Part shown: positions 1 through 64,000 of the stretch, one piece after another
Layout: the number at the start of each line of letters is the position of its first letter
Position numbering within the stretch: the first letter of the stretch is position 1
Assembly (NCBI RefSeq): GCF_006345805.1
Contig: NC_043019.1
Coordinates: 22,195,360 to 22,259,359 of the forward strand
Direction of reading: 5' to 3'
DNA length: 64,000 nucleotides
DNA from: Octopus sinensis
Lineage: Eukaryota
Position numbers and translations under genes: made by a program
Notes under the pieces: model-generated
What the model was told of the DNA's origin: nothing
Database searches by the model: none
Seen by the model: the letters and a program-made list of their open reading frames with translations, nothing else

Positions 1-348
1 GAGCCCAGGCGGCTCTTCAGCTGACCAGCTCCTGTCAAACTGTCCAACCCATGCCATTATGGAAAACAGACATTAAATGATGATGATGATGATGATACCA
101 AATCTACCCACAAGATTTTAGCTGGCCTGGGGCTATAGTAGACAACATTTACCCAAGATGTCATGCAGTGGGAATGAACTCATGCGCTAGTGTTGTAAAC
201 AAACAGATCGCTCATATTCAATGCATGTGTTTTGCTTGTTTGCCAGTACACTGTGGGAACGACCCCTTCAAAGAGCCGGGGTGTTAAAACACTTGAAAGT
301 CACAGACAAGCAAATTAAGCCATAGGTTTGTGGATGGTTGATGGGTTA

Positions 349-398
349 GATGTAGAGCTGAAGAAGGAGCAAGATCTCCTGAAATACACATATACATC
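349..398 (+). ncRNA. Decayed minimal type-I hammerhead-like motif inside a fold-back insertion
   Basis: GATGTAGAG-CTGAAGA-AGGAG(caagat)CTCCT-GAAA-tacacata-TACATC: intact core boxes, perfect 5-bp stem II, distal stem I GATGTA/TACATC; stem III and cleavage triplet degenerate. Confidence 0.4.
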
Positions 399-764
399 CA
401 TGACCTTTTTTTTTTTTTATCTTTGATCACTCCTGAATGGGATTAGGGGCCAGTTGTCTCACCTGTCAATAACTTTCAGGTGTTTTAACATCCAATACTT
501 TAAGGGAGTCATCCCACTGTGCTGAACCACAGCGTACTGGCAATCAAGCAAAACACATACACTGAGTATGTGTGGTTGATAATATATATTTATTCCAGCC
601 GTGTGGTTGGGAAGCAGACTTCTTCAGCACGCAGACATACAACTATGCCTGCATCTAAGCATGTGTATGTATGTATCCATGTATATGTATACTTTCATAA
701 ATATGTGAGATTTAAGTGAGAATTTCTGATCACATCACACCTCACCCACCCAAAGTATCAAATT

Positions 765-1107
765 CATCATCATCGTTTAGCATCCGCTTTCCATGCTAGC
801 ATGGTTGGACGATTCAACTGGGGTGTGGAAAGCCAGAAGGCTGCACCAGGCCCAGTCTGATCTGGCAATGTTTCTACGGCTGGATGCCCTTCCTAATGCC
901 AACCACTCCGTGAGTGTAGAAATTCATCATCATCATCATCATCATTTAGCGTCCACTTTCCATGCTAGCATGGGTTGGACGGTTCAACTAGGGTCTGTGA
1001 AGCTGGAAGGCTTCGTCGGGCCCAGTCAGATCTGGCAATGTTTCTACGGCTGGATGCCTTTCCTAACGCCAACCACTCCGTGAGTGTAGTGGGTGCTTTT
1101 TACGTGC
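765..1107 (-). mobile_element. RTE LINE 3'-UTR fragments (tandemly duplicated) with (GAT)n tail
   Basis: Same GGAAGGGCATCCAGC...CATGGAAAGCGGACGTTAAACGATGATG module that is contiguous with an RTE ORF end at 34114-35165; two ~170-bp copies in tandem. Confidence 0.7.
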
Positions 1108-1143
1108 AAATTATAAGATAAAAAAAACTGACAAGAAACTTAC

Positions 1144-1256
1144 TCCTCATTTTGGTCATCATTGTCATCAATATCAGCAAACTTCACTTTCTTTTGATTA
1201 AGTGTTTCCATGGGACCTCTAAAGAAATCCTTGAATTTCAAATCTTTTACATTTTC
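1144..1256 (-). CDS. MPHOSPH10: MPP10 coding exon 3 (gene continues beyond window start)
   Basis: Acceptor tcttcctctttCAG (1257-1259), donor GTAAGT (1138-1143); phase 0 joins exon 2; ENVKDLKFKDFFRGP resembles the MPP10 LKYKDFF motif. Confidence 0.8.
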
Positions 1257-1395
1257 CTGAAAGAGGAAGAAGAAAGATGAACAAATCAAAAATAAATTAT
1301 ATCTATATATTTATACAAACATATCGATTTATCTATCTAACTACCTATCTATATATGAAAAGGTTTATTCTTATGTCAAGTTATATATATATATA

Positions 1396-1789
1396 CTAGC
1401 AGTATCGCCCGCCGTTGCTCGGGTTTGTAAGGGAAATAACTATATAAGCATTTTTAGAGATGTAAAGTAAAATAGCCATCTCAATATGGCTAACCACAAA
1501 GGGGGATGTTACTGTAGCTTTTTACGTTCTGAGATTTAATAATACATTTTTAGAGAGTTACTTCCCTTATATAAGCCAAAAATGCATTAAAAATGGGAAA
1601 AATGATGGTAAATTTTTTTTAAATCATAGACTCATCGTAGACGCGCACTAATACCCCAGAAGGGCTCGATATGAATCATGACTATAAGACACTCGCTTTT
1701 GGTTAAACTGCACCGCAAAATGTGGGAGTAGTTAGGAATCTAAATCATAGGAGACAGACACCACACAACCTCACTTTTATATATATTGA
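1396..1789 (-). mobile_element. Non-autonomous Helitron
   Basis: Minus strand 5'-TC ... CCCGAGCAACGGCGGG hairpin, GATACTG-CTAG-3', inserted between A and T; homologous to 9846-11172 copies. Confidence 0.8.
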
Positions 1790-2552
1790 TATCCAGTGTA
1801 ACACTAAACTTAAGAATTACTCAATATATTTTTCTCAAGTACATGTACCTACGGGCTGGGGGAAAAAGAAATTTGAGGCAAAACTGGAACTATGTGGTTG
1901 CAAAGCAAACTTCTTACCAATACAGTTACACTTGCACCTATGATTGAAAAAAACAAAAAAAAAACAGACTATTAAAAAAACTAAAACATGGTAAGAGTAC
2001 AGATCATGGTCAAATAATGACTGAATGGTTTCAATAGGATCAGAGTGATGGAGTCGACTTGTCTGGTAGCTTGATAATGGAATGGGCTAAGTGATTTCAT
2101 AATGAACTCAAATTAGAACATTAGTGTGCTTACAGTGAAAAATGGCTTCAAAGATTCAAATGTTATAGAATCTTCCTGAAATTGTAATGTAACAAGAACT
2201 AATGAATTTTCATTTGATGCTTGAAAATTACACAGGGAAAAAAGAACACAACCTACATGAAGCAATTTTGCTGAGATAAAATGTTTAAAAAGATAGCCAA
2301 AGGGAGTGTGTGCTTTGTAGCTTCAGCTCCAAGCACCCCAGCTGTGTCACTTACTATATCTGAAATGCAAGATGAAAGAATCAACTACAAAACAGACAGT
2401 AATCCCGATGATCCTCAACTTCAAAACCTTTGTGATTAAATCCATTAAAATTCTAAACTTTGCCATCTTGGGATCAGAAATGTTACAGCCTTCTTTGTAA
2501 GTACAGTTATTAATAAATGCACTAATGTAATAATGTACAACTCCTGCACATA

Positions 2553-2900
2553 AGCGCAGGAGTGGCTGTGTGGTAAGTAGCTTGCTTACCAACCACAGGG
2601 TTCCAAGTTCAGTCCTATTGCGTGGCATCTTGGGCCGACCAAAACCTTGTGAGTGGATTTGGTAGACGGAAACTGAAAGAAGCCCGTTTTATATATGTAT
2701 GTGTGTGTGTTTGTCTCCCCAACATTGCTTGACAACCGATGCTGGTGTGTTTACGTCCCTGTTACTTAGCGGTTCGGCAAAAGAGACTGATAGAATAAGT
2801 ACTAGGCTTACAAAGAATAAGTCCTGGGATCGATGTGCTTGACTAAAGGCGTTGCTCCAGCATGGCCACGGTCAAATGACTGAAACAAGTAAATGAGTAA
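2553..2900 (+). mobile_element. tRNA-derived SINE (CORE-like), representative of a high-copy family (also ~3411-3742 +, 28120-28553 -, 37100-37487 -, 49358-49745 +)
   Basis: A-box-like TGGCTGTGTGGT, B-box-like GTTCAGTCC, CTTGGGC(AAGT) core, internal (TA/TG)n; near-identical dispersed copies. Confidence 0.8.
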
Positions 2901-3799
2901 CTATTTGTATTTCAGTTAAATTCAGATATAAATCTCTGTATTTGTGTAATTTAAGTTTCTAGCAGTTCATGGTACTTTGGATGTATAGGGGGGTGTATAT
3001 ATAATTAGTAGGTTAGAGGTGTGTCGATGAATTATTATTACATGATCATAAGGTGGGGAGCTGACGGAATCATTAACATACCAGGCAAAATACTTTGCAG
3101 CATTTTGTCTGTCTTTGCTTTCTGAGTTCAAATTCTGCCAAGGTTGTCTTTACCTTTCGTCATTTTGGGATTGATGAAATAAGTACCAGTCAAGCACTGG
3201 GGTCGACTAGCCCCCTCCACCAAAATTTTATGACTTGTGCTTATAGTAGAAAGGAATACCGAGGCTGATATAATCAACTTTCCTGATCCTGCTGGCCTTG
3301 TGCCAAAATCTAAAACCATTATTATATGACCATGGATGGTCCAGCAAAATAGTTAATTTATCAAAGCTTTGGAACTAAAGATATCAGGAAAAAAAAAAAA
3401 AAAGAGAGATAGGTGCAGGAGTGGCTGTGTGGTAAGTAGCTTGCTAAACAACCACATGGTTCCGTGTTCAGTCCCACTGCATGGCATCTTGGGCAAGTGT
3501 CTTCTGCTATAGCCTCGGGCCGACCAATGCCTTGTGAGTGGATTTGGTAGACGGAAACTGAAAGAAGCCTGTCGTATATATGTATATATATATGTATGTG
3601 TGTGTATGTGTTTGTCCCCCTAGCATTGCTTGACAACCGATGCTGGTGTGTTTACGTCCCCGTCACTTAGTGGTTCGGCAAAAGAGACCGATAGAATAAG
3701 TACTGGGCTTACAAAGAATAAGTCCCGGGGTCGATTTGCTCAACATGTAAAGAGAGATGTACCTGTAACTGAATTCAAAAAGAATAAAAGTATTCTTAC

Positions 3800-4607
3800 C
3801 TCTTCATCTGATCCAATGTCTTGAAAGACATCAATATCATTGCCTTCATCTTCCGACGTATCACCAGGTTTCATCTTTCTTGCTTCAAGAGCATCTTGTT
3901 GTTTGAGAAATGTTTCCATTTCAGAGAGTTTGAAGAAATTGTCGTCCACAACTGATGAATTAGTTTTATTCTTCTTCTTCGGCTTATCTTCATCCTGTTG
4001 GTTTGGTTCTGAGTCTTTGGAATCTTCCACATCCGAAACATCTTCCTGGAATTCTGTAGCCAAGTCATTAGGATCACCTTCAGAATCAGAACCGATGTCA
4101 GAATCTAAATGCTTATTAGTTCCAGAAAGTTGTTCATATTTTTTCAAGTTTGACTTTATCTTCACCAGTTCTTTGTCAATTTCATCATCATCATCCTCCT
4201 CCTCCTCATCATCATCGTCATCACCATCACCCTCTTTGTCTTCTGAATTTTCAGCCAATGTTTCTTCCTCTACCTCCTTTTTTTCTGCATCATCTGAGGC
4301 TTCATCATCATCATCATCATCATCATTACTATCATCATCGACATCACTGTCATCATTCTTGTCAAGTAATGATTTAGAAGTTTTAAAAGATATCCGCTCC
4401 TTCCCAGCAATTAGATGAGACAAATCAGTGATGAATTCAGATATCACTGCACCGTTGTACAACTCGAGTTCTTCCCAAACTTGCTCATTTTCAAAACTGT
4501 CCACAATTAATTCAGAAACAGCCCTTTTGACAGGAAGTTTTTGGAAAGTCAAATCATACAGCTTTTTCGTGGTTTCCTTTAAACATTCAGCATTCTTTTT
4601 ATGAACA
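3800..4607 (-). CDS. MPHOSPH10: MPP10 coding exon 2, U3 snoRNP protein
   Basis: TKKLYD, ELIVDSFENEQVWEELELYN (cf. LVIENFDDEQIWQQLELQN), acidic tract, SVVDDNFFKLSEMETFL; acceptor CAG 4608-4610, donor GTAAGA after 3800; phase 2 matches exon 1. Confidence 0.92.
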
Positions 4608-4784
4608 CTGTGAAAAGATAAAAGCAATAAATATTACATTTTATTTTCAGAATATCAAATTTATACAGCTTCGTTTTTGGATCTGGTTTGCAAGATTCTT
4701 TGTGTGAACTTGTGTGTTGAAGCAAATTTTGTTGCGTCTTATTATCTGACACACTGGTTTGATTTTCACTCATTATTTTTCCTT

Positions 4785-4820
4785 CCAAAATTTCCATTGC
4801 TTTTGCAACTTTGTCAATGT
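4785..4820 (-). ncRNA. Hammerhead-like motif, U3-A8 family (decayed copy, GGAA)
   Basis: ACA-TTGACAA-A-GTTGC(aaaa)GCAAT-GGAA-AT-TT-TGG on minus strand; inverted partner of 4890-4925. Confidence 0.4.
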
Positions 4821-4889
4821 ATACTGACTCTGTCATTATTCGGTGGACACATAAACACACCAGCACTAAATAACAGACAGAATCAACAT

Positions 4890-4925
4890 CCATTGACAAA
4901 GTTGCCAAAGCAATGAAAATTTTAG
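4890..4925 (+). ncRNA. Minimal type-I hammerhead-like motif, U3-A8 family
   Basis: CCA-TTGACAA-A-GTTGC(caaa)GCAAT-GAAA-AT-TT-TAG; palindromic AATT stem III. Confidence 0.5.
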
Positions 4926-5707
4926 AAGAAAAAATATAAAAAATAAATGAGTGGAAATCGAACCGGTGAGTGTGTTAAATAATGAGGCCATTAAGACAAT
5001 ATGACTCTCCCCAGGCACAAAAAAATTTATACAGTTTTGAGCAAATTTATATAATATATGTAGCAGTAATAATAGCAAAATGTGAAAGGAAGGGTGTTAG
5101 GAAGGTCATCCAGTTATAGTGACCAAGTCAAAATAAACTATGGAACCTGGTGTGACTCCAGTTCTTGTTAAGCTGTCCAACCCATGCCAGCATGGAAGAT
5201 GGATGTTAAATGTTGATGATGATGATGAAAGAGTTGATTCAATAATATCATTATCATTGTTTTAATGTTCTCTTTTCCAAGTTAGCATGGGTCAGACAGA
5301 ATTTATTGAGGTAGATTTTTTATAGTTGGATGCCCTTCCTATGGCTACTAATCCTCACGTGTTTCCAAGCAAGGAAATATTTCCTAATGACTAGACATGT
5401 ACATAGAAGGCTGGACAATAATGATGCCACTTGTATACCGACAATGCTCATTTACAACTATCCAATGTCAAGACAAAGGGGCACAAACACACACATATCA
5501 TATGTATGCATGTATTTTTCTTTTGTTTTAGCCTTTAGACTGTGGCCATGCTGGGGCACAGGCTTGAAGAATTTTTAGTCAAATGTACCAACTCCAGTAC
5601 TTATTTTTTTAAAGCCTGGTACTTATTCTATCAGTCTCTTTTGCCAAACCACTAAGTTATGGAGACATAAACACAACAGCACTGGTTGTCAAGCAGTAGT
5701 GGGACAA

Positions 5708-5741
<34 letters not shown>

Positions 5742-6068
5742 GACAGGATTCTTTCAGTTTCCACTCACAAGGTAGTAGGAATTAAGTTTACACTTACTGG
5801 ATGAGTATTGTTACCTCATCCAATAAGTGTAAACTTAATTCCTACAACCTAAATATATATAATCATAACATAGGTCAATACAGTGGAAACACTAACACTG
5901 AACATGACAGCATATACCACACCCAAAACCCTAGCACTATAGCAAGCATAAACCAGGATACAAACATCCCTGCTTCTGAGGAAGGTCAGAGTGCGGCTAT
6001 AGCTGTAATACAACCAGTACTACCACTACTACTAATATTACTACCATTAATAACAATAATAATAATAC

Positions 6069-6637
6069 AATGGAGTTAAATGCAGGTGTTATTCAAATCT
6101 TTTTACTTCCGAAATGTATCGAAGAAAACATTGGTATTATTCCAGAAGGAATAAAATGGTGTAAAACAATGCAATCTTCTCATCAGGGAAAGAAAGAAAC
6201 CAAATATATCAATAAGACATTTTAATTCCTATTTAACCCTTTCGTTACCAACCCGGCTGAAACCGGCTTTGGCTCTTCAGTACAAATGTCTGGTTTTCAA
6301 AAGTTCTGAATTAAAATCTTCCACCAAACCTTAGTCACAATTTATGTCCCTAACTCTAGCTTAATGATAACGATGTTATTTTACTTAATTCTTTGTTATA
6401 TTTAACATAATTGGAAGAAACACTGAGCATCTCAAAATAAATTCAGTAACGAAAGGGTTAAGCATTTGCAACATTCTGTTAAAATGTCTTATTGTGTGTT
6501 TAGTTTCTTTTTTTTCACTGATGAGAAGATTGTATTGTTTTACACCATTTTATTCCTTCTGAAATAATACCAATGTTTTCTTTGATACATATGTCGGAAG
6601 TATAAGAATTTGAATAACACCTGTGTTTAACTCCATT
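6069..6637. mobile_element. Fold-back element (arms 6069-6225 / 6479-6637), Penelope pseudo-LTR-like, hammerhead motif in each arm
   Basis: ~157-bp imperfect inverted repeat; CTGATGA...GATA-CATATG-TC-GGAAG at 6518-6600 (+) and counterpart 6106-6191 (-). Confidence 0.6.
6237..6457. mobile_element. piggyBac-type MITE
   Basis: TTAA TSDs (6233-6236, 6458-6461); perfect 12-bp TIR CCCTTTCGTTAC/GTAACGAAAGGG. Confidence 0.88.
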
Positions 6638-6762
6638 TGAAGGGCATCCAGCGGTAGAAACTCTGCCAGATCAAGATTGGAGCCTGGTGCAGCCATCTGA
6701 CTCGCCAGCCCTCAGTCAAAATCGTCCAACCCATGCTAGCATGGAAAGCGGATGTTAAACGA

Positions 6763-6797
<35 letters not shown>

Positions 6798-7331
6798 ACA
6801 CACACACATAATGTGCTTCTTTCAGCTTACATCTACCAAATTCACTCACAATGACTCACAATTCCAGACTGACCATCCTGGGATTATACCTGAAGACACC
6901 TACCAAAGGTGTCATGCAGTGGGACTGAATCTAGCAAACTTCTTAACCAAATGCCGAGGCAAGACATAAGCACAAAACATACCTAGAAAACATTACCATC
7001 TCCACTCCTATTTAAGCATGTGCAACATTCAACTACAGTTCTCATGATCCCTCCAAATTTTACCCCCCCCCTCTATCACTAGAGATGGTATATCTTAAAC
7101 TTAGCTAAGACTGCATTACTGCAACTGGCCCTTCTCTTCGTGGACAGAAAATACTTCAGTCCCCAACAATTATTGATATTCTACATTGTGGGCCTCACCT
7201 GAGGTCCATAATCTCTCTCGCAAGAGGGCGGTGGTGGGACCACCCGCTGTCTAAGAAAGTGTTGCTGTTGTACATGCTGACGTCCTATACTGTATTAGGA
7301 AACAGGTCACTTGACTAAATGGTATAAAATC

Positions 7332-7572
7332 GGTGGAATTCTGGTTTAAGCACCCAATTATAACCCCTCTGATTATAAAAAAAAATTTCGAGAAAGAGTG
7401 GAAATTTTAGGATTGAGGGGTGGGGGCGTTAAAAAAATTCATTTTTTTCTTTTTTGCATAGTTGTATGAATTCTCATGTGTAGAACAAATTCGCAAAATT
7501 TTTCTGCAATTTCTAAAAAATAGAAAAAAGTTAAGAGGAGTTATATGAGGGTGCTTAAACCAGAATTCCGCC
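7332..7572. mobile_element. MITE with GG..CC termini and 8-bp TSD (Merlin-like)
   Basis: 24-bp TIR GGTGGAATTCTGGTTTAAGCACCC / GGGTGCTTAAACCAGAATTCCGCC; perfect TSD ATAAAATC (7324-7331, 7573-7580). Superfamily assignment inferred. Confidence 0.8.
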
Positions 7573-8436
7573 ATAAAATCCCTTATAGACACACTCCAGT
7601 ATCTGGACTACAGGAAAGCTGTTTCCTCTCTCTGCTTTTTCTTCCACTACTAGAGCTGGTTGTTTTCATGCCCCTGCCATTCACTAAGATATTCCAGACT
7701 CCCTTGTCTCTCCTCTCTCTCTCTCATATCACCCTAAGTTGTGTCTAAGAACTCCAGGTCCTACGCTAACCATTTCGTCCAGTTCTTTGAAGGGTCTGCG
7801 AAGAGCATGAACCCTGTCCATTCATCCAAATCGGACGAGTGAAAAAAAGTAAAACTTCATCGTGTTTGCAAGCTGGCGGAATCGTTCGAGCAGTGCAGGT
7901 TTTGTATCCCTCTTTGCTTTCTGAACTAAAATCCTGCTGAGGTTAATGTTGTCTTTTATCCTTTCGGAATCGATAAAATAAAGTACCAATCTAGTAATGG
8001 GGGCGATCTGATTAACTAACCATAACTGTTTAGCACTAGGCCAACTCTGATCAACCAGACAAAGGATAAACAGATTCCAACCGCGACCTATACTGCCGTT
8101 TTAGGGATAACTATGATTATATTATCATAAGTGTACTTCTTTTCTTTTAAGATAAGAGCGTAGTTTGAGGAATATTTGACTGCTATGGTCTAGCAGGCAG
8201 GATGGCTGCTAGTAACATTCCATTGTCAACAAAGCTTTAATAACACAACTCTTCGACAAGGCGATTTCGCTATCGTCTCCAAGGGACGTGTCCATAAATA
8301 AAACTGAGAAACCCACGTGTTTTTTTCAGGACCGTATAACACAGCATAATACAAGGAATTTTTTTCTATTTCTCTTAACTGACAATAAAATCAACGATTT
8401 ATATGAATATTTTCAACAATTTATATTTATACTCAC

Positions 8437-8513
8437 TCTAAAAAGTTCTCTGGGCTCCGAGAAATAACATTTAACACATTCAGTGTTTTCCCTAAAAATT
8501 CGTCGCCAGCCAT
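8437..8513 (-). CDS. MPHOSPH10: MPP10 coding exon 1
   Basis: aaaaATGGCT start at 8513, MAGDEFLGKTLNVLNVISRSPENFL (cf. MPP10 N-terminal RPECFL), donor GTGAGT 8431-8436; 77 nt, GA+T=Asp joins exon 2 in frame. Confidence 0.85.
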
Positions 8514-8631
8514 TTTTGTTTTCTTTGTGCGTTTTCCCTTCATTAGAGAGTTACAAACGGTGCAAAAGAAAAATAGTAACCATATAATTTTTATTCAGTA
8601 TAAAAATTTAGTTCAAAATAATGCAACTGCG

Positions 8632-9000
8632 TAAGGTAAGCGAGCTGGCACAATCATTAGCACATCGGATGAAATGCTTAGTGGTATTTCTTCTGCCGCT
8701 ACGTTCTGAGTTCAAATTCCACCGAGGTTGACTTTGTCTTTCCTCCTTTCGGGGTCGATTAAATAAGTACCAGTTACGCACTGGAGTCGATATAATCGAC
8801 TTAATCCGTTTGTCTGTCCTTGTTTGTCCCCTCTGTGTTTAGCCCCTTGTGAGTAGTAAAGAAACAGGTATTTCTTCTGGCTTTATGTTCAAATTCCGCT
8901 GATGTCGACTTTGCCTCTCACGCTCTCGGAATCGATAAGATAAGTACCAGTTGACCACTTGTCAATGTAATCGACTAGATTTTATGCCTATAAGTAGAAA
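8632..9000 (+). mobile_element. SINE with Nin/Deu-like domain (two partial copies; family also ~13755-14130 -, 42965-43130 -, 60515-60635 -)
   Basis: B-box GTTCAAATTCC followed by CCTTTCGGGGTCGAT..AAATAAGTACCAG domain; multiple dispersed copies. Confidence 0.65.
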
Positions 9001-9239
9001 GAGAAATTATAGACCTACGTTTCAATCGAAGTTTGCCAAAGTTATTTTCCATTTTTCTTGACTTGATTTGCAAGAAGTGGCTATGTCCATGGCTTTCACA
9101 GGCTCTTCAAGACGATTGAAATCGATGCTTTAACTTTTTTTTAAATTTAAGGGAATTTGCAAATCGATGTCTGCAATTAAAATCTGTACTTGTAGTCAAT
9201 TCTGAAATAACAAACCTGCACATTCCCTTTTCTTTCTGG

Positions 9240-9620
9240 GAAAACAAAGCATCAGACTGCAAGACCTATTGCCTCTTCTGATTCTCAGTTCAAAGAATTC
9301 AGCAAAATCAATGTCAACATTGGGACCAACTTTGTGCAATCATGAAGGCATGCTGGCAAAATGTTGCTCCTCTAAATGGAAGTCTTACCTGTCATTGTGG
9401 TTTTGTGTCAAGAAACAAAGCAAGCCTTGCCGTCCAATCAAGAAAACATATAGTAAATGATCCACAAGCACTCAAGCTAACTGAGCCCTCAACTTGTTCC
9501 ATTTGCCAAAATGTCTGCAAGGCACCAGCAGGTCTCAAGAGACATATGTGTGTCCATAGAACATGATTACCACTTTATTTTAATGAATCCTCATTTATTG
9601 TTTACAACAAAAGAATCCAT
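9240..9620 (+). mobile_element. Decayed RTE-like LINE 3' end with two C2H2-like motifs
   Basis: ORF 9342-9566 ends TCHCGFVSRNKASLAVQSRKH ... TCSICQNVCKAPAGLKRHMCVH, typical of RTE C-termini; frameshifted upstream. Confidence 0.5.
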
Positions 9621-9626
9621 CATATA

Positions 9627-9835
9627 TTGGGTTGGTGCCTAATTACTGCAGCTTTTTTTCAACAAATTTTATTCGACAAAAACAATAACGATATTTAACA
9701 AAAACATCTTTAAATGACGGTCTGACCGTCTGCCAAGCAAATGGGAAGCAGTAATTGAAATAGATGGTGAATATGCACCGGAATAATCATTTAAAATTTG
9801 TTGAAAAAAGCCACAATAATTCTGCACCAACTCAA
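9627..9835 (+). mobile_element. Internally deleted mariner (MITE)
   Basis: TA flanks, TIR TTGGGTTGGTGC / GCACCAACTCAA, internal KWEAVIEIDGEYAPE* mariner C-terminus. Confidence 0.75.
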
Positions 9836-9845
9836 TATATATATA

Positions 9846-10351
9846 TCTATATATATAAAACTCTAGTTGTGTGAGTGTCTGTCCCCTTCGATTTAGATTC
9901 CTAACTCCTCCCACATTTTGCGGTGCAGTTTAACCAAATTCGGGTATCTTATAGTCGTGATTCATATCGAGCCCGTCTGACTATTAGCGCGCGTCAACAA
10001 TGAGTCTACGATTTTAAAAATAATTTAACATCATTTTTTATTCCATTTTAATGCATAAAATGCATCGTATGTCGATGGCGGCGGAGTTGGCGTCCACGCT
10101 CACAGCTGCACCTGTTTGCTTCTCCCCCTTCCCTCCCTCGTGAAGCTGTGGGGAAGGGAGTGTAAAGAAATCAACGTCGTAATGCGTTGTGAAGGAAACC
10201 AGCGTTCTTTTAGAACAACGACTTCATGGCTTGAAGACACCAAAACAAAAATGGCTAAGAAAGCCCGAATTTATAAGGGAAGTAACTCTCTAAAAATGCT
10301 TATATAGTTATTTCCCTTACAAACCCGAGCAACGCCGGGCGATACTGCTAG
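9846..10351 (+). mobile_element. Non-autonomous Helitron, tandem copy 1
   Basis: 5'-TC, 3' hairpin CCCGAGCAACGCCGGG, terminal CTAG, in (TA)n. Confidence 0.85.
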
Positions 10352-10363
10352 TATATATATATA

Positions 10364-10875
10364 TCTTTATATATAAAACTGTAGTTGTGTGAGTGTCTGT
10401 CTCCTACGATTTAGATTCCTAACTACTCCCACATTTTGCGGTGCAGTTTAACCAAATTCGGGTATCTTATAGTTGTGATTCATATCGAGCCCGTCTGAGT
10501 ATTAGCGCACGTCTACGATGAGTCTACGATTTTAAAAATAATTTAACATCATTTTTTATTCCATTTTAATGCATAATTTTTCGTGTGTCGATGGCGGCGG
10601 AGTTGGCGTCCATGGTCACACCTGCACCTGTTTGCTTCTCCCTCTTCTTCCCTCCCTCGTGAAGCTGTGGGGAAGGGAGTTTAAGGAAATCAACGTCGTA
10701 AAGCGTTGTCAAGGAGACCAGCGTTCTTTTAGAACAACGACTTCATGGCTTGAAGACACCAAAACAGAAATGGCAAAAAAGCCCGAATTGGCATATATAA
10801 GGGAAGTAACTCTCTAAAAATGCTTATATAGTTATTTCCCTTACAAACCCGAGCAACGCCGGGCGATACTGCTAG
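10364..10875 (+). mobile_element. Non-autonomous Helitron, tandem copy 2
   Basis: Same termini and near-identical body to copy 1. Confidence 0.85.
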
Positions 10876-11172
10876 TCTTTATATATAAAACTGTAGTTGT
10901 GTGAGTGTCTGTCCCCTTTGATTTAGATTCCTAACTACTCCCACATTTTGCGGTGCAGTTTAACCAAAACCGGGTATCTTATAGTCGTGATTCCTATCGA
11001 GCCCGTCTGGGTATTAGCGCGCGTCTACGATGAGTCTACGATTTAAAAAATAATTTACCATAATTTTTTCCATTTTGATGCATATTTTTTAATATAAGGG
11101 AAGTAACTCTCTAAAAATGCTTATATAGTTATTTCCCTTACAAATCCGAGCAACGCCGGGCGATACTGCTAG
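10876..11172 (+). mobile_element. Non-autonomous Helitron, tandem copy 3 (short variant)
   Basis: Starts TC immediately after copy 2 CTAG; lacks ~215 bp of internal sequence; ends hairpin + CTAG. Confidence 0.85.
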
Positions 11173-11219
<47 letters not shown>

Positions 11220-11424
11220 AAAGCCGCCCTGTCGAGTGGCTTTTAAGCAACTGACCCTGAATGGAAAGATCTGCAAACAGATCTCTGGCTTGTTTTGCAG
11301 AATTTCTTGCAATTGCTTCCTCCAGAGTCATATCCCAATAGTGTACAGCAGTTGGTTCAGTATGCTGACCACGGCAATTTCTGTCCAGGAAAGTTGTACA
11401 TCATCTCCCTCTTTCTCTCGCATA

Positions 11425-11455
<31 letters not shown>

Positions 11456-11460
11456 ACTCA

Positions 11461-11492
<32 letters not shown>

Positions 11493-11660
11493 ATTATTAC
11501 TCCCATTGTGACAGAAATTAGTTTTCACAGTTATGTTATATATATATATATACAATGAATGGTCATTGATAGTGAGGAATTAGCATTTCAACAATCCAGT
11601 GCCTTTTTACAAATTAGAAAATAGAAATAGACATTTATAGTGAAATTGAGGAGAAATTTT

Positions 11661-12070
11661 GGATCTTTTCGGTTTGGATGGCAATTTTTTCTAGCGGTGT
11701 CATATGAAATTGTCACCCATAATTATGACCCTAGTATCGATCTATTGCATTTCAATCTGTCTTAGGGTTAGGATTAGAGTTAGGGGTGGGGGAAGGGTAT
11801 CTCTTTTCTTCAGAAATGTAAATAAACCCAATCTGTTTCTTAAACGAGGGACATATTCATACGGCACAAAATGTTTTCACCTCAATAGACGTCATTGATT
11901 GGTTGAAATTGAAGAAGAAAAAACAAATATCTTACAAATTATAGAATTTTCTCAATAAAGCCAAGAGAAAAAGATGTTTTATAAACACATTCTACCAGTA
12001 TACGAAGTTTAAAAGTGTTTAGTTACGCGGAAATTATTTTAAAAAACTGTCGTTCAAACCGAAAAGATCC
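11661..12070. mobile_element. MITE with GGATCTTTTCGGTTTG TIRs (Merlin-like)
   Basis: ~30-bp imperfect TIRs; second copy in opposite orientation at 53497-53918. Confidence 0.8.
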
Positions 12071-12359
12071 GAAATAGTCATTAATAGTTAAATTGAGGAG
12101 AAATTTTGTTGAGGGAAGCGTTTTTTTTGTTTTGTTTTGTTATTTTTTCAGTTTTGTTTTTATTTATTTTTCTTTTTATGTATTTCGTGTTTGTTTTGCC
12201 GTGACAGGAAGCGAAATAAATAAACAAATAACTAAGTATGTAAACAAACAAGTAAACAAATAAAAAAAATGAAATTACATAAACAAACAAACAAATAAAA
12301 AGTAAAAAAAAAAAATAAACGAAGACATTTACAAGAATCTAGTTTTGTTGTGTGCGAAC

Positions 12360-12389
12360 TACGTCACTTCCGATCCTCGTCCTACGTCA
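12360..12389 (+). promoter_or_regulatory. Candidate RNF146 promoter: CRE half-sites and ETS site
   Basis: TACGTCACTTCCG (overlapping CRE-half/ETS) and a second TACGTCA in a locally CpG-rich stretch ~500 bp upstream of the ATG. Confidence 0.45.
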
Positions 12390-12891
12390 TCGCTCGAATG
12401 TCGATTTCCCAGAAATCAGATTAACACCGATTCTCATATTTCTGATGTTTTGTCTCTAAAATCCGAAATTTAATATCGTTGTCGTACCGTTGACCCGTCG
12501 TCCGGCAAACGGACATGTTAATTATACCTTCAGGTTAATAACAAACGGTCGAGGTTGTTACTTCAGTCCTCATTACCGGCGGAAAGGAGCGAGGTTCAGT
12601 TATCAAAAAAAGTAAACAGGACAGACCAAGTGTTTTAAAAACAAACAAGTCTTGGGGTATATATACATATAAGCCCTGTAATATATAAGTAACAACATCA
12701 ATAATAGCTGTAATAACTACAGTGAAGGGCGATAGAGCTTCAGTAATAACGACGACCAGCAAGAAATACACCTCAGTAGTGGTGGACATCTACTTGTGGC
12801 AAACATTGATAAAATTTAAACAACACCAACTTCGGGGACTTTATTTTGGATTTGGATTAACAACGAGTTTCCAGCACCACAGTTTGTTCGA

Positions 12892-12997
12892 ATGGATGAT
12901 GTTAATTTGAATAACTGCCTCCAGAATCAGAACTGGGATGGTGGTAATGAGAAGAGGGCCAACATAGATGTAGTTGTTGAAGAACATCAAGATGAAG
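12892..12997 (+). CDS. RNF146: RNF146 coding exon 1
   Basis: ATG...GATGAAG|GTAAGT perfect donor; 106 nt, phase 1; G+AA joins exon 2 in frame. Confidence 0.72.
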
Positions 12998-14445
12998 GTA
13001 AGTATCAACATTATTTTTTTTACGTTACCTCTAAAGAAAGTGCTTATGTATATATATATATGCACATGTATATATAAGTACATACATACATACGCATGTA
13101 TACATACACACACACACACACACATATATATAAATAACCCCCCACGCAGATTATTAAAGCCTTGTAAGTGGAAGTGGTAAACGGAAATTGTCTATGTATG
13201 TATGTATGTCACCCACCCTATTCTTGTCAACCAACCGGTGTTGGTTTGTTTACGTCCCCGTAACTTAGCAGTTCGCCAAAATGACCTGCAGGACAAGTGC
13301 CAGACTTTTTTTTCGACTAAACTCTTCGAAAGTGGCTGCAGTCTTATAACTAAAACCAAGTTACATACATACACACGCTCTTAACGTATATTTTAGCTCA
13401 GAGATTGTGGTGTGTATAGGCAGTACCACCACAGTTTGATGCTTTAGCGACTTTGTTTCCACTTCACTTTCTAAAAAAAAAAAGAATGTATATTTTTAAA
13501 TGGCATATTTTAGAAATGCGTCTTCGAAAGTGTAGATTACCATTGTGATGAAGAAATGGAGAGAAAAACAAAAACAAAACATTTTTAAAGATATTCAGTT
13601 CTACCTTTAGTCGCTATTTGTTACCATTAGTTTCCGAAACTTAAGCATTTTCCACTTTTTTTTCCCAGGTTTGTATGTTTAAAACCTCAATACAATCATA
13701 ATCTATACGCCCGAAAACGTATTTCTACAAAATATTGTTTAAAAATATCCCCTTATTTCTTTATGGCCCACAAGGGGCTAAACGTAGAGGGGACAAACAA
13801 GGACTAAGTCGATTACATTGACCCTAGTGCGTAAGTGGTACTTAATTTATCGACCCCCAAAGGATGACCTCGGCAGAATTTGAACTCATAACGTAACGGC
13901 AGACGAAACACCTATTTCTTTACTACCCACAAGGGGCTAAACACAGAGGAGACAAACAGACGGATTAAGTCGATTATATCAACCCCAGTGCGTAACTGGT
14001 ACTTATTTAATCGACCCCGAAAGGATGAAATGCAAAGTCGACCTCGGCGGAATTTGAACTCAGAACGTAGCGGCAGACGAAATACCTCTGAGCATTTCGC
14101 CCGGCTTGCTAACGTGTCTGCCAGCTCGCCATTTAACATCCCCATTTAAAGAGAGTTATGAGGAAACCACTCCAGGTGATGGGAATTATGCACAACTTGA
14201 TGGGGGATCTCTTAGTGTTATCAACATAATCGTAATCCGCCATGTGCGCCTATATTTATATCTATTTATATTTATTTATTCATATCCTCTTATAATGATT
14301 GTACCTATTGTATTGTATTACTCATTCATGTACGCTGTTTTGTTTAACCTTAATGTTCTTATGTAGTGGTTCAATAAAGTATGTGATTGGGTATTATCTG
14401 ATAGTTGATTAATGATTTAGATGTATTTCTCCATTTTCTGATTTT

Positions 14446-14446
14446 G

Positions 14447-14478
<32 letters not shown>

Positions 14479-14504
14479 TGTGTGTGTATATATATATACA
14501 CACG

Positions 14505-14543
<39 letters not shown>

Positions 14544-14651
14544 CACACACGCGTGTGTATATATATTATATACACACACGCGTGTGTATATATATATATT
14601 ATATATACACACACGCGTGTGTGTGTATATATATATACACACACGCGTGTG

Positions 14652-14682
<31 letters not shown>

Positions 14683-14777
14683 GCGTGTGTGTGTATATAT
14701 ATATAATATATATATATATATACACACGCGTGTGTATATATATATATATATATAATATATATATACACACGCGTGTG

Positions 14778-14817
<40 letters not shown>

Positions 14818-14827
14818 GCGTGGTGTG

Positions 14828-14862
<35 letters not shown>

Positions 14863-14904
14863 GCGTGTGTATATATATATAATATATACACACACGCGTG
14901 TGTG

Positions 14905-14935
<31 letters not shown>

Positions 14936-15119
14936 GCGTGTGTGGTATATATATATATATACACACGCGTGTGTGTATATATATATATATATTATATATA
15001 TATATATACACACACGCGTGTGTATATATATATATAACACACACGCGTGTGTATATATATATATATATATATACACACACGCGTGTGTGTGTATATATAT
15101 ATACACACACACGCGTGTG

Positions 15120-15150
<31 letters not shown>

Positions 15151-15199
15151 GCGTGTGTGTGTATATATATATATTATATATATATATATATACACACGC

Positions 15200-15237
<38 letters not shown>

Positions 15238-15239
15238 GC

Positions 15240-15286
<47 letters not shown>

Positions 15287-15292
15287 CGTGTG

Positions 15293-15324
<32 letters not shown>

Positions 15325-15470
15325 CGTGTGTATATATATATATATATACACACACGCGTGTGTGTGTATAATATATATATATATATACACACACACGCGT
15401 GTGTGTATATTATATATATATACACACGCGTGTGTGTGTATATATATATATGTATATATATATACACACG

Positions 15471-15515
<45 letters not shown>

Positions 15516-15517
15516 GC

Positions 15518-15548
<31 letters not shown>

Positions 15549-15600
15549 CACGCGTGTGTGTGTGTGTATATATATATATACACGCGTGTGTGTGTGTGTG
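14446..15600. repeat. Compound palindromic microsatellite (TA)n(CA)nCG CG(TG)n(TA)n
   Basis: About 30 units centred on CACGCGTG over ~1.15 kb in the RNF146 intron. Confidence 0.95.
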
Positions 15601-15738
15601 CTTGCGCTTATCGTTTGATATACCACGCTTAATCGATGCTGGTTTGATTACGTCCTCCCACTTAATTCTATCCCGGTACAGATTCCATCAAGTACCGAAC
15701 ATAAAATAAATACTAAAGTTGATTTTGATCGACCAAAC

Positions 15739-15897
15739 CAGGCACGGGCAACCTTTTACAAGAAGCGGGCCTCGTGAGACATGACTCATTATCAGGCGGG
15801 CCTCACTACTAAAAAATAAATTTTAAAAAATTGAGGTAATTTTCCGTTTAGGTGTGCCATTCAGAAAGTCCCGCAGGCTGCCGTTTGCCCATGACTG
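15739..15897. mobile_element. hAT-type MITE inserted in a SINE
   Basis: TIR CAGGCACGGGCAA / TTGCCCATGACTG; degenerate 8-bp TSD GACCAAAC/GACTGAGC. Confidence 0.6.
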
Positions 15898-16388
15898 GAC
15901 TGAGCCCTTGATGACGGAGCCTTTAGTATAGTCCAATGACTGAAGCAACACACTCGCATCTATATTTATGTCAGCATGCGTGAATGGGTCAAACGAAATT
16001 TCCTCGGGACAGTTTTTTTATTAACGCCCGACGCTCTTCCTTTTGCCAGCCCTTATCTCTTTCTAAGCAAAGTAATGTTTTTGCCGAAGATTACTGACAA
16101 ATGAACGTCATTTCTGTGGCGTTGGTTTTTGAAGAGGGATTATGCATGCTCAAACAAGCATAAAATAAACTTTTGTTATCTTCTACAAAATCTCACTTCC
16201 TCAAGGCATTGAATGCGCACCTGTGAGTAAAGAATACAAATGAACTAAGGGAAATAACTCAAAGTGCTAGTTGCATGCATTTCACCAACTAAACCTATCT
16301 GATTTACTAGGTATCAATATTTATTGAAACTTTTTACTAAGTTTCCAACAATACTACATTTCCGAGTGATTATACATACACACACATA

Positions 16389-17174
16389 CAGGGTGCGATG
16401 GGTAAATTGTCGCCATTTTATATTTTTAATTTTGCATATTGTTTTTGATTTTGTTGACTACACAGTATGGTAGGGTCAGTTGGGCACCGTCTATGAGAAA
16501 ACTAGCACCATGACGCAATTCACTCTGCCAGAAATTTGGAAACTGCATGCTGTACTGCTTGGCATTCACGCCAGAAGCTCCAATGCAAACATTTCAGAGT
16601 GTTTGGGTGTCAATCTGAATACATGTACCGAGAGATAAAAATCAAACATCCAATCAACATCATGGTGTTTGGAGGGATCACTAGTGCTGGTGATGCTATG
16701 CCTCTGTTCTTCTTTCCACACGGAGGCCTACATAAAGTACCTGGAGGAGGTGAAGAGAGTGGTTGCTGGAAGACCCTATGTCTGGCAACAGGACTCTGCA
16801 CCATACCACACAGGTAGGAGGACCCAGTCATGGCTGTCAGACAATTTCTGCAACCACATCACCCCTAACATCTGGCCACCTAACTCCCCAGACTGCAACC
16901 CTTTTGATTATTATATGTGGGACGCAGTTGAGCGAGAGACCCAAAAAAATTCCTTGTAACACCAAAGATGAACTGAAGGCAAGGATTATGGCAGCATTCA
17001 CCAACTTAAACAAGGAGACTGTCTAGAAGATTTGGAGGAAATTCTGAAGTTGTCTGGAGGCCATGGTTGAAGCCAATGACGATTTTATTGAATAAATTTA
17101 CTCTTTAGTATTTCAAGATATTTTTATGTAATTTTAGTAAATATATCAGTGTTATTTTCAGTTTTGCGTAATTT
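16389..17174 (+). mobile_element. Tc1/mariner maT (DD37D) transposon remnant
   Basis: TA|CAGGGTG start; WQQDSAPYH...WPPNSPDCNPFD with 37 residues between 2nd and 3rd Asp; frameshifted, right TIR missing. Confidence 0.85.
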
Positions 17175-17969
17175 AAAATGTAGAGCATTTTAAATTGATG
17201 TAATGTTTACATTGTTCAATTAAATGGAGTCGCGTGAAACAATCGTACTGCATTACCTCTGAATATCCTTGTTGCTTATTTTGATTTTATATATATATAT
17301 AAAAGGATAAGCAAGTTATCTTTGCATTTAATCCTCTACCTGTTCAAGTTTAAATCTCTTGAGCTCTACAAAGTGTATTCTATATGGAGAATATCTCTCT
17401 CTCATAAACTATACACACACACACACAAACACAGACATATATCTCAATAGTGCTGGCTGGTGGCACAAAAAAAAAGCACCCACTATATTTCTGTAAAGTG
17501 GTTGGCATTAAGAAGGGTACCCAGCTGTAGAAACCATGCCAAAATAAACACTAGAGCACAATGCAGTCCTGACAATCAGTGTCGGTTTGTTTACCTCCCT
17601 GTAGCTTAGTGGGTCTGCTAAAGAGACTTATAGAATAAATACCAATCTTAAAAAGGGAAAAAAAATAATATACTGGAGTTGATTTGTTTGACTAAATCCT
17701 ATGACTTTACAGTCAGTTGCCTGTCATCCATCTCTGGGATTGATTTTGTTCAACTAAATCCATCAACGGTGTTCCTTAGTATGGCCACAGTCCAGTAACT
17801 GAAACAAAAGATAAAGGATATCATTTTGGCAGGGTTTTGGAAGAGCTCTTTCTCAAAGTCTCACATGAAAGGAAAAGGTAGTTTGTTTTGTTTTTTCTTT
17901 GTTTATTTTCTTTCTTTTTCTCTATTGTCTTTCACTCTTGTTCATCAGCACTTTTCTTTATATTTCCAG

Positions 17970-18673
17970 AAATGCTCCCCATTAATACTCCTGAAAAGTT
18001 TGAATGTGCAATCTGCCTGCACCCTTGCGAATATCCCGTGCAGCTTCCGTGCAAACATATTTTCTGCTTCCTGTGCATGAAAGGGTCTGCAAAACAAAGC
18101 CAGCGCTGTGCTCTGTGTCGGCAAGAAATTCCTGACAGTTGTTTCTTGAACCCTCCCCTGTTGAATGAGGAACAACTTGAAAAGACTGTCACCTTTGACA
18201 AAAACTACCAATGGTTCTATGAGGGTCGCAATGGCTGGTGGCAGTATGATGAACGAACGAGCAGAGAGATGGAGCAGCGCTACAAGACCAACGAGACCAG
18301 CTTTGATTTACTAATTGCTGGCTACGTCTACACAATAGACTTTGAGAAAAACATCCAATACAGGCAAGACAATCCTATGAAGAGACGTCAGATCAAAAGA
18401 GACTTTGTTAACATACCTGAAAAGAAGGGCATTGCTGGCATAAAGCTAAACCAGAGTTCACAAGGACGTCCTGGGCCATTGGGTGGTGAGATCCCATCTA
18501 TGGTGTCGAGGTTAGATTCAAATGCTTGTGATGACAGTGTCATGTCACCTCCTGCCCCTAACAACACTCCACAAAGTCCTGCCAATAGCCCATTACATTC
18601 TACATTTTCTTCTGAACAAGACCTTTCTTTACACTTAGAGAATCTACAACTAACTGAGTCCCACTCAACGTAG
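17970..18673 (+). CDS. RNF146: RNF146 coding exon 2: C3HC4 RING + WWE, PAR-dependent E3 ligase (269 aa spliced)
   Basis: CAICLHPCEYPVQLPCKHIFCFLCMKG..RCALCRQEIP; WFYEGRNGWWQYDERTS; LIAGYVY..QYR..RRQIKRD..KKGIAG; acceptor tatttcCAG ends 17969; TAG ends 18673. Confidence 0.95.
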
Positions 18674-18728
18674 CAACTACATCAAGCTATTCTAAAGCAA
18701 CCATTTGCTGAAAGAATAGGAAATTTAA

Positions 18729-18926
18729 CCCTTTTGGTAGTAACCTACCTGATACTGCCCTTCTAAGTTTTATGAAACAAATTCACTGTTATTAAACTAA
18801 TCTAAATGAAATCTTCCATCAAAATTTCAAGTTAATTTATGTTCCAAACACCAAATTAATAGTGATAAAGTTATTTTAATTGAAATAAGGGCACTGTATA
18901 ACCACATAAATATGGCAACAAAAGGG
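18729..18926. mobile_element. Old piggyBac-type MITE in RNF146 3' UTR
   Basis: TTAA-CCCTTTTG ... CAAAAGGG-TTTA; internal AAATCTTCCA / AATTTATGTTCC shared with the 6237 and 46259 copies. Confidence 0.6.
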
Positions 18927-19394
18927 TTTACTAATTCTTCTTCTTATTCTAATCTTTTCTTTTCCTTAAAATTTTTAATAACATTTTCTATTTTTATTGT
19001 TTGAGAAAGAGAGAGAGAAAGAGAGAAAGTGAAAAAAACAACAATCAACAAGCAATCAATGTGTATTGCAATTTCTTATAAGAATTGGCAGGCTGAGGAG
19101 ACAAGGAACTGTTTACTTGTTGGAATTGAGGAAAAAAAAAATACAAAAAAATATTTCTTATAGTTTTGTTTGTTTTTCTTTATCTTTCTACATTCTCACC
19201 TTTAAATCTGTCCAAGTTGTTAATCTTATTCTTTGCTCACATCCCTATTATATAACATGTAATGTTTTCTATAAAAATAGAACAAATCTTCCCTCTGTTG
19301 TTGTGACTCATTTTCATTTGAATTAACACTAATTGATGATGTATTTCTTGATTATTTAGGTTTCATATGTATGTATGTGAAGTTTTGAAGCTTC

Positions 19395-19400
19395 AATAAA
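19395..19400 (+). promoter_or_regulatory. Candidate RNF146 polyadenylation signal
   Basis: AATAAA preceded by TGTA motifs, ~720 nt after the stop, at the end of unique sequence. Confidence 0.5.
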
Positions 19401-19410
19401 ATGCATGCAC

Positions 19411-19446
<36 letters not shown>

Positions 19447-19452
19447 AATATA

Positions 19453-20073
19453 TCATCATCATCATCGTTTAACGTCCGCTTTCCATGCTAGCATGGGTTG
19501 GACGGTTCAACTGGGGTCTGGGGAGCCCGACGGCTGCACCAGGCCAGTCAGATCTGGCCCTTCCTAACACCAACCACTCCGAGAGTGTAGTGATTTTATG
19601 TGCCACCGACACAGGTGCCAGACGAGGCTGGCGAACGGCCACGCTCGGATGGTGTTTTTTTGTGTGCCACCGACACAGATGCCAGACGAGGCTGGCAGAC
19701 GGCCACGCTCGGATGGTGTTGTTTATGTGCCACCGACACAGGTGCCAGACGAGGCTGGCGAACGGCCACAATCGGATGGTGTTTGTTATGTGCCCACAGC
19801 ACGGAGGCCAGTCGATGCGGTACTGGCTACGCCCACATTCGGATGGTTTTCTTATGTGCCACCGGCACTGGTACCGCAAAGATACAAATTCCATTGATGT
19901 TCATCTATTTTGATTTGGTTTGATTTTCACTTGCCTCAACAGGTCTTCACAAGTGTCACAAGAAGGAAGGTATGCACAGGTGGACTGACTACGTCCCAGG
20001 TAGGGGCCACGGGTTATGGCCTCACTAGTCTTGCTGGGTCTTCTCACGCACAGCATACTTCCATAGGTCTCGG
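19453..20073 (-). mobile_element. 5'-truncated RTE LINE (ORF end + tandem-repeat 3' UTR + (GAT)n tail)
   Basis: RDLWKYAVREKTRQ ORF end at ~20030-20073; ~60-bp internal repeats; shorter 3'-UTR copies at ~22156-22525, 37510-37830, 43543-43770, 45045-45410 (+), 51910-52240. Confidence 0.75.
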
Positions 20074-20160
20074 TATATAATAATAATAATAATATTAGGG
20101 AGTAAATCCAAACTTACAGGGAAAATTAGATTTAGGATTAAATTCAATTTTAAAGTATAA

Positions 20161-20671
20161 ATATATATTATATTAAATTAGAGATAAAACCACTATTAGG
20201 CAAATCAAACAGTGAAAATCATAAACCAATACATAGAAATAAAATTAATTAAAAAATATATAAAAATATAAAATATAAAAATCCAATTAAAATATTTAAA
20301 AGTTAAAATTTAAAAAAAATATTTTAATTAATAATTTAAACTTATAAATTATAATATATATACATTTTTATTATTATTTTATTTAATTATTTTTTTATTT
20401 ATTTCAATAAATTTATTTCTTTATTTATTATTTAAATAAAAAAAATTATTAAATAAAATAATAATAAAAATATATATATATTTATAATTTATAAGTTTAA
20501 ATTATTAATTTAAATAATTTTTTAAAATTTTAACTTTAATTTAAATATTTTAATTGGATTTTTATATTTTATATATTTTTTAATTAATTTTATTTCTATG
20601 TATTGGCTTATGATTTTCACTGTTTGATTTGCCTAATAGTGGTTTTATCTCTAATTTAATATAATATATAT
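20161..20671. repeat. AT-rich ~510-bp palindrome
   Basis: AAATTAGAGATAAAACCACTATTAGGCAAATCAAACAGTGAAAATCATAA mirrored at 20607-20657; arms continue to a centre near 20410. Confidence 0.85.
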
Positions 20672-21310
20672 ATATATATGATGGAACCTCCCTTCGAAGA
20701 GTGTTCAGTATTTGCTGAATGACCTGCACAAAGGATTTGTTTATAATGGTCAAATGTGTGTGCTGTACACTAGCTCACTACTGCCATCAAATCGATGTTA
20801 CCTGGACAGGTGTATGATGTGCCACACAACAGGTGTTGAAATAATTGCAGAGCAACACGAGATGAAGTGTTTTACTCAAGACCACCACACATCACCTGCT
20901 TCAGGAATTGAAACTGCAGTTGTGAGTGTAATACAGCAACCACTAAGCCATGTGCTCTCAATTCATACAACACACACACACACTTCTTGTAACTTGGCAG
21001 TTCAAGTTCAACAAGTAGGCATATGTACAGTGTGTCCGTAAAGTCATGGAACTTCAAAACTATTTTTTGATGTAGCTTCCATTCTTGCCTACACATCTAA
21101 TCAATACTCCAGTTGGATGAGTGAAGAAAACTTCATGGACACACTGTGTGTGTGTGTGTGTGTGTGTGTGTATTTATTTGTTTATTATACATGAATGTCG
21201 TTGATTAGTGAATTTGAAATTTCAACCAATTAGGCCATTGTTAGCAGTCCAACAATGGTTTAACTGGCTGAAATTTCAGTCGCTGTCAACAACATTCATG
21301 GATAAAAATA

Positions 21311-21700
21311 CTAGCAGTATCGCCTGGCGTTGCTTGGGTTTGTTTCGACCCTTTAGAATTGGAATTTTTGAAAGGTAAAAATTTTGCATTATGCAGCTTG
21401 TTATTCTCTTTAACTGAACATTTTTCTGGTTGAAATACACCGAAAAATGGCGACACAGCAGTCAAAATATCATTAAAAAATAGGGATTTTCATAGAAAAA
21501 AAGGATCTTTTTGATGTAAATAATTTTTGGTGTTAACATGGTCCGATTTGAATTTTATCTTCTATGGAAGGAAGACCAAGCATTCTATCATACTCTCAAT
21601 TTTGGTCAACTGGCTCCGCAGGGTCTCGGAGGAGATAGTGTTAGTTGAAGGCTACCAAACCTGCCATACACAGACAACTTCAGCTTTATGTATAGAGAGA
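21311..21700 (-). mobile_element. Non-autonomous Helitron, different internal sequence
   Basis: Same 3' hairpin + GATACTGCTAG end and 5'-TC, A|T insertion; body unrelated to the 9846 family. Confidence 0.7.
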
Positions 21701-22909
21701 TTAAATTTGTGCTCCACAAATTAATGTAAAATGGCTGCAGTCCAGTGACAGAAAGAAGTAAAAACAATATGTGTGTGTGGTTAAAACTGATGGCCCATGT
21801 GGTTAAGAAGTTAGCTTCAGAACTATTTGTCTTTGAGGCTGATCCCACTACACAGCATTTTGGGTAGATGTCTTCTACACTGCCACAGCATGGCTGATGA
21901 GCAATGATGGATGGAATTCCATTGACTCTAGAAAGATTAGCGACAAAGTTAACTTTGGTAGGGTTCAAAATCAGACATGGAAAGGAATTGTAACTTGACA
22001 CTGAATGACAGACATGGTCTGGGATTCCAGGAATAAGACAAATGATGACTGGAAATGAAACTAATTAAAACTGTTGATAACTGATTTTAGCCATTCTTCA
22101 GTCATGTCAGAGCACTACCTTAAAGGTAATTAGTCATTACACACAAGTGAATGTTCATCATCGTCATCGTTTAGCATCTGCTTTCCATGCTGGCATGGGT
22201 TGGACGGTGCAACTGGGGTCTGGGAAGCCAGAAGGCTGCACCGGGCCCAGTCTGATCTGGCAATGTTTCTACAGCTGGATGCCCTTCCTAACACCAACCA
22301 CTCCATGAGTGTAGTGGGTGCTTTTTACGTGCCAGACGAGGCTGGCAAATGGCCACGATCGGATGGTGCTTTTTACGTGCCACTGGCACGGAGGCCAGGC
22401 AAGGCTGGCAACGGCCACGATCGGATGGTGCCAGTCGGGGCGGCGCTGGCAACGGTCACGTTTGGATGATTCTCTTATGTGCCACCGGCACTGGTATCAC
22501 AGCTACAATTTCCATTGATGTTGATCACATCTCACCTGAAGGAAATCAACGAACTGGAAAAAACTTTTTAAATGTTAATCTAATTTAACTCCCCGTCTCT
22601 CAGATGTCTATCATTTTTTGATTTGTTAATCTGTTTCTATTGATTAATTGCTTTTTTTTTTTATAATCTGCACATCTTCAGTTGTAATCAATGATCAATA
22701 TAGATGTGTCTTCGAGAGAGAGAAAGGATAAATAAATAACGTCTCTTCTCCTGGGGGCTGGGCTTTGTTGTCACTGGTGGAGATCGTTATGATATCAGAC
22801 TTGTTTCAGTGAATGAAATGGTTGGTGTTTTGTATCCTCATTAATGAGCACCACATCACTGTGGAATGGTGTAAAGGACATTTTTTAGTATCTCTATCTT
22901 CCAAGACTA

Positions 22910-23263
22910 TGTAACCTGGCAAATGGATCGAAGCCCCAACTTCTACACGCATAGTAACTGCTCTCCTCTTTGTCCTAACTTCATTAACACAGAACGAACT
23001 GGTATTTATCTCTATCTTGTGTAAAGCATTCTAGAGGCTTCAGAAGAACATCCAAAAGACTGTGTCACGAGACCTTAACCAAAGGCCATGATTGGTTGGC
23101 TTTGGACAGTGGCGCGAAATAAAGTAGAGACAAACCGCGCCACATGTCAACCAATCAGATCAGTGGACACAACAGGAACAACCCAGCCAAAGATGGCTGT
23201 AATCTCAAACGAGATCATTCCTGCTGTGTCTCTCGGACAGTGAGGATATCAGCTACCGCTACA
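22910..23263. mobile_element. Solo LTR (Gypsy-like)
   Basis: TGTAAC...GCTACA termini with 4-bp TSD ACTA (22906-22909, 23264-23267). Confidence 0.6.
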
Positions 23264-24581
23264 ACTATCACTTTCACTGTATTGCAGTGGAACAATATGT
23301 TGTTGAGACTTTGCTAAAGAATGGAAAATGGTGGTGGTTGTGATGGCTGGAAGCTAGATAAGTCTATAAGTTGATACTGGTCTTCCTTTCTGGTCAATTC
23401 ATTTCAACTGCAAAGAGTGAACTCATAACACTAGGATAAAAAAACACCATTGATTTTCTTTTATTTCTGAAGTATTGTTACTGCTTACAGATGAAGGTTG
23501 TTAATCCTGTAATACCTATTCATAGAGACATAGAATGAACAGCTTGAAAGTTATACAGGGTGTAGCAAAAAAAAGTAAATAAAAATCTTCCAAGTACAGT
23601 GTCCTTGATAAAAAATTTCAAGCAAACACATTGTGTGCACCAGTCCAAACTCTGATGGTAAAAGAGGAGGAAAAAAAAGAAGGCATTGATGTGGGTGCTG
23701 ATGCTACATAAAAAGCATTAGGAAGGACGTCCAGCTATAGAAACTATGTTAAAACAGACTATGAAACTTGATGCAGCCCTTTATTTTGTCCATTCCTGTC
23801 TAGCCATCTAACCCATGCCATCATGGAAAACGGAAGTTAAATGATGATGGTGAAGACATTGTTACTGCTTGCCCAACTTCATTTGTAGCTGTACTGAAAG
23901 TGCTATGTAGTGTGATCTACACCCATAGTCCCTGTAGTGCAGGCGTAGAGCAGACTGCCCAACCATATCCCTTTCTCTTATCCTCTTCTGCATCACTGTC
24001 TCCCCTAACTTGCAGCTTCTTGCTTGTCCACTCTGTACGTCTTTCTTGCTCATATGGGCATGACATGGTCCTCCAACTTATCTAGAAGGGCAGTAACTTT
24101 AAATAAGAAGGACCACTCAATAGATTGGCATTCCATCCCTAACGGACATACTCCAGCCTCTTCTCCTCGAGCGTGCTTGTTGTCTCCTCTCTCTCTCTCT
24201 TTTCTACTGCTACTATCATGATCTCTGCTCTTTCTATTCTTACTATCATGACCTCCACCTCTCAGACAACCAACTATCTCTCCACCTCCTGTCAACTTGC
24301 TGCAGCCCTCACCCCTTAACCTACATTGACCACTATGCCTAATCCTTCTCCCTTGAAATGTGTTCCCTCTGAAATCTTCTCTCCACTCATATCTTTCCTG
24401 CACTTGTTGACCTGCATCTGTTTAAAAGGAATGAGGAGCAGTGCATACAAACACATTCATATACATGCACATACATGTTTATATATATATAATGGATTAA
24501 AAGCAGTGCTAGTATTGTAAACATTATTGACTGCACATACTAGGATGTATGTGTTGTTTGTTTGCAGGTTCACTCTAGTAT

Positions 24582-25080
24582 GTTAGTTAGTTAATTTTTT
24601 GGCTCAAAAGCAAAAAGCAAGGCCATGTAGGGGGACATGGAGTTAAGTACAGGGTGGTGTTCATGTAAAGAGTTCAGGCCACTTGAGGTCAAGGGAGACT
24701 TTGAACAAAGCGGTCGTCGGCATCTTCACCATCTCGTCTGGCAGCTTGTTCCACGGATCCGCAACCCGGACGGAGAAAGCTCCTCTCCTTCGATTGAGAT
24801 GAAATCGTCGCAGGAAGATCTTTTCGGAATGACCCCCGCAGCCGATGCTCTGGAGCAGGAGTGAAGAACAGCTCTTTCGAGAGGTTACATTTTCCGCTTA
24901 TGATGTGAGCGAGAATGAGATCACCACGGTGGCGGCGTTTTTCTAGAGAATAAAGGTCGAGCGTCTTCAGCCTTTCTTCATAAGACAAATTCTTGAGACC
25001 ATGAACCATGCGGGTAGCCAGCTTCTGGATTCTTTCGAGATGCTGTATGTCTTTGAGGAGATAAGGAGAAGAGGCTTTAT
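24582..25080 (-). mobile_element. CR1-group LINE 3' fragment with (AACT)n tail
   Basis: SPYLLKDIQHLERIQKLATRMVHGLKNLSYEERLKTLDLYSLEKRRHRGDLI; shorter copies at 49833-50145 (+) and 52865-53110 (+). Confidence 0.88.
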
Positions 25081-25330
25081 CATGCTTGTGTTTGACCCGT
25101 TTGAAAACCGATGTCAGTTTGTTTACAGAGACAGCTCCCTTATTATGCTGGGTGTTAAAACACCTGGAAGTCATTGGTGGGACAACTTGCTTCCGACTGA
25201 GTTCAGGAGTGATGTATGCTGACATTTCGTCATTTTTGTGGTTTATCAAGATGTGTGATGTTGGTAAGTGACAAAATGGTGAAATATCAGTATGGCTCAT
25301 TCTCTATTGGCAAGAAATCTTGAAATAAAA

Positions 25331-25476
25331 AATAACGACTGATTGACCTACTGACTGATATACATGCATGCATGTACACACACACACACATAAAATTTCA
25401 ATTTTCAAACCTTTTTGTCTGTAACATTGGTTGTCAAGCGATGGTGGGAGGACAAACACAGACACACACGCACACA

Positions 25477-25525
<49 letters not shown>

Positions 25526-25803
25526 CTTTCAGTTTCTGTCTACCAAATCCACTCACAAGGCTTTGGTCAGCCTGAGGCTATAGTAGATGACATTTGCCAA
25601 AGCCTTGTGAGTGGATTTGGTAGACAGAAACTGAAAGAACATATATATATATAGTGTGTGTGCATGTGTGTCTGTGTTTGTCCCACCATCGCTTGACAAC
25701 CAATGTTACAGACAAAAAGGTCTGAAAATTAAAATTTTATGTATGTATGTATGTGTGTACATGCATGCATGTATATCAGTCAGTTAGTCAATCAGTCATT
25801 ATT
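25331..25803. repeat. Local fold-back inverted duplication (arms 25331-25566 / 25597-25803)
   Basis: Flanking sequence plus part of a SINE copied in inverted orientation around a 30-bp spacer. Confidence 0.85.
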
Positions 25804-25807
25804 AAGG

Positions 25808-25859
<52 letters not shown>

Positions 25860-25942
25860 AAGAGTTTACAGAAAAAAAGATGAAGACAGGTGGTGTACAA
25901 AACAAACAGATGTATTAGTATAACGCTCAGGAATAGAAAAGG

Positions 25943-25980
25943 TCTTTTACATTTCGAGCCTACGCTCTTCTACAGAAAGA
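25943..25980 (-). ncRNA. Minimal type-I hammerhead-like motif, A6U family
   Basis: TCTTT-CTGTAGA-A-GAGC(gtag)GCTC-GAAA-TG-TA-AAAGA within a ~170-bp repeat embedded in (TA)n. Confidence 0.55.
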
Positions 25981-26998
25981 GACCCAGAAAAAACAAGGAG
26001 AGAAAAAAAAAAATATATATATATAGAGAGAGAGAGAGAAAGAGCTTCTTTCAGTTTCTGTCTAGAAAATCCAGAAACAAGTAATGGTTGGTTGGGAGCT
26101 ATGGTAGAAGAAACTTGTCCAAATTGTGTAGTGGGATTGAACCTGAAATTGTGCAGTTAGGAAACAAAACTACTTAGCCAAATAGCTGTATTTGCACCTT
26201 TTTATCCATATATGTGTGTTTGTGCATATGCATTTATGTGTGTTTCCAATACATTATAATAATGCTAATTTAATATATGGAATTTTATATTTAATTCAAT
26301 AATTGGCTATTAGTTTGATTCCAGGCACAATTTCCTGTGCCTTTGAAGTTCAATATTCATATGAAATGTAAAATTATTGATCCTACATTCCATATGTTCA
26401 TCTCTATAATACATTAAATCTGAAATTACAGACAGAGATTCATGTTTACTTCTTCATCTTCTCATCATTCTAGATCAGTGAGTGTGTGCATGTGTCATAG
26501 ACTGTATGTGAATTTGACATCAATGATGGGGCTAATTTTTATTTCCATTTCATGTGATTATAAGCAGAGTGAAATGGAATATATGCAGGTAAGGTGTGTG
26601 GTTAATAAATTCGTTTCTTCACTGCATATGGTTTTGGGATTGGTTCAGTCACACTTTTAATTTTCTGAATTTTCTTTTTTTTTTTTTAGTTAATTACAGA
26701 TAATCCTATATTTTGACTTCAATTCCAGCAATAGACCACTAAACATGTTTATGGGGAGAAAGATATTGAAAAACATCAATACATCAGAGGAGGGTATCAG
26801 GTGGTTGTGAGATGTGCTAACAGTAACAGCTAAATAGCCCTTAAATCTCACACAAAAAAACTTCTTTATTTTTTTTACATAGTTGTATGAACTCCCATAT
26901 GTGGAATACAAATTAACAAAATCAGAAATATTAAATTTCTGAATATCTCATAGAGATATGTACGGTGGTGGGGCGATAGAATGGTTGTATACTGTCAA

Positions 26999-27265
26999 TT
27001 TTGTTAATTTGGTTGTATACTGTCAATTTAACGTGACAGTAGGGGATTACACCACCGCTGTTTAGCCCTAGGAAGCATCGAAGCTTCCTGTCGGCTTTGA
27101 CACATTTTTTTCCTGTGTCCTTATATATTTACAAAATATATAAGGACACAGGAAAAAAATGTGTCAAAGCCGACAGGAAGCGTCGATGCTTCCTAGGGCT
27201 AAACAGCGGTGGTGTAATCCCCTACTGTCACGTTAAATTGACAGTATACAACCAAATTAACAAAA
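26999..27265. repeat. Near-perfect 267-bp palindrome inserted in a Merlin-like MITE remnant (~26850-27560)
   Basis: Arms nearly identical; 13-bp duplication CAAATTAACAAAA at 26909-26921 and 27253-27265; host homologous to 7430-7572. Confidence 0.85.
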
Positions 27266-27323
27266 ATTTTCTGAAAATTCCAAAAACTAGAAAAAGTTAT
27301 GAGGTGTTATATGGGGTACTTAA

Positions 27324-27542
27324 CCCTTTAGTGTTCAGGTTATTCAATCAAACATAATGCCTATTGATTCCCATTGATTTGAATTATTCATGCATTATTT
27401 CATATCTTCAAGATCTTGATGGTGTAATTACTTAATGTAGAATAGCATTGTAGGGTAGGTGTGAGAGCCTGGATCTGGTCAGTTTGAACATAAAACAGAC
27501 TAGCTATTTTGACCGGATATGGCCAGTTTAAATACTAAAGGG
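27324..27542. mobile_element. piggyBac-type MITE
   Basis: TTAA-CCCTTTAGT ... ACTAAAGGG-TTAA; splits the host MITE TIR GGGTACTTAA|AGCAGAATTCTACC. Confidence 0.8.
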
Positions 27543-28327
27543 TTAAAGCAGAATTCTACCTGGCTTTCTTCCTGATAGACACCATTTTGCCACAGTTTAG
27601 ATATCAGTTTTTGAAAATTGAAAATTATCAAATTAGACATTAGCGTGAGTAAAAATTGACTTGGAACCCAACAGAGGAAAGAATTTGGATCGTTGAACAT
27701 GCGAAATTGTCTAGATATTTTATTAGCAACCTCAGTTACAACTAGGTCAAAGTTGAGGGGAAATTTCTTAAAAATAAAGTACCTGTTACCTGACAGTTTC
27801 AAACTGCTTCAACTGCAGTAACAACAATATTAGCTGATGTTTACTCCCAAAGATGATGCAAGAGTACAAAATGGTAATGCAATACTTGCAATGTAATGTG
27901 TTCAGACAAGTAGTGAGAAAATAATATGAAATTAATAATAACTCGTTTTGCCCCACTTCCCTGTAGTTATTTTAAGTATTTGACAAAATGATAAAAAGAA
28001 AGAAAGCAGCTGACACAATTTCTTTGGGTGCAGATCCATGGTCTCTCAAGACCAATAGATGCCTACTACTATATGTATATATAATATGCATATATATATA
28101 TGTATATTTGTATATATTTCTTTTTTACTTGTTTCAGCCATTTGACTGCAGCCATGCTGGAGCACCGCCTTTAGTCGAGCAGATCGACCCTGGGACTTAT
28201 TCTTTGTAAGCCCAGTACTTATTCTATCGGTCTCTTTTTGCCGAACCTCTAAGTGACGGAGACATAAACACACCAGCATCGGTTGTCAAGCAGTGCTAGG
28301 GGGACAAACACAGACACACAAACATAT

Positions 28328-28391
<64 letters not shown>

Positions 28392-30038
28392 GACCGGCTT
28401 CTTTCAGTTTCCGTCTACCAAATCCACTCACAAGGCATTGGTCGGCCCGGGGCTATAGCAGAAGACACTTGCCCAAGATGCCACACAGTGGGACTGAACC
28501 CGGAACCATGTGGTTGGTAAGCAAGCTACTTACCACACAGCCACTCCTGCACCTATATATATATATATTTAAATAATGAGGGAGATAAATTGAATATTAA
28601 TTTAATTAATATCAATTTAAAACCAGTAGCCTAGCATACAAAAATCTGAAAAATCAGAGAAAATTCTAATACATGTGTATATTTAAAGAGCTAAAAGCCA
28701 ATATGTGGTCAGCCATATGCTAGAACAATGTTCTGGTGTCCGCTGAATTTTTCTTTAGAGAACATTCTTTTCTTTGTAGTTTGATCGCAGGTGATCTACT
28801 TCTAGCATATGGCTGACCACATAGTGGTTTTTAGCCCTTTAAATATACACACACACATATATATACATATGTATCTATGTGTGTATGCCTTTGTGTTTGT
28901 GTTTCTCCACCACCACTGCTTGACAACTGTGTTGGTTTGTTTACATCCGTGTAACTTAAGGGTTCAACAAAACAAAAAAGATCACATATTGTCAATGTAT
29001 TTATATCTTGAAAGTCTTAGAAGGAAGTCGTTTTCATTGATATCAATAAATGATATTTGTATGATGTAATACTTAACTGACCATCAGTTGATGTAATCTG
29101 CTGTCTACACTTGCAGAATAATAAAATTATTTTTATAATAATAATAATAATGAAATGATTGTATACAGTGCTCAGGTGCACCACAACTTGTCAAAAGTGT
29201 GTATAAAGCAAATGCAGTTTATTATGAGTTCTGAAAAGTGATTTTAATAACGTACACACTTTGCCCCTTTGTTGCAATTCTTGAAGTAGCAACTTGCACT
29301 CCCAAGTGTATGGACACCCAGGTTGTAAGATCCCAAAGATCCCAACACAGAAATGCCTTTTTTTTATTGTTATTAATCATGTTGCTTATCCCCAGATTAT
29401 CTCTCCAATTGAGCTGTTCCCATGACAAAGATATTTCAGCTATGACCTACATCTAGGACATGGTCCAAGGGAGATTTGACTGCTATTTCTGTTTATCTTC
29501 CTGTGCATACAATACCATGCAAATACACATAAAACATGCATTGTGTTTATTAATGTATAGCTACAGCCACACAACAATGCTAAATACACACACTTATGGT
29601 AGAAGTGAGCAAACAATGTTAATACATTGTTTAGTATGGTAACTGAGTGCAATCTTGATCTTGATAAACCTTTGTGATTAATGCAGGCCAGCCAGCATGG
29701 AAGGCAGTTGTTAAATGATGATGATATATCACCATTTTATATATATATATATATAAGATTAATCAGCCGAAATTGTGAGGATGATCCGGCTCTTGACTGA
29801 AGATTGAAGGCTTCGAATGTCCCGTCCGTGTTTTTTGTATTGTCTTCTAAATGTTTTGTGTTCTTGTCCCAGTTTGTATTTTTTTATACATATATATATA
29901 TATATATATATAACGGAAGGTTTACGAAAATAAACGAAAGATGAAGGCAGGTTTACGAAAATAAAGAAAAGACGAAGGCAGGTGGAGTACAAACAAATAA
30001 TGTATTAGTATGGCACTCAGGAATAGAAATAAAACAAG

Positions 30039-30076
30039 TCTTTTACATTTCGAGCCTACGCTCTTCAACAGAAAGA
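30039..30076 (-). ncRNA. Minimal type-I hammerhead-like motif, A6U family
   Basis: TCTTT-CTGTTGA-A-GAGC(gtag)GCTC-GAAA-TG-TA-AAAGA. Confidence 0.55.
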
Positions 30077-30122
30077 TACACAGAAAAGAAACAAGGAGAG
30101 AAGAAAATTGCGTGTAGGGGCT

Positions 30123-30154
<32 letters not shown>

Positions 30155-30353
30155 CTTCACATAGGCATACATGATTACATATGTGGATATGGTGTGTGTG
30201 TGTGGGTGTTGTTATAGTTACATGCACCTACTCACACAAAATTTGCTTTGGCCGGGGACAAACCCAGGTCCAAATTTTTTAATGAAAAATGTGGATTTTG
30301 TTTCAATGTTAACATTAAAACAATTGCAGGTATAATAATAATTTTTATTATTA

Positions 30354-30760
30354 TGAGGGTCAGCTGAAATGTTCATATGCTGAGCAAGACACTCTCAATG
30401 GAATGTGACCAAATGAAGTTAATTCTTTAACTTAGTTCTTCTTACTGTCCACACATTTCCCTAAGTAGTTGCAGTGCTTGGATTGCACTGGTGAAGAAGC
30501 TATTCTGTTGGTCAAAATGGTTCTCAACAGCAGATAAGACGTCATCATCACAGTGGTACTGGTGCTCAGCTGAGTGTTTTTCTATGTTGGAAAACAGATG
30601 GTAACCAGATGGAACCAAATTGCTAACATAGGGAAGGTGATCAACCACTTCAAAGCCAGTTATGCACAGCAGCCATTGATACCAAGGACTCGTGTACTGA
30701 AGCATTGTCCTTATGAAACAAGACCGCATTCATCAGTTTTTCTGGGTGTTTGGTCTTGAT
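30354..30760 (-). mobile_element. Mariner transposase 3' remnant
   Basis: GFEVVDHLPYVSNLVPSGYHLF (HPPYSPDLAPSDYHLF); TA|TGAGGG terminus. Confidence 0.75.
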
Positions 30761-31559
30761 AGCCTTTCATAATTACCTTAGCAAGTTGTTATTGACTTTA
30801 CATTGATGGTGTGATCATTTTGAAGATAATCAATAAACATAGTATTTTTTGCATTAATGTATGAATGATATATGTAATAATGTGAAATATATTTTGCATA
30901 TTAAAATGTTTAATTTTGGAAATATATCAAGTGAAACAAACATAAGCAGTAAAAATACAAATTGCAAGTATTTCAAAATGTGGGACACTACATGAAAACT
31001 AACAAAAAAGGAAGAAAATAGTGGTGCTCGTGTTCCAAAGGTACAATGAGAGGGCTCAAAAGAAGAATAGAAAGATGGGATAGAAGGGAAAAAAGATAGA
31101 AGGAAAGAAAAGAATGAAAAGTGAAAAGGTAAACTGGGTGTCTGAAGTGGATGCTAGGCAGGAGATGAAACAAAATACATGTCTTACCTATGCACTGATC
31201 AAGTAGAAAAAAAGATCATTGATAAAAAAATTGGATGGTCTTTTGGTGCCAAAAAGCAAAGAAAGAGAGACAGAGTGGAGTGGAGAAGGTTGGGGAAGAG
31301 CAAATATGGAGAAAGAGGGAGTGCAGAGGAAAAAGGGAATAAAGATAAATTGAATGATTGCAGTCAATTTATTCGACTAAAACCTTCAATGCGGTGCCCC
31401 AGAATGGCTTCAGTTCAGTGAATGAAACAAGTAAATAGTATAAGATAAAAGATAATACCTTTACTTTCTACTTGTTTCAGTCACTGGACTGCAGGCTCAA
31501 AGGGTTAACAAATTTATTGTGGCAACCTCACACGATAATTTTAGTTAAGACTAAATCTA

Positions 31560-31810
31560 TAGACAGGACAAGGTAGTTTGCTAAAACTTGTCCTTTCCGT
31601 CGTGCTGTGCCAGGTAAAGGTTCCTTCCTGTCGTGTCATGCTGAGTTAAGGCTCCTTCCTGTCATGCTGTGCCATGTCGAGTTAAGGCAGTTTGCTAAAA
31701 CTTGTCCCTCCCATTGTGCTGTGCTGTTATGAATTAAGGCTCCTACTTGTCATATCATACCTTGCTGAGTCAATGCTCCATCTTGTTCCATGCCAAGTTA
31801 AAACTTGCCC
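31560..31810. repeat. Degenerate ~28-bp minisatellite
   Basis: Repeated TTCCTGTC(G/A)TGCTGTGC..GTTAAGGC units. Confidence 0.55.
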
Positions 31811-32960
31811 TTCCCATATTGGCCAGGGGTATTGTCCATAATCAATAAAATCTTGAAAGGGATACCTCTCTCTGCACAAAATACACGAGTCTGGGGAATG
31901 GAGCAGTTCATGAACAAATCTTTGAACAGTGCTTGAGTCATCCAAGCTTTACGGTTTGAATGATAGTAAATGGACAATGTATACTTGTTGATATTCTTAA
32001 ATACATGATGGTTTTCGAAATGATAGATTAGAAAAGGTTTCAGTTTAAAACCTGTGGTATTACCACCAAGCAACAAAGTTAACCTATCCTTAAAAGCTTT
32101 GAATCTTGACATCCTTTTTTCTTCTTTGTGTATGTATGTGTGAGAAGGCATATTTGTTCTGGTAGATAACCTTCTTCTTCTTCAATTAATTCATCAAAAC
32201 TATCAAAGAATTTCTGGGCTCCATCTTTATCTGCATTTCCTGCTTCTCCTGTGGCATGTACATTATGCAAAGCAAATCTCATTTTTAAAACACAGAAACC
32301 ATCCATTACAAGCCTGAAAATTTTGTGCGTAATCATCTCCAGATCATGATTTTAAAGCCTGAAATGGACTTCTAGCCTTTGTTTGCACTGTGAGAAGGCT
32401 CATGGGTGCTTTTTTTCTGTATTAAATCTTCCATCCACTTGAATAATAATTTCTCCATTATAATAATTTCTCTGTTGTTGTCTGGTTAAAATTGTAGACT
32501 TCATAGGTGCAGAACCTTTCACAGTTTCAAAAATTATTTCTTTTTCTTCAGTATCATCAATACCATGGAATACAATAACTTCAAGTCATGTGCTAATGTA
32601 TTCAACTTCTTCCACCTTCATACTTCCGAGTAATCTTCATTTTACAGTCTAAATCAATAACCTTCTTTGACCTCTTAGCTGTAGATGAAAGCATTTTCCT
32701 TTTGCCAGTCATTTTAGGGGTATTTCAGATACAATTGTAACAAATCCACATGCAACTGATGCTTGAAAGTGACTGAGTGAGAGACAGTGTCAGGCTGTGG
32801 ATGCCTGGATCTGAGGGAGGCCTGAGTTGCCAGATGCTGCCATAGTTATCATGTGCACAGCTGCCCAACGTCCGAAAATCGATTTTTTAATTATTTATTT
32901 TTTGTGGTTGTGAGTACGGGTGACCGTAAGTCGCATAGGTCATAAGCTGAGGAAAAGGTG
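31811..32960 (-). mobile_element. Tigger/pogo transposon remnant
   Basis: FKAFKDRLTLLLGGN..FKLKPFLIYH..SNRKAWMT..FKILLIMDN (Tigger1-like DDE), GEAGNADK; TA-flanked terminus at 32960. Confidence 0.88.
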
Positions 32961-33314
32961 TACATTGCTTCAAGCTGGCAGAGTGATCAACACCCTTGAT
33001 CTCTCCCCAACCTATGTCCTTTCGCATCCACCATTGGTTGGCTCCACTGTGCTTCGTGTGTCCCACATTTTATTGATAATTCCACCTCTTACTATCACTT
33101 ACCTGTATTGGACAATTCAAACAGCTCCTCTTTCCACAACATATCATACCAACTGCCCCACCTTTACACCTCCACATTGATCTTTTATGGCTGTGTTACC
33201 TTTATTTATTATCTTTCTGCTGTTGACCTACATTACAAGAATTTTAAATATACTTACTGTCAGAGGCAATTTCAAGTTGAACTTGAATACATTAGAAGTG
33301 TATGGATGTGTGCT

Positions 33315-33345
<31 letters not shown>

Positions 33346-33383
33346 ACATATGTATGTGATGGTGTGTGACTGAGTGATTAGGG

Positions 33384-33552
33384 CAGTGGTCCCCAAGCTG
33401 TGATTTGCAGATCCCTGGTGGTCTGCAAAGGTAGTAGTACTGGGGGGTCCGTCAGCATGTTAAGCTGACAGACCTTTCAATATCCTGAGGTCTGTAAGAA
33501 AGCTCATTTAAATAAAAGGGGTCCTTGGTAGTGAGAAGGTTAAGAACTACTG
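33384..33552. mobile_element. hAT-Charlie-like MITE inserted in a tRNA SINE head
   Basis: CAGTGGTCCCCAA / TTAAGAACTACTG; TSD GATTAGGG/GGTTAAGG. Confidence 0.6.
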
Positions 33553-33829
33553 GGTTAAGGTATTCAGCTCACGAATGTAAGGTTGTGAGTTCAATTCCCT
33601 GCGACACATCGTGTCCCTGAGCAAGACATATCTGTGGAGTACTCAGCCACTTTCCTGTTCATTTCATTAGCAGGTTGTTCTGTTGATCTGGTCAACTGAA
33701 ACCCTTGTGGTCATAACCAATAAGTGCAAATTACATATCAATGTGTGTATGTGTATATATATAAAATTAACAAGTTACATATCTATGTGTATATATATAT
33801 ACATATATAATTAACAAATTACATATCTA

Positions 33830-33861
<32 letters not shown>

Positions 33862-33913
33862 ATTAACAAATTACATACATATATGTATGTATGTATATAT
33901 GTGTGTATGTATG

Positions 33914-33947
<34 letters not shown>

Positions 33948-34113
33948 TGTATGTATGTATGTATGTATGTATGTATGACTGTATCTCTGCCTATAACAGT
34001 AATACCTGAATTAACACTCTGGATACATCCCTGGAAATGCTAACTGTTACAGCACTATTCAAGCTCATTATAACATAGCTTAAGTGGAGACACAATCTAT
34101 ACACATCAGTGAT

Positions 34114-35165
34114 ATCATCATCATCATCATAGTTTAACGTCCGCTTTCCATGCTGGCATGGGTTGGACGGTTCAACTGGGGTCTGGGAAGCCAGAAGGCT
34201 GCACCAGGCCCAGTCTGATATGGTAGTGTTTCTACAGCTGGATGCCCTTCCTAACGCCAACCACTCCATGAGTGTAGTGGGTGCGTTTTACGTGCCAGAC
34301 GAGGCTGGCAAACGGCCACGATTGGATGGTGCTTTTTACGTGCCACCAGCACGGGGACCAGACGAAGCTGGCAACGGCCACGGTCGGATGGTGCTTTTTA
34401 CGTGCCACCGGCACGGATGCCAGTCGGGTGGCGCTGGCTACAGCCATGTTCGGATGGTCCTCTTACGTGCCACCGGCACTGGTATCACAACTACAAATTC
34501 CATTGGTGGTAACAGATTATGATTTTGAGCTTGATTTTTGATTTTCCCTTGCCTCAACAGGTCTTCACAAGTGGAGTTTTGTGTCCCAAGGAGGAAAGGA
34601 ATGCATAAGTGGGCTGGCTACATCCCAGGTATAGGCCACGGGATTATGGCCTCACTTGTCCTGCCGGGTCTTTTCACGCACAGCATACTTCCAAAGGTCT
34701 CGGTCTCTAGTCATTTCCTCGGCGAGACCTAAAGTTCGAAGGTCGTGCTTCACCACCTTGTCCCAGGTTTTCCTGGGTCTACCTCTTCTACAGGTTCCCT
34801 CAACTGCTAGGGTGTGGCACTTTTTCACACAACTATCTTCATCCATTCTTGCCACATGACCATACCAGCGCAAATGTCTCCCTTGCACACCACAACTGAT
34901 GCTTCTTAGGTCTAACTTTTCTCTCAAAGTAATTACACTCTGTCAAGTATAAACACTGACATTACACATCCATTGGAGCATACTGGCTTCATTTCTTGCA
35001 AGCTTATGCATATCCTCAGCAGTCACGGCCCATATTTCACTGCCATGTAGCATAGCTGTTCGTACACATGTGTCATACAATCTGCATTTTACTCTGAGCG
35101 AGAGGCCTTTTGTCACCAGCAGAGGTAAGGGCTCTCTGAACTTTGCCCAGGCTTACTCTAGCAGT
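34114..35165 (-). mobile_element. 5'-truncated RTE LINE
   Basis: LRWYGHVARMDEDSCVKK..RGRPRKTWDKVVKHDL..RDLWKYAV ORF end (34652), ~540-bp 3' UTR, (GAT)n tail. Confidence 0.9.
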
Positions 35166-35545
35166 TACATTAAATGATGATGATTGACATTGCTAAATCC
35201 AGAAACACAATATTGCATCCTCTGATCCTTCAATGAATTTGGATAGCCTCACACATTATGATCATGTACATTGTGATCTCAAGTCATGGGACACTGCTTG
35301 TAGGACTGTGACATTCATTTATAATTATCGCATGAGAGCAAAACAAAGAAACACTATCAATAATACATGCACTGACACACACACACACACACAATGGTGA
35401 TGATGATTATCATCCATCATGATGTCATCATTTAACATCCATGTTCCATCACTGGCATGGATTGGATGGTTGCACAGGATCTGAGGACTGCATCATGTTC
35501 TCATGTATGGTTTCAATGGTTGGATATCCAGCTCATAAACAGGAA

Positions 35546-35583
<38 letters not shown>

Positions 35584-37032
35584 ACTCACACACACTCACA
35601 TGCATGCGCATACACACACATGCACACATAATGGTTCAGTTTCCATCCACCGTATCCACTTCCAAGGCTTTGGTTGGCTTGAGACCTTAGCAGAAGACAT
35701 TTACCCAAGATGCCATGTAGTGGAACTGAACCTAAAATCACGTGGCTGGCAAGCCTTCTTAACCATGCAACTGTAAAATTTATGTTATAAAATTATAAAA
35801 CCCATTAAATTAATCAACTTCAATCTTGTGTACATAAACCTAATCACCATTAATTCAGTTGGAAAGCACCAGTGAGAAAAACTACAATAAGAGACACTTA
35901 TTGCAGTGGTCCTTTATTTTTTTCAGCCCTGTAAAAGAACTCGGATGGTTTGGCCTCCAACCAGGAACTTTTCAGGTACTTTTCAGCACCCCTCATATTT
36001 TTCAAAACACATCATCACCAAAACAGGTCAGCTGTGCCAAATCATCAATGTCAAGCAGCTGAGCCTGACTGTCTCATTCCAATTTTCCACACTGTAATTG
36101 CTTTAGTTTCAATATACCTTCTCAACACACTTGCTAGACAAGCACATCTCTTTTCATACAGTTCTTCATTATTTCCTGTGAGGCTACTTCCATATTCTCT
36201 ATGACCTTCACATGATGGCCATAGCTGATAAATTATTTACCTTAGCTGCCTCTGCCTTCAATAAGTTATTTGAAAGCATGATATATGTAGGAAGCCTCGA
36301 CATATGAAATTACATCTTCATTAATTGTATCATGTATTAATAGTAAGTTATTGGTATTTGAAGGTAGGTAAACTGCTTCTATAAGAATGCAGACCTGAAA
36401 GGTGTCAAAATGCCAGACCTGAAACATTTCCAATTACCAATAATGTTTTAGTGTCAAGGCTATGTTCTACACTAGGCAATGTCAAGGCAAATTTTCTACA
36501 GCTGGATACCCTTGCTGTCACTAACACTCACCTGTTTCTAAGTAAGGTAATATTTTCCTATGAATGGACATGTTCTCACAGAATACTGGAAGTTAGGATA
36601 CCACTTGCATGATATATGTGTGTGTGTGTATGTGTGTGTGTGTGTGTGTGTGTATGTATATATCTATATACACACACAATAGTGTTCCATCAATTTCTGT
36701 CTACCAAATCCATTCTTAAGGCTACAGTAAAAGACACTTGCTTAAGGTGCCATGCAGTGGGACTGTACCTGTAAAACTACGTGGTTGGGAAGCAATCTTG
36801 TTACTACACTGCCAACTTGTGGTACATATATATCTGCAAGGAGATACAGGCCCATTAAATCCATAATCTGTGCTGAGTCTGACGAGCCCATTGTTATATT
36901 GAATAGGTTCATGAAATCAGCCCTAACCTAATTCTGATCATTATAGTTTATCAAGGTCATCCTAGCAGTCAGAATAATATCTATAACCAACTTAGGGATA
37001 ACTCTGGTAGAGTTCCATAAGGGTAATGTAAC

Positions 37033-37093
<61 letters not shown>

Positions 37094-40000
37094 TCTCTTT
37101 CTCTTTTACTTGTTTCAGTCATTTGACTGCGGCCATGCTGGAGCACCGCCTTTAGTCGAGCAAATCGACCCCGGGACTTATTCTTTGTAAGCCTAGTACT
37201 TATTCTATCGGTCTCTTCTGCCGAACCGCTAAGTAACGGGGACGTAAACACACCAGCATCGGTTGTCAAGGAATGCTAGAGGGACAAACACAGACACACA
37301 CATACATATATATATATATACATATATACGACAGGCTTCTTTCAGTTTCCGTCTACCAAATCCACTCACAAGGCATCGGTCGGCCCGGGGCTATAGCAGA
37401 AGACACTTGCCCAAAATGTCACGCAGTGGGACTGAACCCGGAACCATGTGGTTGGTAAGCAAGCTACTTACCACACAGCCACTCCTGATATATATATATC
37501 TTTTTCTTATCATCATCGTTTAGCGTCCGTTTTCCATGCTAGCATGGGTTGGATGGACAGTTCAACTGGGGTCCGGGAAGCCAGGAGGCTGCACCAGGCT
37601 CCAGTCTGATCTGGCAGTGTTTCTACAGCTGGATGTCCTTCCTAATGCCAACCAATCAGTGAGCGTAGTGGGTGTTTTTTATGTGCCAGGGGAGGCTGGA
37701 AACGGCCAGGACTGGTTGGTGCTTTTTATGTGCCACCGGCACGGAAGCCAGTCAAGGCGGCACTGGCATTGGTCACGTTCGGATGGTGTTTTTTACATGC
37801 CACCGGCACAGGTATCACAACTACAGTTTCCATGCATACATACAGCCATTTGGCTGTATGTATGTATGTATGTATATATATATATGTACGTGTGTGTGTG
37901 TGTATCTTTGTGTTGGTGTTTGTACCTCACTATCGCTTGACAAGCGGTGTTGGTGTGTTTATGTTCCCGTAACCTAGCGGTTCGGCATAAGTAATCGATA
38001 AAATAAGTACTAGGCTTTTAAAAAAAGTCCCGGTGTCGATTTGCTCGACTAAAACCCTTCGAGGCGGTGCTCCAACATGGCCACATTCAAATGACGGAAA
38101 CAATTAGAATACGTATAAACATGTATGTATAAAAGATACACACACACACATTATATATATATAAGATATATACACACACACACATATATATACATATATA
38201 TAGATATATATATATACACACATATATACATATTCATACATACATACATGCATACATACATACATGCATACGTACGTACATACGTCCGTACGTACGCGCA
38301 CATTTGTGTTTTGTGATGTGCTAAGCGGCTTTCGCCTGTCACAGTTTCATTAACGTTAATTGCGAGCACCCAGCAGAACGATAGTCCACAACAAAAATCT
38401 AAGCAAAAACAAACAATATTGCAAAACAGATAATGAGTACCATTTTATATTGTCCCAGTCCCATGTAGAAACTGTAAAACTATCGCAGATGACTGTCTGC
38501 CAATGACAGCAGTAAAGTGTATATTTTTATACTTATGTTGTATGAGAGTCAAAGATCTGTTTTATTTTGGTGTATTTTAGGTTGTAAACAGCAAGAAAAA
38601 AGTGGAGCTGTCTTCCCCTACACACAAAAAAAATATCATTATTGATTAATATTTCTACGACTCTTTTATTTTATTTCGATTCTTCATTTTTGTGCCTTCT
38701 TTCTTGTTGCTAACGCAGTTGGATTACTTGATTAAAAGAAGAACAGATAACACACACACACACACACACATACATACATACATATATACATACATACACA
38801 CACACACGCATATACATACATACACATACATATACACTATCCATTACCGCCACCGACACGTACTTACATACATTCATGTAAACACGCACACAACTTCTTT
38901 GGATCCAAATGTGAGATATTGTGAGCGTGTATATACATACATACATACATACATACATACATACACATACTCGTACATTTTGTGTATCTGATATTTTATC
39001 CACTACCTTTCTTTTGCGATCTGTACCGGGACTACCAACATTTCAACTATGTTATCTGCTAACCCAACTCACTTCCCGGGGCTTCGTCTTACTTTTAAAC
39101 ACTTTAAATAAACAAACCGAAAAAAAAAAAACCTCCCAGAAACGAAAGGAAACATACACACACAGACACACACGTTATTTTATATATATATATATATATA
39201 TATACGTATGTATATATGGAATTTCAATCTCATGTGTAGATATATATATATATAATGTTTCTGTATGTAAACAAATGAAATAAGTAGCTTTTGGCGGCAG
39301 CATAATAATAATATGAAAGAACTGACTACATTATTATTTAATCTGATTTCGTTGCCATTCTGACACCGTCCAAACAGGAAAGACCGAAAGAAGTAAAAAA
39401 AAAAAAAAAATCTGCTCATGTCTGGAAATGTCACTCGATTTCTTGTCTCCTTCATCGGATATTACACTGGATAATTATCTCCATGCACACATATAACTTA
39501 ATACACACGCACACACGATAATTATGCGCATATATCTGTATGTATATGTGTTTAAATCATAGCTTATATATATATTTTTTGAAACTATTTATCTTTTACA
39601 CACATACAAATAGACATACATCCATACGTACGTACAAATATATAAGCATACGTACGTACATACATACATTTATTGGTACATAAACACATGCTCAATGAAT
39701 AAGCGAACTGTTTTGATATTCTAAAGGAATATATTATATTTGCTTTCTGGTAATGAAAACCAAAAGAAAAATAATTGTGATGATGATGATGATGGTAATA
39801 ATGATGATTGTGGTTAAAGGTTAGTTTTAATTTGCTTTTCAGGCTCTACAAAAACACATATACATACATTTATATGTATATATATGTGCATGTACATACA
39901 GATATGCACCCACACAGATGTATGCATACATAGTGTGGTGTGTATATAATATTCCATTCCCATCTTAGAAAGGGCTTCCATTTGAACCTGGCTGGCATAT

Positions 40001-40226
40001 TGCTTTGCACCCAACGACCCTGCTCTCAGATGTGATCACTTCTCGCATCTTGATGGAAAATAACACCTAAACCCCTAAAATTTATTCTTTCTCCTTACAA
40101 TCTATATTTATTGCTTTCTAACATCGCCTTCAACAACTCATCATTTTCCTTCTTATTCGCCGTTAATCCACAAATTTTGAATGAAGCCCTTATAAAATAG
40201 TAAAACAACGTTTTATATATACACAC

Positions 40227-40278
<52 letters not shown>

Positions 40279-41118
40279 CACACATCCAATCACAAAACAT
40301 CCGTTGCGCGCGCGCGTATTATATATGTATATATATATATTTATGTATATATATGTATGTAGAAATATATTCTTCCCGTAGGGAAAAAACCAGACCAAAA
40401 ATAAACCCAAAGGTTGTTCACTTTGTTGTCGACTTAAAAATATACCCGTCCCCCAATTTTGTTTTTGTCTTTTTTTACTAATTAATTAATTAAATTAATT
40501 AATGTTCACATGAATTTTTAAAATCATTTTTTTAATACCCTACCATTTATTCTACAAGTTAACTTCATTTATTTATTTGAACCATTTTTCAATATTTCCC
40601 CATCACGAAAATTGGGACTTCTTTTCGTTTCTATTCCATTTAATTATCCTTCCTTCCTTTTTTTTTTTTTTTTTAATTCAAACATACGATATCTGATGAT
40701 GTTCGGATCCCTAAGGCCAGCTTGCTCTATACTTTCTGCAAGAACACACACGTTAAATAGACCATCATTACAAACATTATCATCTTCATCATCAGTGACA
40801 GCAGAAACTTCATATTTTACATTCTGAAGGGGACATATTATCTGATTAAAAAAAGAAAAAGAAACAAAGCGACATGCAAAAAGAAAAAGGCCAAGAAATT
40901 TACACCCAATTTACACATGATTGTAATTAACAACTACAATAATTATAAACTGCGAGAAAAGAAAAAGAACGTTTGTGAAAGTTATATAATCCCTGCTTCG
41001 ATGTTCGGGAACAAAACACGATTAAAAGACATTTTGGTTTGCAGTAGCAACCGTCTAAAGAAAGAAAACGGAGGTGTACAGGAAAAAAATAGTTTAATAT
41101 CCAGCCAAATCTAACTTA

Positions 41119-42267
41119 ATGAAGATGCTACCATGTAGTTACACGAAGGGAGGAGAATTTGGACAGCGAGAGCTGTTGGAAGCGATCTCCTACGATGATG
41201 TGGACAAAGTCCGAAGATATATCAAAGAAAAGAATGTCTGTCCATGTTTTGTCCTGGAAGGCTACAGTCCTATATGTGTGGCTTCCGAACGAGGTAATAT
41301 CGATGTATTAAATATGCTTATTGAGGCTAACTGTGATTTGGCCCAACCTGACTTTACAGACCACATTTGGTTTCGGCGACCTATCCATATCGCCGCTGCC
41401 AAGGGTCACTTGAACTATGTCCAGGCCCTTTTAAAAGTCGGTGTCGATGTCGACTGTCGAGACGGTGATGAGAAGACGGCACTGCACTGGGCTTCGACTC
41501 ATGGACATGTTCAAATTGCGGAATATTTAATCAGAATGGGGGCCAGTGTGAACATAGCTCAGATGGACCGTTTTACACCACTCCATGCTGCTACGTGCCT
41601 GGGACATTTGGATATTTGTGAACTGCTTATTCGGTATGGTGCCAAAGTCGATATGGTCGACAGAGACGGGTGGGCACCTATACACACGTCAACATGTTAC
41701 GGTTACATAAAGGTTGTGGAAATGTTGATTCGGGTGAGTGCCGATATTAATCGAACTACAAACGATAACGAAACGGCTCTTCACATAGCGGCTAGCTGCG
41801 GACATTTACACATAGTGAAACTCTTAGTTAGCTGTGGAATCGATGTAGAGGGACAAACCCTTCACGGTTTCACTGCATTCCACCTGGCTGTTTATCACAA
41901 TAGGTATGAAGTGGCTAAATATTTAATTACCGAAAACGTTAAACTTAACACAGCCAACAACGCAGGACATTCGCCGCTCTACACTGCCACATTGAGGGCA
42001 GATTCGAAAATGATCAAATTACTTGTACATTCTGGTTACAATGTAAACTCTGAGAGTTGGTTGCGGTTAAAGAACCCTCCCTTTCGGGTCAGTCCTCATG
42101 AGGAAGTTATGCTATGGCTTTTGGAACTGGTTGGTAACCCTAAATCTCTCACCGATATATGTGCCCTCACTATTCGCCAACAACTAGGAAGGCGATTGGA
42201 CAAGGTGAACGATTTAAATCTTCCAACGCAATTAAAAGAGTTGATTTCATTTGACTTTTTAAGGTAG
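41119..42267 (+). CDS. Ankyrin repeat and SOCS box protein (ASB-like), single coding exon, 382 aa
   Basis: About 9 ankyrin repeats (TALHWAS, TPLHAAT, TALHIAA, TAFHLAV...) plus C-terminal SOCS box PKSLTDICALTIRQQL...LNLPTQLKELI. Confidence 0.92.
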   Translation: MKMLPCSYTKGGEFGQRELLEAISYDDVDKVRRYIKEKNVCPCFVLEGYSPICVASERGNIDVLNMLIEANCDLAQPDFTDHIWFRRPIHIAAAKGHLNYVQALLKVGVDVDCRDGDEKTALHWASTHGHVQIAEYLIRMGASVNIAQMDRFTPLHAATCLGHLDICELLIRYGAKVDMVDRDGWAPIHTSTCYGYIKVVEMLIRVSADINRTTNDNETALHIAASCGHLHIVKLLVSCGIDVEGQTLHGFTAFHLAVYHNRYEVAKYLITENVKLNTANNAGHSPLYTATLRADSKMIKLLVHSGYNVNSESWLRLKNPPFRVSPHEEVMLWLLELVGNPKSLTDICALTIRQQLGRRLDKVNDLNLPTQLKELISFDFLR

Positions 42268-43780
42268 CTTCAAAAAAAAAAAGCAAAAAATTTATAATAA
42301 TAATGTGTATTTATATTGTGTTGATATGACTGTTATATGTATATGTTTTTGTGTATAATTTAGATAAAAGCTATAGGTTGAATTCTCAAAAAGAAAAAAA
42401 AAAAAATCATGGAAAATATTCATTTAATTATTTTTTTTTGGTCTCTCATTCATATAAAATTTGTTACTCCTTAAAATTATTTTTGGTATTTTTTATCAAA
42501 ATTTTTCATTGTTTCTCAAAGAAGTTTTACTTCAGCAGCTGTCTTCTAAAAAGAAAAAGAAAAATTATAATAATAATAATGATAATAATAATAACAATAA
42601 TAAAACATTTGCTAATTTTTATTTTTATTTTTTTTATTATTTTTCTCATCCCTTTATCAGGTTGGAAAAAAAAAATGAGGTGAAATAACTTTACTCACTC
42701 GTGTACATCTATTAAAGGTTCGTTGTTGTTGTTTAAACGCACTCCCTTTCTTCAGGGTAGACTTGCGATTAAAGACGGTTTTGATTAACTATTTTGTCTT
42801 TTTTGCAGACAGTGATTTTAGAACATTACACACGTCCTATTTTTAGAGTCTAGGATTTGGTGCGAGTGAAAATTGGCTGCTATTTCTAGCGTATCGACCA
42901 TCCACATAGAACAAGAATCTGTAATGGCTCGATCTTTATATTTTGTTTTTGAATTAACCTATTCCTATTTCTTTATTACCCACAAGGGGCTAAACATAGA
43001 AGGGACAAACAAGGACAGACATAGGTATTAAGTCGATTACATCGACCCCGGTGCAGAACTGGTACTTAATTTATCGACCCCGAAAGGATGAAAGGCAAAG
43101 TCAACCTCAGCGGAATTTGAACTCACAACGTAATTCCATCATACCATACATCTAAGATATCCCTGTGTAAACCCCTTTGCCCATTCTCAATAATAGCAAT
43201 ACATATTTATCTTTTACTTGCACTAGTCATTGGATTGTGGCCATGCTGGGGCACCACCTTGAAGCTTTAGTTGAGTAAATCAACGTCAGTATTTTTTTTT
43301 AAGTCTGTCACTTGATGAACTGCTAAGTTACAAGGATGTAAGCAAAACAACATTCATTGTCAAGCAGTGGTGGGTCATAATCATAAAGACACTTGTCCAT
43401 ACAGGCATGTATATGTATATATATATCTATCTGTCTATCTGTCTGTCTAGTTGTGTATTAAGGTTACCTTTGGTTAAGAAAATATCTAAATATCTCAAGC
43501 TGATCACATGGAGGAGGAATGGTGTATGTGTGTGTGAATATATCATCATCATCGTTTAACGTCCGCTTTCCATGCTAGCACGGGTTAGACGGTTCAACTG
43601 GGGTCTGGGAAGCCTGAAGGCTGCACCAAGCCCGGTCAGATCTGGCAGTGTTTCTACAGCTGGATGCCCTTCCTAACGCCAACCACTCCGTGAGTGTAGT
43701 GGGTGCTTTTTACGTGCCAGACGAGGCTGGTGAACGGCCACGCTCGGATGGTGCTTTTTACGTGCCACACATATATATAT

Positions 43781-43821
<41 letters not shown>

Positions 43822-46149
43822 AATACACATACACACACACACACATATAGGTATATTTATACTACAGGCTTCTTTCAGCTCCCATCTTCTAAATCCACTC
43901 ACAAGGCTTTTGTTGGCCTCGGGCAATAGTAGATGACATTTGCCCAAGGTACTGCACAGTGAGACTTGAGCTCCAAACCATATGGTTGTAAAGAGAGCTT
44001 CTTAACCACACAGCCATACCTAAGCAAACATTAAATCATGATGTAAAAGTAATGTTGGCCCCAAATTTATATTAGATTAAAAAAAATTTTTTTTTAAAGT
44101 TCAAGACCCACAAAAAACACTCCAGTGGTCCCTTTGTGGGCTACAGTTTACCTGTGACTGGCCCCTGATATAGATGTCTCCTCTTTAGTTTTGATAGGTG
44201 ATTCATGTTGCCATCTAGCCTTAAGTCAACCCTGATTGAGGATATTCCAGTTGTGACCATCACATCTGATCTGATATTTTTGCTTTTTCTGTAAAGATAG
44301 TAGAATGATGGACAGATAATCAAAGAATGATTTGGTTGCTATTTTTAGCTGGTCAATCAACCAACCATCCAGTGGCTCTCTCATAAACATGCAATGAAGT
44401 GAGTGTGAAGTTGAATTGCTAAGGAGATAAGATCATGAATTACAAGTCTGAGGGTACAGGGTTCAAATCCACCTCATGCAGACAGGACATGTTCTATAGT
44501 CACCAGGTCATCACATGCTGTTGTTGTTCAGCCCCAGGTCAGCCATGACTTAGCATATCTATAATCAAAAGTGCTCTAGCCATGATGAACATCCTATCAT
44601 TTGCTTTAAATATCCAGAGTGTTCTTGAAACAATAGGGCACAGTCTAAATTAAGAAGTTTATTTTACCTCCATGTGGTTTAGGCTTTCAACCCCGTTACG
44701 TGTCACTTTAGGGACATTTTCTACTGCAGCCTTGGGTGAACCGGTGCCATATGCAATTTGGTAGACATGTAATCATGTAGGAGTTTGCAGATGGACTGTT
44801 CTTGCTCTGTGGCAGTTGACTTAATCCTTCACATGGATTAACACCACAACATGGTTTTTCAGAAACCATTTTGTTTGAAGCATTCAGATCAGGTTTTTAA
44901 TCTAAAAAAATCTTCTTCCTGTGATTCAGGAGACCCTTGAAAAGATCAGGTGCACTGCTTGAATTCATGCAACTGAACCTTAAAAAAAAAAGAGGAACAA
45001 GCATAAAGAAAACAAATCCAGTTGTTTGACCCTTTTCTTGCCATAGTCAAGTACATCAACATCAAAAATCAATGGAAATTGTAGTTGTGATCCCTGTGCC
45101 GGTGGCATGTAAAAAGTATCATCCGAACGTGGCCGATGCCAGTGCTGCCTTGACTGGCTTCCGTGCCGGTGGCATATAAAAAGCACCAACCGATCGTGGC
45201 CGTTGCCAGCCTCGCCTGGCACCTGTGCCGGTGGCACATAAAAAGCACCCACTACACTTACGGAGTGGATGGTGTTAGGAAGGGCATCCAGTTGTAGAAA
45301 TACTGACAGATCAGACTGGAGCATGATGCAGCCTTCTGGCTTCCCAGATCCCAGTTGAACCGTCCAACCCATGCTAGCATGGAAAATGGATGTTAAACGA
45401 TGATGATGATGTGTCCATGTTTCAGTGAATTTTGAAAATAATGAAGAATATTGAAAAATAATTTTGTCATTATTAAACTTGCTTCCCAAGCACATGGTCC
45501 CAGGTTCAGTCCCACTGCATGGTACTTTGGGCAAGTGTCTTCTTTAGCCCTGGGCTGACCAAAGCCTTGTGAGTGGATTTGGTAGACAGAAACTGAAAGA
45601 AGCCTACTATATATGTATATATATATAAAAAGGGAAAGTTTACGAAAATAAACAAAAGACGAAGGCAGGTGGAGTACAAAACAAACAAATGTATTAGTAT
45701 AGTGCTCAGGAATAGAAAAAGTCTTTTACGTTTTGAGCAGAAAGATACACAGAAAATAACATGGAGAGAAAAAAATGCATGTAGCAGCTAACGATCTATC
45801 ATGGCGTATATATATATGAATATGTGTGTGTGTCTGTGTTTGTCCTGACCCCTCTGCTTGACAAATGGTATTGGTATGTTTATGTCCCCATAACTTAGTG
45901 GTTTGATAAAAGAGATCGACAGAATAAGTACCTGGCTTAAAAAAAACTGGTACTGGTTGCAGTCTAATGACTAAAACCAGTAAAAGATAAAAGATGCAAT
46001 TTTGTTGAAAGAAGGTTTTAATTTTAATCATTTCAAAACTAGAAGATTGTCTCATAGCAGCAGGGGTCATCTCCAGGATGTTGGTATCAAAAGAGTTAAA
46101 CGGTAACTTTGGTAACATAAAAATCCCTCACCATTTTCATAATTTTTTT

Positions 46150-46933
46150 TTACCTTTAGGCTTCTCACTTACTGAGCAGGATCATTTACCTGATGGAAAG
46201 AGAGTCTTATCTACTTTCTTGCTAACAACAACTTTAGTCTTTGCTTGGTTAACTTTAACCCTTTTGTTACTAACCCGGCCAAAACCGGCTCTGGCTCTGT
46301 GGTAAAATGTCTTGTCATAAGTTTTGAATTAAAATCTTCCACCAAACCTTAGTCACAATTTATGTTCCTAACACTAGCTGAATGATAAGTAAGTTATTTT
46401 ACTAAATTCTTTGTTATATTTAAAATGATTGTAAGAAAGACAAAGCATCTCAAAATAAATACAGTAATGAAAGGGTTAAGGTCCTTTGATTCCAGGTTTT
46501 GTTTCTTCTCCAATTCTGCTTCAGATACTGTAATAAGAGCAAGATCATCAGCATATAGCAATTCCCATGGGCATCCAGTTTTGAATTCCTCTGTTATGGC
46601 CTGGAGAAGTAGTATAAATAAGAGTGGACTAGGAACTGATCTCTGGTGAATTCCAACTTGTATGCTAAATTCATCACTGTATTCAAAGTCAACTCTTGAC
46701 TGGCTTCCGTGTTGGTGGCACGTAAAAAGCACCAACTGATCGTGTCCGTTACCTGCCTCCTCTGGCCCCTGTGGCAGTGGCATGTAAAAAGCACCCACTA
46801 TACTCATGGAGTGGTTGCTGTTAGGAAGGGCATCCAGCTGCAGAAACACTGCCAGACCCCAGTCAAATCATCAAACCCATGCTAGCATGGGAAATGGACG
46901 TTAAATGATGATGGTGATGATGATGATGATGAA
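46150..46933. mobile_element. RTE LINE insertion with inverted 5' part (RT on -, 3' UTR/tail on +)
   Basis: VGIHQRSVPSPLLF..WELLYADDL on minus up to ~46695, then the plus-strand 3' UTR ending in (GAT)n. Confidence 0.7.
46259..46475. mobile_element. piggyBac-type MITE (same family as 6237-6457)
   Basis: TTAA TSDs 46255-46258 / 46476-46479; removal restores RT frame LESKDLKVNQAKTKV. Confidence 0.88.
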
Positions 46934-46992
<59 letters not shown>

Positions 46993-47339
46993 TATATATA
47001 TAGACTAGCTTAAAAATTGCACTCCATGCAGACTTTTCAGCTACCTCCTGCAGAAGTCTAATTGGGCCTGCAGCCCAAAACCAAAGCGAGCAATAGTAAT
47101 AAAGCATTTATTGGTACCCTACCAATATGAGTTCTTTTAAAATTTGAAATTTCAACTTTTAGCATATAACAAATCCTCATCCAGATCTGATCCGAATGCT
47201 GGATGTTTTCAATCCCAGAATCATCCTGATTCCAAAAAGGTATGATAAGTCTTTGTAGAGCAAGTGTAGACTGAGATACAAAGGTCCCGGACAGATGCAT
47301 TTTTTCTTCTTCTTCTTCTTATTATATATATATATATAA

Positions 47340-47668
47340 GCACATGGCTCAGTGGTTAGAGCATCGAGCTTACGATCGGTGGGGTCGTGAGTTTGAATCC
47401 CGGACTGGGCTGCATGTTGTGTTCTTGAGCAAGACACTTTATTTCACGTTGCTCCAGTTAACTCAGCTGTAGAAACGAGTTGTGACATCACAGGTGCCAA
47501 GCTGTATCAGCCTTTGCCCTTCTCCTGGATAACACTGGTGGCATGGAGAGAGGAGGCCGGTATGCACGGGCAACACTAGTCTTCCATAAACACCCTTGCC
47601 CGGACTTGTACCTAGGAGGGTAACTTTCTGGATGCAATCCTATGGTCATTCATGACCGAAGGGGTTCT
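47340..47668 (+). mobile_element. tRNA-derived CORE-like SINE, second family
   Basis: A box TGGCTCAGTGG, B box GTTTGAATCC, then CTTGAGCAAGACACTT..TTGCTCCAG..CTCAGCTG domain. Confidence 0.75.
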
Positions 47669-47950
47669 TAGTCTTATATATATATATATATATGATTCCT
47701 AATCCTCTGCATACCACTTTCAGATTCTTTGCCCATCACTCAAAGACCCATTATACATGCCATATTTCCTGCTTTTATTCATGGTAGCGAAAGTATACTT
47801 CCAAAGTTACCTGTCCTATGACAAGTAACCCTCTGGTCAAAGAATAAAGGAATGGTTATGATCAGAAGGCTTTTCAACATAGACCTTCTCAATTCTGTAG
47901 CCAGGAGTTGGGTTAAACACAGAACGACAACTGTTTTGATGAACAACTAG

Positions 47951-48625
47951 AACCAACTGACCAACCAACCAACCAACCAACCAACCAACTGACCAACTAG
48001 CCAACCGACCAGCCATCCAATCAACCAACCAGCCAACCAACCAACCAACCAGCCATCCAACCGACCAACCAACCAACCAGCCAACCAACCAACCAACCAA
48101 CCATCCAACCAACCAACCAACCAACCAACCAACCAACCAGCAAACCAACCATCCAACCAACCAACCAACCAACCAACCATCCAACCAGCAAACCAACCAT
48201 CCAACCAACCAACCAACCAGCCAGCCAACCAACCAACCAACCATCCAACCAGCAAACCAACCATCCAACCAACCAGCCAGCCAACCAACCAACAAACCAA
48301 CCAACCAACCAGCCAGCCAACCAACCAACAAACCAACCAACCACCAACCATCCAACCAGCAAATCAACCATCCAACCATCCAACCATCCAACCATCCAAC
48401 CAACCAACCATCCAACCAACCATCCAACCAACCAACCAACCAACCAACCATCCAACCAACCAACCATCCAACCAACCATCCAACCAACCAACCAACCAAC
48501 CAGCAAATAACCATCCAACCAACCAACCAACCAACCATCCAACCATCGAACCAACCAACCATCCAACCAACCAACCATCCAACCAACCATCCAACCAACC
48601 AACCAACCAACCAACCAACCAACCA
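47951..48625. repeat. (AACC)n/(ATCC)/(AGCC) tetranucleotide satellite
   Basis: Directly visible. Confidence 0.95.
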
Positions 48626-49320
48626 GGCTCCTGGTTTAATTACTCTGTTTGCTGAACCATACCTGTCATCATTAACATATTAAACAAATTATCCATATGT
48701 ATGCGACCTTGAATTCACATTTTTTCTGCTGATTGGAATTTTTTTTCATTTTTCATTTTATTTCTGTTTTTTTTTTTTGTCAAGGATCGCATTTTGAGAC
48801 TACGATGGTAATTATAATGACATCATTGATTTGATAAAACCACATCGTAATTCATTAATTAAATAATTCATCATCACTATCATCACCATCGTCGTTGTCG
48901 TCATCATCATCATCATCATCATCATCATCTTCTTCGTTCTTCTTCTTCTTCGTTGTTGTTCTTCTCCTCCTTCTTCTTCTTTTTCTCTTCCTTGTTCTTC
49001 TTTTTCTTCTTGTTCTTGTTCTTGTTCTTCCTATTAAACTGGCCAGGTAACTTCACAGCAGGTCCAAGGTTATTCCAGTGGACAGATAACAAATACTAGC
49101 AAATTGGCTTCTGCTTTAATGAACAAATTAACTGGTTCTCTGCTGAAGCTGATCATCTAGGTGGTGGTAGCAGCAGTGGTGGTGGTGGTGGTGGTGGTGG
49201 TGGTGGAAGTGACCTGGTTTTTGTTTGTTCAGGAAGGAAGGCCATATTTTAAGCAACCATTTTTTATTTTCCTAAGACTTACTAGAACAAAGAAAATGGA
49301 AAACTGGGAAGTAAATGTTC

Positions 49321-49360
<40 letters not shown>

Positions 49361-50234
49361 CGTAGGAGTGGCTGTGTGGTAAGTAGCTTGCTTACCAACC
49401 ACATGGTTCTGGGTTCAGTCCCACTGCGTGGCACCTTGGGCAAGTGTCTTCTACTGTAGTTCGGGCCTACCAAAGCCTTGTGAGTGGATTTAGTAGACAG
49501 AAACTGAAAGAATCCCGTTGTATATATGTATATATATATGTATGTGTATGTATACGTTTGTGTGTCTATGTTTGTCCCCCCAACGTCGTTTGACAACCGA
49601 TGCTGGTGTGTTCACTGGTTCGGTAAAAGAGACCGATAGAATAAGTACTAGGCTTACAAAGAATAAGTCTTGGGGTCGATTTGCTTGACTAAAGATGGTG
49701 CTCCAGCATGGCCACAGTTAAATGACTGAAACAAGTAGAAGGGTAAAAAAATACATGCATGTATATACATATGCTTATATAGGTATATATGGATATATAT
49801 ACAGATATATGGATATATATCATATATAAGCAGAAAGTGTAACCTCTTGAAAGAGCTGTTCTTCACTCCTGCTCCAGAGCGCCGGCTGCGGGGTCACTCC
49901 GAAAAGCTCTATCTGCGACAATTTCATCTCAATCGAAGGAGAGGGGCTTTCTCCATCCGGGTTGCGGATCTGTGGAATAAGCTGCCGGACGAGTTAGTGA
50001 AGATGCCGACGACCGCTCGGTTCAAAGTCTCTCTTGATCAGAAATGGCCTGAACTCTTTGCATGACCACCCTCCCTGTACATAACTCCATGTCCCCCTAC
50101 ATTGCCTTGCTTTTTGCTTTTTTGAGCCAAAAAATTAACTTAACTTATATGCATATATGGATATACATACATGTATAATATAATGAAACATAATATCAGT
50201 AGTATAGTATAAGATCAAGCTTCACTGATGATTT

Positions 50235-50830
50235 AAAAGGTTGGTGTAGAAGGTTTTGCATACGTTTTCCATCTCCCCTTTGTCTGTCACCACGAAGCAG
50301 TGTCCCCTTTGATCAATAAAGTCCTCTTCTGCATCTTTTTAGGCTTCTCTTTTCCTCTACAGCCTGCATCAGTTTCTTCAGTCTATAATTCTTTAAATCA
50401 TTTCCCAGACATTGTCTGATGACTTTGCAGAGAACAGAATACTCAAGGTGATCTCCCTCTTCATAGCTTTCCATTCATATTCCTCTTCATAGCTTTCCAT
50501 TTCTCTAGTATTTTCTTTGCCTTCATGTGTTGATTCTTCGTTGAGATGTGCTGAGCCTTTCTCTGACTGCATATATTTTGTTTTCTTGTGGATCATTGTA
50601 AGGCCTACTGTCAAGCTATGAGTGTTCAGCTCTGTCAGCATTGTCTGCCGCTGATCTGTAGTTTCAGTGATAAGTACAATGTCATTTGCGAATCGGCAGT
50701 GTGTTAGTTGCTTGCCTTTGATGTTCATGTCAACGTCATTGCTGACCATTTCTAGACATGTGGTAAAAGGCTTTGGAGAAATGGTATCTCCTTGCTTGAC
50801 ACCCTTCCCACTTAAGATCTTTACTGGTGG
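50235..50830 (-). mobile_element. Decayed RTE (BovB-like) LINE fragment
   Basis: KGVKQGDTISPKPFT; NIKGKQLTHCRFANDIVLI..GLTMIHKKTKYM. Confidence 0.75.
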
Positions 50831-50870
50831 TGATAGCAGTGTGTATGTGTGTGTATATACATAGTCAAAA

Positions 50871-50907
50871 CTATTGAAAAGTTTGCAAGACGCAACGAAA
50901 ATTTTAG
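50871..50907 (+). ncRNA. Minimal type-I hammerhead-like motif, U3-A8 family (best copy)
   Basis: CTA-TTGAAAA-G(T)TTGC(aagac)GCAAC-GAAA-AT-TT-TAG, at the head of a ~210-bp repeat (50860-51070) homologous to 4660-5050. Confidence 0.55.
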
Positions 50908-53496
50908 GAAAATAAAAATAGGAAAAAGTGGAGATTTTACCGGTGAGTGTGTTATATTATAAGCCACAAAAAGAAAATGACTCTCTCCAGACACAATAGA
51001 AAATGCTTCAACGCACGAACTCACATAAAGAATCTTGCAAACCAAATCCCAAAACGAAATATATATAATGTGTATTACCAAATTTTCCTATCCAACATAA
51101 CAAAATTAAAGTTACTTCCCTTGGCTAAGTTACTTCCCTTGCTTCGTTATTTAGCCAAACTGCTGAGAGCCACTAGTTGGTCACCTTATCTGTTAGAAAT
51201 AGTAGCCAAATATTCCTCAAATCACTGTGCTTTAGAAAAAATATACAAAAGATAGTTTTGCTATAGCTAGAATGGCTTTGATCATGGTTTTGCTCGTTAA
51301 GGTCTGATCTGGAGTCAAACAACAACACCAAATAGAAAAATATCAACACAGGCATGACTGTGTGGGTAAGAAGATTCCTTTGCAACATTCTGGTTTCAGG
51401 TTCAGTTCTACTGCAAGTCACCTTGGACAAGTATCGTTTGCTATAACTGTGGCCTGACCAATGCCTTGTGAATGAATTTGGTAGATGGAAATGGTGTGGA
51501 AACCTGTCATGTGATATAGATCTGTGTGTGTGTGTCTTTGTTACCCACCAACTGCTTGATAACTGGTGTTGGTTTGTTTACATCCCCTAAGCTAATGGTC
51601 TGGCAGAAGTGACTAATAGAAAAAGAAATGGTAGTGTGGTCCTCCTGACGATGAACCATGCCTCATACGGTCCGCAAAGAATGGGCTTCAAAAATTGTTT
51701 TTGCCCATTATCTTCACATACTTGAGTGCTAAATGTTTTCTGCTAATGACATTTCTTTTAAAATTTAATTAATTTCATAATTTAGAATAAGACTCGGTTG
51801 AAGGTTGACAGTGATAGAGATTCTACTTCAGAGCTAGTCTTCTGTTTTTTACTTTCTTTTGATTTTTTTACCCAGTATCATTATACACATGGCTTTATAT
51901 ATATATATATCATCATCATCATCATCATCGTTTAACATCCGCTTTCCATGCTAGCATGGGTTGGACGATTTTGACTGAGGGCTGGCCAACCAGATGGCTG
52001 TACCAGGCTCCAATCTTGATCTGGCAGAGTTTCTACAGCTGGATGCCCACTCCGAGAGTAGTGGGTGCTTTTTACGTGCCACCGGCACAGGGGTCAGTCA
52101 GGCGGTACTGGCAATGACCTCGCTCGAATCTTTTTACAGGTGCCAGTGAAGCGACGTTGGTAACGATCACGCTCGAATGGTGCCCTTTTACGTGCCAATT
52201 GGCTGCTCTGGCAACGATCACGCTCGGATGGTGCTCTTGTGACACAGACAGAAGAATATGTATATAGGCATATGCACATATTTATCTATATGCACACAGG
52301 TATATATATACATACATATATCATCATCATTTAACGTCCGCTTTCCATGCTGACATTAAGCGATGATGATGATGATGATATATGATATTGATATATATAT
52401 ATATATGTATATATCTATATATAAGAAATTTGCAATCCAGCCACATGGTTTTTGGTTCAGTCCTACAGCACAGCACCCTTAGGCAAGTGTCTTCTGCTAT
52501 AACCCTGAACTGACCGAAGCCTTGTGAGTCCGTTTGGTAGATGGAAACTGAAAGAAGCCCATTGTATACACACACATAATCATTGTCATTGAAAATTCTT
52601 TTGATAATGATGATGATGATGATTTTATATATAAATATGTATGTGTGTGGTTGTGTTTATGTTTGTCCCCCACTGTTTGACAACTGGTGTTGGTCTGTTT
52701 GTGTTTCCATAATTTAGCAGTTTGGCAAAAAATGACAGAAACAATAAATACCAGACTTAAAAGATATGTACTGGGGTTTATTTGTTTGATTGAACTCTTC
52801 AAGGCATGGCAATTGTCCAATTACAGAAGCAAAAGTTACATGCATGCATGCATACATACATATAAAAGCTCTATCTGCGACGATTTCATCTCAATCGAAG
52901 GAGAGGGGCTTTCTCCGTCCGGGTTGCGGATCCATGGAACAAGCTGCCAGACGAGATGGTGAAGATGCCAATGACCGCTTTGTTCAAAGTCTCCCTTGAC
53001 CTCAAGTGGCCTGAACTCTTTACATGAACACCACCCTGTATATAACTCCATGTCCCCCTACATGGCCTTGCTTTTTGCTTTTTGAGCCAAAAATTAACTA
53101 ACTAACTAACATATGCATGCTCACACACAGACACACACACACACATTGTGACTCATTCGGCTGCTTATCTCATCGGTCTCTAATTTCTGTTTTTTGTATA
53201 AGTTTTGCTACTTGCAACTTGTCACTTGAAGTATAAAAATTTAATAATGTTTCGCTATTGCTCTCGACTTTCTTGTCAACACCTACACCCCAGCCTCCTT
53301 TATTACACTTTGTTTTTATGTTGCTTTCAACAGTCTTACTAAAAACCTATCAGCAACTTCCTTCTTCCACATTGTTTATATATTCATCAATTCAAATAAC
53401 CTTGTTTTTGAAAGCTTTTAAAATTCTTGTCATCATCTATTTGCTTTCTCCTCTTCCTTTGTCTCGTTTGTGCACCAATTCAAGTGATTCAAGTTT

Positions 53497-53918
53497 GGAT
53501 CTTTTTGGTTTGACTGGCAGTTTTTAACATAATTTCTAGGTAACTAAAAAATTTTAATCTTTGTATACTGGTAGAATGTGTTTATAAAACATCTTTTTCT
53601 CTTGGCTTTATTGAGAAAATTCTATAGTTTGTAAGATATTTGTTGTTTTTTTCTTCAATTTTTGCAATTTCAACCAATCACGGATGTCGATTGAGGTAAA
53701 AAACATTCTGTGCCATATGAATATGACCCTCATTTAAGAAACAGATTGGGTTTATTTACATTTGCAAAGAAAAAAAAAGATACCCTTCCCCCCACCACTA
53801 ACCCAAACTAACCCTAAAACAGATTGAAATGCAATAGATCGATACTAGGGTCATAATTATGGGTGACAATTTCATATGACACCGCTAGAAAAAACTGTCG
53901 TTCAAACCGAAAAGATCC
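53497..53918. mobile_element. Merlin-like MITE (family of 11661-12070)
   Basis: GGATC..GATCC TIRs; 8-bp TSD TCAAGTTT/CCAAGTTT. Confidence 0.8.
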
Positions 53919-56900
53919 CCAAGTTTTGCTATATGCTTTAATAATATGGTATTTTTCTCTCATTGCATGGTTTCCACCTTGCCTTCATCCTTTTAACTTT
54001 CTCATTTTCATTCTTGCATCTGACATAATAACACCATTACTGTTTGCCAACACAAAAGTGGAGTAGGTTCTTTTTGTCTCTCATCACTGCTGCTGGATTT
54101 AACTACAAATGCATACACTATAATTCATTAATCTTATTCAAGACGAGTGGAAAAAAGCCAACAAGTAGAAGTGATGGTAGTAATGTGTAAAGAAATTGTA
54201 AAAGGATTAGAGAGAAAATCTCAGCCTCACTGGAAGACCATTAAAGCTTGTGATGTGTACAGTAGGAATAATACACAACAATAAATGATGAATTTATATC
54301 AAGCTAGCTAGAGGCGATGGCCTCTTGGAGCTAATCAACGACAGCTTTCGTCCTATATTTATGGACTGCCATGGACTATATTTATGGACTGCACTATGGG
54401 ATTCAATTGTTTCAAGACAGGGGCCATCAAAGGAAATTGTTTTTACAAAGTAAAACTGCTTGTGGGGCCTCTAAGAGAAAAGGTTTCTCAAAATCCAAGG
54501 GGACTATGATATATTTTTTTTAAGGAAGGGCCTATGAAACATTTACAAATCTTTCTTTGGTTCTTTGAGATGCAGACTGATGATTCAGTTGAACATCTCA
54601 ACCGTTAAAGGCTTTGTGGAGGGATATGGAGGAGCATACTTAAAGGGATGGTTTTCATTACTTGTTCAACTGCCTGAAATGGATATTCACAAAAGCACAT
54701 TCGCTGACTGCTCCAACTTGTTGGTTGACTTAAAGTAGCTTAAAAGGCTTCAGCAGACAGGTTGGGAGAAGGCATTGTACAGTATTTAGATGAGTGGGGT
54801 TTAACTAATAAGACAGTGGTCAAACAATGTAACAAATGTGGAGATGGTTTTGCAGAGGGTGGGGTTGAAAATGAAAAAAACCCCAAAAAAACACAAAAAT
54901 GTTTGCAATTTGTATGTACATTAACATGGTACTCACATTTGTTGTAAGTATTTGGACCAAGTTCCTCACAAGATATTCTTGCTGACATAATCTCAAGACA
55001 CCCTGGTAACACACCTTCACTCTGTTGAATGATTCAACCATAAAGTAACCTTAACCTTCTCAACAATTCTCTTTCCTCTGCTTAAAAATCTATGAGCACC
55101 AGCTCAACCTAGATTCTTCCTCATACATATCACCACCTCCTAGCACATAAGCCACATGCCTTGTTCCTCCCAGAGGACACCAATCTTACATCTTATATAT
55201 ATGCTGTACATACTACACTTGATGCAAATCTTCACTTTGAAAGGTGGTATCTTTATTTCTGGCAATTCCACTCTACCCACTGTTCACTTCATACTTACCT
55301 GGATACTAGTAACAAGGAATTCCAAGTACTCTGGCTCAAGATCTCTGAGCTCCCTCTTGCAACTCTTCTAAATATATCTGCATCCACTTCTGTTCTCTGA
55401 AGTCTTCCAACCACCAACAACCTTTCGACCTCATCTCTTCATGCATCCAGTACACATCTCTCACTTCATCCCTCTCTGTCTACCTGAAGACTTTATCCTC
55501 AATTAACTTCAGTACTCACAACTCTTCTAGTACTCATCCCCACACTGATGCTTCCAAGGAAGAAGCAGGCTTTAATTCTTTACAATGATTACTTATACAT
55601 CCTACACACATGTATCAGACCAACACAGACACTTTAATCTGAACATACTTGATCTCTTTCCCAAACCTCATCTTTAATGAACCACTGCTGTCTATACCTC
55701 TGTTAGATCATCCGACCAATGCCTTATCTCAACTCCCCACCTTGCTTCCCAATATTCTGAAGCACCTGTCACCCCTTGGACCCTATGGTACTTCAAGATT
55801 GATAGTATCTCTGCCAGTTGTATGCTAACAGTAACACAGTTGTAAGCCCAGTAACACATGAGTGTCACCTATGAACCATCAGAAACAGTTAACCCTTTTC
55901 CTCTCCTGTGCATCACATGTGTAAGGTGGTTGGTATTAAGAAGGGCATCCAGCCATAAAAACCACACTAAAACAGACAGTGAAGCCTGGTGCAGTCTTCT
56001 GCCTAGCCAGCTCCTGTCAGACCATCTAACCCATGCCAGCATGGAAAACTGACGTTAAACAATGATGATGATGATGATAACATTGCCAATTTTTTACAAC
56101 CACCAGAGTGACTTGGAACCTATCTAAAGGAAAGTTTTATGTTTCTCAGAACATATGAAAAAAAAAAAGGCTAACTAAATGTCTGCAAAACGTGCACAAA
56201 CATTTAGGAAATACTTATGAAAATACTTTGGACAGGCAAAGAATTAAGCTAGTGCCTAAGGTTATCCTCACACAACTTATTGTGCAATCTAAAGATACCT
56301 TATCTGAAGGTGTTATTCAGTATAAACTTGCCTGTAAACAATACTATGATGTGTGACAAAAGTCAGAAAAACTTAACAACCCCCTTGAACGATTTCCTTT
56401 ATCATCAGGGTAGGAAGTGCTAAAGGCAAAAGTTATGTTTCTTTTATAGTAGAATGATTAATTTAGTTCACTGTTGTTTGTTTCTTTGCTTCTGTTTTTT
56501 GGGTCAGTCAGACAGTTTCTGCAATAATTTTAAAATTCCTTTATGTTGGTAACAAGGAATTTACCGTTTTGATCTGCATAGTTTACAGTAGATGTTTTTG
56601 TGACATAGACAACACAATCAAAGCTCATACCTCAACTCCCATCCCATTACTCAAGTTGTAACTGTGTTGCAGTAAGTTGAGTAAAGAAGACAGCATACAA
56701 TACTTGGTAAAAAAAAAAAAAAATCAACCACCACATCACAATAAATTGGATGGCTTTTATCCCCACCATAACATATACAAAGCCATATTTCAAAAATAAT
56801 GGAGATGTCTCTGTGCATCACATACTCCGCAAGCTCTCCTGTTTCCTAGAATGTTGCTCATTCTCTGCTGACTTCCCAGAATAATCCCTCCATCTATTTT

Positions 56901-58060
56901 TGAACTACAATGGCTTAATAGAAATATTCCTGCAGAGAAAACTTCTGTATTTACTCCGTGCTTTGCATCCAGCTACACACACAATATAAATATTTTCCTT
57001 TACTTCACCAGTTTTATTGCTTCAAGCTAGCAAAGCCACCAGCCATATCAATGTCCCTTATTCTACTTGCAATAAGTGCTCCCCAGAGCTCTCCCAACAT
57101 TTCAAAATGTTTCAACACCCCACTCTCTCATTCTCCTCTCTCTCTCTCTCATACACACACACACAGAGTCTTCTCTTTCTATGGATCTATCAATTTACTC
57201 CTTTTATGAAAACATGCTATAGTGAAGTCACGGGTAAACTATGGCCCATGGACTGCAGGACTTGCCAACAAAAAATTATTTTGAATCTTATAATTAGTGT
57301 GCGCTGCCTGAAAATGAATCATTTCTGATGCAGCTGCTTCTCAAAAAAGACTGCCCATGCCTATAGTGTGTCCCATTTCCAATGGGAAACAATTTCTCTT
57401 ACCCTGACTATGGCTCTCACTACAAAAATTTCAAAGATGATAGAAACAATCAACTTTGAGTCATCAGCTTATTTTATCTCCTTTCACTCTTCAATGACCA
57501 CCATAAAGCCAGGTTCACTGGGGGAATATCCTTTGTTTCACTTACAAATGTGATCTCTTCTTTGAAAAATTTAATTTTTTCTCGAAAAATTTTATTCTAC
57601 ATTAGATATATATATAAGATTCGGTGATACAATCAGAAGTAGAACTCAATACGCAAAATAGAGCATATATATTTCTTTATTATTCATCTGTAAGACTATC
57701 AATGGATTTGGTAAGTACGAACGTACGGAGCTTAATACACACACATACAAACCCTAGAGAGTGAAAATCTAGACGTTTTCCTTAATTACTTCCCTTATAA
57801 GCAACTCTTACTTTAATGGTTGGTATATCAGTTGTATTAATAAAGAAAACATTTGGACTTGAAATAAAATAGTTGTTGGCATTCATCGTCATGTGGGACG
57901 ATTCTACACAGCTGATATACTGTGCGTGGGACATCGACGACGACAGATATATCAATATTTGAATCCCTTGTTTACTGTTATAGCCGGCCGGTGTATCTTA
58001 AAACCTTTTCCCTTCTGATTCGACAGACAAAACGAAAATGCAGAACGGACTGGACAACGA

Positions 58061-58142
<82 letters not shown>

Positions 58143-58454
58143 CGCATGCGCATTCTTTAGATGAAAGTAGCAAGTGTGTCAAAATGACCACTTTTGTTTT
58201 CATGTCAAGAATGCCATATATATATCTTTGGGCTATTCTCTGTGGCATCTTGCTGGCAAAACACAAAACAAAAAAATGATGGTGAGCTGGTAGAATCGTT
58301 AGCATACCGAGCAAACTGCATAGCGGCATTTTGTGTGTCTTTATATTCTGAGTTCTAATTCTGCCGAGCACTGGGTCCATGTAATCGACTTACTCCCTCC
58401 TCCTGAAATTACTGGCATTGTGCCGAAATGTGAGAACTAAACTTAATCATTAAG

Positions 58455-59630
58455 CGGGGTCTGGCTCGGGTTAATATCCCCTCAGTTATGGAGCCGGTGG
58501 GATAATCCAGAAGTGATGGGAAGAGACCAGATGATCTTACCCTCTGTCTCTGGGTAAGGGGTAGGTGCTTCGTCTGGGACGTCGCAGTCTGTGACCTTTT
58601 TTCTCCCTCCCACATCCTGGTTGCTGCGGTAAATGGAAGGGTCACAGCTTCCGTCGCCGAACGGAACAAAACCCTGGAGTAACGGAGGGGCAACAGCTAA
58701 GAGTAGGTATTGCAGCTGGATGCACAATATTAGTCATCCTATTTGTGCTAGTCATGGAGATGTCACTAAGATCAACAATCTGTGAGAAAGCTGTTACAAT
58801 GACACTATTAAGGGCTTTTATGGACATTACTGTATTATCAGAAAGTAGAGAAGCAGCAGATGGAACGTTAGAGCGGTTGGACGGGTTAATAGGATGGGTG
58901 AGAATGAAATTCAAAGTCAAGAAATCTTGAAGTGTGACATTCATGATAGGAGTCCAAAAAGAAGTGAAGTTCAGGATATGAGACGAAGAAATACCAATGG
59001 TGAAAGAACACTCTATAAAAGGTCTTGGCAGATGGTACAGTGATTTATTAAATGATAAGAAGCAAGGCAAAGAAACACGAATTAGTGGAACAGGGACTAG
59101 AGGCAATTGACAGAACAACATTACCGGGGAAATTCAAATGCTGGATACTGCAATTTGGACTGTACCCAAGGATTATATAGCTATTGTGAATGTATAAAAT
59201 AGCCTCGAATAGAGTAGAAAGGATGGAACAAAGACGCAGTGTATTGATCAGAAAATGGCTTGGTCTTCCAAAACCGCAGAATACAACTGCACTATATGGA
59301 AAACCCGTGCTGCAAGTAACAATAACATCAATCGTCGAAGAAAATAAGGACGGAAGGAAAGGCGAGGACAGTAATGGCGCTAAGGTATTCGAAAGATCAG
59401 AACATCCGAGAAAACCCTCCAGAGGTACGAACAGGGAAGAAATGGAAAGCGGAGGAAGCAGTAAACTGCGATAGGAAAGTGAAGGAATGCTAGTATAGAA
59501 GAAGCAAAAGCCGGTCTAGGGTTGCAAAATTTCAAACCATTTTGCATGAGCAGTGTAAAAGAGATGAAGGAGTAGATGAGTAGGGGCCGAAACCGGATGT
59601 GCTTCCTCCTGATGATATCCTTAGCCACTG
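58455..59630 (+). mobile_element. Internally deleted HERO-like (RLE-type) non-LTR retrotransposon
   Basis: VGIAAGCTI..ILFVLVMEM, LRAFMD, WVRMKFKVKKS, IPMVKEHSIKGLGRWY, LPGKFKCWILQFGLYPR, RKWLGLP, RTGKKWKAEEAV, KAGLG; stops and frameshifts; GC-rich structured 5' segment. Confidence 0.8.
59572..59623 (+). ncRNA. Rearranged-order hammerhead-like module 1
   Basis: GTA-GATGAG-taggggcc-GAAA-CCGgatgtgc-TTCCTC-CTGATGA-taTCCTTA. Confidence 0.45.
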
Positions 59631-59777
59631 GATCCTAAAAAGGAGTTGTTGAGTTAAAGAACCACGAAACGTGATTGGAGTTTTCCTTGTATCTTGATAC
59701 ATTTTGTGTTGCAAGACACTTGCAGATTCAGGTGTTACCAGTTGAAAGCTCAGCATACCGGATGCTAGCAAGTTTAT

Positions 59778-59828
59778 GGGGTCATCAGGAGAGAATGCGT
59801 ACCGTTTCGGGGCCTTCCTCTCGATGGC
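59778..59828 (-). ncRNA. Rearranged-order hammerhead-like module 2
   Basis: GCC-ATC-GAGAG-gaaggcccc-GAAA-CGGT-acgcatt-CTCTC-CTGATGA-cccc. Confidence 0.5.
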
Positions 59829-60332
59829 GTCATTGCGTACGGGCCTTGCTTACTGAAACGAAGCCCCGTTAGCTAGATCAACTTGATGGAGTACTATTTT
59901 GTCAATCTTACCTTAAGGCACGAACCACATTGATGGGTTTAGTCGAACATAGCAACTCCTGTGTTTACTTTTTAGTCTAGTTCTAATTCGTTCGAACTCG
60001 TGTGCGCAACCGCCAGGTAATAAGGACGTAAGCAAACCAACACTGGTTGTCAAGAGATAAACACACACTATCACTCACCCCCATACATACATACACGCGC
60101 ACGCTCAACGGGCTTTCACACACTTTCCATCTTTCAGAAGATATTGATTGGCTCATGGCTATAGTAGAAGAAACTTACTCAGTGTGCTGCGCTGTGGAAC
60201 TTAACCCAAGACCATAAGGTTGTTGGGAATCAGGTTTCTTGACCACACAGCCAAGAGTTTCAACACACGAGATTCTCGGTCCTTGAGCTCATGCGTAACG
60301 ACTACAGATTATTCTTTTCTATTCTAGGCACA

Positions 60333-60513
60333 TTGGTATTGGTATTGGCGTCCTTTCTGTCTCGGGAGACAATGGAGTTGCGCATGAAGTAGTCTAGTCC
60401 GGCTTTTATATTTCATGTCCTGATACATTTCCTGCTGTGGCTGTGTAGTCCTATCCAACTAGTTTCGGGATTGTTGTCCCTCGTCAACGGGCGGTAACCA
60501 CCATGTAACCACC
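60333..60513 (-). mobile_element. Chimeric retro-insertion: hammerhead-bearing head + RTE 3' end, (AATACC)n tail
   Basis: 12-bp TSD ATTCTAGGCACA/ACTCTAGGCACA (60321-60332, 60514-60525); IGLHSHSRKC and GCGCAACTCCATTGTCTCCCGAGAC RTE terminus; TTGACGA-GGGA(caacaa)TCCC-GAAA-CTAG-TT head. Confidence 0.75.
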
Positions 60514-61199
60514 ACTCTAGGCACAAGGCCCGAATTTTTTGGGAAGTGAGCCAGTCGATTAGATCAATCCAGTATGCAAACTGGTACTTAACTTATCGAC
60601 CCCGAAATGATGAAAGGCAAAGTCCTCGGCGGAACGACTATCGATTATTGATAAAATAATGTATACTTATGTTTTGAGTCTTATTTTCCTATTTGCATCA
60701 CCACACACACACACGCACGCGCGCACACACACACACATGCGCGCGCGCGTGTGTGTATATAAATACATGTATAGATAACCTACCTTTTGCGTCACCCCCG
60801 CCCCTATACTGTCACCCGTTATTTGCACTAATATAAATTAATTTATTTCTAATTGTTACAATCGATAGCACTTTCGAATTGCGGTAATTAATCAGTTTTG
60901 GAAGGCGGGTTATGAGGGGGGATGGGCAGGAGATGTGAATTATACGAGTTAAATATATTGTTAAAAAAGAAATAGAAGTGCAATCGAAAATATTGACTGC
61001 TGCTTTTCCCAGGTTTAATTACATCATCATCATCATCATCACCATCTATGCATGTGTATGTATACATATATACATATGCGTATACGCACGCACACACACA
61101 ACACACATGCATATATATGCAATTTATTACGGGTTATGACTCGTAACTGGCCCGAACGAGTTTTTATTTCTGACTTACGGACAAAAAGATTGATATTTA

Positions 61200-62950
<1,751 letters not shown>

Positions 62951-62954
62951 AAAC

Positions 62955-63274
62955 ATGGCGACTCAGTTTGCAGACGACGGTGGTTCGGCAAAGAGCAGTT
63001 TCGTTATCTTGGACCTTGAGGTGGATGCCGATAGTTTACTATCTTCATCGCCATCGTCATTATCTCCTTGTCTGTTGTGTTGTTGCGCTCGACACATGAT
63101 GATGGTGGACAGGAAGAAGACGAACAACAAGGAGGAGAGTAACTGCAAGAGCATCAGCAAGAAGGAAGAGATCTCCCTTTATAGGGACCATGAGATCCCG
63201 GACTTCCTAAGGATCAACCGCCACATTGTGCGGGGCTATAGGTCCCTCCTACCCGTCCATCTCTGTCTCAAAAG
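62955..63274 (+). CDS. PAQR3: PAQR3 (progestin and adipoQ receptor 3) first coding exon
   Basis: ISLYRDHEIPDFLRINRHIVRGYRSLLPVHLCLK(S) resembles PAQR3 IRLYTYEQIP..NPYITDGYRAYLPSRLCIKS; aaacATGGCG start; phase-2 donor AG|GTAACC. Confidence 0.85.
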
Positions 63275-63291
63275 GTAACCGTCCGAATTAT

Positions 63292-63383
63292 AATACATAC
63301 ATACATTTGTATATGCATTTGTATATGCATATGTTTATACATACATATATACATACATACATTTGTATATGCATGTCTATACA

Positions 63384-63415
<32 letters not shown>

Positions 63416-63775
63416 AACATACATACATACATACATTTGTATATGCATATGTCTATACATACATATATACATACATACATACATACATACATTTGTATAT
63501 GCATATGTTTATACATACATATATACATACATACATACATAGATACATATATACATACATACATACATACATTTGTATATGCATATGTTTATACATACAT
63601 ACATACATACATATATACATACATACATTTGTATATGCATATGTTTATACATACATATATACATACATACATCATACATACATACATACATACATACATT
63701 TGTATATGCATATGTTTATACATACATACATACATACATATGTATATGTACTTATGTTTATACATATGTATATAA
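63292..63775. repeat. (ACAT)n satellite with recurring TTGTATATGCATATGTTT spacer
   Basis: Higher-order units directly visible in PAQR3 intron 1. Confidence 0.9.
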
Positions 63776-63860
63776 ATATATTCATACACAGTTTCTTTCT
63801 CTCTCACAAACACACTCTCTCTATATATGTGATGACGATGATGATGATGATGAATGGTTT

Positions 63861-63892
<32 letters not shown>

Positions 63893-64000
63893 TGTAGGTG
63901 AACTTGCTGTAATCAACGACCTCCGATACTAAAAACCAAAAGAAAAACGGTAGGGGCCATTTAGAGACGATGTGGATACATTTATTTTTATTCTTTTTTA

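Follow-up and report, generated by a model that had tools for sequence, protein, structure and literature searches.

Two retrotransposon copies lie tail to tail on opposite strands of the window analyzed here, a 64,000-nucleotide stretch of the Octopus sinensis genome (NC_043019.1, positions 22,195,360 to 22,259,359). On the plus strand, positions 58649..59571 hold a reverse transcriptase (RT)-coding remnant of a 5'-truncated, decayed HERO-like retrotransposon with a restriction-like endonuclease (RLE), which belongs to a group of copies that we designate family A. By tblastn, positions 58649-59466 translate to RT residues 538-813 of homologue P0002 with 50-65% identity, and by blastn the remnant matches full-length family A copies at 82%. 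Copies are numerous in the 2.7-Gb genome, where 40 of 40 scored matches, drawn from 755 candidates, were of this element. A second copy, from family B, occupies 59709..59883 on the minus strand, about 100 bp from the family A motif described below, and carries a complete, slightly decayed ribozyme with GAAA at 59808-59805, CUGAUGA at 59788-59782, and a predicted cut after 59823. The two copies are about 23 bp apart (59686-59709), with a short palindrome-like stretch between them that may reflect chance or insertion beside an earlier copy. Directly upstream of the family A remnant, a decayed plus-strand frame at 58480-58690 has a PD...W-D-V-x-V-x-D pattern and resembles what we take to be the endonuclease end of a different RLE-type retroelement. 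Elsewhere in the window, a plus-strand exon-like stretch between long microsatellites (63100-63278) ends in a frame resembling the beginning of a gene for a membrane protein, and an abundant short repeat family occurs at 3049-3258, 8639-8976, 13752-14130, 42962-43133, 58281-58368, and 60515-60634; the same repeat family was found in the flanks of many element loci.

The element, with a unit length of 3.6-3.9 kb, encodes a single open reading frame (ORF) with an N-terminal zinc finger, an RT, a C-terminal CCHC finger, and an RLE. The RT domain was detected as PF00078 on homologues, and the zinc-finger and PD-(D/E)xK-like labels are presumptive assignments made by eye. A Pfam search with the C-terminal 425 amino acids returned no match, and the nearest solved relatives of the host protein are R2 proteins. 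Because 3' flanks are unrelated across copies, insertion appears to be mostly nonspecific. The HERO label of the earlier sequence-only reading presumably applies to the element, which is likened here to HERO through published descriptions. HERO elements are described as having a single ORF with zinc fingers, RT, and RLE, as inserting largely without specificity, and as having named members in lancelet, pufferfish, sea urchin, and leech (PMC4640811, PMC7650587). The ORF layout and loose targeting of the octopus element and the hosts of its protein matches resemble these descriptions, consistent with the initial proposal that the host is an RT- and RLE-encoding LINE of this kind. A ribozyme, a tandem layout, and a circular template are absent from the HERO descriptions in the portions of these papers available to us.

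The sequence-only reading had placed a hammerhead core at the 3' end of the family A copy, and upon rereading the sequence we found all of its boxes at those plus-strand positions. The block S triplet G16.2-U16.1-A17 is GUA at 59572..59574, with NUH kept in relatives, and the hammerhead core predicts a cut between 59574 and 59575. The stem I 5' strand (59575..59580) forms five of six pairs, as first described, with a copy-specific mismatch at 59577 that undeleted family A copies repair to give six of six. The stem II 3' strand, ending in C11.1, follows at 59583..59588, and the G12-A13-A14-A15.1 box with the stem III 5' strand spans 59589..59595 (GAAAC at 59589-59593). Next come the 3' strand of a helix that ties together the far ends of stems I and II (59596..59602), equivalent to the "I" interaction helix of type-SGC hammerheads, and a segment at 59603..59615 containing the stem I 3' strand (59603-59608) and the CUGAUGA box (59609-59615). 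The 3' strand of an extra closing helix, which we term helix X and which was initially taken for part of stem II, lies at 59616..59621. Outer stems and a terminal hairpin (59622..59686) complete the copy up to the family A insertion end, approximately +112 from the predicted cut.

As also proposed at the outset, an internal deletion fuses coding sequence to the untranslated region (UTR) in this copy. Positions 58681-59572 are RT-coding DNA and 59572-59670 are UTR that an undeleted copy carries about 1,250 nt farther downstream, so that matches stop at about 59572 and resume there, placing the junction of the ~1.25-kb deletion at 59571..59572. The deletion removed the ORF end, the 5' strand of helix X, a hairpin designated H, and the 5' strands of stem II and the interaction helix, together with most of the 3' strand of stem III. 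The window copy is thus the dead half of a ribozyme and cannot fold stems II and III. A loose descriptor of the motif matched twice in the window compared to 0.33 times per shuffled window (40 shuffles), and a strict descriptor gave no match in the window because both copies are decayed. Folding-energy z-scores were +0.2 (+0.21) for the window copy, -0.8 for family B, and -3.4 for family A, all from single-strand folding that cannot represent the pseudoknots of the motif. An Rfam scan of window positions 54000-64000 found no hammerhead match and returned only microsatellite-driven miRNA noise.

Comparison of families A and B settled the wiring of the intact fold. The order of the core, cut site (block S), GAAA (block G), and then CUGANGA (block C), was claimed from the window copy to be noncircular, and this order held in undeleted copies and in relatives. 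The stem III complement upstream of GUA, whose absence had been named beforehand as grounds for abandoning the hammerhead interpretation, is present in undeleted copies. What did not survive was the proposed stem II, in which the strand after CUGAUGA pairs with the strand before GAAA beyond a 2x2 loop. This pairing is not conserved: just 6 of the 34 sequences form its first pair (10.1-11.1), and the two strands are both C rich in family B and cannot pair there. In both families, the strand before GAAA has its partner about 20 nt upstream of the cut, the letters of the pairs being swapped between A and B, and the strand after CUGAUGA pairs with a strand further upstream to form helix X. Hairpin H fills the gap between these two upstream strands with zero spare bases. 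Letter swaps between the families occur in stems I, II, III, and X. The full strand order is X, hairpin H, stem II 5', interaction helix 5', a bulge or kink-turn, stem III 3', H17, stem I 5', a linker of 2-5 nt, stem II 3', GAAA, stem III 5', interaction helix 3', stem I 3', CUGANGA, and X'.

This arrangement would place a four-way junction of the core, X, H, and stem II at A9/G10.1. Read as a circle, the fold would have type-SGC connectivity opened between A9 and G10.1, with the opening closed by X and H. We also considered whether an upstream CUGAAGA in family A belonged to a second hammerhead, but these bases are the helix X partner strand and by eye no stem I forms. Separately, in an alignment of L033-L060, a G run over hairpin H and the stem II 5' strand, at about -28 to -14 from the cut, is a hot spot for indels and substitutions in both families, possibly due to RT slippage on entering the four-way junction.

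We analyzed conservation of the motif beyond octopus. The C-terminal ORF of family B has 151 protein relatives, with fish, lancelets, lamprey, and mussel among their names, and an alignment of 26 of these proteins was used to fetch metagenome loci, the best 80 of 388 of which were examined. GAAA...CUGANGA was present beside the ORF in 35 of these 80 loci. Among the rest, 16 had less than 200 nt downstream, and by eye one contained a longer insert and two had a decayed C box; the strict motif was absent in 20 more distant loci with more than 300 nt downstream. Searched viral contigs contained no relative. Several loci of the hammerhead-less distant relatives (L164, L172, L184, L188, L190, L191, and L196, and L167, L168, L173, L175, and L195) have in common other conserved blocks in the UTR, located 100-330 nt after the ORF and with apparent hairpins. 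These blocks, which had no Rfam match in the loci scanned, may form some other structured RNA or ribozyme with an equivalent role.

After removal of the near-duplicates L128, L150, and L159, the remaining 32 distinct metagenomic sequences and one copy each of families A and B formed a nonredundant set of 34, in which three misparsed loci were kept and counted as misses. Helices of at least 4 bp formed in 31 of 34 sequences for stem I and in 29 for stem III. The corresponding numbers were 29 for stem II with its upstream partner, 31 for X, and 29 for the interaction helix, to be read against a high single-helix chimera null in which 37-46% reach 4 bp for these three helices. All five helices reached 4 bp in 21 of 34 sequences, compared to 1.3% of 1,122 chimeras passed through the same parser, and stems I, II, and III all did so in 24 of 34, compared to 2.9% of chimeras. 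In this procedure the C and G boxes served as search anchors, upstream partners were picked by best pairing, and the parser excluded G at H17.

Stems I and III, for which covariation had been suggested as a check, do covary in the 34 sequences. Pair 1 of stem I is represented by six pair types, and pair 15.2-16.2 is C-G in 29 sequences and U-A in 3, corresponding to GUH or AUH, the rule for natural hammerheads. GAAA, CUGA, and GA are invariant in 22 aligned sequences, so the core boxes, whose loss would have counted against the earlier interpretation, are conserved. Because the MAFFT alignment of these 22 motifs is not structure true outside the boxes, pair counts were taken from anchored parses. 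All hammerhead core letters are present (CUGANGA, GAAA, A15.1-U16.1, and NUH). In 13 of 34 sequences, stem III and the interaction helix are linked through a strict kink-turn pattern, with other bulge sizes in 1-7 of 34 and a no-bulge control in 7 of 34; families A and B lack the kink-turn and instead have a 5- to 6-nt bulge on the other strand. Rfam gave no hammerhead match in 14 motif-bearing loci and no match in 20 loci without the strict motif. Considering conservation and covariation together, the motif is almost certainly a conserved hammerhead-type fold.

Eckert et al. (2023) divided the hammerhead core into blocks S, G, and C with a six-permutation scheme and validated type SGC in vitro with HRIMA-1 and variants (PMC10085705). 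In the portions of that paper available to us, type-SGC motifs have a short linker between stems I and II and a helix that connects these stems on their other sides, and block C is assumed to be uninterruptible. Type SGC and similar motifs are reported there outside known organisms' genomes, with the exception of one GCS candidate. The HERO-like motif resembles type SGC in its S > G > C order, short stem I-II linker, interaction helix continuous with stem III, and possession of all core letters. It differs in that the strand after CUGANGA, which in type SGC is the stem II 5' strand with the RNA ends outside, goes into helix X; block C is split, with the 5' strand of stem II located upstream of the cut, and hairpin H is added to give a four-way junction. 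By its sequence, we regard the motif as a circularly permuted, split form of the type-SGC hammerhead that lacks one defining feature of the type, an uninterrupted block C. It does not belong to hammerhead types I-III, which have the order S > C > G and no core pseudoknots. No description of a HERO-like split hammerhead was found in the open-access literature searched (Repbase Reports and subscription journals lay outside this scope), and the accessible portion of PMC10162972 contains no such hammerhead variant.

We then mapped where copies begin and end relative to the predicted cut. The motif had been proposed to act in 3' processing, but copies always extend beyond the predicted cut by about 112-120 nt and the long ones reach the 5' UTR. 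Since copies continue past it, the cut does not set the 3' end of the insertion, and the ribozyme is not simply a 3' UTR element. The 109 family B loci selected with the C-terminal protein gave 102 matches, 96 of which ended at +118 to +125; one ran on. The next two to four flank bases matched the continuation of the element itself at frequencies of 0.48-0.85 compared to a background of 0.24 (family B; n = 89), as expected if the template continues past the priming site, although ragged priming would look alike.

Among loci picked only by the 5' UTR or N terminus, 23 of 30 in family A were preceded seamlessly by ribozyme, 3' UTR, and ORF end, with some being duplicates of one insertion. Of independent family B insertions picked in this way, 11 of 23 were preceded seamlessly by ribozyme and the other 12 start at +66 to +285. 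The 5' ends range widely, from -860 to +285, with +1 unrepresented and no accumulation at +119, and no starts at the cut occurred among 30 family A and 30 family B copies picked by the 3' half. As a separate observation, some single insertions have been multiplied together with their flanks on C18 of G000 and on small contigs (L244, L247, L252, L257, L258, L260, L261, and L263) and likewise on C27 (L221-L223, L230, L233, L234, and L238), representing segmental duplications or tandem gene arrays.

Two ribozymes were present in 16 of 34 long loci, in 10 of these one full unit apart, and none had three. The long loci contain terminal repeats of 115-986 nt and long copies span 1.0-1.26 units, with no dimers of at least two full units among the 34. 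L203 is continuous from the ribozyme to the N-terminal zinc finger; L202 is a head-to-tail dimer with a deletion. The head-to-tail order also occurs in four metagenome contigs, and one contig has the motif before the ORF; the motif of run-on copies precedes the ORF start by about 250-400 nt. In contig L129, sequence starts a single base beyond the predicted cut, a position that could reflect either a linear template with this start or a break in the assembly.

The families disagree on changes at the cut itself. H17 is changed in 4 of 134 family B copies (background, 3.3%) and in 8 of 72 family A copies compared to 2.6% (P ~6e-4 before correction). In 137 family B copies, neither indels nor substitutions are in excess at the cut, and several family A deletions, including that of the window copy, end no more than 8 nt upstream of the cut. 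Variants common to both repeats of one insertion numbered 7 in L318, compared to 0 and 2 private variants, and 0-1 in five other family B loci, counts that fit either a circle or subfamily identity.

These observations are best explained, with somewhat better than even confidence, by a model in which the rewired hammerhead likely cuts RNA to units that are likely joined into circles and copied by the RT from a fixed internal site. Judged from its sequence, the motif probably self-cleaves, and we lean toward a covalent circle as the template. In this model, read-through RNA from long copies would hold two ribozymes, and double cleavage would free a unit-length monomer. Four helices that cross the cut (X, II, interaction helix, and III) would clamp the monomer ends, and ligation by the ribozyme or by an RtcB-type ligase would close the circle. 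Target-primed reverse transcription would start at a fixed site about 112-120 nt past the cut and cross the joint after about 115 nt, and an RT overshooting one lap would regenerate a two-ribozyme source. We favor a circular template because it explains the fixed 3' ends, the seamless joint of ORF, ribozyme, and 5' UTR, and the scattered 5' ends with none at the cut. If a linear template were cut at its 5' end, starts at +1 would be expected, and a linear template running from +119 with end-to-end jumps should give starts at +119 and untidy joints, none of which was seen.

The model has a precedent in animal retrozymes, which circularize by double cleavage and RtcB (PMC7229834). Non-LTR retrozymes and Penelope-like elements likewise carry hammerheads in animal retroelements with tandem or terminally repeated copies, and double cleavage and circular RNA have been shown there, with RtcB ligating far better than self-ligation (PMC7229834; bioRxiv 10.64898/2026.07.22.740005). 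Those ribozymes are canonical type I hammerheads in noncoding units of 170-400 nt or in Penelope pseudo-LTRs, whereas the HERO-like element is an autonomous RT- and RLE-encoding LINE of 3.6-3.9 kb with a permuted hammerhead and a putative circle suggested by genomic copies. Several considerations weigh against the circle. An active ribozyme would reopen it, family B has no ligation scar at the cut, and multilap copies were not seen. Activity itself is not guaranteed, since the four-way junction at A9/G10.1 breaks the assumption that block C is uninterruptible (PMC10085705).

Other explanations share parts of this model. Cleavage may occur with the template being a linear unit-length RNA, its ends held by the fold as a nicked circle whose nick the RT jumps. 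R2-type RTs jump templates end to end, which provides a precedent, and the four helices crossing the cut, the H17 substitution excess and cut-proximal deletions of family A, and the start of L129 are all consistent with a nick. If a 5' end lay free about 115 nt from the priming site, many short copies starting at +1 would nonetheless be expected, and none was seen in 60; the unscarred cut of family B also argues against a nick, making this version unlikely. The ribozyme might instead make the 5' end of a linear template from upstream read-through, with the downstream ribozyme copy left uncut. This would parallel the HDV-like ribozyme of R2, also a self-cleaving RNA in an RLE LINE that frees the template from read-through RNA (PMC13580325), and would fit the position of the motif ahead of the ORF in run-on copies. 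From what is accessible of that source, the R2 ribozyme is of another class and its cut sets the template 5' end, whereas HERO-like insertions neither start nor end at the cut. Full-length copies made in this way should start at +1, but 0 of 23 independent family B insertions do and 11 extend upstream of the cut, so we consider this explanation very improbable.

It is also quite unlikely that the fold is hammerhead derived but uncut in vivo, acting as a protein-binding signal that sets the priming site, with head-to-tail copies arising from read-through of preexisting tandems. In both families the priming site does follow the fold at a constant short distance on its 3' side, the sequence runs seamlessly across the cut site, and cleavage is a prediction from sequence. 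A binding signal, however, has no need to keep every catalytic letter and NUH across proteins whose similarity is only 28-60%. Linear tandem sources would also yield less overshoot with each generation, yet overshoot is seen in both families and in distant relatives. A role in RT recognition, as the sequence-only reading had suggested, is possible for the motif as a rival or additional function. Finally, a chance juxtaposition of hammerhead boxes in a decayed repeat could account for the window fragment considered alone, which is within chance reach and folds no better than shuffles, but conservation and covariation in the 34 nonredundant sequences refute this explanation, leaving it with a vanishingly small probability and the window motif as more than chance.

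On the literature searched, the motif would be the first noncircularly permuted hammerhead in the genomes of known organisms. Its wiring would fall outside the six-permutation scheme of Eckert et al. and show that the A9-G10.1 link can be opened, and the family offers thousands of natural variants for structural work and circular-RNA engineering. A circular template would explain why full-length copies run past their own start. If the circle model is true, a LINE RT copies circular mRNA from an internal site, which would bear on 5'-end protection of non-LTR elements and on retrotransposon-based gene-insertion tools. We give about even chances to the broader proposal that an autonomous LINE lineage replicates through a circular mRNA of about 3.7 kb, with internal RT priming, no true 5' or 3' end, and a hammerhead whose new topology combines a split block C, a four-way junction, and often a kink-turn. 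If true, this proposal would overturn the rule of a linear template and 3'-end priming for a whole non-LTR clade.

Follow-up and report, generated by a model that had tools for sequence, protein, structure and literature searches.

Two facing retrotransposon tails in an octopus genome

The window, a 64,000-nucleotide stretch of the Octopus sinensis genome (NC_043019.1, positions 22,195,360 to 22,259,359), carries near its end two short modules that spell out the core letters of a hammerhead ribozyme in a rearranged order. Module 1 (59589-59615) lies on the plus strand and module 2 on the minus strand, and the CUGAUGA of one is 166 nt from the CUGAUGA of the other. Re-reading of the sequence confirmed the minus-strand letters of the original prediction and its spacings, 14 nt from triplet to GAAA and 16 nt from GAAA to CUGAUGA, the same as in module 1; the position predicted for the cut also stands. 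Stem I of module 2 has five of five pairs, and stem III reads A-U, C.A, G-C, G-C, U-G. The C.A had been ascribed to CpG decay, and we agree, because 23 of 29 other copies of the same repeat (family B, below) have GTC as their triplet, compared with AUC in the window. Features of the locus are listed in Table 1.

Table 1. Coordinates of features at the window locus (window positions; minus-strand intervals with the larger number first are given in reading direction)
Feature	Position	Strand	Basis or remark
Decayed family-A coding fragment, end of reverse transcriptase region	58681..59572	+	homology; fused to module 1
Module 1, family-A tail, begins at the triplet	59572..59682	+	without upstream strand
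Spacer between both tails, 22 nt	59683..59704	.	between family-A and family-B ends
Family-B tail, 5'-truncated and decayed; whole ribozyme domain and 3' tail	59705..59883	-	copy comparison
Upstream strand of helix IIa, extension	59876-59869	-	6/8 pairs; covariation
Upstream strand of helix IIa	59867-59864	-	4/4 pairs; covariation (block 59864..59876)
Hairpin H of the four-way junction	59848..59863	-	decayed here: 1 Watson-Crick, 2 G-U, 2 broken
Stem IIb partner strand; source of G10.1 in intact copies	59842..59847	-	first two pairs are A.C mismatches here
Upstream strand of the stem I-II clamp helix	59835..59841	-	partner 59800-59794; 3/7 pairs broken here
Block S: stem III 5' strand, triplet, cut, stem I 5' strand	59818..59828	-	sequence and copy comparison
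Triplet AUC of module 2	59825-59823	-	read from sequence; GUC in most copies
Predicted cut, module 2	59823/59822	-	position from hammerhead core
3-nt linker and block G: stem IIb 3' strand (59814-59809), GAAA, stem III 3' strand	59801..59817	-	
GAAA of module 2	59808-59805	-	sequence reading
Clamp 3' strand, stem I 3' strand (59793-59789), CUGAUGA, helix IIa 3' strand (59781-59778)	59778..59800	-	
CUGAUGA of module 2	59788-59782	-	sequence reading

Positions 59705-59883 belong to a high-copy repeat, with 1,891 candidates in the 2.72 Gb genome, 40 of them scored and 30 fetched. The other family-B copies (n = 29) share a common 3' end and have variable 5' cut points, and upstream of their tail there ends an open reading frame (ORF) whose profile matches R2 structures; for these reasons module 2 is the sense tail of a retrotransposon family with a restriction-like endonuclease (RLE). 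The module pattern with its fixed spacing is not a chance occurrence, because it has 2,520 matches in the genome, compared with 59 for a reversed control. A SINE with a head of its own was considered and rejected, since the DNA upstream of the window copy (59924-60058) is a piece of an unrelated old repeat family, with about 73% identity to its best relatives.

The window copy of module 2 has 82% identity to young family-B copies, which are 97.8% alike among themselves. The first two pairs of stem IIb, pair 16.2, and parts of hairpin H and of the clamp are gone, and the copy, judged by this damage, is probably dead. Among ungapped family-B copies, 11 of 26 show no break in the core or in any of helices IIa, H, IIb, III, and I. 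Module 1 is the tail of a different family, designated A. A deletion of about 1.3 kb joined it at a short microhomology to a family-A coding fragment and took away all that lay upstream of the triplet; without the upstream strand described below, module 1 cannot form IIa, H, IIb, or the clamp. From the copy comparisons, module 2 is a decayed, 5'-truncated family-B tail lying tail-to-tail with a truncated family-A tail, which is one of two alternatives offered originally, a second element of the same system inserted in that orientation. The window's own copy is an ordinary dead insertion.

The pattern GAAA..CTGANGA occurs 14 times in the whole window, compared with 2.8 expected, and inspection by eye found no hammerhead fold in the 12 matches other than the two modules. 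A separate stretch of the minus strand, at 6240-6280, has CUGAAGA, a long hairpin, and GAAA in canonical order. Positions 59740-59765 (minus strand) and their homologues, in the clade that includes families A and B, show an extra conserved hairpin and a closing helix 3' of IIa, which may mark the priming site.

A divided stem II and a four-way junction

Module 2 had been described as having no evident Watson-Crick stem II. The strand after CUGAUGA and the strand before GAAA do indeed fail to pair with each other in the window, but a stem II partner is present: both strands pair instead with an upstream strand, 59835-59876, that lies partly beyond the stretch first considered. Comparison of families A and B divides the upstream strand into four parts, each of which changes compensatorily. 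One part forms helix IIa with the strand after CUGAUGA, the next is hairpin H, the third forms IIb with the strand before GAAA, and the last forms a clamp with the strand that precedes stem I. The blocks follow the order S-G-C with crossing stems, and six helices covary. Stem II is therefore split, as A9 leads into IIa and then into hairpin H, while the upstream strand supplies the G10.1 that stands opposite C11.1. Outside one lineage described below, no stem II starts 0-2 nt after A9 on the same strand; the four-way junction is found there, and block C is interrupted. As read from these alignments, the fold is that of a type-SGC hammerhead in which a perfect four-way junction takes the place of the direct link from A9 to G10.1.

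Related loci were sought in metagenome contigs, and the best 80 of 316 were studied. GAAA..CTGANGA lies behind the ORF in sense orientation in 49 of the 80 and in antisense in one. A full structural descriptor (score of at least 55) parses 40 of the 80, with controls yielding 0/80 in antisense and 1/80 within the ORF (score 43.5). The rearranged core that had been proposed is supported, and CTGANGA, GAAA, and the crossing stems recur in these homologues. Among the remaining 40 loci, 16 have variant or decayed modules as judged by eye, 11 end less than 200 nt past the ORF with no module seen, and 13 have no module, nine of these in one divergent clade and four outside it. Deviant cores have U3 (L101 and L104) or A12 (L137, L152, and L167). 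The A12 variants may come from CpG decay, but L137 and L152 are sister copies.

The 40 parsed loci, together with one copy each of families A and B, were reduced at <80% identity to 34 non-redundant modules, which are related by descent, so that counts among them are not counts of independent events. The descriptor imposed CUGANGA, GAAA, and U16.1, and the invariance of these in parsed rows is therefore not independent; identities at 17, N7, 16.2-15.2, 11.1, and 10.1 were not imposed. Position 17 is C in 15 modules, U in 10, A in 9, and never G, in keeping with the NUH rule, and each of the four letters occurs at N7. All 34 modules have G-C as pair 16.2-15.2. Position 11.1 is C in 32 of 34, and it pairs G-C with the upstream strand in 31 of the 33 modules having a complete 3' side, while the letter that follows A9 is free.

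The junction was examined in several ways. With partners for IIa and IIb sought independently, hairpin H closes at zero offset with at least three pairs in 23 of 33 modules, compared with 16 of 180 slid controls, and nine of the ten modules that miss this closure do close in a joint, fitted parse. In a ten-row MAFFT alignment that was not fitted to structure, 82.9% of cells are paired, and in 15 of 26 pairs both sides change; none of 500 shuffles reaches either value, a test inflated by the relatedness of the rows, and slid controls on the same alignment reach at most 57.9% of cells paired. The clamp helix is 92.5% paired there, with double changes in four of its four pairs. The distance from cut to GAAA is 11-18 nt in 32 modules, that is, a short linker between stem I and stem II. 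Nested folding gives IIa, H, the clamp, and III in three loci (L105, L136, and L149; z -3.2 to -4.3), and did not recover the proposed helices for a family-B copy (L012, z -0.63) or for the window copy.

Two groups of variants deserve separate description. Loci L140, L144, and L145, a single lineage, have what looks by eye like a plain type-SGC core with a single extra U after A9; they are divergent, with the module about 450 nt behind the matched part of the ORF, and would themselves represent a eukaryote-type genomic SGC ribozyme. In loci L143, L153, and L163 the triplet is AUA, a larger upstream domain stands where hairpin H would be, and the first IIb pair is imperfect.

Rfam hammerhead models gave no match at gathering score in 20 loci, and no hammerhead appears among the 150 listed of 155 Rfam matches in the window, with E values up to 10; no match is expected, because the block order is permuted. 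We found no published precedent for two helices inserted between A9 and G10.1, a place where a viroid hammerhead reportedly tolerates a single extra nucleotide. Known alignments, according to Eckert et al. (PMC10085705), insert at most one or two nucleotides at this point. Type-SGC hammerheads as described there (HRIMA-1 and a variant; Eckert et al. 2023) share with the present fold the S-G-C order, all core nucleotides, the crossing stems I-III, a short stem I-stem II linker, and an extra helix that clamps stems I and II. Unlike in those ribozymes, block C here has a break after A9 and before G10.1, and upstream of block S lie the clamp strand and the partner for stem II, tied in by IIa and H. 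The setting differs as well, since the same text reports type-SGC ribozymes from metatranscriptomes and none from genomes of known organisms, while the present examples occur in eukaryotic genomic DNA, in a retrotransposon. Cleavage by type-SGC ribozymes is given as slow, 0.007-0.19 per min.

Element architecture and traces at the cut site

The elements have one ORF, which encodes a reverse transcriptase (RT) followed by CCHC and the restriction-like endonuclease, the arrangement that defines the R2 group. Its profile matches R2 structures 9nl3, 9dou, and 9nl2 (E 3e-14 to 1e-8). Homologues carry PF00078 and occur in lancelet and fish, and one, at 82% identity, comes from Octopus bimaculoides. 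Pfam returned no family for the C-terminal 425 amino acids of the ORF product, and no relatives were found among viral contigs. The labels of the catalytic motifs in the RLE protein are putative, and the elements are called HERO-like after the name originally given to them. The host range reported for HERO in PMC9004415 agrees with the lancelet and fish homologues. A link to HERO-like elements had been anticipated, and both modules prove to be tails in sense orientation to R2-like ORFs.

Three metagenome loci (L097, L099, and L131) have a portion of tail or module ahead of the 5' UTR, and in 11 of 35 module-bearing metagenome loci with at least 300 nt after the core, the N-terminus of a next ORF stands directly behind the tail. 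Because metagenome assembly through repeats can fuse different copies, the chromosome-scale genome was examined too. Of 30 family-B loci reached through the ORF N-terminus, 19 continue upstream as 5' UTR, tail, ribozyme, and ORF end; one of the other 11 begins a few letters before the junction, and ten stop within the 5' UTR or ORF. Nine of the 19 long copies have one common start and were counted as one event, giving 11 distinct starts, scattered from -862 to +95 relative to the cut. In family A, module and tail precede the 5' UTR in 10 of 25 N-terminal loci. Long copies run seamlessly from ORF end through ribozyme, tail, and 5' UTR into the ORF, and the junction of tail and 5' UTR is constant within each family. 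An end-to-end template jump as the source of that junction is disfavored by its invariance and by the lack of any copy that begins at it.

Among 18 loci recovered in full, 9 have both ends. Six of these nine have a unit of 3,634-3,738 nt that includes the ORF, and the other three are deletion derivatives with a unit of 984-1,440 nt; no clear target-site duplication was found in any of the nine. Variants common to both ends, on both sides of the cut, were counted in the seven insertions whose overlap exceeds 100 nt. There are 14 in L302 (best other copy 7), 8 in L298 (3), and 4 in L301 (2), two in L299, one in L303, and none in L297 or L300, the last being discordant at two recurrent sites. The 3' end of the elements is fixed but ragged, extending 0-6 nt into letters of the 5' UTR, with TCT next in 10 of 29 family-B copies. 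Such extension is expected if priming is internal on a template that continues.

The 5' UTRs of nine loci (L116, L127, L134, L136, L139, L142, L149, L268, and L316) begin 50-75 nt after the core with a common motif. Several short GGAAAGAC-like repeats occur in those 5' UTRs across distant families, and are candidates for a promoter, an IRES, or a protein-binding site.

The cut site is passed intact in 98 of the first 100 of 1,620 listed copies. It therefore does not serve, as it would in R2, as the 5' end of insertions, and none of the 11 family-B starts falls there. Two enrichment searches for junctions at the cut site produced 33 matches, from which duplicates, near-intact copies, and local deletions were dropped. 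This left 13 rare junctions in the 8 nt upstream, leading to flank, ORF, or inversion, eight of them at the cut or 1 nt before it, for p = 0.006 relative to a uniform distribution over the eight positions, with calls made by eye and a leaky control filter. A rough estimate puts junctions at the cut at about 0.4% per nt, the same as the background rate of truncation further upstream, so the excess is local only, and the clustering that these sequences suggest is weak. In L199 (the 1420-1530 region) there is a fold-back inversion centered near the cut site, and upstream of the match in L187 the middle of the ORF is joined straight to the first base past the cut.

Position 17 differs in 23 family-A copies (15 T, 6 G, 2 C), and a control A differs in 14 (3 T, 6 G, 5 C). 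The T excess at position 17 (p = 0.017) may reflect context-dependent mutation. In one sequencing run a contig begins 1 nt from the cut; it is given no weight, because contigs break at variant sites. A drop in depth at the 5' side in contigs of the run was rejected as an element end and represents an indel effect. A-to-G differences at L296:1095 and 1118 (+56 and +79 of the cut) are frequent in contigs from runs of other organisms and appear in some genomic copies; they are either subfamily variants or editing.

A proposed circular route and its rivals

We propose that a sense RNA fold, conserved between the ORF end and the tail, acts in intact copies as a hammerhead that cuts tandem transcripts into units, which are then circularized, and we assign this reading a probability of roughly 0.58. 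That intact copies are catalytic at all, a narrower claim, is quite probable. Hairpin H would stack on IIa, and stem IIb on G12.A9, so that the core would fold as in any hammerhead. Where a transcript spans two modules, each would be cut after GUH, and the resulting unit would begin with the 3' half of the ribozyme and have its ends held by 17-32 base pairs (IIa, IIb, clamp, and III, in 32 modules). The clamped ends would be sealed into a circle by the ribozyme itself or by a host tRNA ligase. The element's RT would prime at a genomic nick, at an internal site about 110-120 nt past the cut, copy back through the sealed cut and ORF, and terminate at random. Short products would be tails like those in the window, and long ones would roll past the start, so that 5' redundancy would be rebuilt in every generation; the window's two modules would be dead by-products of this cycle. 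Cutting and circularization are a likely explanation for why long insertions repeat their own tail at the front. Extending the proposal to a whole clade of autonomous R2-group LINEs, which would spread through a coding circular RNA of about 3.7 kb, cut and closed by a new hammerhead permutation whose four-way junction stands in for the A9-G10.1 link and holds both ends for ligation, with the RT priming internally and rolling around the circle and no true 5' end, is tentative, and we put it a little below even odds.

An account in which the ribozyme cuts and no covalent circle forms is unlikely, but fares best among the alternatives. The template would be an uncut tandem or read-through RNA, or a nicked unit with the RT jumping across its clamped ends, and cutting would detach the RNA from host transcripts, give translation an uncapped 5' end, or limit the RNA. 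Precedents exist in two reports, one in which unprocessed RNA is the main substrate of Penelope in vitro (PMC11167929), and one in which R2-type ribozymes release the element from co-transcripts (PMC6765202). Junctions at the cut, including the ORF-to-cut jump of L187 and the fold-back of L199, would fit jumps at a nick, and the excess of T at position 17 in family A (15/23, compared with 3/14 at the control A, p = 0.017) and the discordant ends of L300 favor the same account. However, linear read-through can only lose 5' redundancy, yet that redundancy is a common feature of two families and extends as far as 862 nt upstream of the cut; that a linear read-through template cannot renew it is our main reason for preferring circles. 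The account also sits poorly with the absence of any break at the cut in 98 of the first 100 listed copies and in all 11 family-B partial-tandem starts.

Less probable again is a non-catalytic role for the fold, that of an element recognized by the retrotransposon protein; it would be a hammerhead relic or look-alike whose core is held inactive by the four-way junction. The strand after A9 does sit in another conserved helix (IIa), the fold adjoins the priming site, a place at which RNA is bound by R2-type proteins, there are U3 and A12 variants, and no Rfam hammerhead model matches. Such an element leaves unexplained why position 17 is C, U, or A but never G, why N7 alone is free, and why the 10.1-11.1 G-C pair is kept with its G taken from the upstream strand; it offers no route for renewing 5' redundancy, and one lineage has the plain SGC form. 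The original suggestion that modules 1 and 2 make up one paired sense/antisense ribozyme cassette at a retrotransposon 3' end, to which their facing arrangement 166 nt apart, their equal spacings, and the improbability of such closeness at any given one of at least about 2,500 copies in 2.7 Gb might seem to point, is contradicted and can be set aside as very improbable, since each module is in sense orientation to its own ORF, the pair occurs together at the window's own locus alone among 90 loci, the families fall in separate clades of a protein tree (made by a quick method), module 1 has no upstream strand, and the motif is antisense in just 1/80 related loci.

The pufferfish element Zebulon (Bouneau et al. 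2003) is said to be an RLE non-LTR element that apparently transposes as a partial tandem, and we know of no ribozyme or mechanism for it. Penelope-like elements, as presented in PMC11167929, have in common with the present elements partial-tandem insertions, a hammerhead between ORF copies, and internal initiation by RT. They differ in having a telomerase-like RT with GIY-YIG, where an R2-group protein (RT and restriction-like endonuclease) is found here, and a minimal type I hammerhead in pseudo-LTRs, where the form here is a large, clamped SGC; hammerhead cutting was dispensable for Penelope-like insertion in vitro in that work. Retrozymes, according to PMC7229834, also have tandem transcripts cut by a hammerhead into units that are then circularized, steps that are only proposed here; their circles have been demonstrated and are mostly closed by tRNA ligase. 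Unlike retrozymes, which are non-coding and 170-800 nt long, the unit here codes for an RT of its own and has a length of about 3.7 kb. R2 with its 5' HDV-like ribozyme (PMC6765202) shares the R2-group protein and a self-cleaving ribozyme that would set the RNA 5' end. It has an HDV fold rather than a hammerhead, and the elements described here differ further in that the cut site is not the 5' end of insertions and the insertions are dispersed and partial-tandem.

A literature search that covered neither subscription journals nor Repbase reports found no paper on a hammerhead in tails of HERO or other RLE elements, or on this junction, and HERO is not mentioned in the available part of bioRxiv 2026.07.22.740005. 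A hammerhead variant tied to a partial-tandem life cycle is real, widespread, and apparently unreported. If the proposal is true, this fold would be a seventh natural hammerhead layout, breaking the block rule by which six possible ones were counted, and the first non-circularly permuted hammerhead to be linked to an element of a eukaryotic genome. R2-group LINEs would use a circular route like that of Penelope or retrozymes, and partial-tandem RLE elements would gain a cause that can be tested. The RNA would have ends other than the annotated 5' and 3' ends of these elements, a point relevant to gene-insertion tools made from RLE proteins, and a self-clamping ribozyme could help in circular RNA production.

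Six family-B loci (L297, L299, L304, L307, L312, and L313) are internal deletion derivatives with a unit of about 1-1.4 kb that keep the 5' UTR and ribozyme. Their deletion points are similar in pairs and not identical, and three of the six also have 5' redundancy; these would be retrozyme-like passengers. In L265 (G000:C23, ~411,700-414,200) there is a tandem array with a 90-nt unit, taken from the 3' end of family A beginning about 24 nt past the cut, with some 20 units matched, which possibly arose by repeated copying of a small circle or by slippage.

Follow-up and report, generated by a model that had tools for sequence, protein, structure and literature searches.

The window is a 64,000-nucleotide stretch of the Octopus sinensis genome (assembly GCF_006345805.1, contig NC_043019.1, positions 22,195,360 to 22,259,359 of the forward strand). 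On its minus strand, positions 60515-60333 form one 183-bp insertion flanked by identical 10-mers (Table 1). The insertion has a head with hammerhead ribozyme sequence and a tail that is the 3' end of a LINE. A preliminary description, made from the letters alone, had placed hammerhead parts and a LINE end here, and every part was located. It had also let the head stop at a GUH triplet near 60457 with RTE sequence from there; the GTT does end at 60457 and the LINE runs from 60456. The flanking duplication it gave as 12 bp is real, but only 10 bp are perfect: 12 bp requires one mismatch, and either dinucleotide of the extension occurs in other copies of the host repeat.

The 59-nt head consists of a 10-nt tandem duplication and the hammerhead. 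The doubled sequence reported at the 5' end of the insert is this duplication, the 12 extra nt being a second copy of the adjoining 10 nt plus one base on either side, and it likely arose by slippage or re-priming in reverse transcription. The hammerhead is non-optimal twice, in its GUU triplet and in the U3.G8 wobble of the core. Rfam searches of the whole window at gathering thresholds gave zero matches; the window copy is without half of helix I, and with the 3' strand of that helix gone, no further cleavage is predicted for it. The window copy is a single retrocopy bounded by one 10-bp target duplication.

The interrupted host repeat, which we take to be SINE-like, has very high contig depth, and joints that skip the insert were seen in contigs of four sequencing runs. 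The path from flank through target duplication to tail is continuous in contigs from runs X1, X2 and X3 (X1 being possibly the source sample of the assembly), so the insertion is no assembly artefact on the tail side. The contigs of the four runs show loose ends of both parents at 60456/60457, and none among the contigs listed bridges the head/tail junction. One X7 contig breaks off at the target duplication, which weakly suggests an unoccupied site. Elsewhere in the window, positions 59582-59615 and 59782-59815 are inverted 34-nt arms, 71% complementary, with hammerhead-like words in unusual order; this pair may be a permuted hammerhead repeat.

Table 1. Position of the insertion's parts and of the repeat that it interrupts (window coordinates)
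Feature	Position	Strand	Remarks
High-copy SINE-like host repeat (presumed class), interrupted by insert	60311..60624, approximate limits	-	contig depth and joints skipping the insert
Upstream target-site duplication	60516..60525	-	10 bp, perfect
12 extra nt at head 5' end	60504..60515	-	without counterpart in parent
Last 47 nt of family A 5' cleavage product	60457..60503	-	identical to parent
Hammerhead helix I 5' strand	60488..60502	-	partner strand absent here, present in parent
Hammerhead core (U3.G8 variant), stem II and GAAA	60463..60487	-	compensatory changes among subfamilies
Hammerhead core proper	60487-60481	-	
Stem II	60480-60467	-	4 bp, 6-nt loop
GAAA	60466-60463	-	
Palindromic minimal helix III and GUU triplet	60457..60462	-	predicted cleavage after 60457
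Retrozyme head/LINE tail junction	60456..60457	-	zero microhomology, zero added bases
Last 124 nt of young APE+RT LINE (RTE-like)	60333..60456	-	
LINE ORF end (IGLHSHSRKCIRT, then stop)	60454-60413	-	short 3' UTR behind
Microsatellite tail, (CCAATA)2.7	60348-60333	-	6-nt unit
Downstream target-site duplication	60323..60332	-	10 bp; matches upstream copy

Parent families of the head and the tail

The assembly search with the head returned 433 candidates, and its last 18 nt occur in 177 exact copies. Past the GTT, all 29 other head loci carry the helix I 3' strand, which puts the predicted cleavage site of the parent at the junction, as had been supposed from the window alone. The parent itself, which the preliminary description had left to be found, is a repeat (family A) of tandem 357-nt units with one type I minimal hammerhead apiece: one locus (L064) has four hammerhead sites spaced by 357/356/357 nt, and two others (L065, L066) are dimers. 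Helix II with the G10.1-C11.1 pair, a short palindromic helix III and an open helix I are found in family A, helix I being complete in the parent only, and the conserved type I core (C3 U4 G5 A6 N7 G8 A9; G12 A13 A14 A15.1; U16.1 H17) is satisfied. Core positions 3 and 8 are U.G in the subfamily of the window and U-A in older subfamilies, which have a compensated GAGA/TCTC stem II and GUC triplets; four helix III palindromes (CUAG, CCGG, CCGCGG and CUGCAG) occur across the subfamilies. Folded from site to site, the monomer is predicted to have paired ends (z -3.3), and no ORF is common to the 29 head loci. By this sequence organization, the parent of the head is classed as a non-LTR retrozyme with a 357-nt unit.

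Measured from the cut site, family A copies tend to start near -80 and -60 and to end near +131, +172-181 and +221 (L031-L066, L095-L119), and some of these clusters may be subfamily boundaries or alignment stops. Five copies (L045, L051, L058, L101 and L105) share a foreign upstream flank, adjoined in some by an RT-like frame, suggesting a retrozyme fragment that rides inside another repeat.

The tail belongs to a large family, with 1912 first-look candidates in the assembly search. All 183 nt were matched by the window copy alone, and 39 of 40 matches listed start at query position 60-62. Upstream of the tail, 28 of 29 other loci have a LINE ORF unrelated to the head, the remaining locus being 5'-truncated; the idea that the head is ordinary upstream RTE sequence can thus be discarded. 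Compared with 28 copies over 115 positions, the tail is identical at 111-114. Its terminal motifs presumably point to RTE. Longer copies have AP endonuclease and reverse transcriptase in one broken ORF, consecutive pieces of broken copies matching PF03372/PF14529 and then PF00078, and the LINE ends in a short 3' UTR and a terminal microsatellite. The protein neighbours of the LINE in the Atlas are unnamed RT proteins, and a comparison with the PDB gave no match. The RTE clade, according to the available part of PMC6007223, has a short 3' UTR, a microsatellite end and target duplications of up to about 13 bp. Judged by its sequence, the parent of the tail would fit this clade in its domains, its microsatellite end and the short (10-bp) duplication of the insert.

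Joins at the predicted cleavage site

The register of the hammerhead is fixed by helix I pairing and by covariation among subfamilies, and the head/tail junction therefore lies exactly at the predicted cleavage site of the parent. Since neither parent accounts for a base across the junction, microhomology is zero, and since both halves belong to large families whose parents continue otherwise in nearly all loci, the join is not a product of chance. The junction is single-copy in the 2.7 Gb assembly. The anatomy of the insert, its parents and the exact, recurrent position of the junction are direct observations. Behind the 177 exact head ends a purine follows in three, namely in the window copy and at two loci that have other partners; the other non-parent class of following base tested behind these copies was found in 0.

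A first scan of 47 positions around the site gave 18 matches. In 6 of them the family A sequence breaks off into foreign DNA, three times at the site and otherwise at about -6, +8 and +12; the remaining matches differ from the parent by substitutions, indels or internal deletions. With a second anchor, loose enough for older subfamilies (77 matches, 35 positions), the three known junctions were recovered and two more came to light. This second set contains 9 foreign breaks, 5 at the site and the others at -4, -1, +9 and +12, counted from the match listing with 30 loci and three sequence stretches inspected, and with one ambiguous match excluded that could be an internal deletion as well as a break near +22. 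The probes admit about 4/5 of foreign sequences, so that all these break counts are lower bounds. Under a uniform null, which takes no account of sequence bias in break positions, 3 of 6 breaks on the site gives P 1.8e-4 (47 positions) and 5 of 9 on one base gives P 2.2e-6 (35 positions); with the discovery case removed, 4 of 8 gives P 4.3e-5, and the two added cases alone, 2 of 6, give P 0.011. The one head end thus recurs with variable partners, as the preliminary description would expect of repeated ligation, in four more site joins with four other partners, all counted in one assembly. All five joins are in sense orientation. Microhomology is zero in three and 3 nt in one, while one has 2 unassigned bases; four of the five junctions are without added bases.

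In three of the other joins the partner is itself a hammerhead-bearing repeat: family B at L061 (the 3 nt of microhomology), family C at L063 and family D at L407 (zero microhomology in both). Each of these partners (3/3) begins at its own predicted cut site, as set by core, palindromic helix III and helix I. The hammerhead of family C is atypical at the base of its stem II. The three chimeras terminate in (TA)n, as do the partner families. The fourth partner (L380/L409) is a second LINE family, unrelated to the tail LINE. Here the head comprises a complete monomer from an old subfamily, its alignment running from about +2 to site 0, and behind it stand the 2 unassigned bases and 2.57 kb of the second LINE in sense orientation. 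We looked for a target duplication adjoining this copy and found none, and we infer that it is a single event. The rest of the retrozyme was not found behind any partner.

Scans from the side of the partner families gave no further chimeras in 29 of 29 family C matches and in 100 of 165 family B matches; this negative is a weak one, since the two scans also missed L063 and L061. Family B as donor with a family A, family C or LINE partner was found in 0 among 61 matches. In two pattern scans subfamily variation was too strong for chimeras to stand out (490 and 382 matches, 100 listed each); family C has about 430 copies by pattern scan.

Copy ends at the predicted sites of the repeat families were counted as well. 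Among 100 family B matches listed (of 165), 24 start at most 1 base from the predicted site, with 29 starts over the next 12 positions, both by eye; a script confirmed starts at the site in 6 of 30 loci, and this 5'-end excess is confounded by TA microhomology with the (TA)n target. In family C, 4 of 29 matches start at the site. Family A has no 5'-end excess there, 2 of 29 matches beginning at most 2 nt from it.

Several copies have unusual structures at or near these sites. The stem II hairpin is cleanly deleted in many other family B copies in the match listing (L298-L327). An inverted family B pair 2 kb apart (L158/L159, the same as L183/L184) ends exactly at the predicted cleavage site, and past it each copy runs on into the antisense of its own upstream sequence, folding back at the cut end. 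Another family B copy (L207) stops at the predicted cut site and is followed by an antisense SINE-like repeat, which is a nested insertion or another join. In family C (L120-L149) the two major forms are set apart by an insertion of 4 nt that lies precisely at the predicted cleavage site and may be a repair or ligation scar.

U6 gave 48 matches in the assembly, of which 28 loci were read, with most of one tandem cluster excluded. U6-headed chimeras are common among the 28 loci, and most dispersed U6 copies are joined to repeat 3' fragments or 5' starts (L332-L338, L359-L365, L370-L376). About ten of the U6 partners begin a few bases ahead of one short motif rich in G, and this shared start may point to a fixed cut site in the SINE/LINE-tail RNA behind U6. 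The tail with this motif also terminates the L409 LINE. Neither the tail LINE nor family A, B or C was found as a partner of U6 at any of the 28 loci.

Origin of the joins and its meaning

Hammerhead cleavage leaves a 2',3'-cyclic phosphate. In the reading that we favour, with a probability of about 0.6, self-cleaved retrozyme RNA was ligated in RtcB fashion to RNAs with a 5'-OH and then retrotransposed. Cleavage, the cyclic phosphate and ligation are here read back from genomic DNA. Family A transcripts would cleave themselves after GUU or GUC, two of them probably pairing by the palindromic helix III to act as a dimer, and the linear monomer would carry the cyclic phosphate. Now and then the ligase that circularises the monomer, probably RtcB, would link this end in trans to a different RNA with a 5'-OH, which would be a LINE RNA that a nuclease had broken or the 3' product that a hammerhead of another family had released. 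Retrotransposition would then fall to whichever element owns the 3' end. For the window copy, tail and target duplication suggest that the enzymes of the LINE, endonuclease and reverse transcriptase, took the LINE 3' end as the site of priming, crossed the join and halted 47 nt into the head.

That one donor end is found joined to two LINE families and also to three repeats of Penelope type argues for a shared step before reverse transcription. As described in the accessible part of PMC7229834, retrozyme monomers are circularised to 30-80% by RtcB and to 1-3% by self-ligation, and the available text of PMC6789731 reports that RtcB joins U6 with a cyclic phosphate to L1 RNA with a 5'-OH before retrotransposition. 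Since RtcB both circularises retrozymes and makes the U6/L1 RNA, mis-joining in trans would be the simplest step shared by all five partners, which are mobilised by differing machineries.

The U6/LINE-1 chimeras are the nearest known system. To the extent of the text available (Moldovan et al. 2019, PMC6789731), they share with the window copy a fixed donor 3' end with a predicted 2',3'-cyclic phosphate, followed at zero microhomology by a sense-oriented LINE whose 5' truncation varies, the whole being enclosed by a target duplication. They differ in that their donor end is made by U6 maturation, whereas here it would be made by the ribozyme of another mobile element. Their partner is L1, while the partners here are an RTE-like LINE, a second non-L1 family and the cleavage products of three other ribozymes; and RtcB dependence, described for them, is a prediction for the octopus joins. 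The window chimera works like a U6/L1 chimera, yet with a retrozyme instead of U6 as donor.

The donor resembles the non-LTR retrozymes of other animals, which in the portions seen of PMC7229834 (Cervera and de la Pena 2020) and bioRxiv 10.64898/2026.07.22.740005 (Li et al. 2026) are tandem non-coding units (150-450 bp range, here 357 nt) with one type I hammerhead and with monomer ends paired by helix I. These sources, as far as they were available, describe circularisation of the retrozyme by RtcB and Penelope-like mobilisation, and neither foreign trans-joining nor capture by LINEs was found there. The minimal hammerheads of Penelope-like elements (PMC4209133, available part) are similar in the short palindromic helix III, the U3-A8 covariation, the G10.1-C11.1 pair and the inverted neighbouring copies. 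The young octopus subfamily differs from them by U3.G8 with GUU; U3-A8 is described in the accessible text of that report and the U3.G8 variant was not found in it. This description, of 2014, is without in vivo cleavage evidence in the same text. A literature search that reached sources other than subscription journals and bioRxiv supplements found no account of LINEs, or of the products of other ribozymes, fused to cleavage products of a retrozyme, and the main text of an octopus repeat annotation (PMC13282606), in the part available, mentions neither hammerheads nor chimeras.

Several findings count against ligation. The young subfamily has the U3.G8 wobble and GUU, and minimal hammerheads cleave poorly in vitro according to the accessible part of PMC4209133. 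The 10-nt head duplication shows that a polymerase slip or jump took place in the window event. One join (L061) has microhomology, chimeras of family B as donor with a family A, family C or LINE partner are absent among 61 matches, family A lacks a 5'-end excess at its site, and the 28 U6 loci include no join with the tail LINE or with family A, B or C.

The strongest alternative, which we consider possible but clearly less probable, is an end-to-end template jump, in which the reverse transcriptase would run off the 5' end of the LINE or other partner onto the 3' end of the cleaved retrozyme, with no ligated RNA. It predicts identical exact ends. Non-LTR reverse transcriptases jump between templates and make non-templated additions (PMC8857657, available part), and the head duplication resembles a polymerase slip, as do the 2 extra bases of L409; both would fit such a jump, as would the lack of an adjacent target duplication at L409. 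For some U6/L1 chimeras template switching is likewise left possible in the text seen of PMC6789731. However, a jump would need several unrelated reverse transcriptases to hit the last base of a 3' end blocked by phosphate, added bases are absent in four of the five junctions, and in the U6/L1 system the joined RNA arises without L1 reverse transcriptase (PMC6789731, same portion). The earlier proposal that a self-cleaved RNA was joined to RTE RNA and retrotransposed is supported in this form, with ligation favoured over template switching.

Joining at the level of DNA, by nested insertion, recombination or the patching of double-strand breaks, would make the match to the cleavage site a coincidence, and we regard it as improbable and in large part refuted. 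Nested and rearranged copies do abound, other breaks and internal deletions lie near the site, and L409 is without a target duplication. Nevertheless, head and tail of the window copy lie inside one target duplication, no remaining retrozyme was found behind the partners, 5 of 9 breaks fall on one base and all in sense orientation, and the three hammerhead partners (3/3) begin at their own sites. Still less probable is trans-ligation catalysed by the hammerhead itself, with the foreign RNA replacing the helix I strand. Out of register, the LINE fragment can form a duplex with the 5' strand of helix I (-8.8 kcal/mol, compared with -9.7 for the parent), but in-register pairing beside the site is absent in the three partners tested, and self-ligation is poor beside RtcB (1-3% against 30-80% in the available part of PMC7229834). 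The LINE 5' end as a splint that replaces helix I was rejected as not significant, equal pairing being reached at 9-12% of 1230 LINE positions. Least probable of all is a new ribozyme-headed SINE family using the RTE tail, an option of the preliminary description that has the anatomy of a SINE in its favour (head, LINE tail with the recognition end kept, target duplication) but against it a junction that occurs once in 2.7 Gb, the missing helix I 3' strand and a head without promoter; for this assembly a SINE family is refuted, and the window insert is a fossil.

Both ingredients of the ligation reading, retrozymes circularised by RtcB and U6/L1 ligation chimeras, were known, as were cleavage and circularisation of retrozymes in other animals; the recurrent joins with a retrozyme as donor are real, and joining in trans with capture by other retroelements is what is new. 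Five independent joins on the predicted bond, one of them with a whole monomer, form an indirect genomic record of cutting in the germ line, despite U3.G8 and GUU, and three of them date-stamp the cleavage of three further hammerhead families. Foreign DNA that starts at predicted ribozyme cut sites could serve as a cheap readout of activity for any genome. If ligation is the true course, RtcB chimeras would reach beyond U6, and ribozyme products would recombine with each other and with LINE RNAs. We judge it an even question whether the germ line of animals more generally has a ligase-based route of RNA recombination that ribozymes supply with ends, uncircularised monomers being joined to any 5'-OH RNA, broken LINE RNAs and the products of unrelated hammerheads among them. 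If this is true, such a route would shuffle modules between unrelated mobile elements without homology, and it could give rise to new retrozymes and new heads of SINEs.
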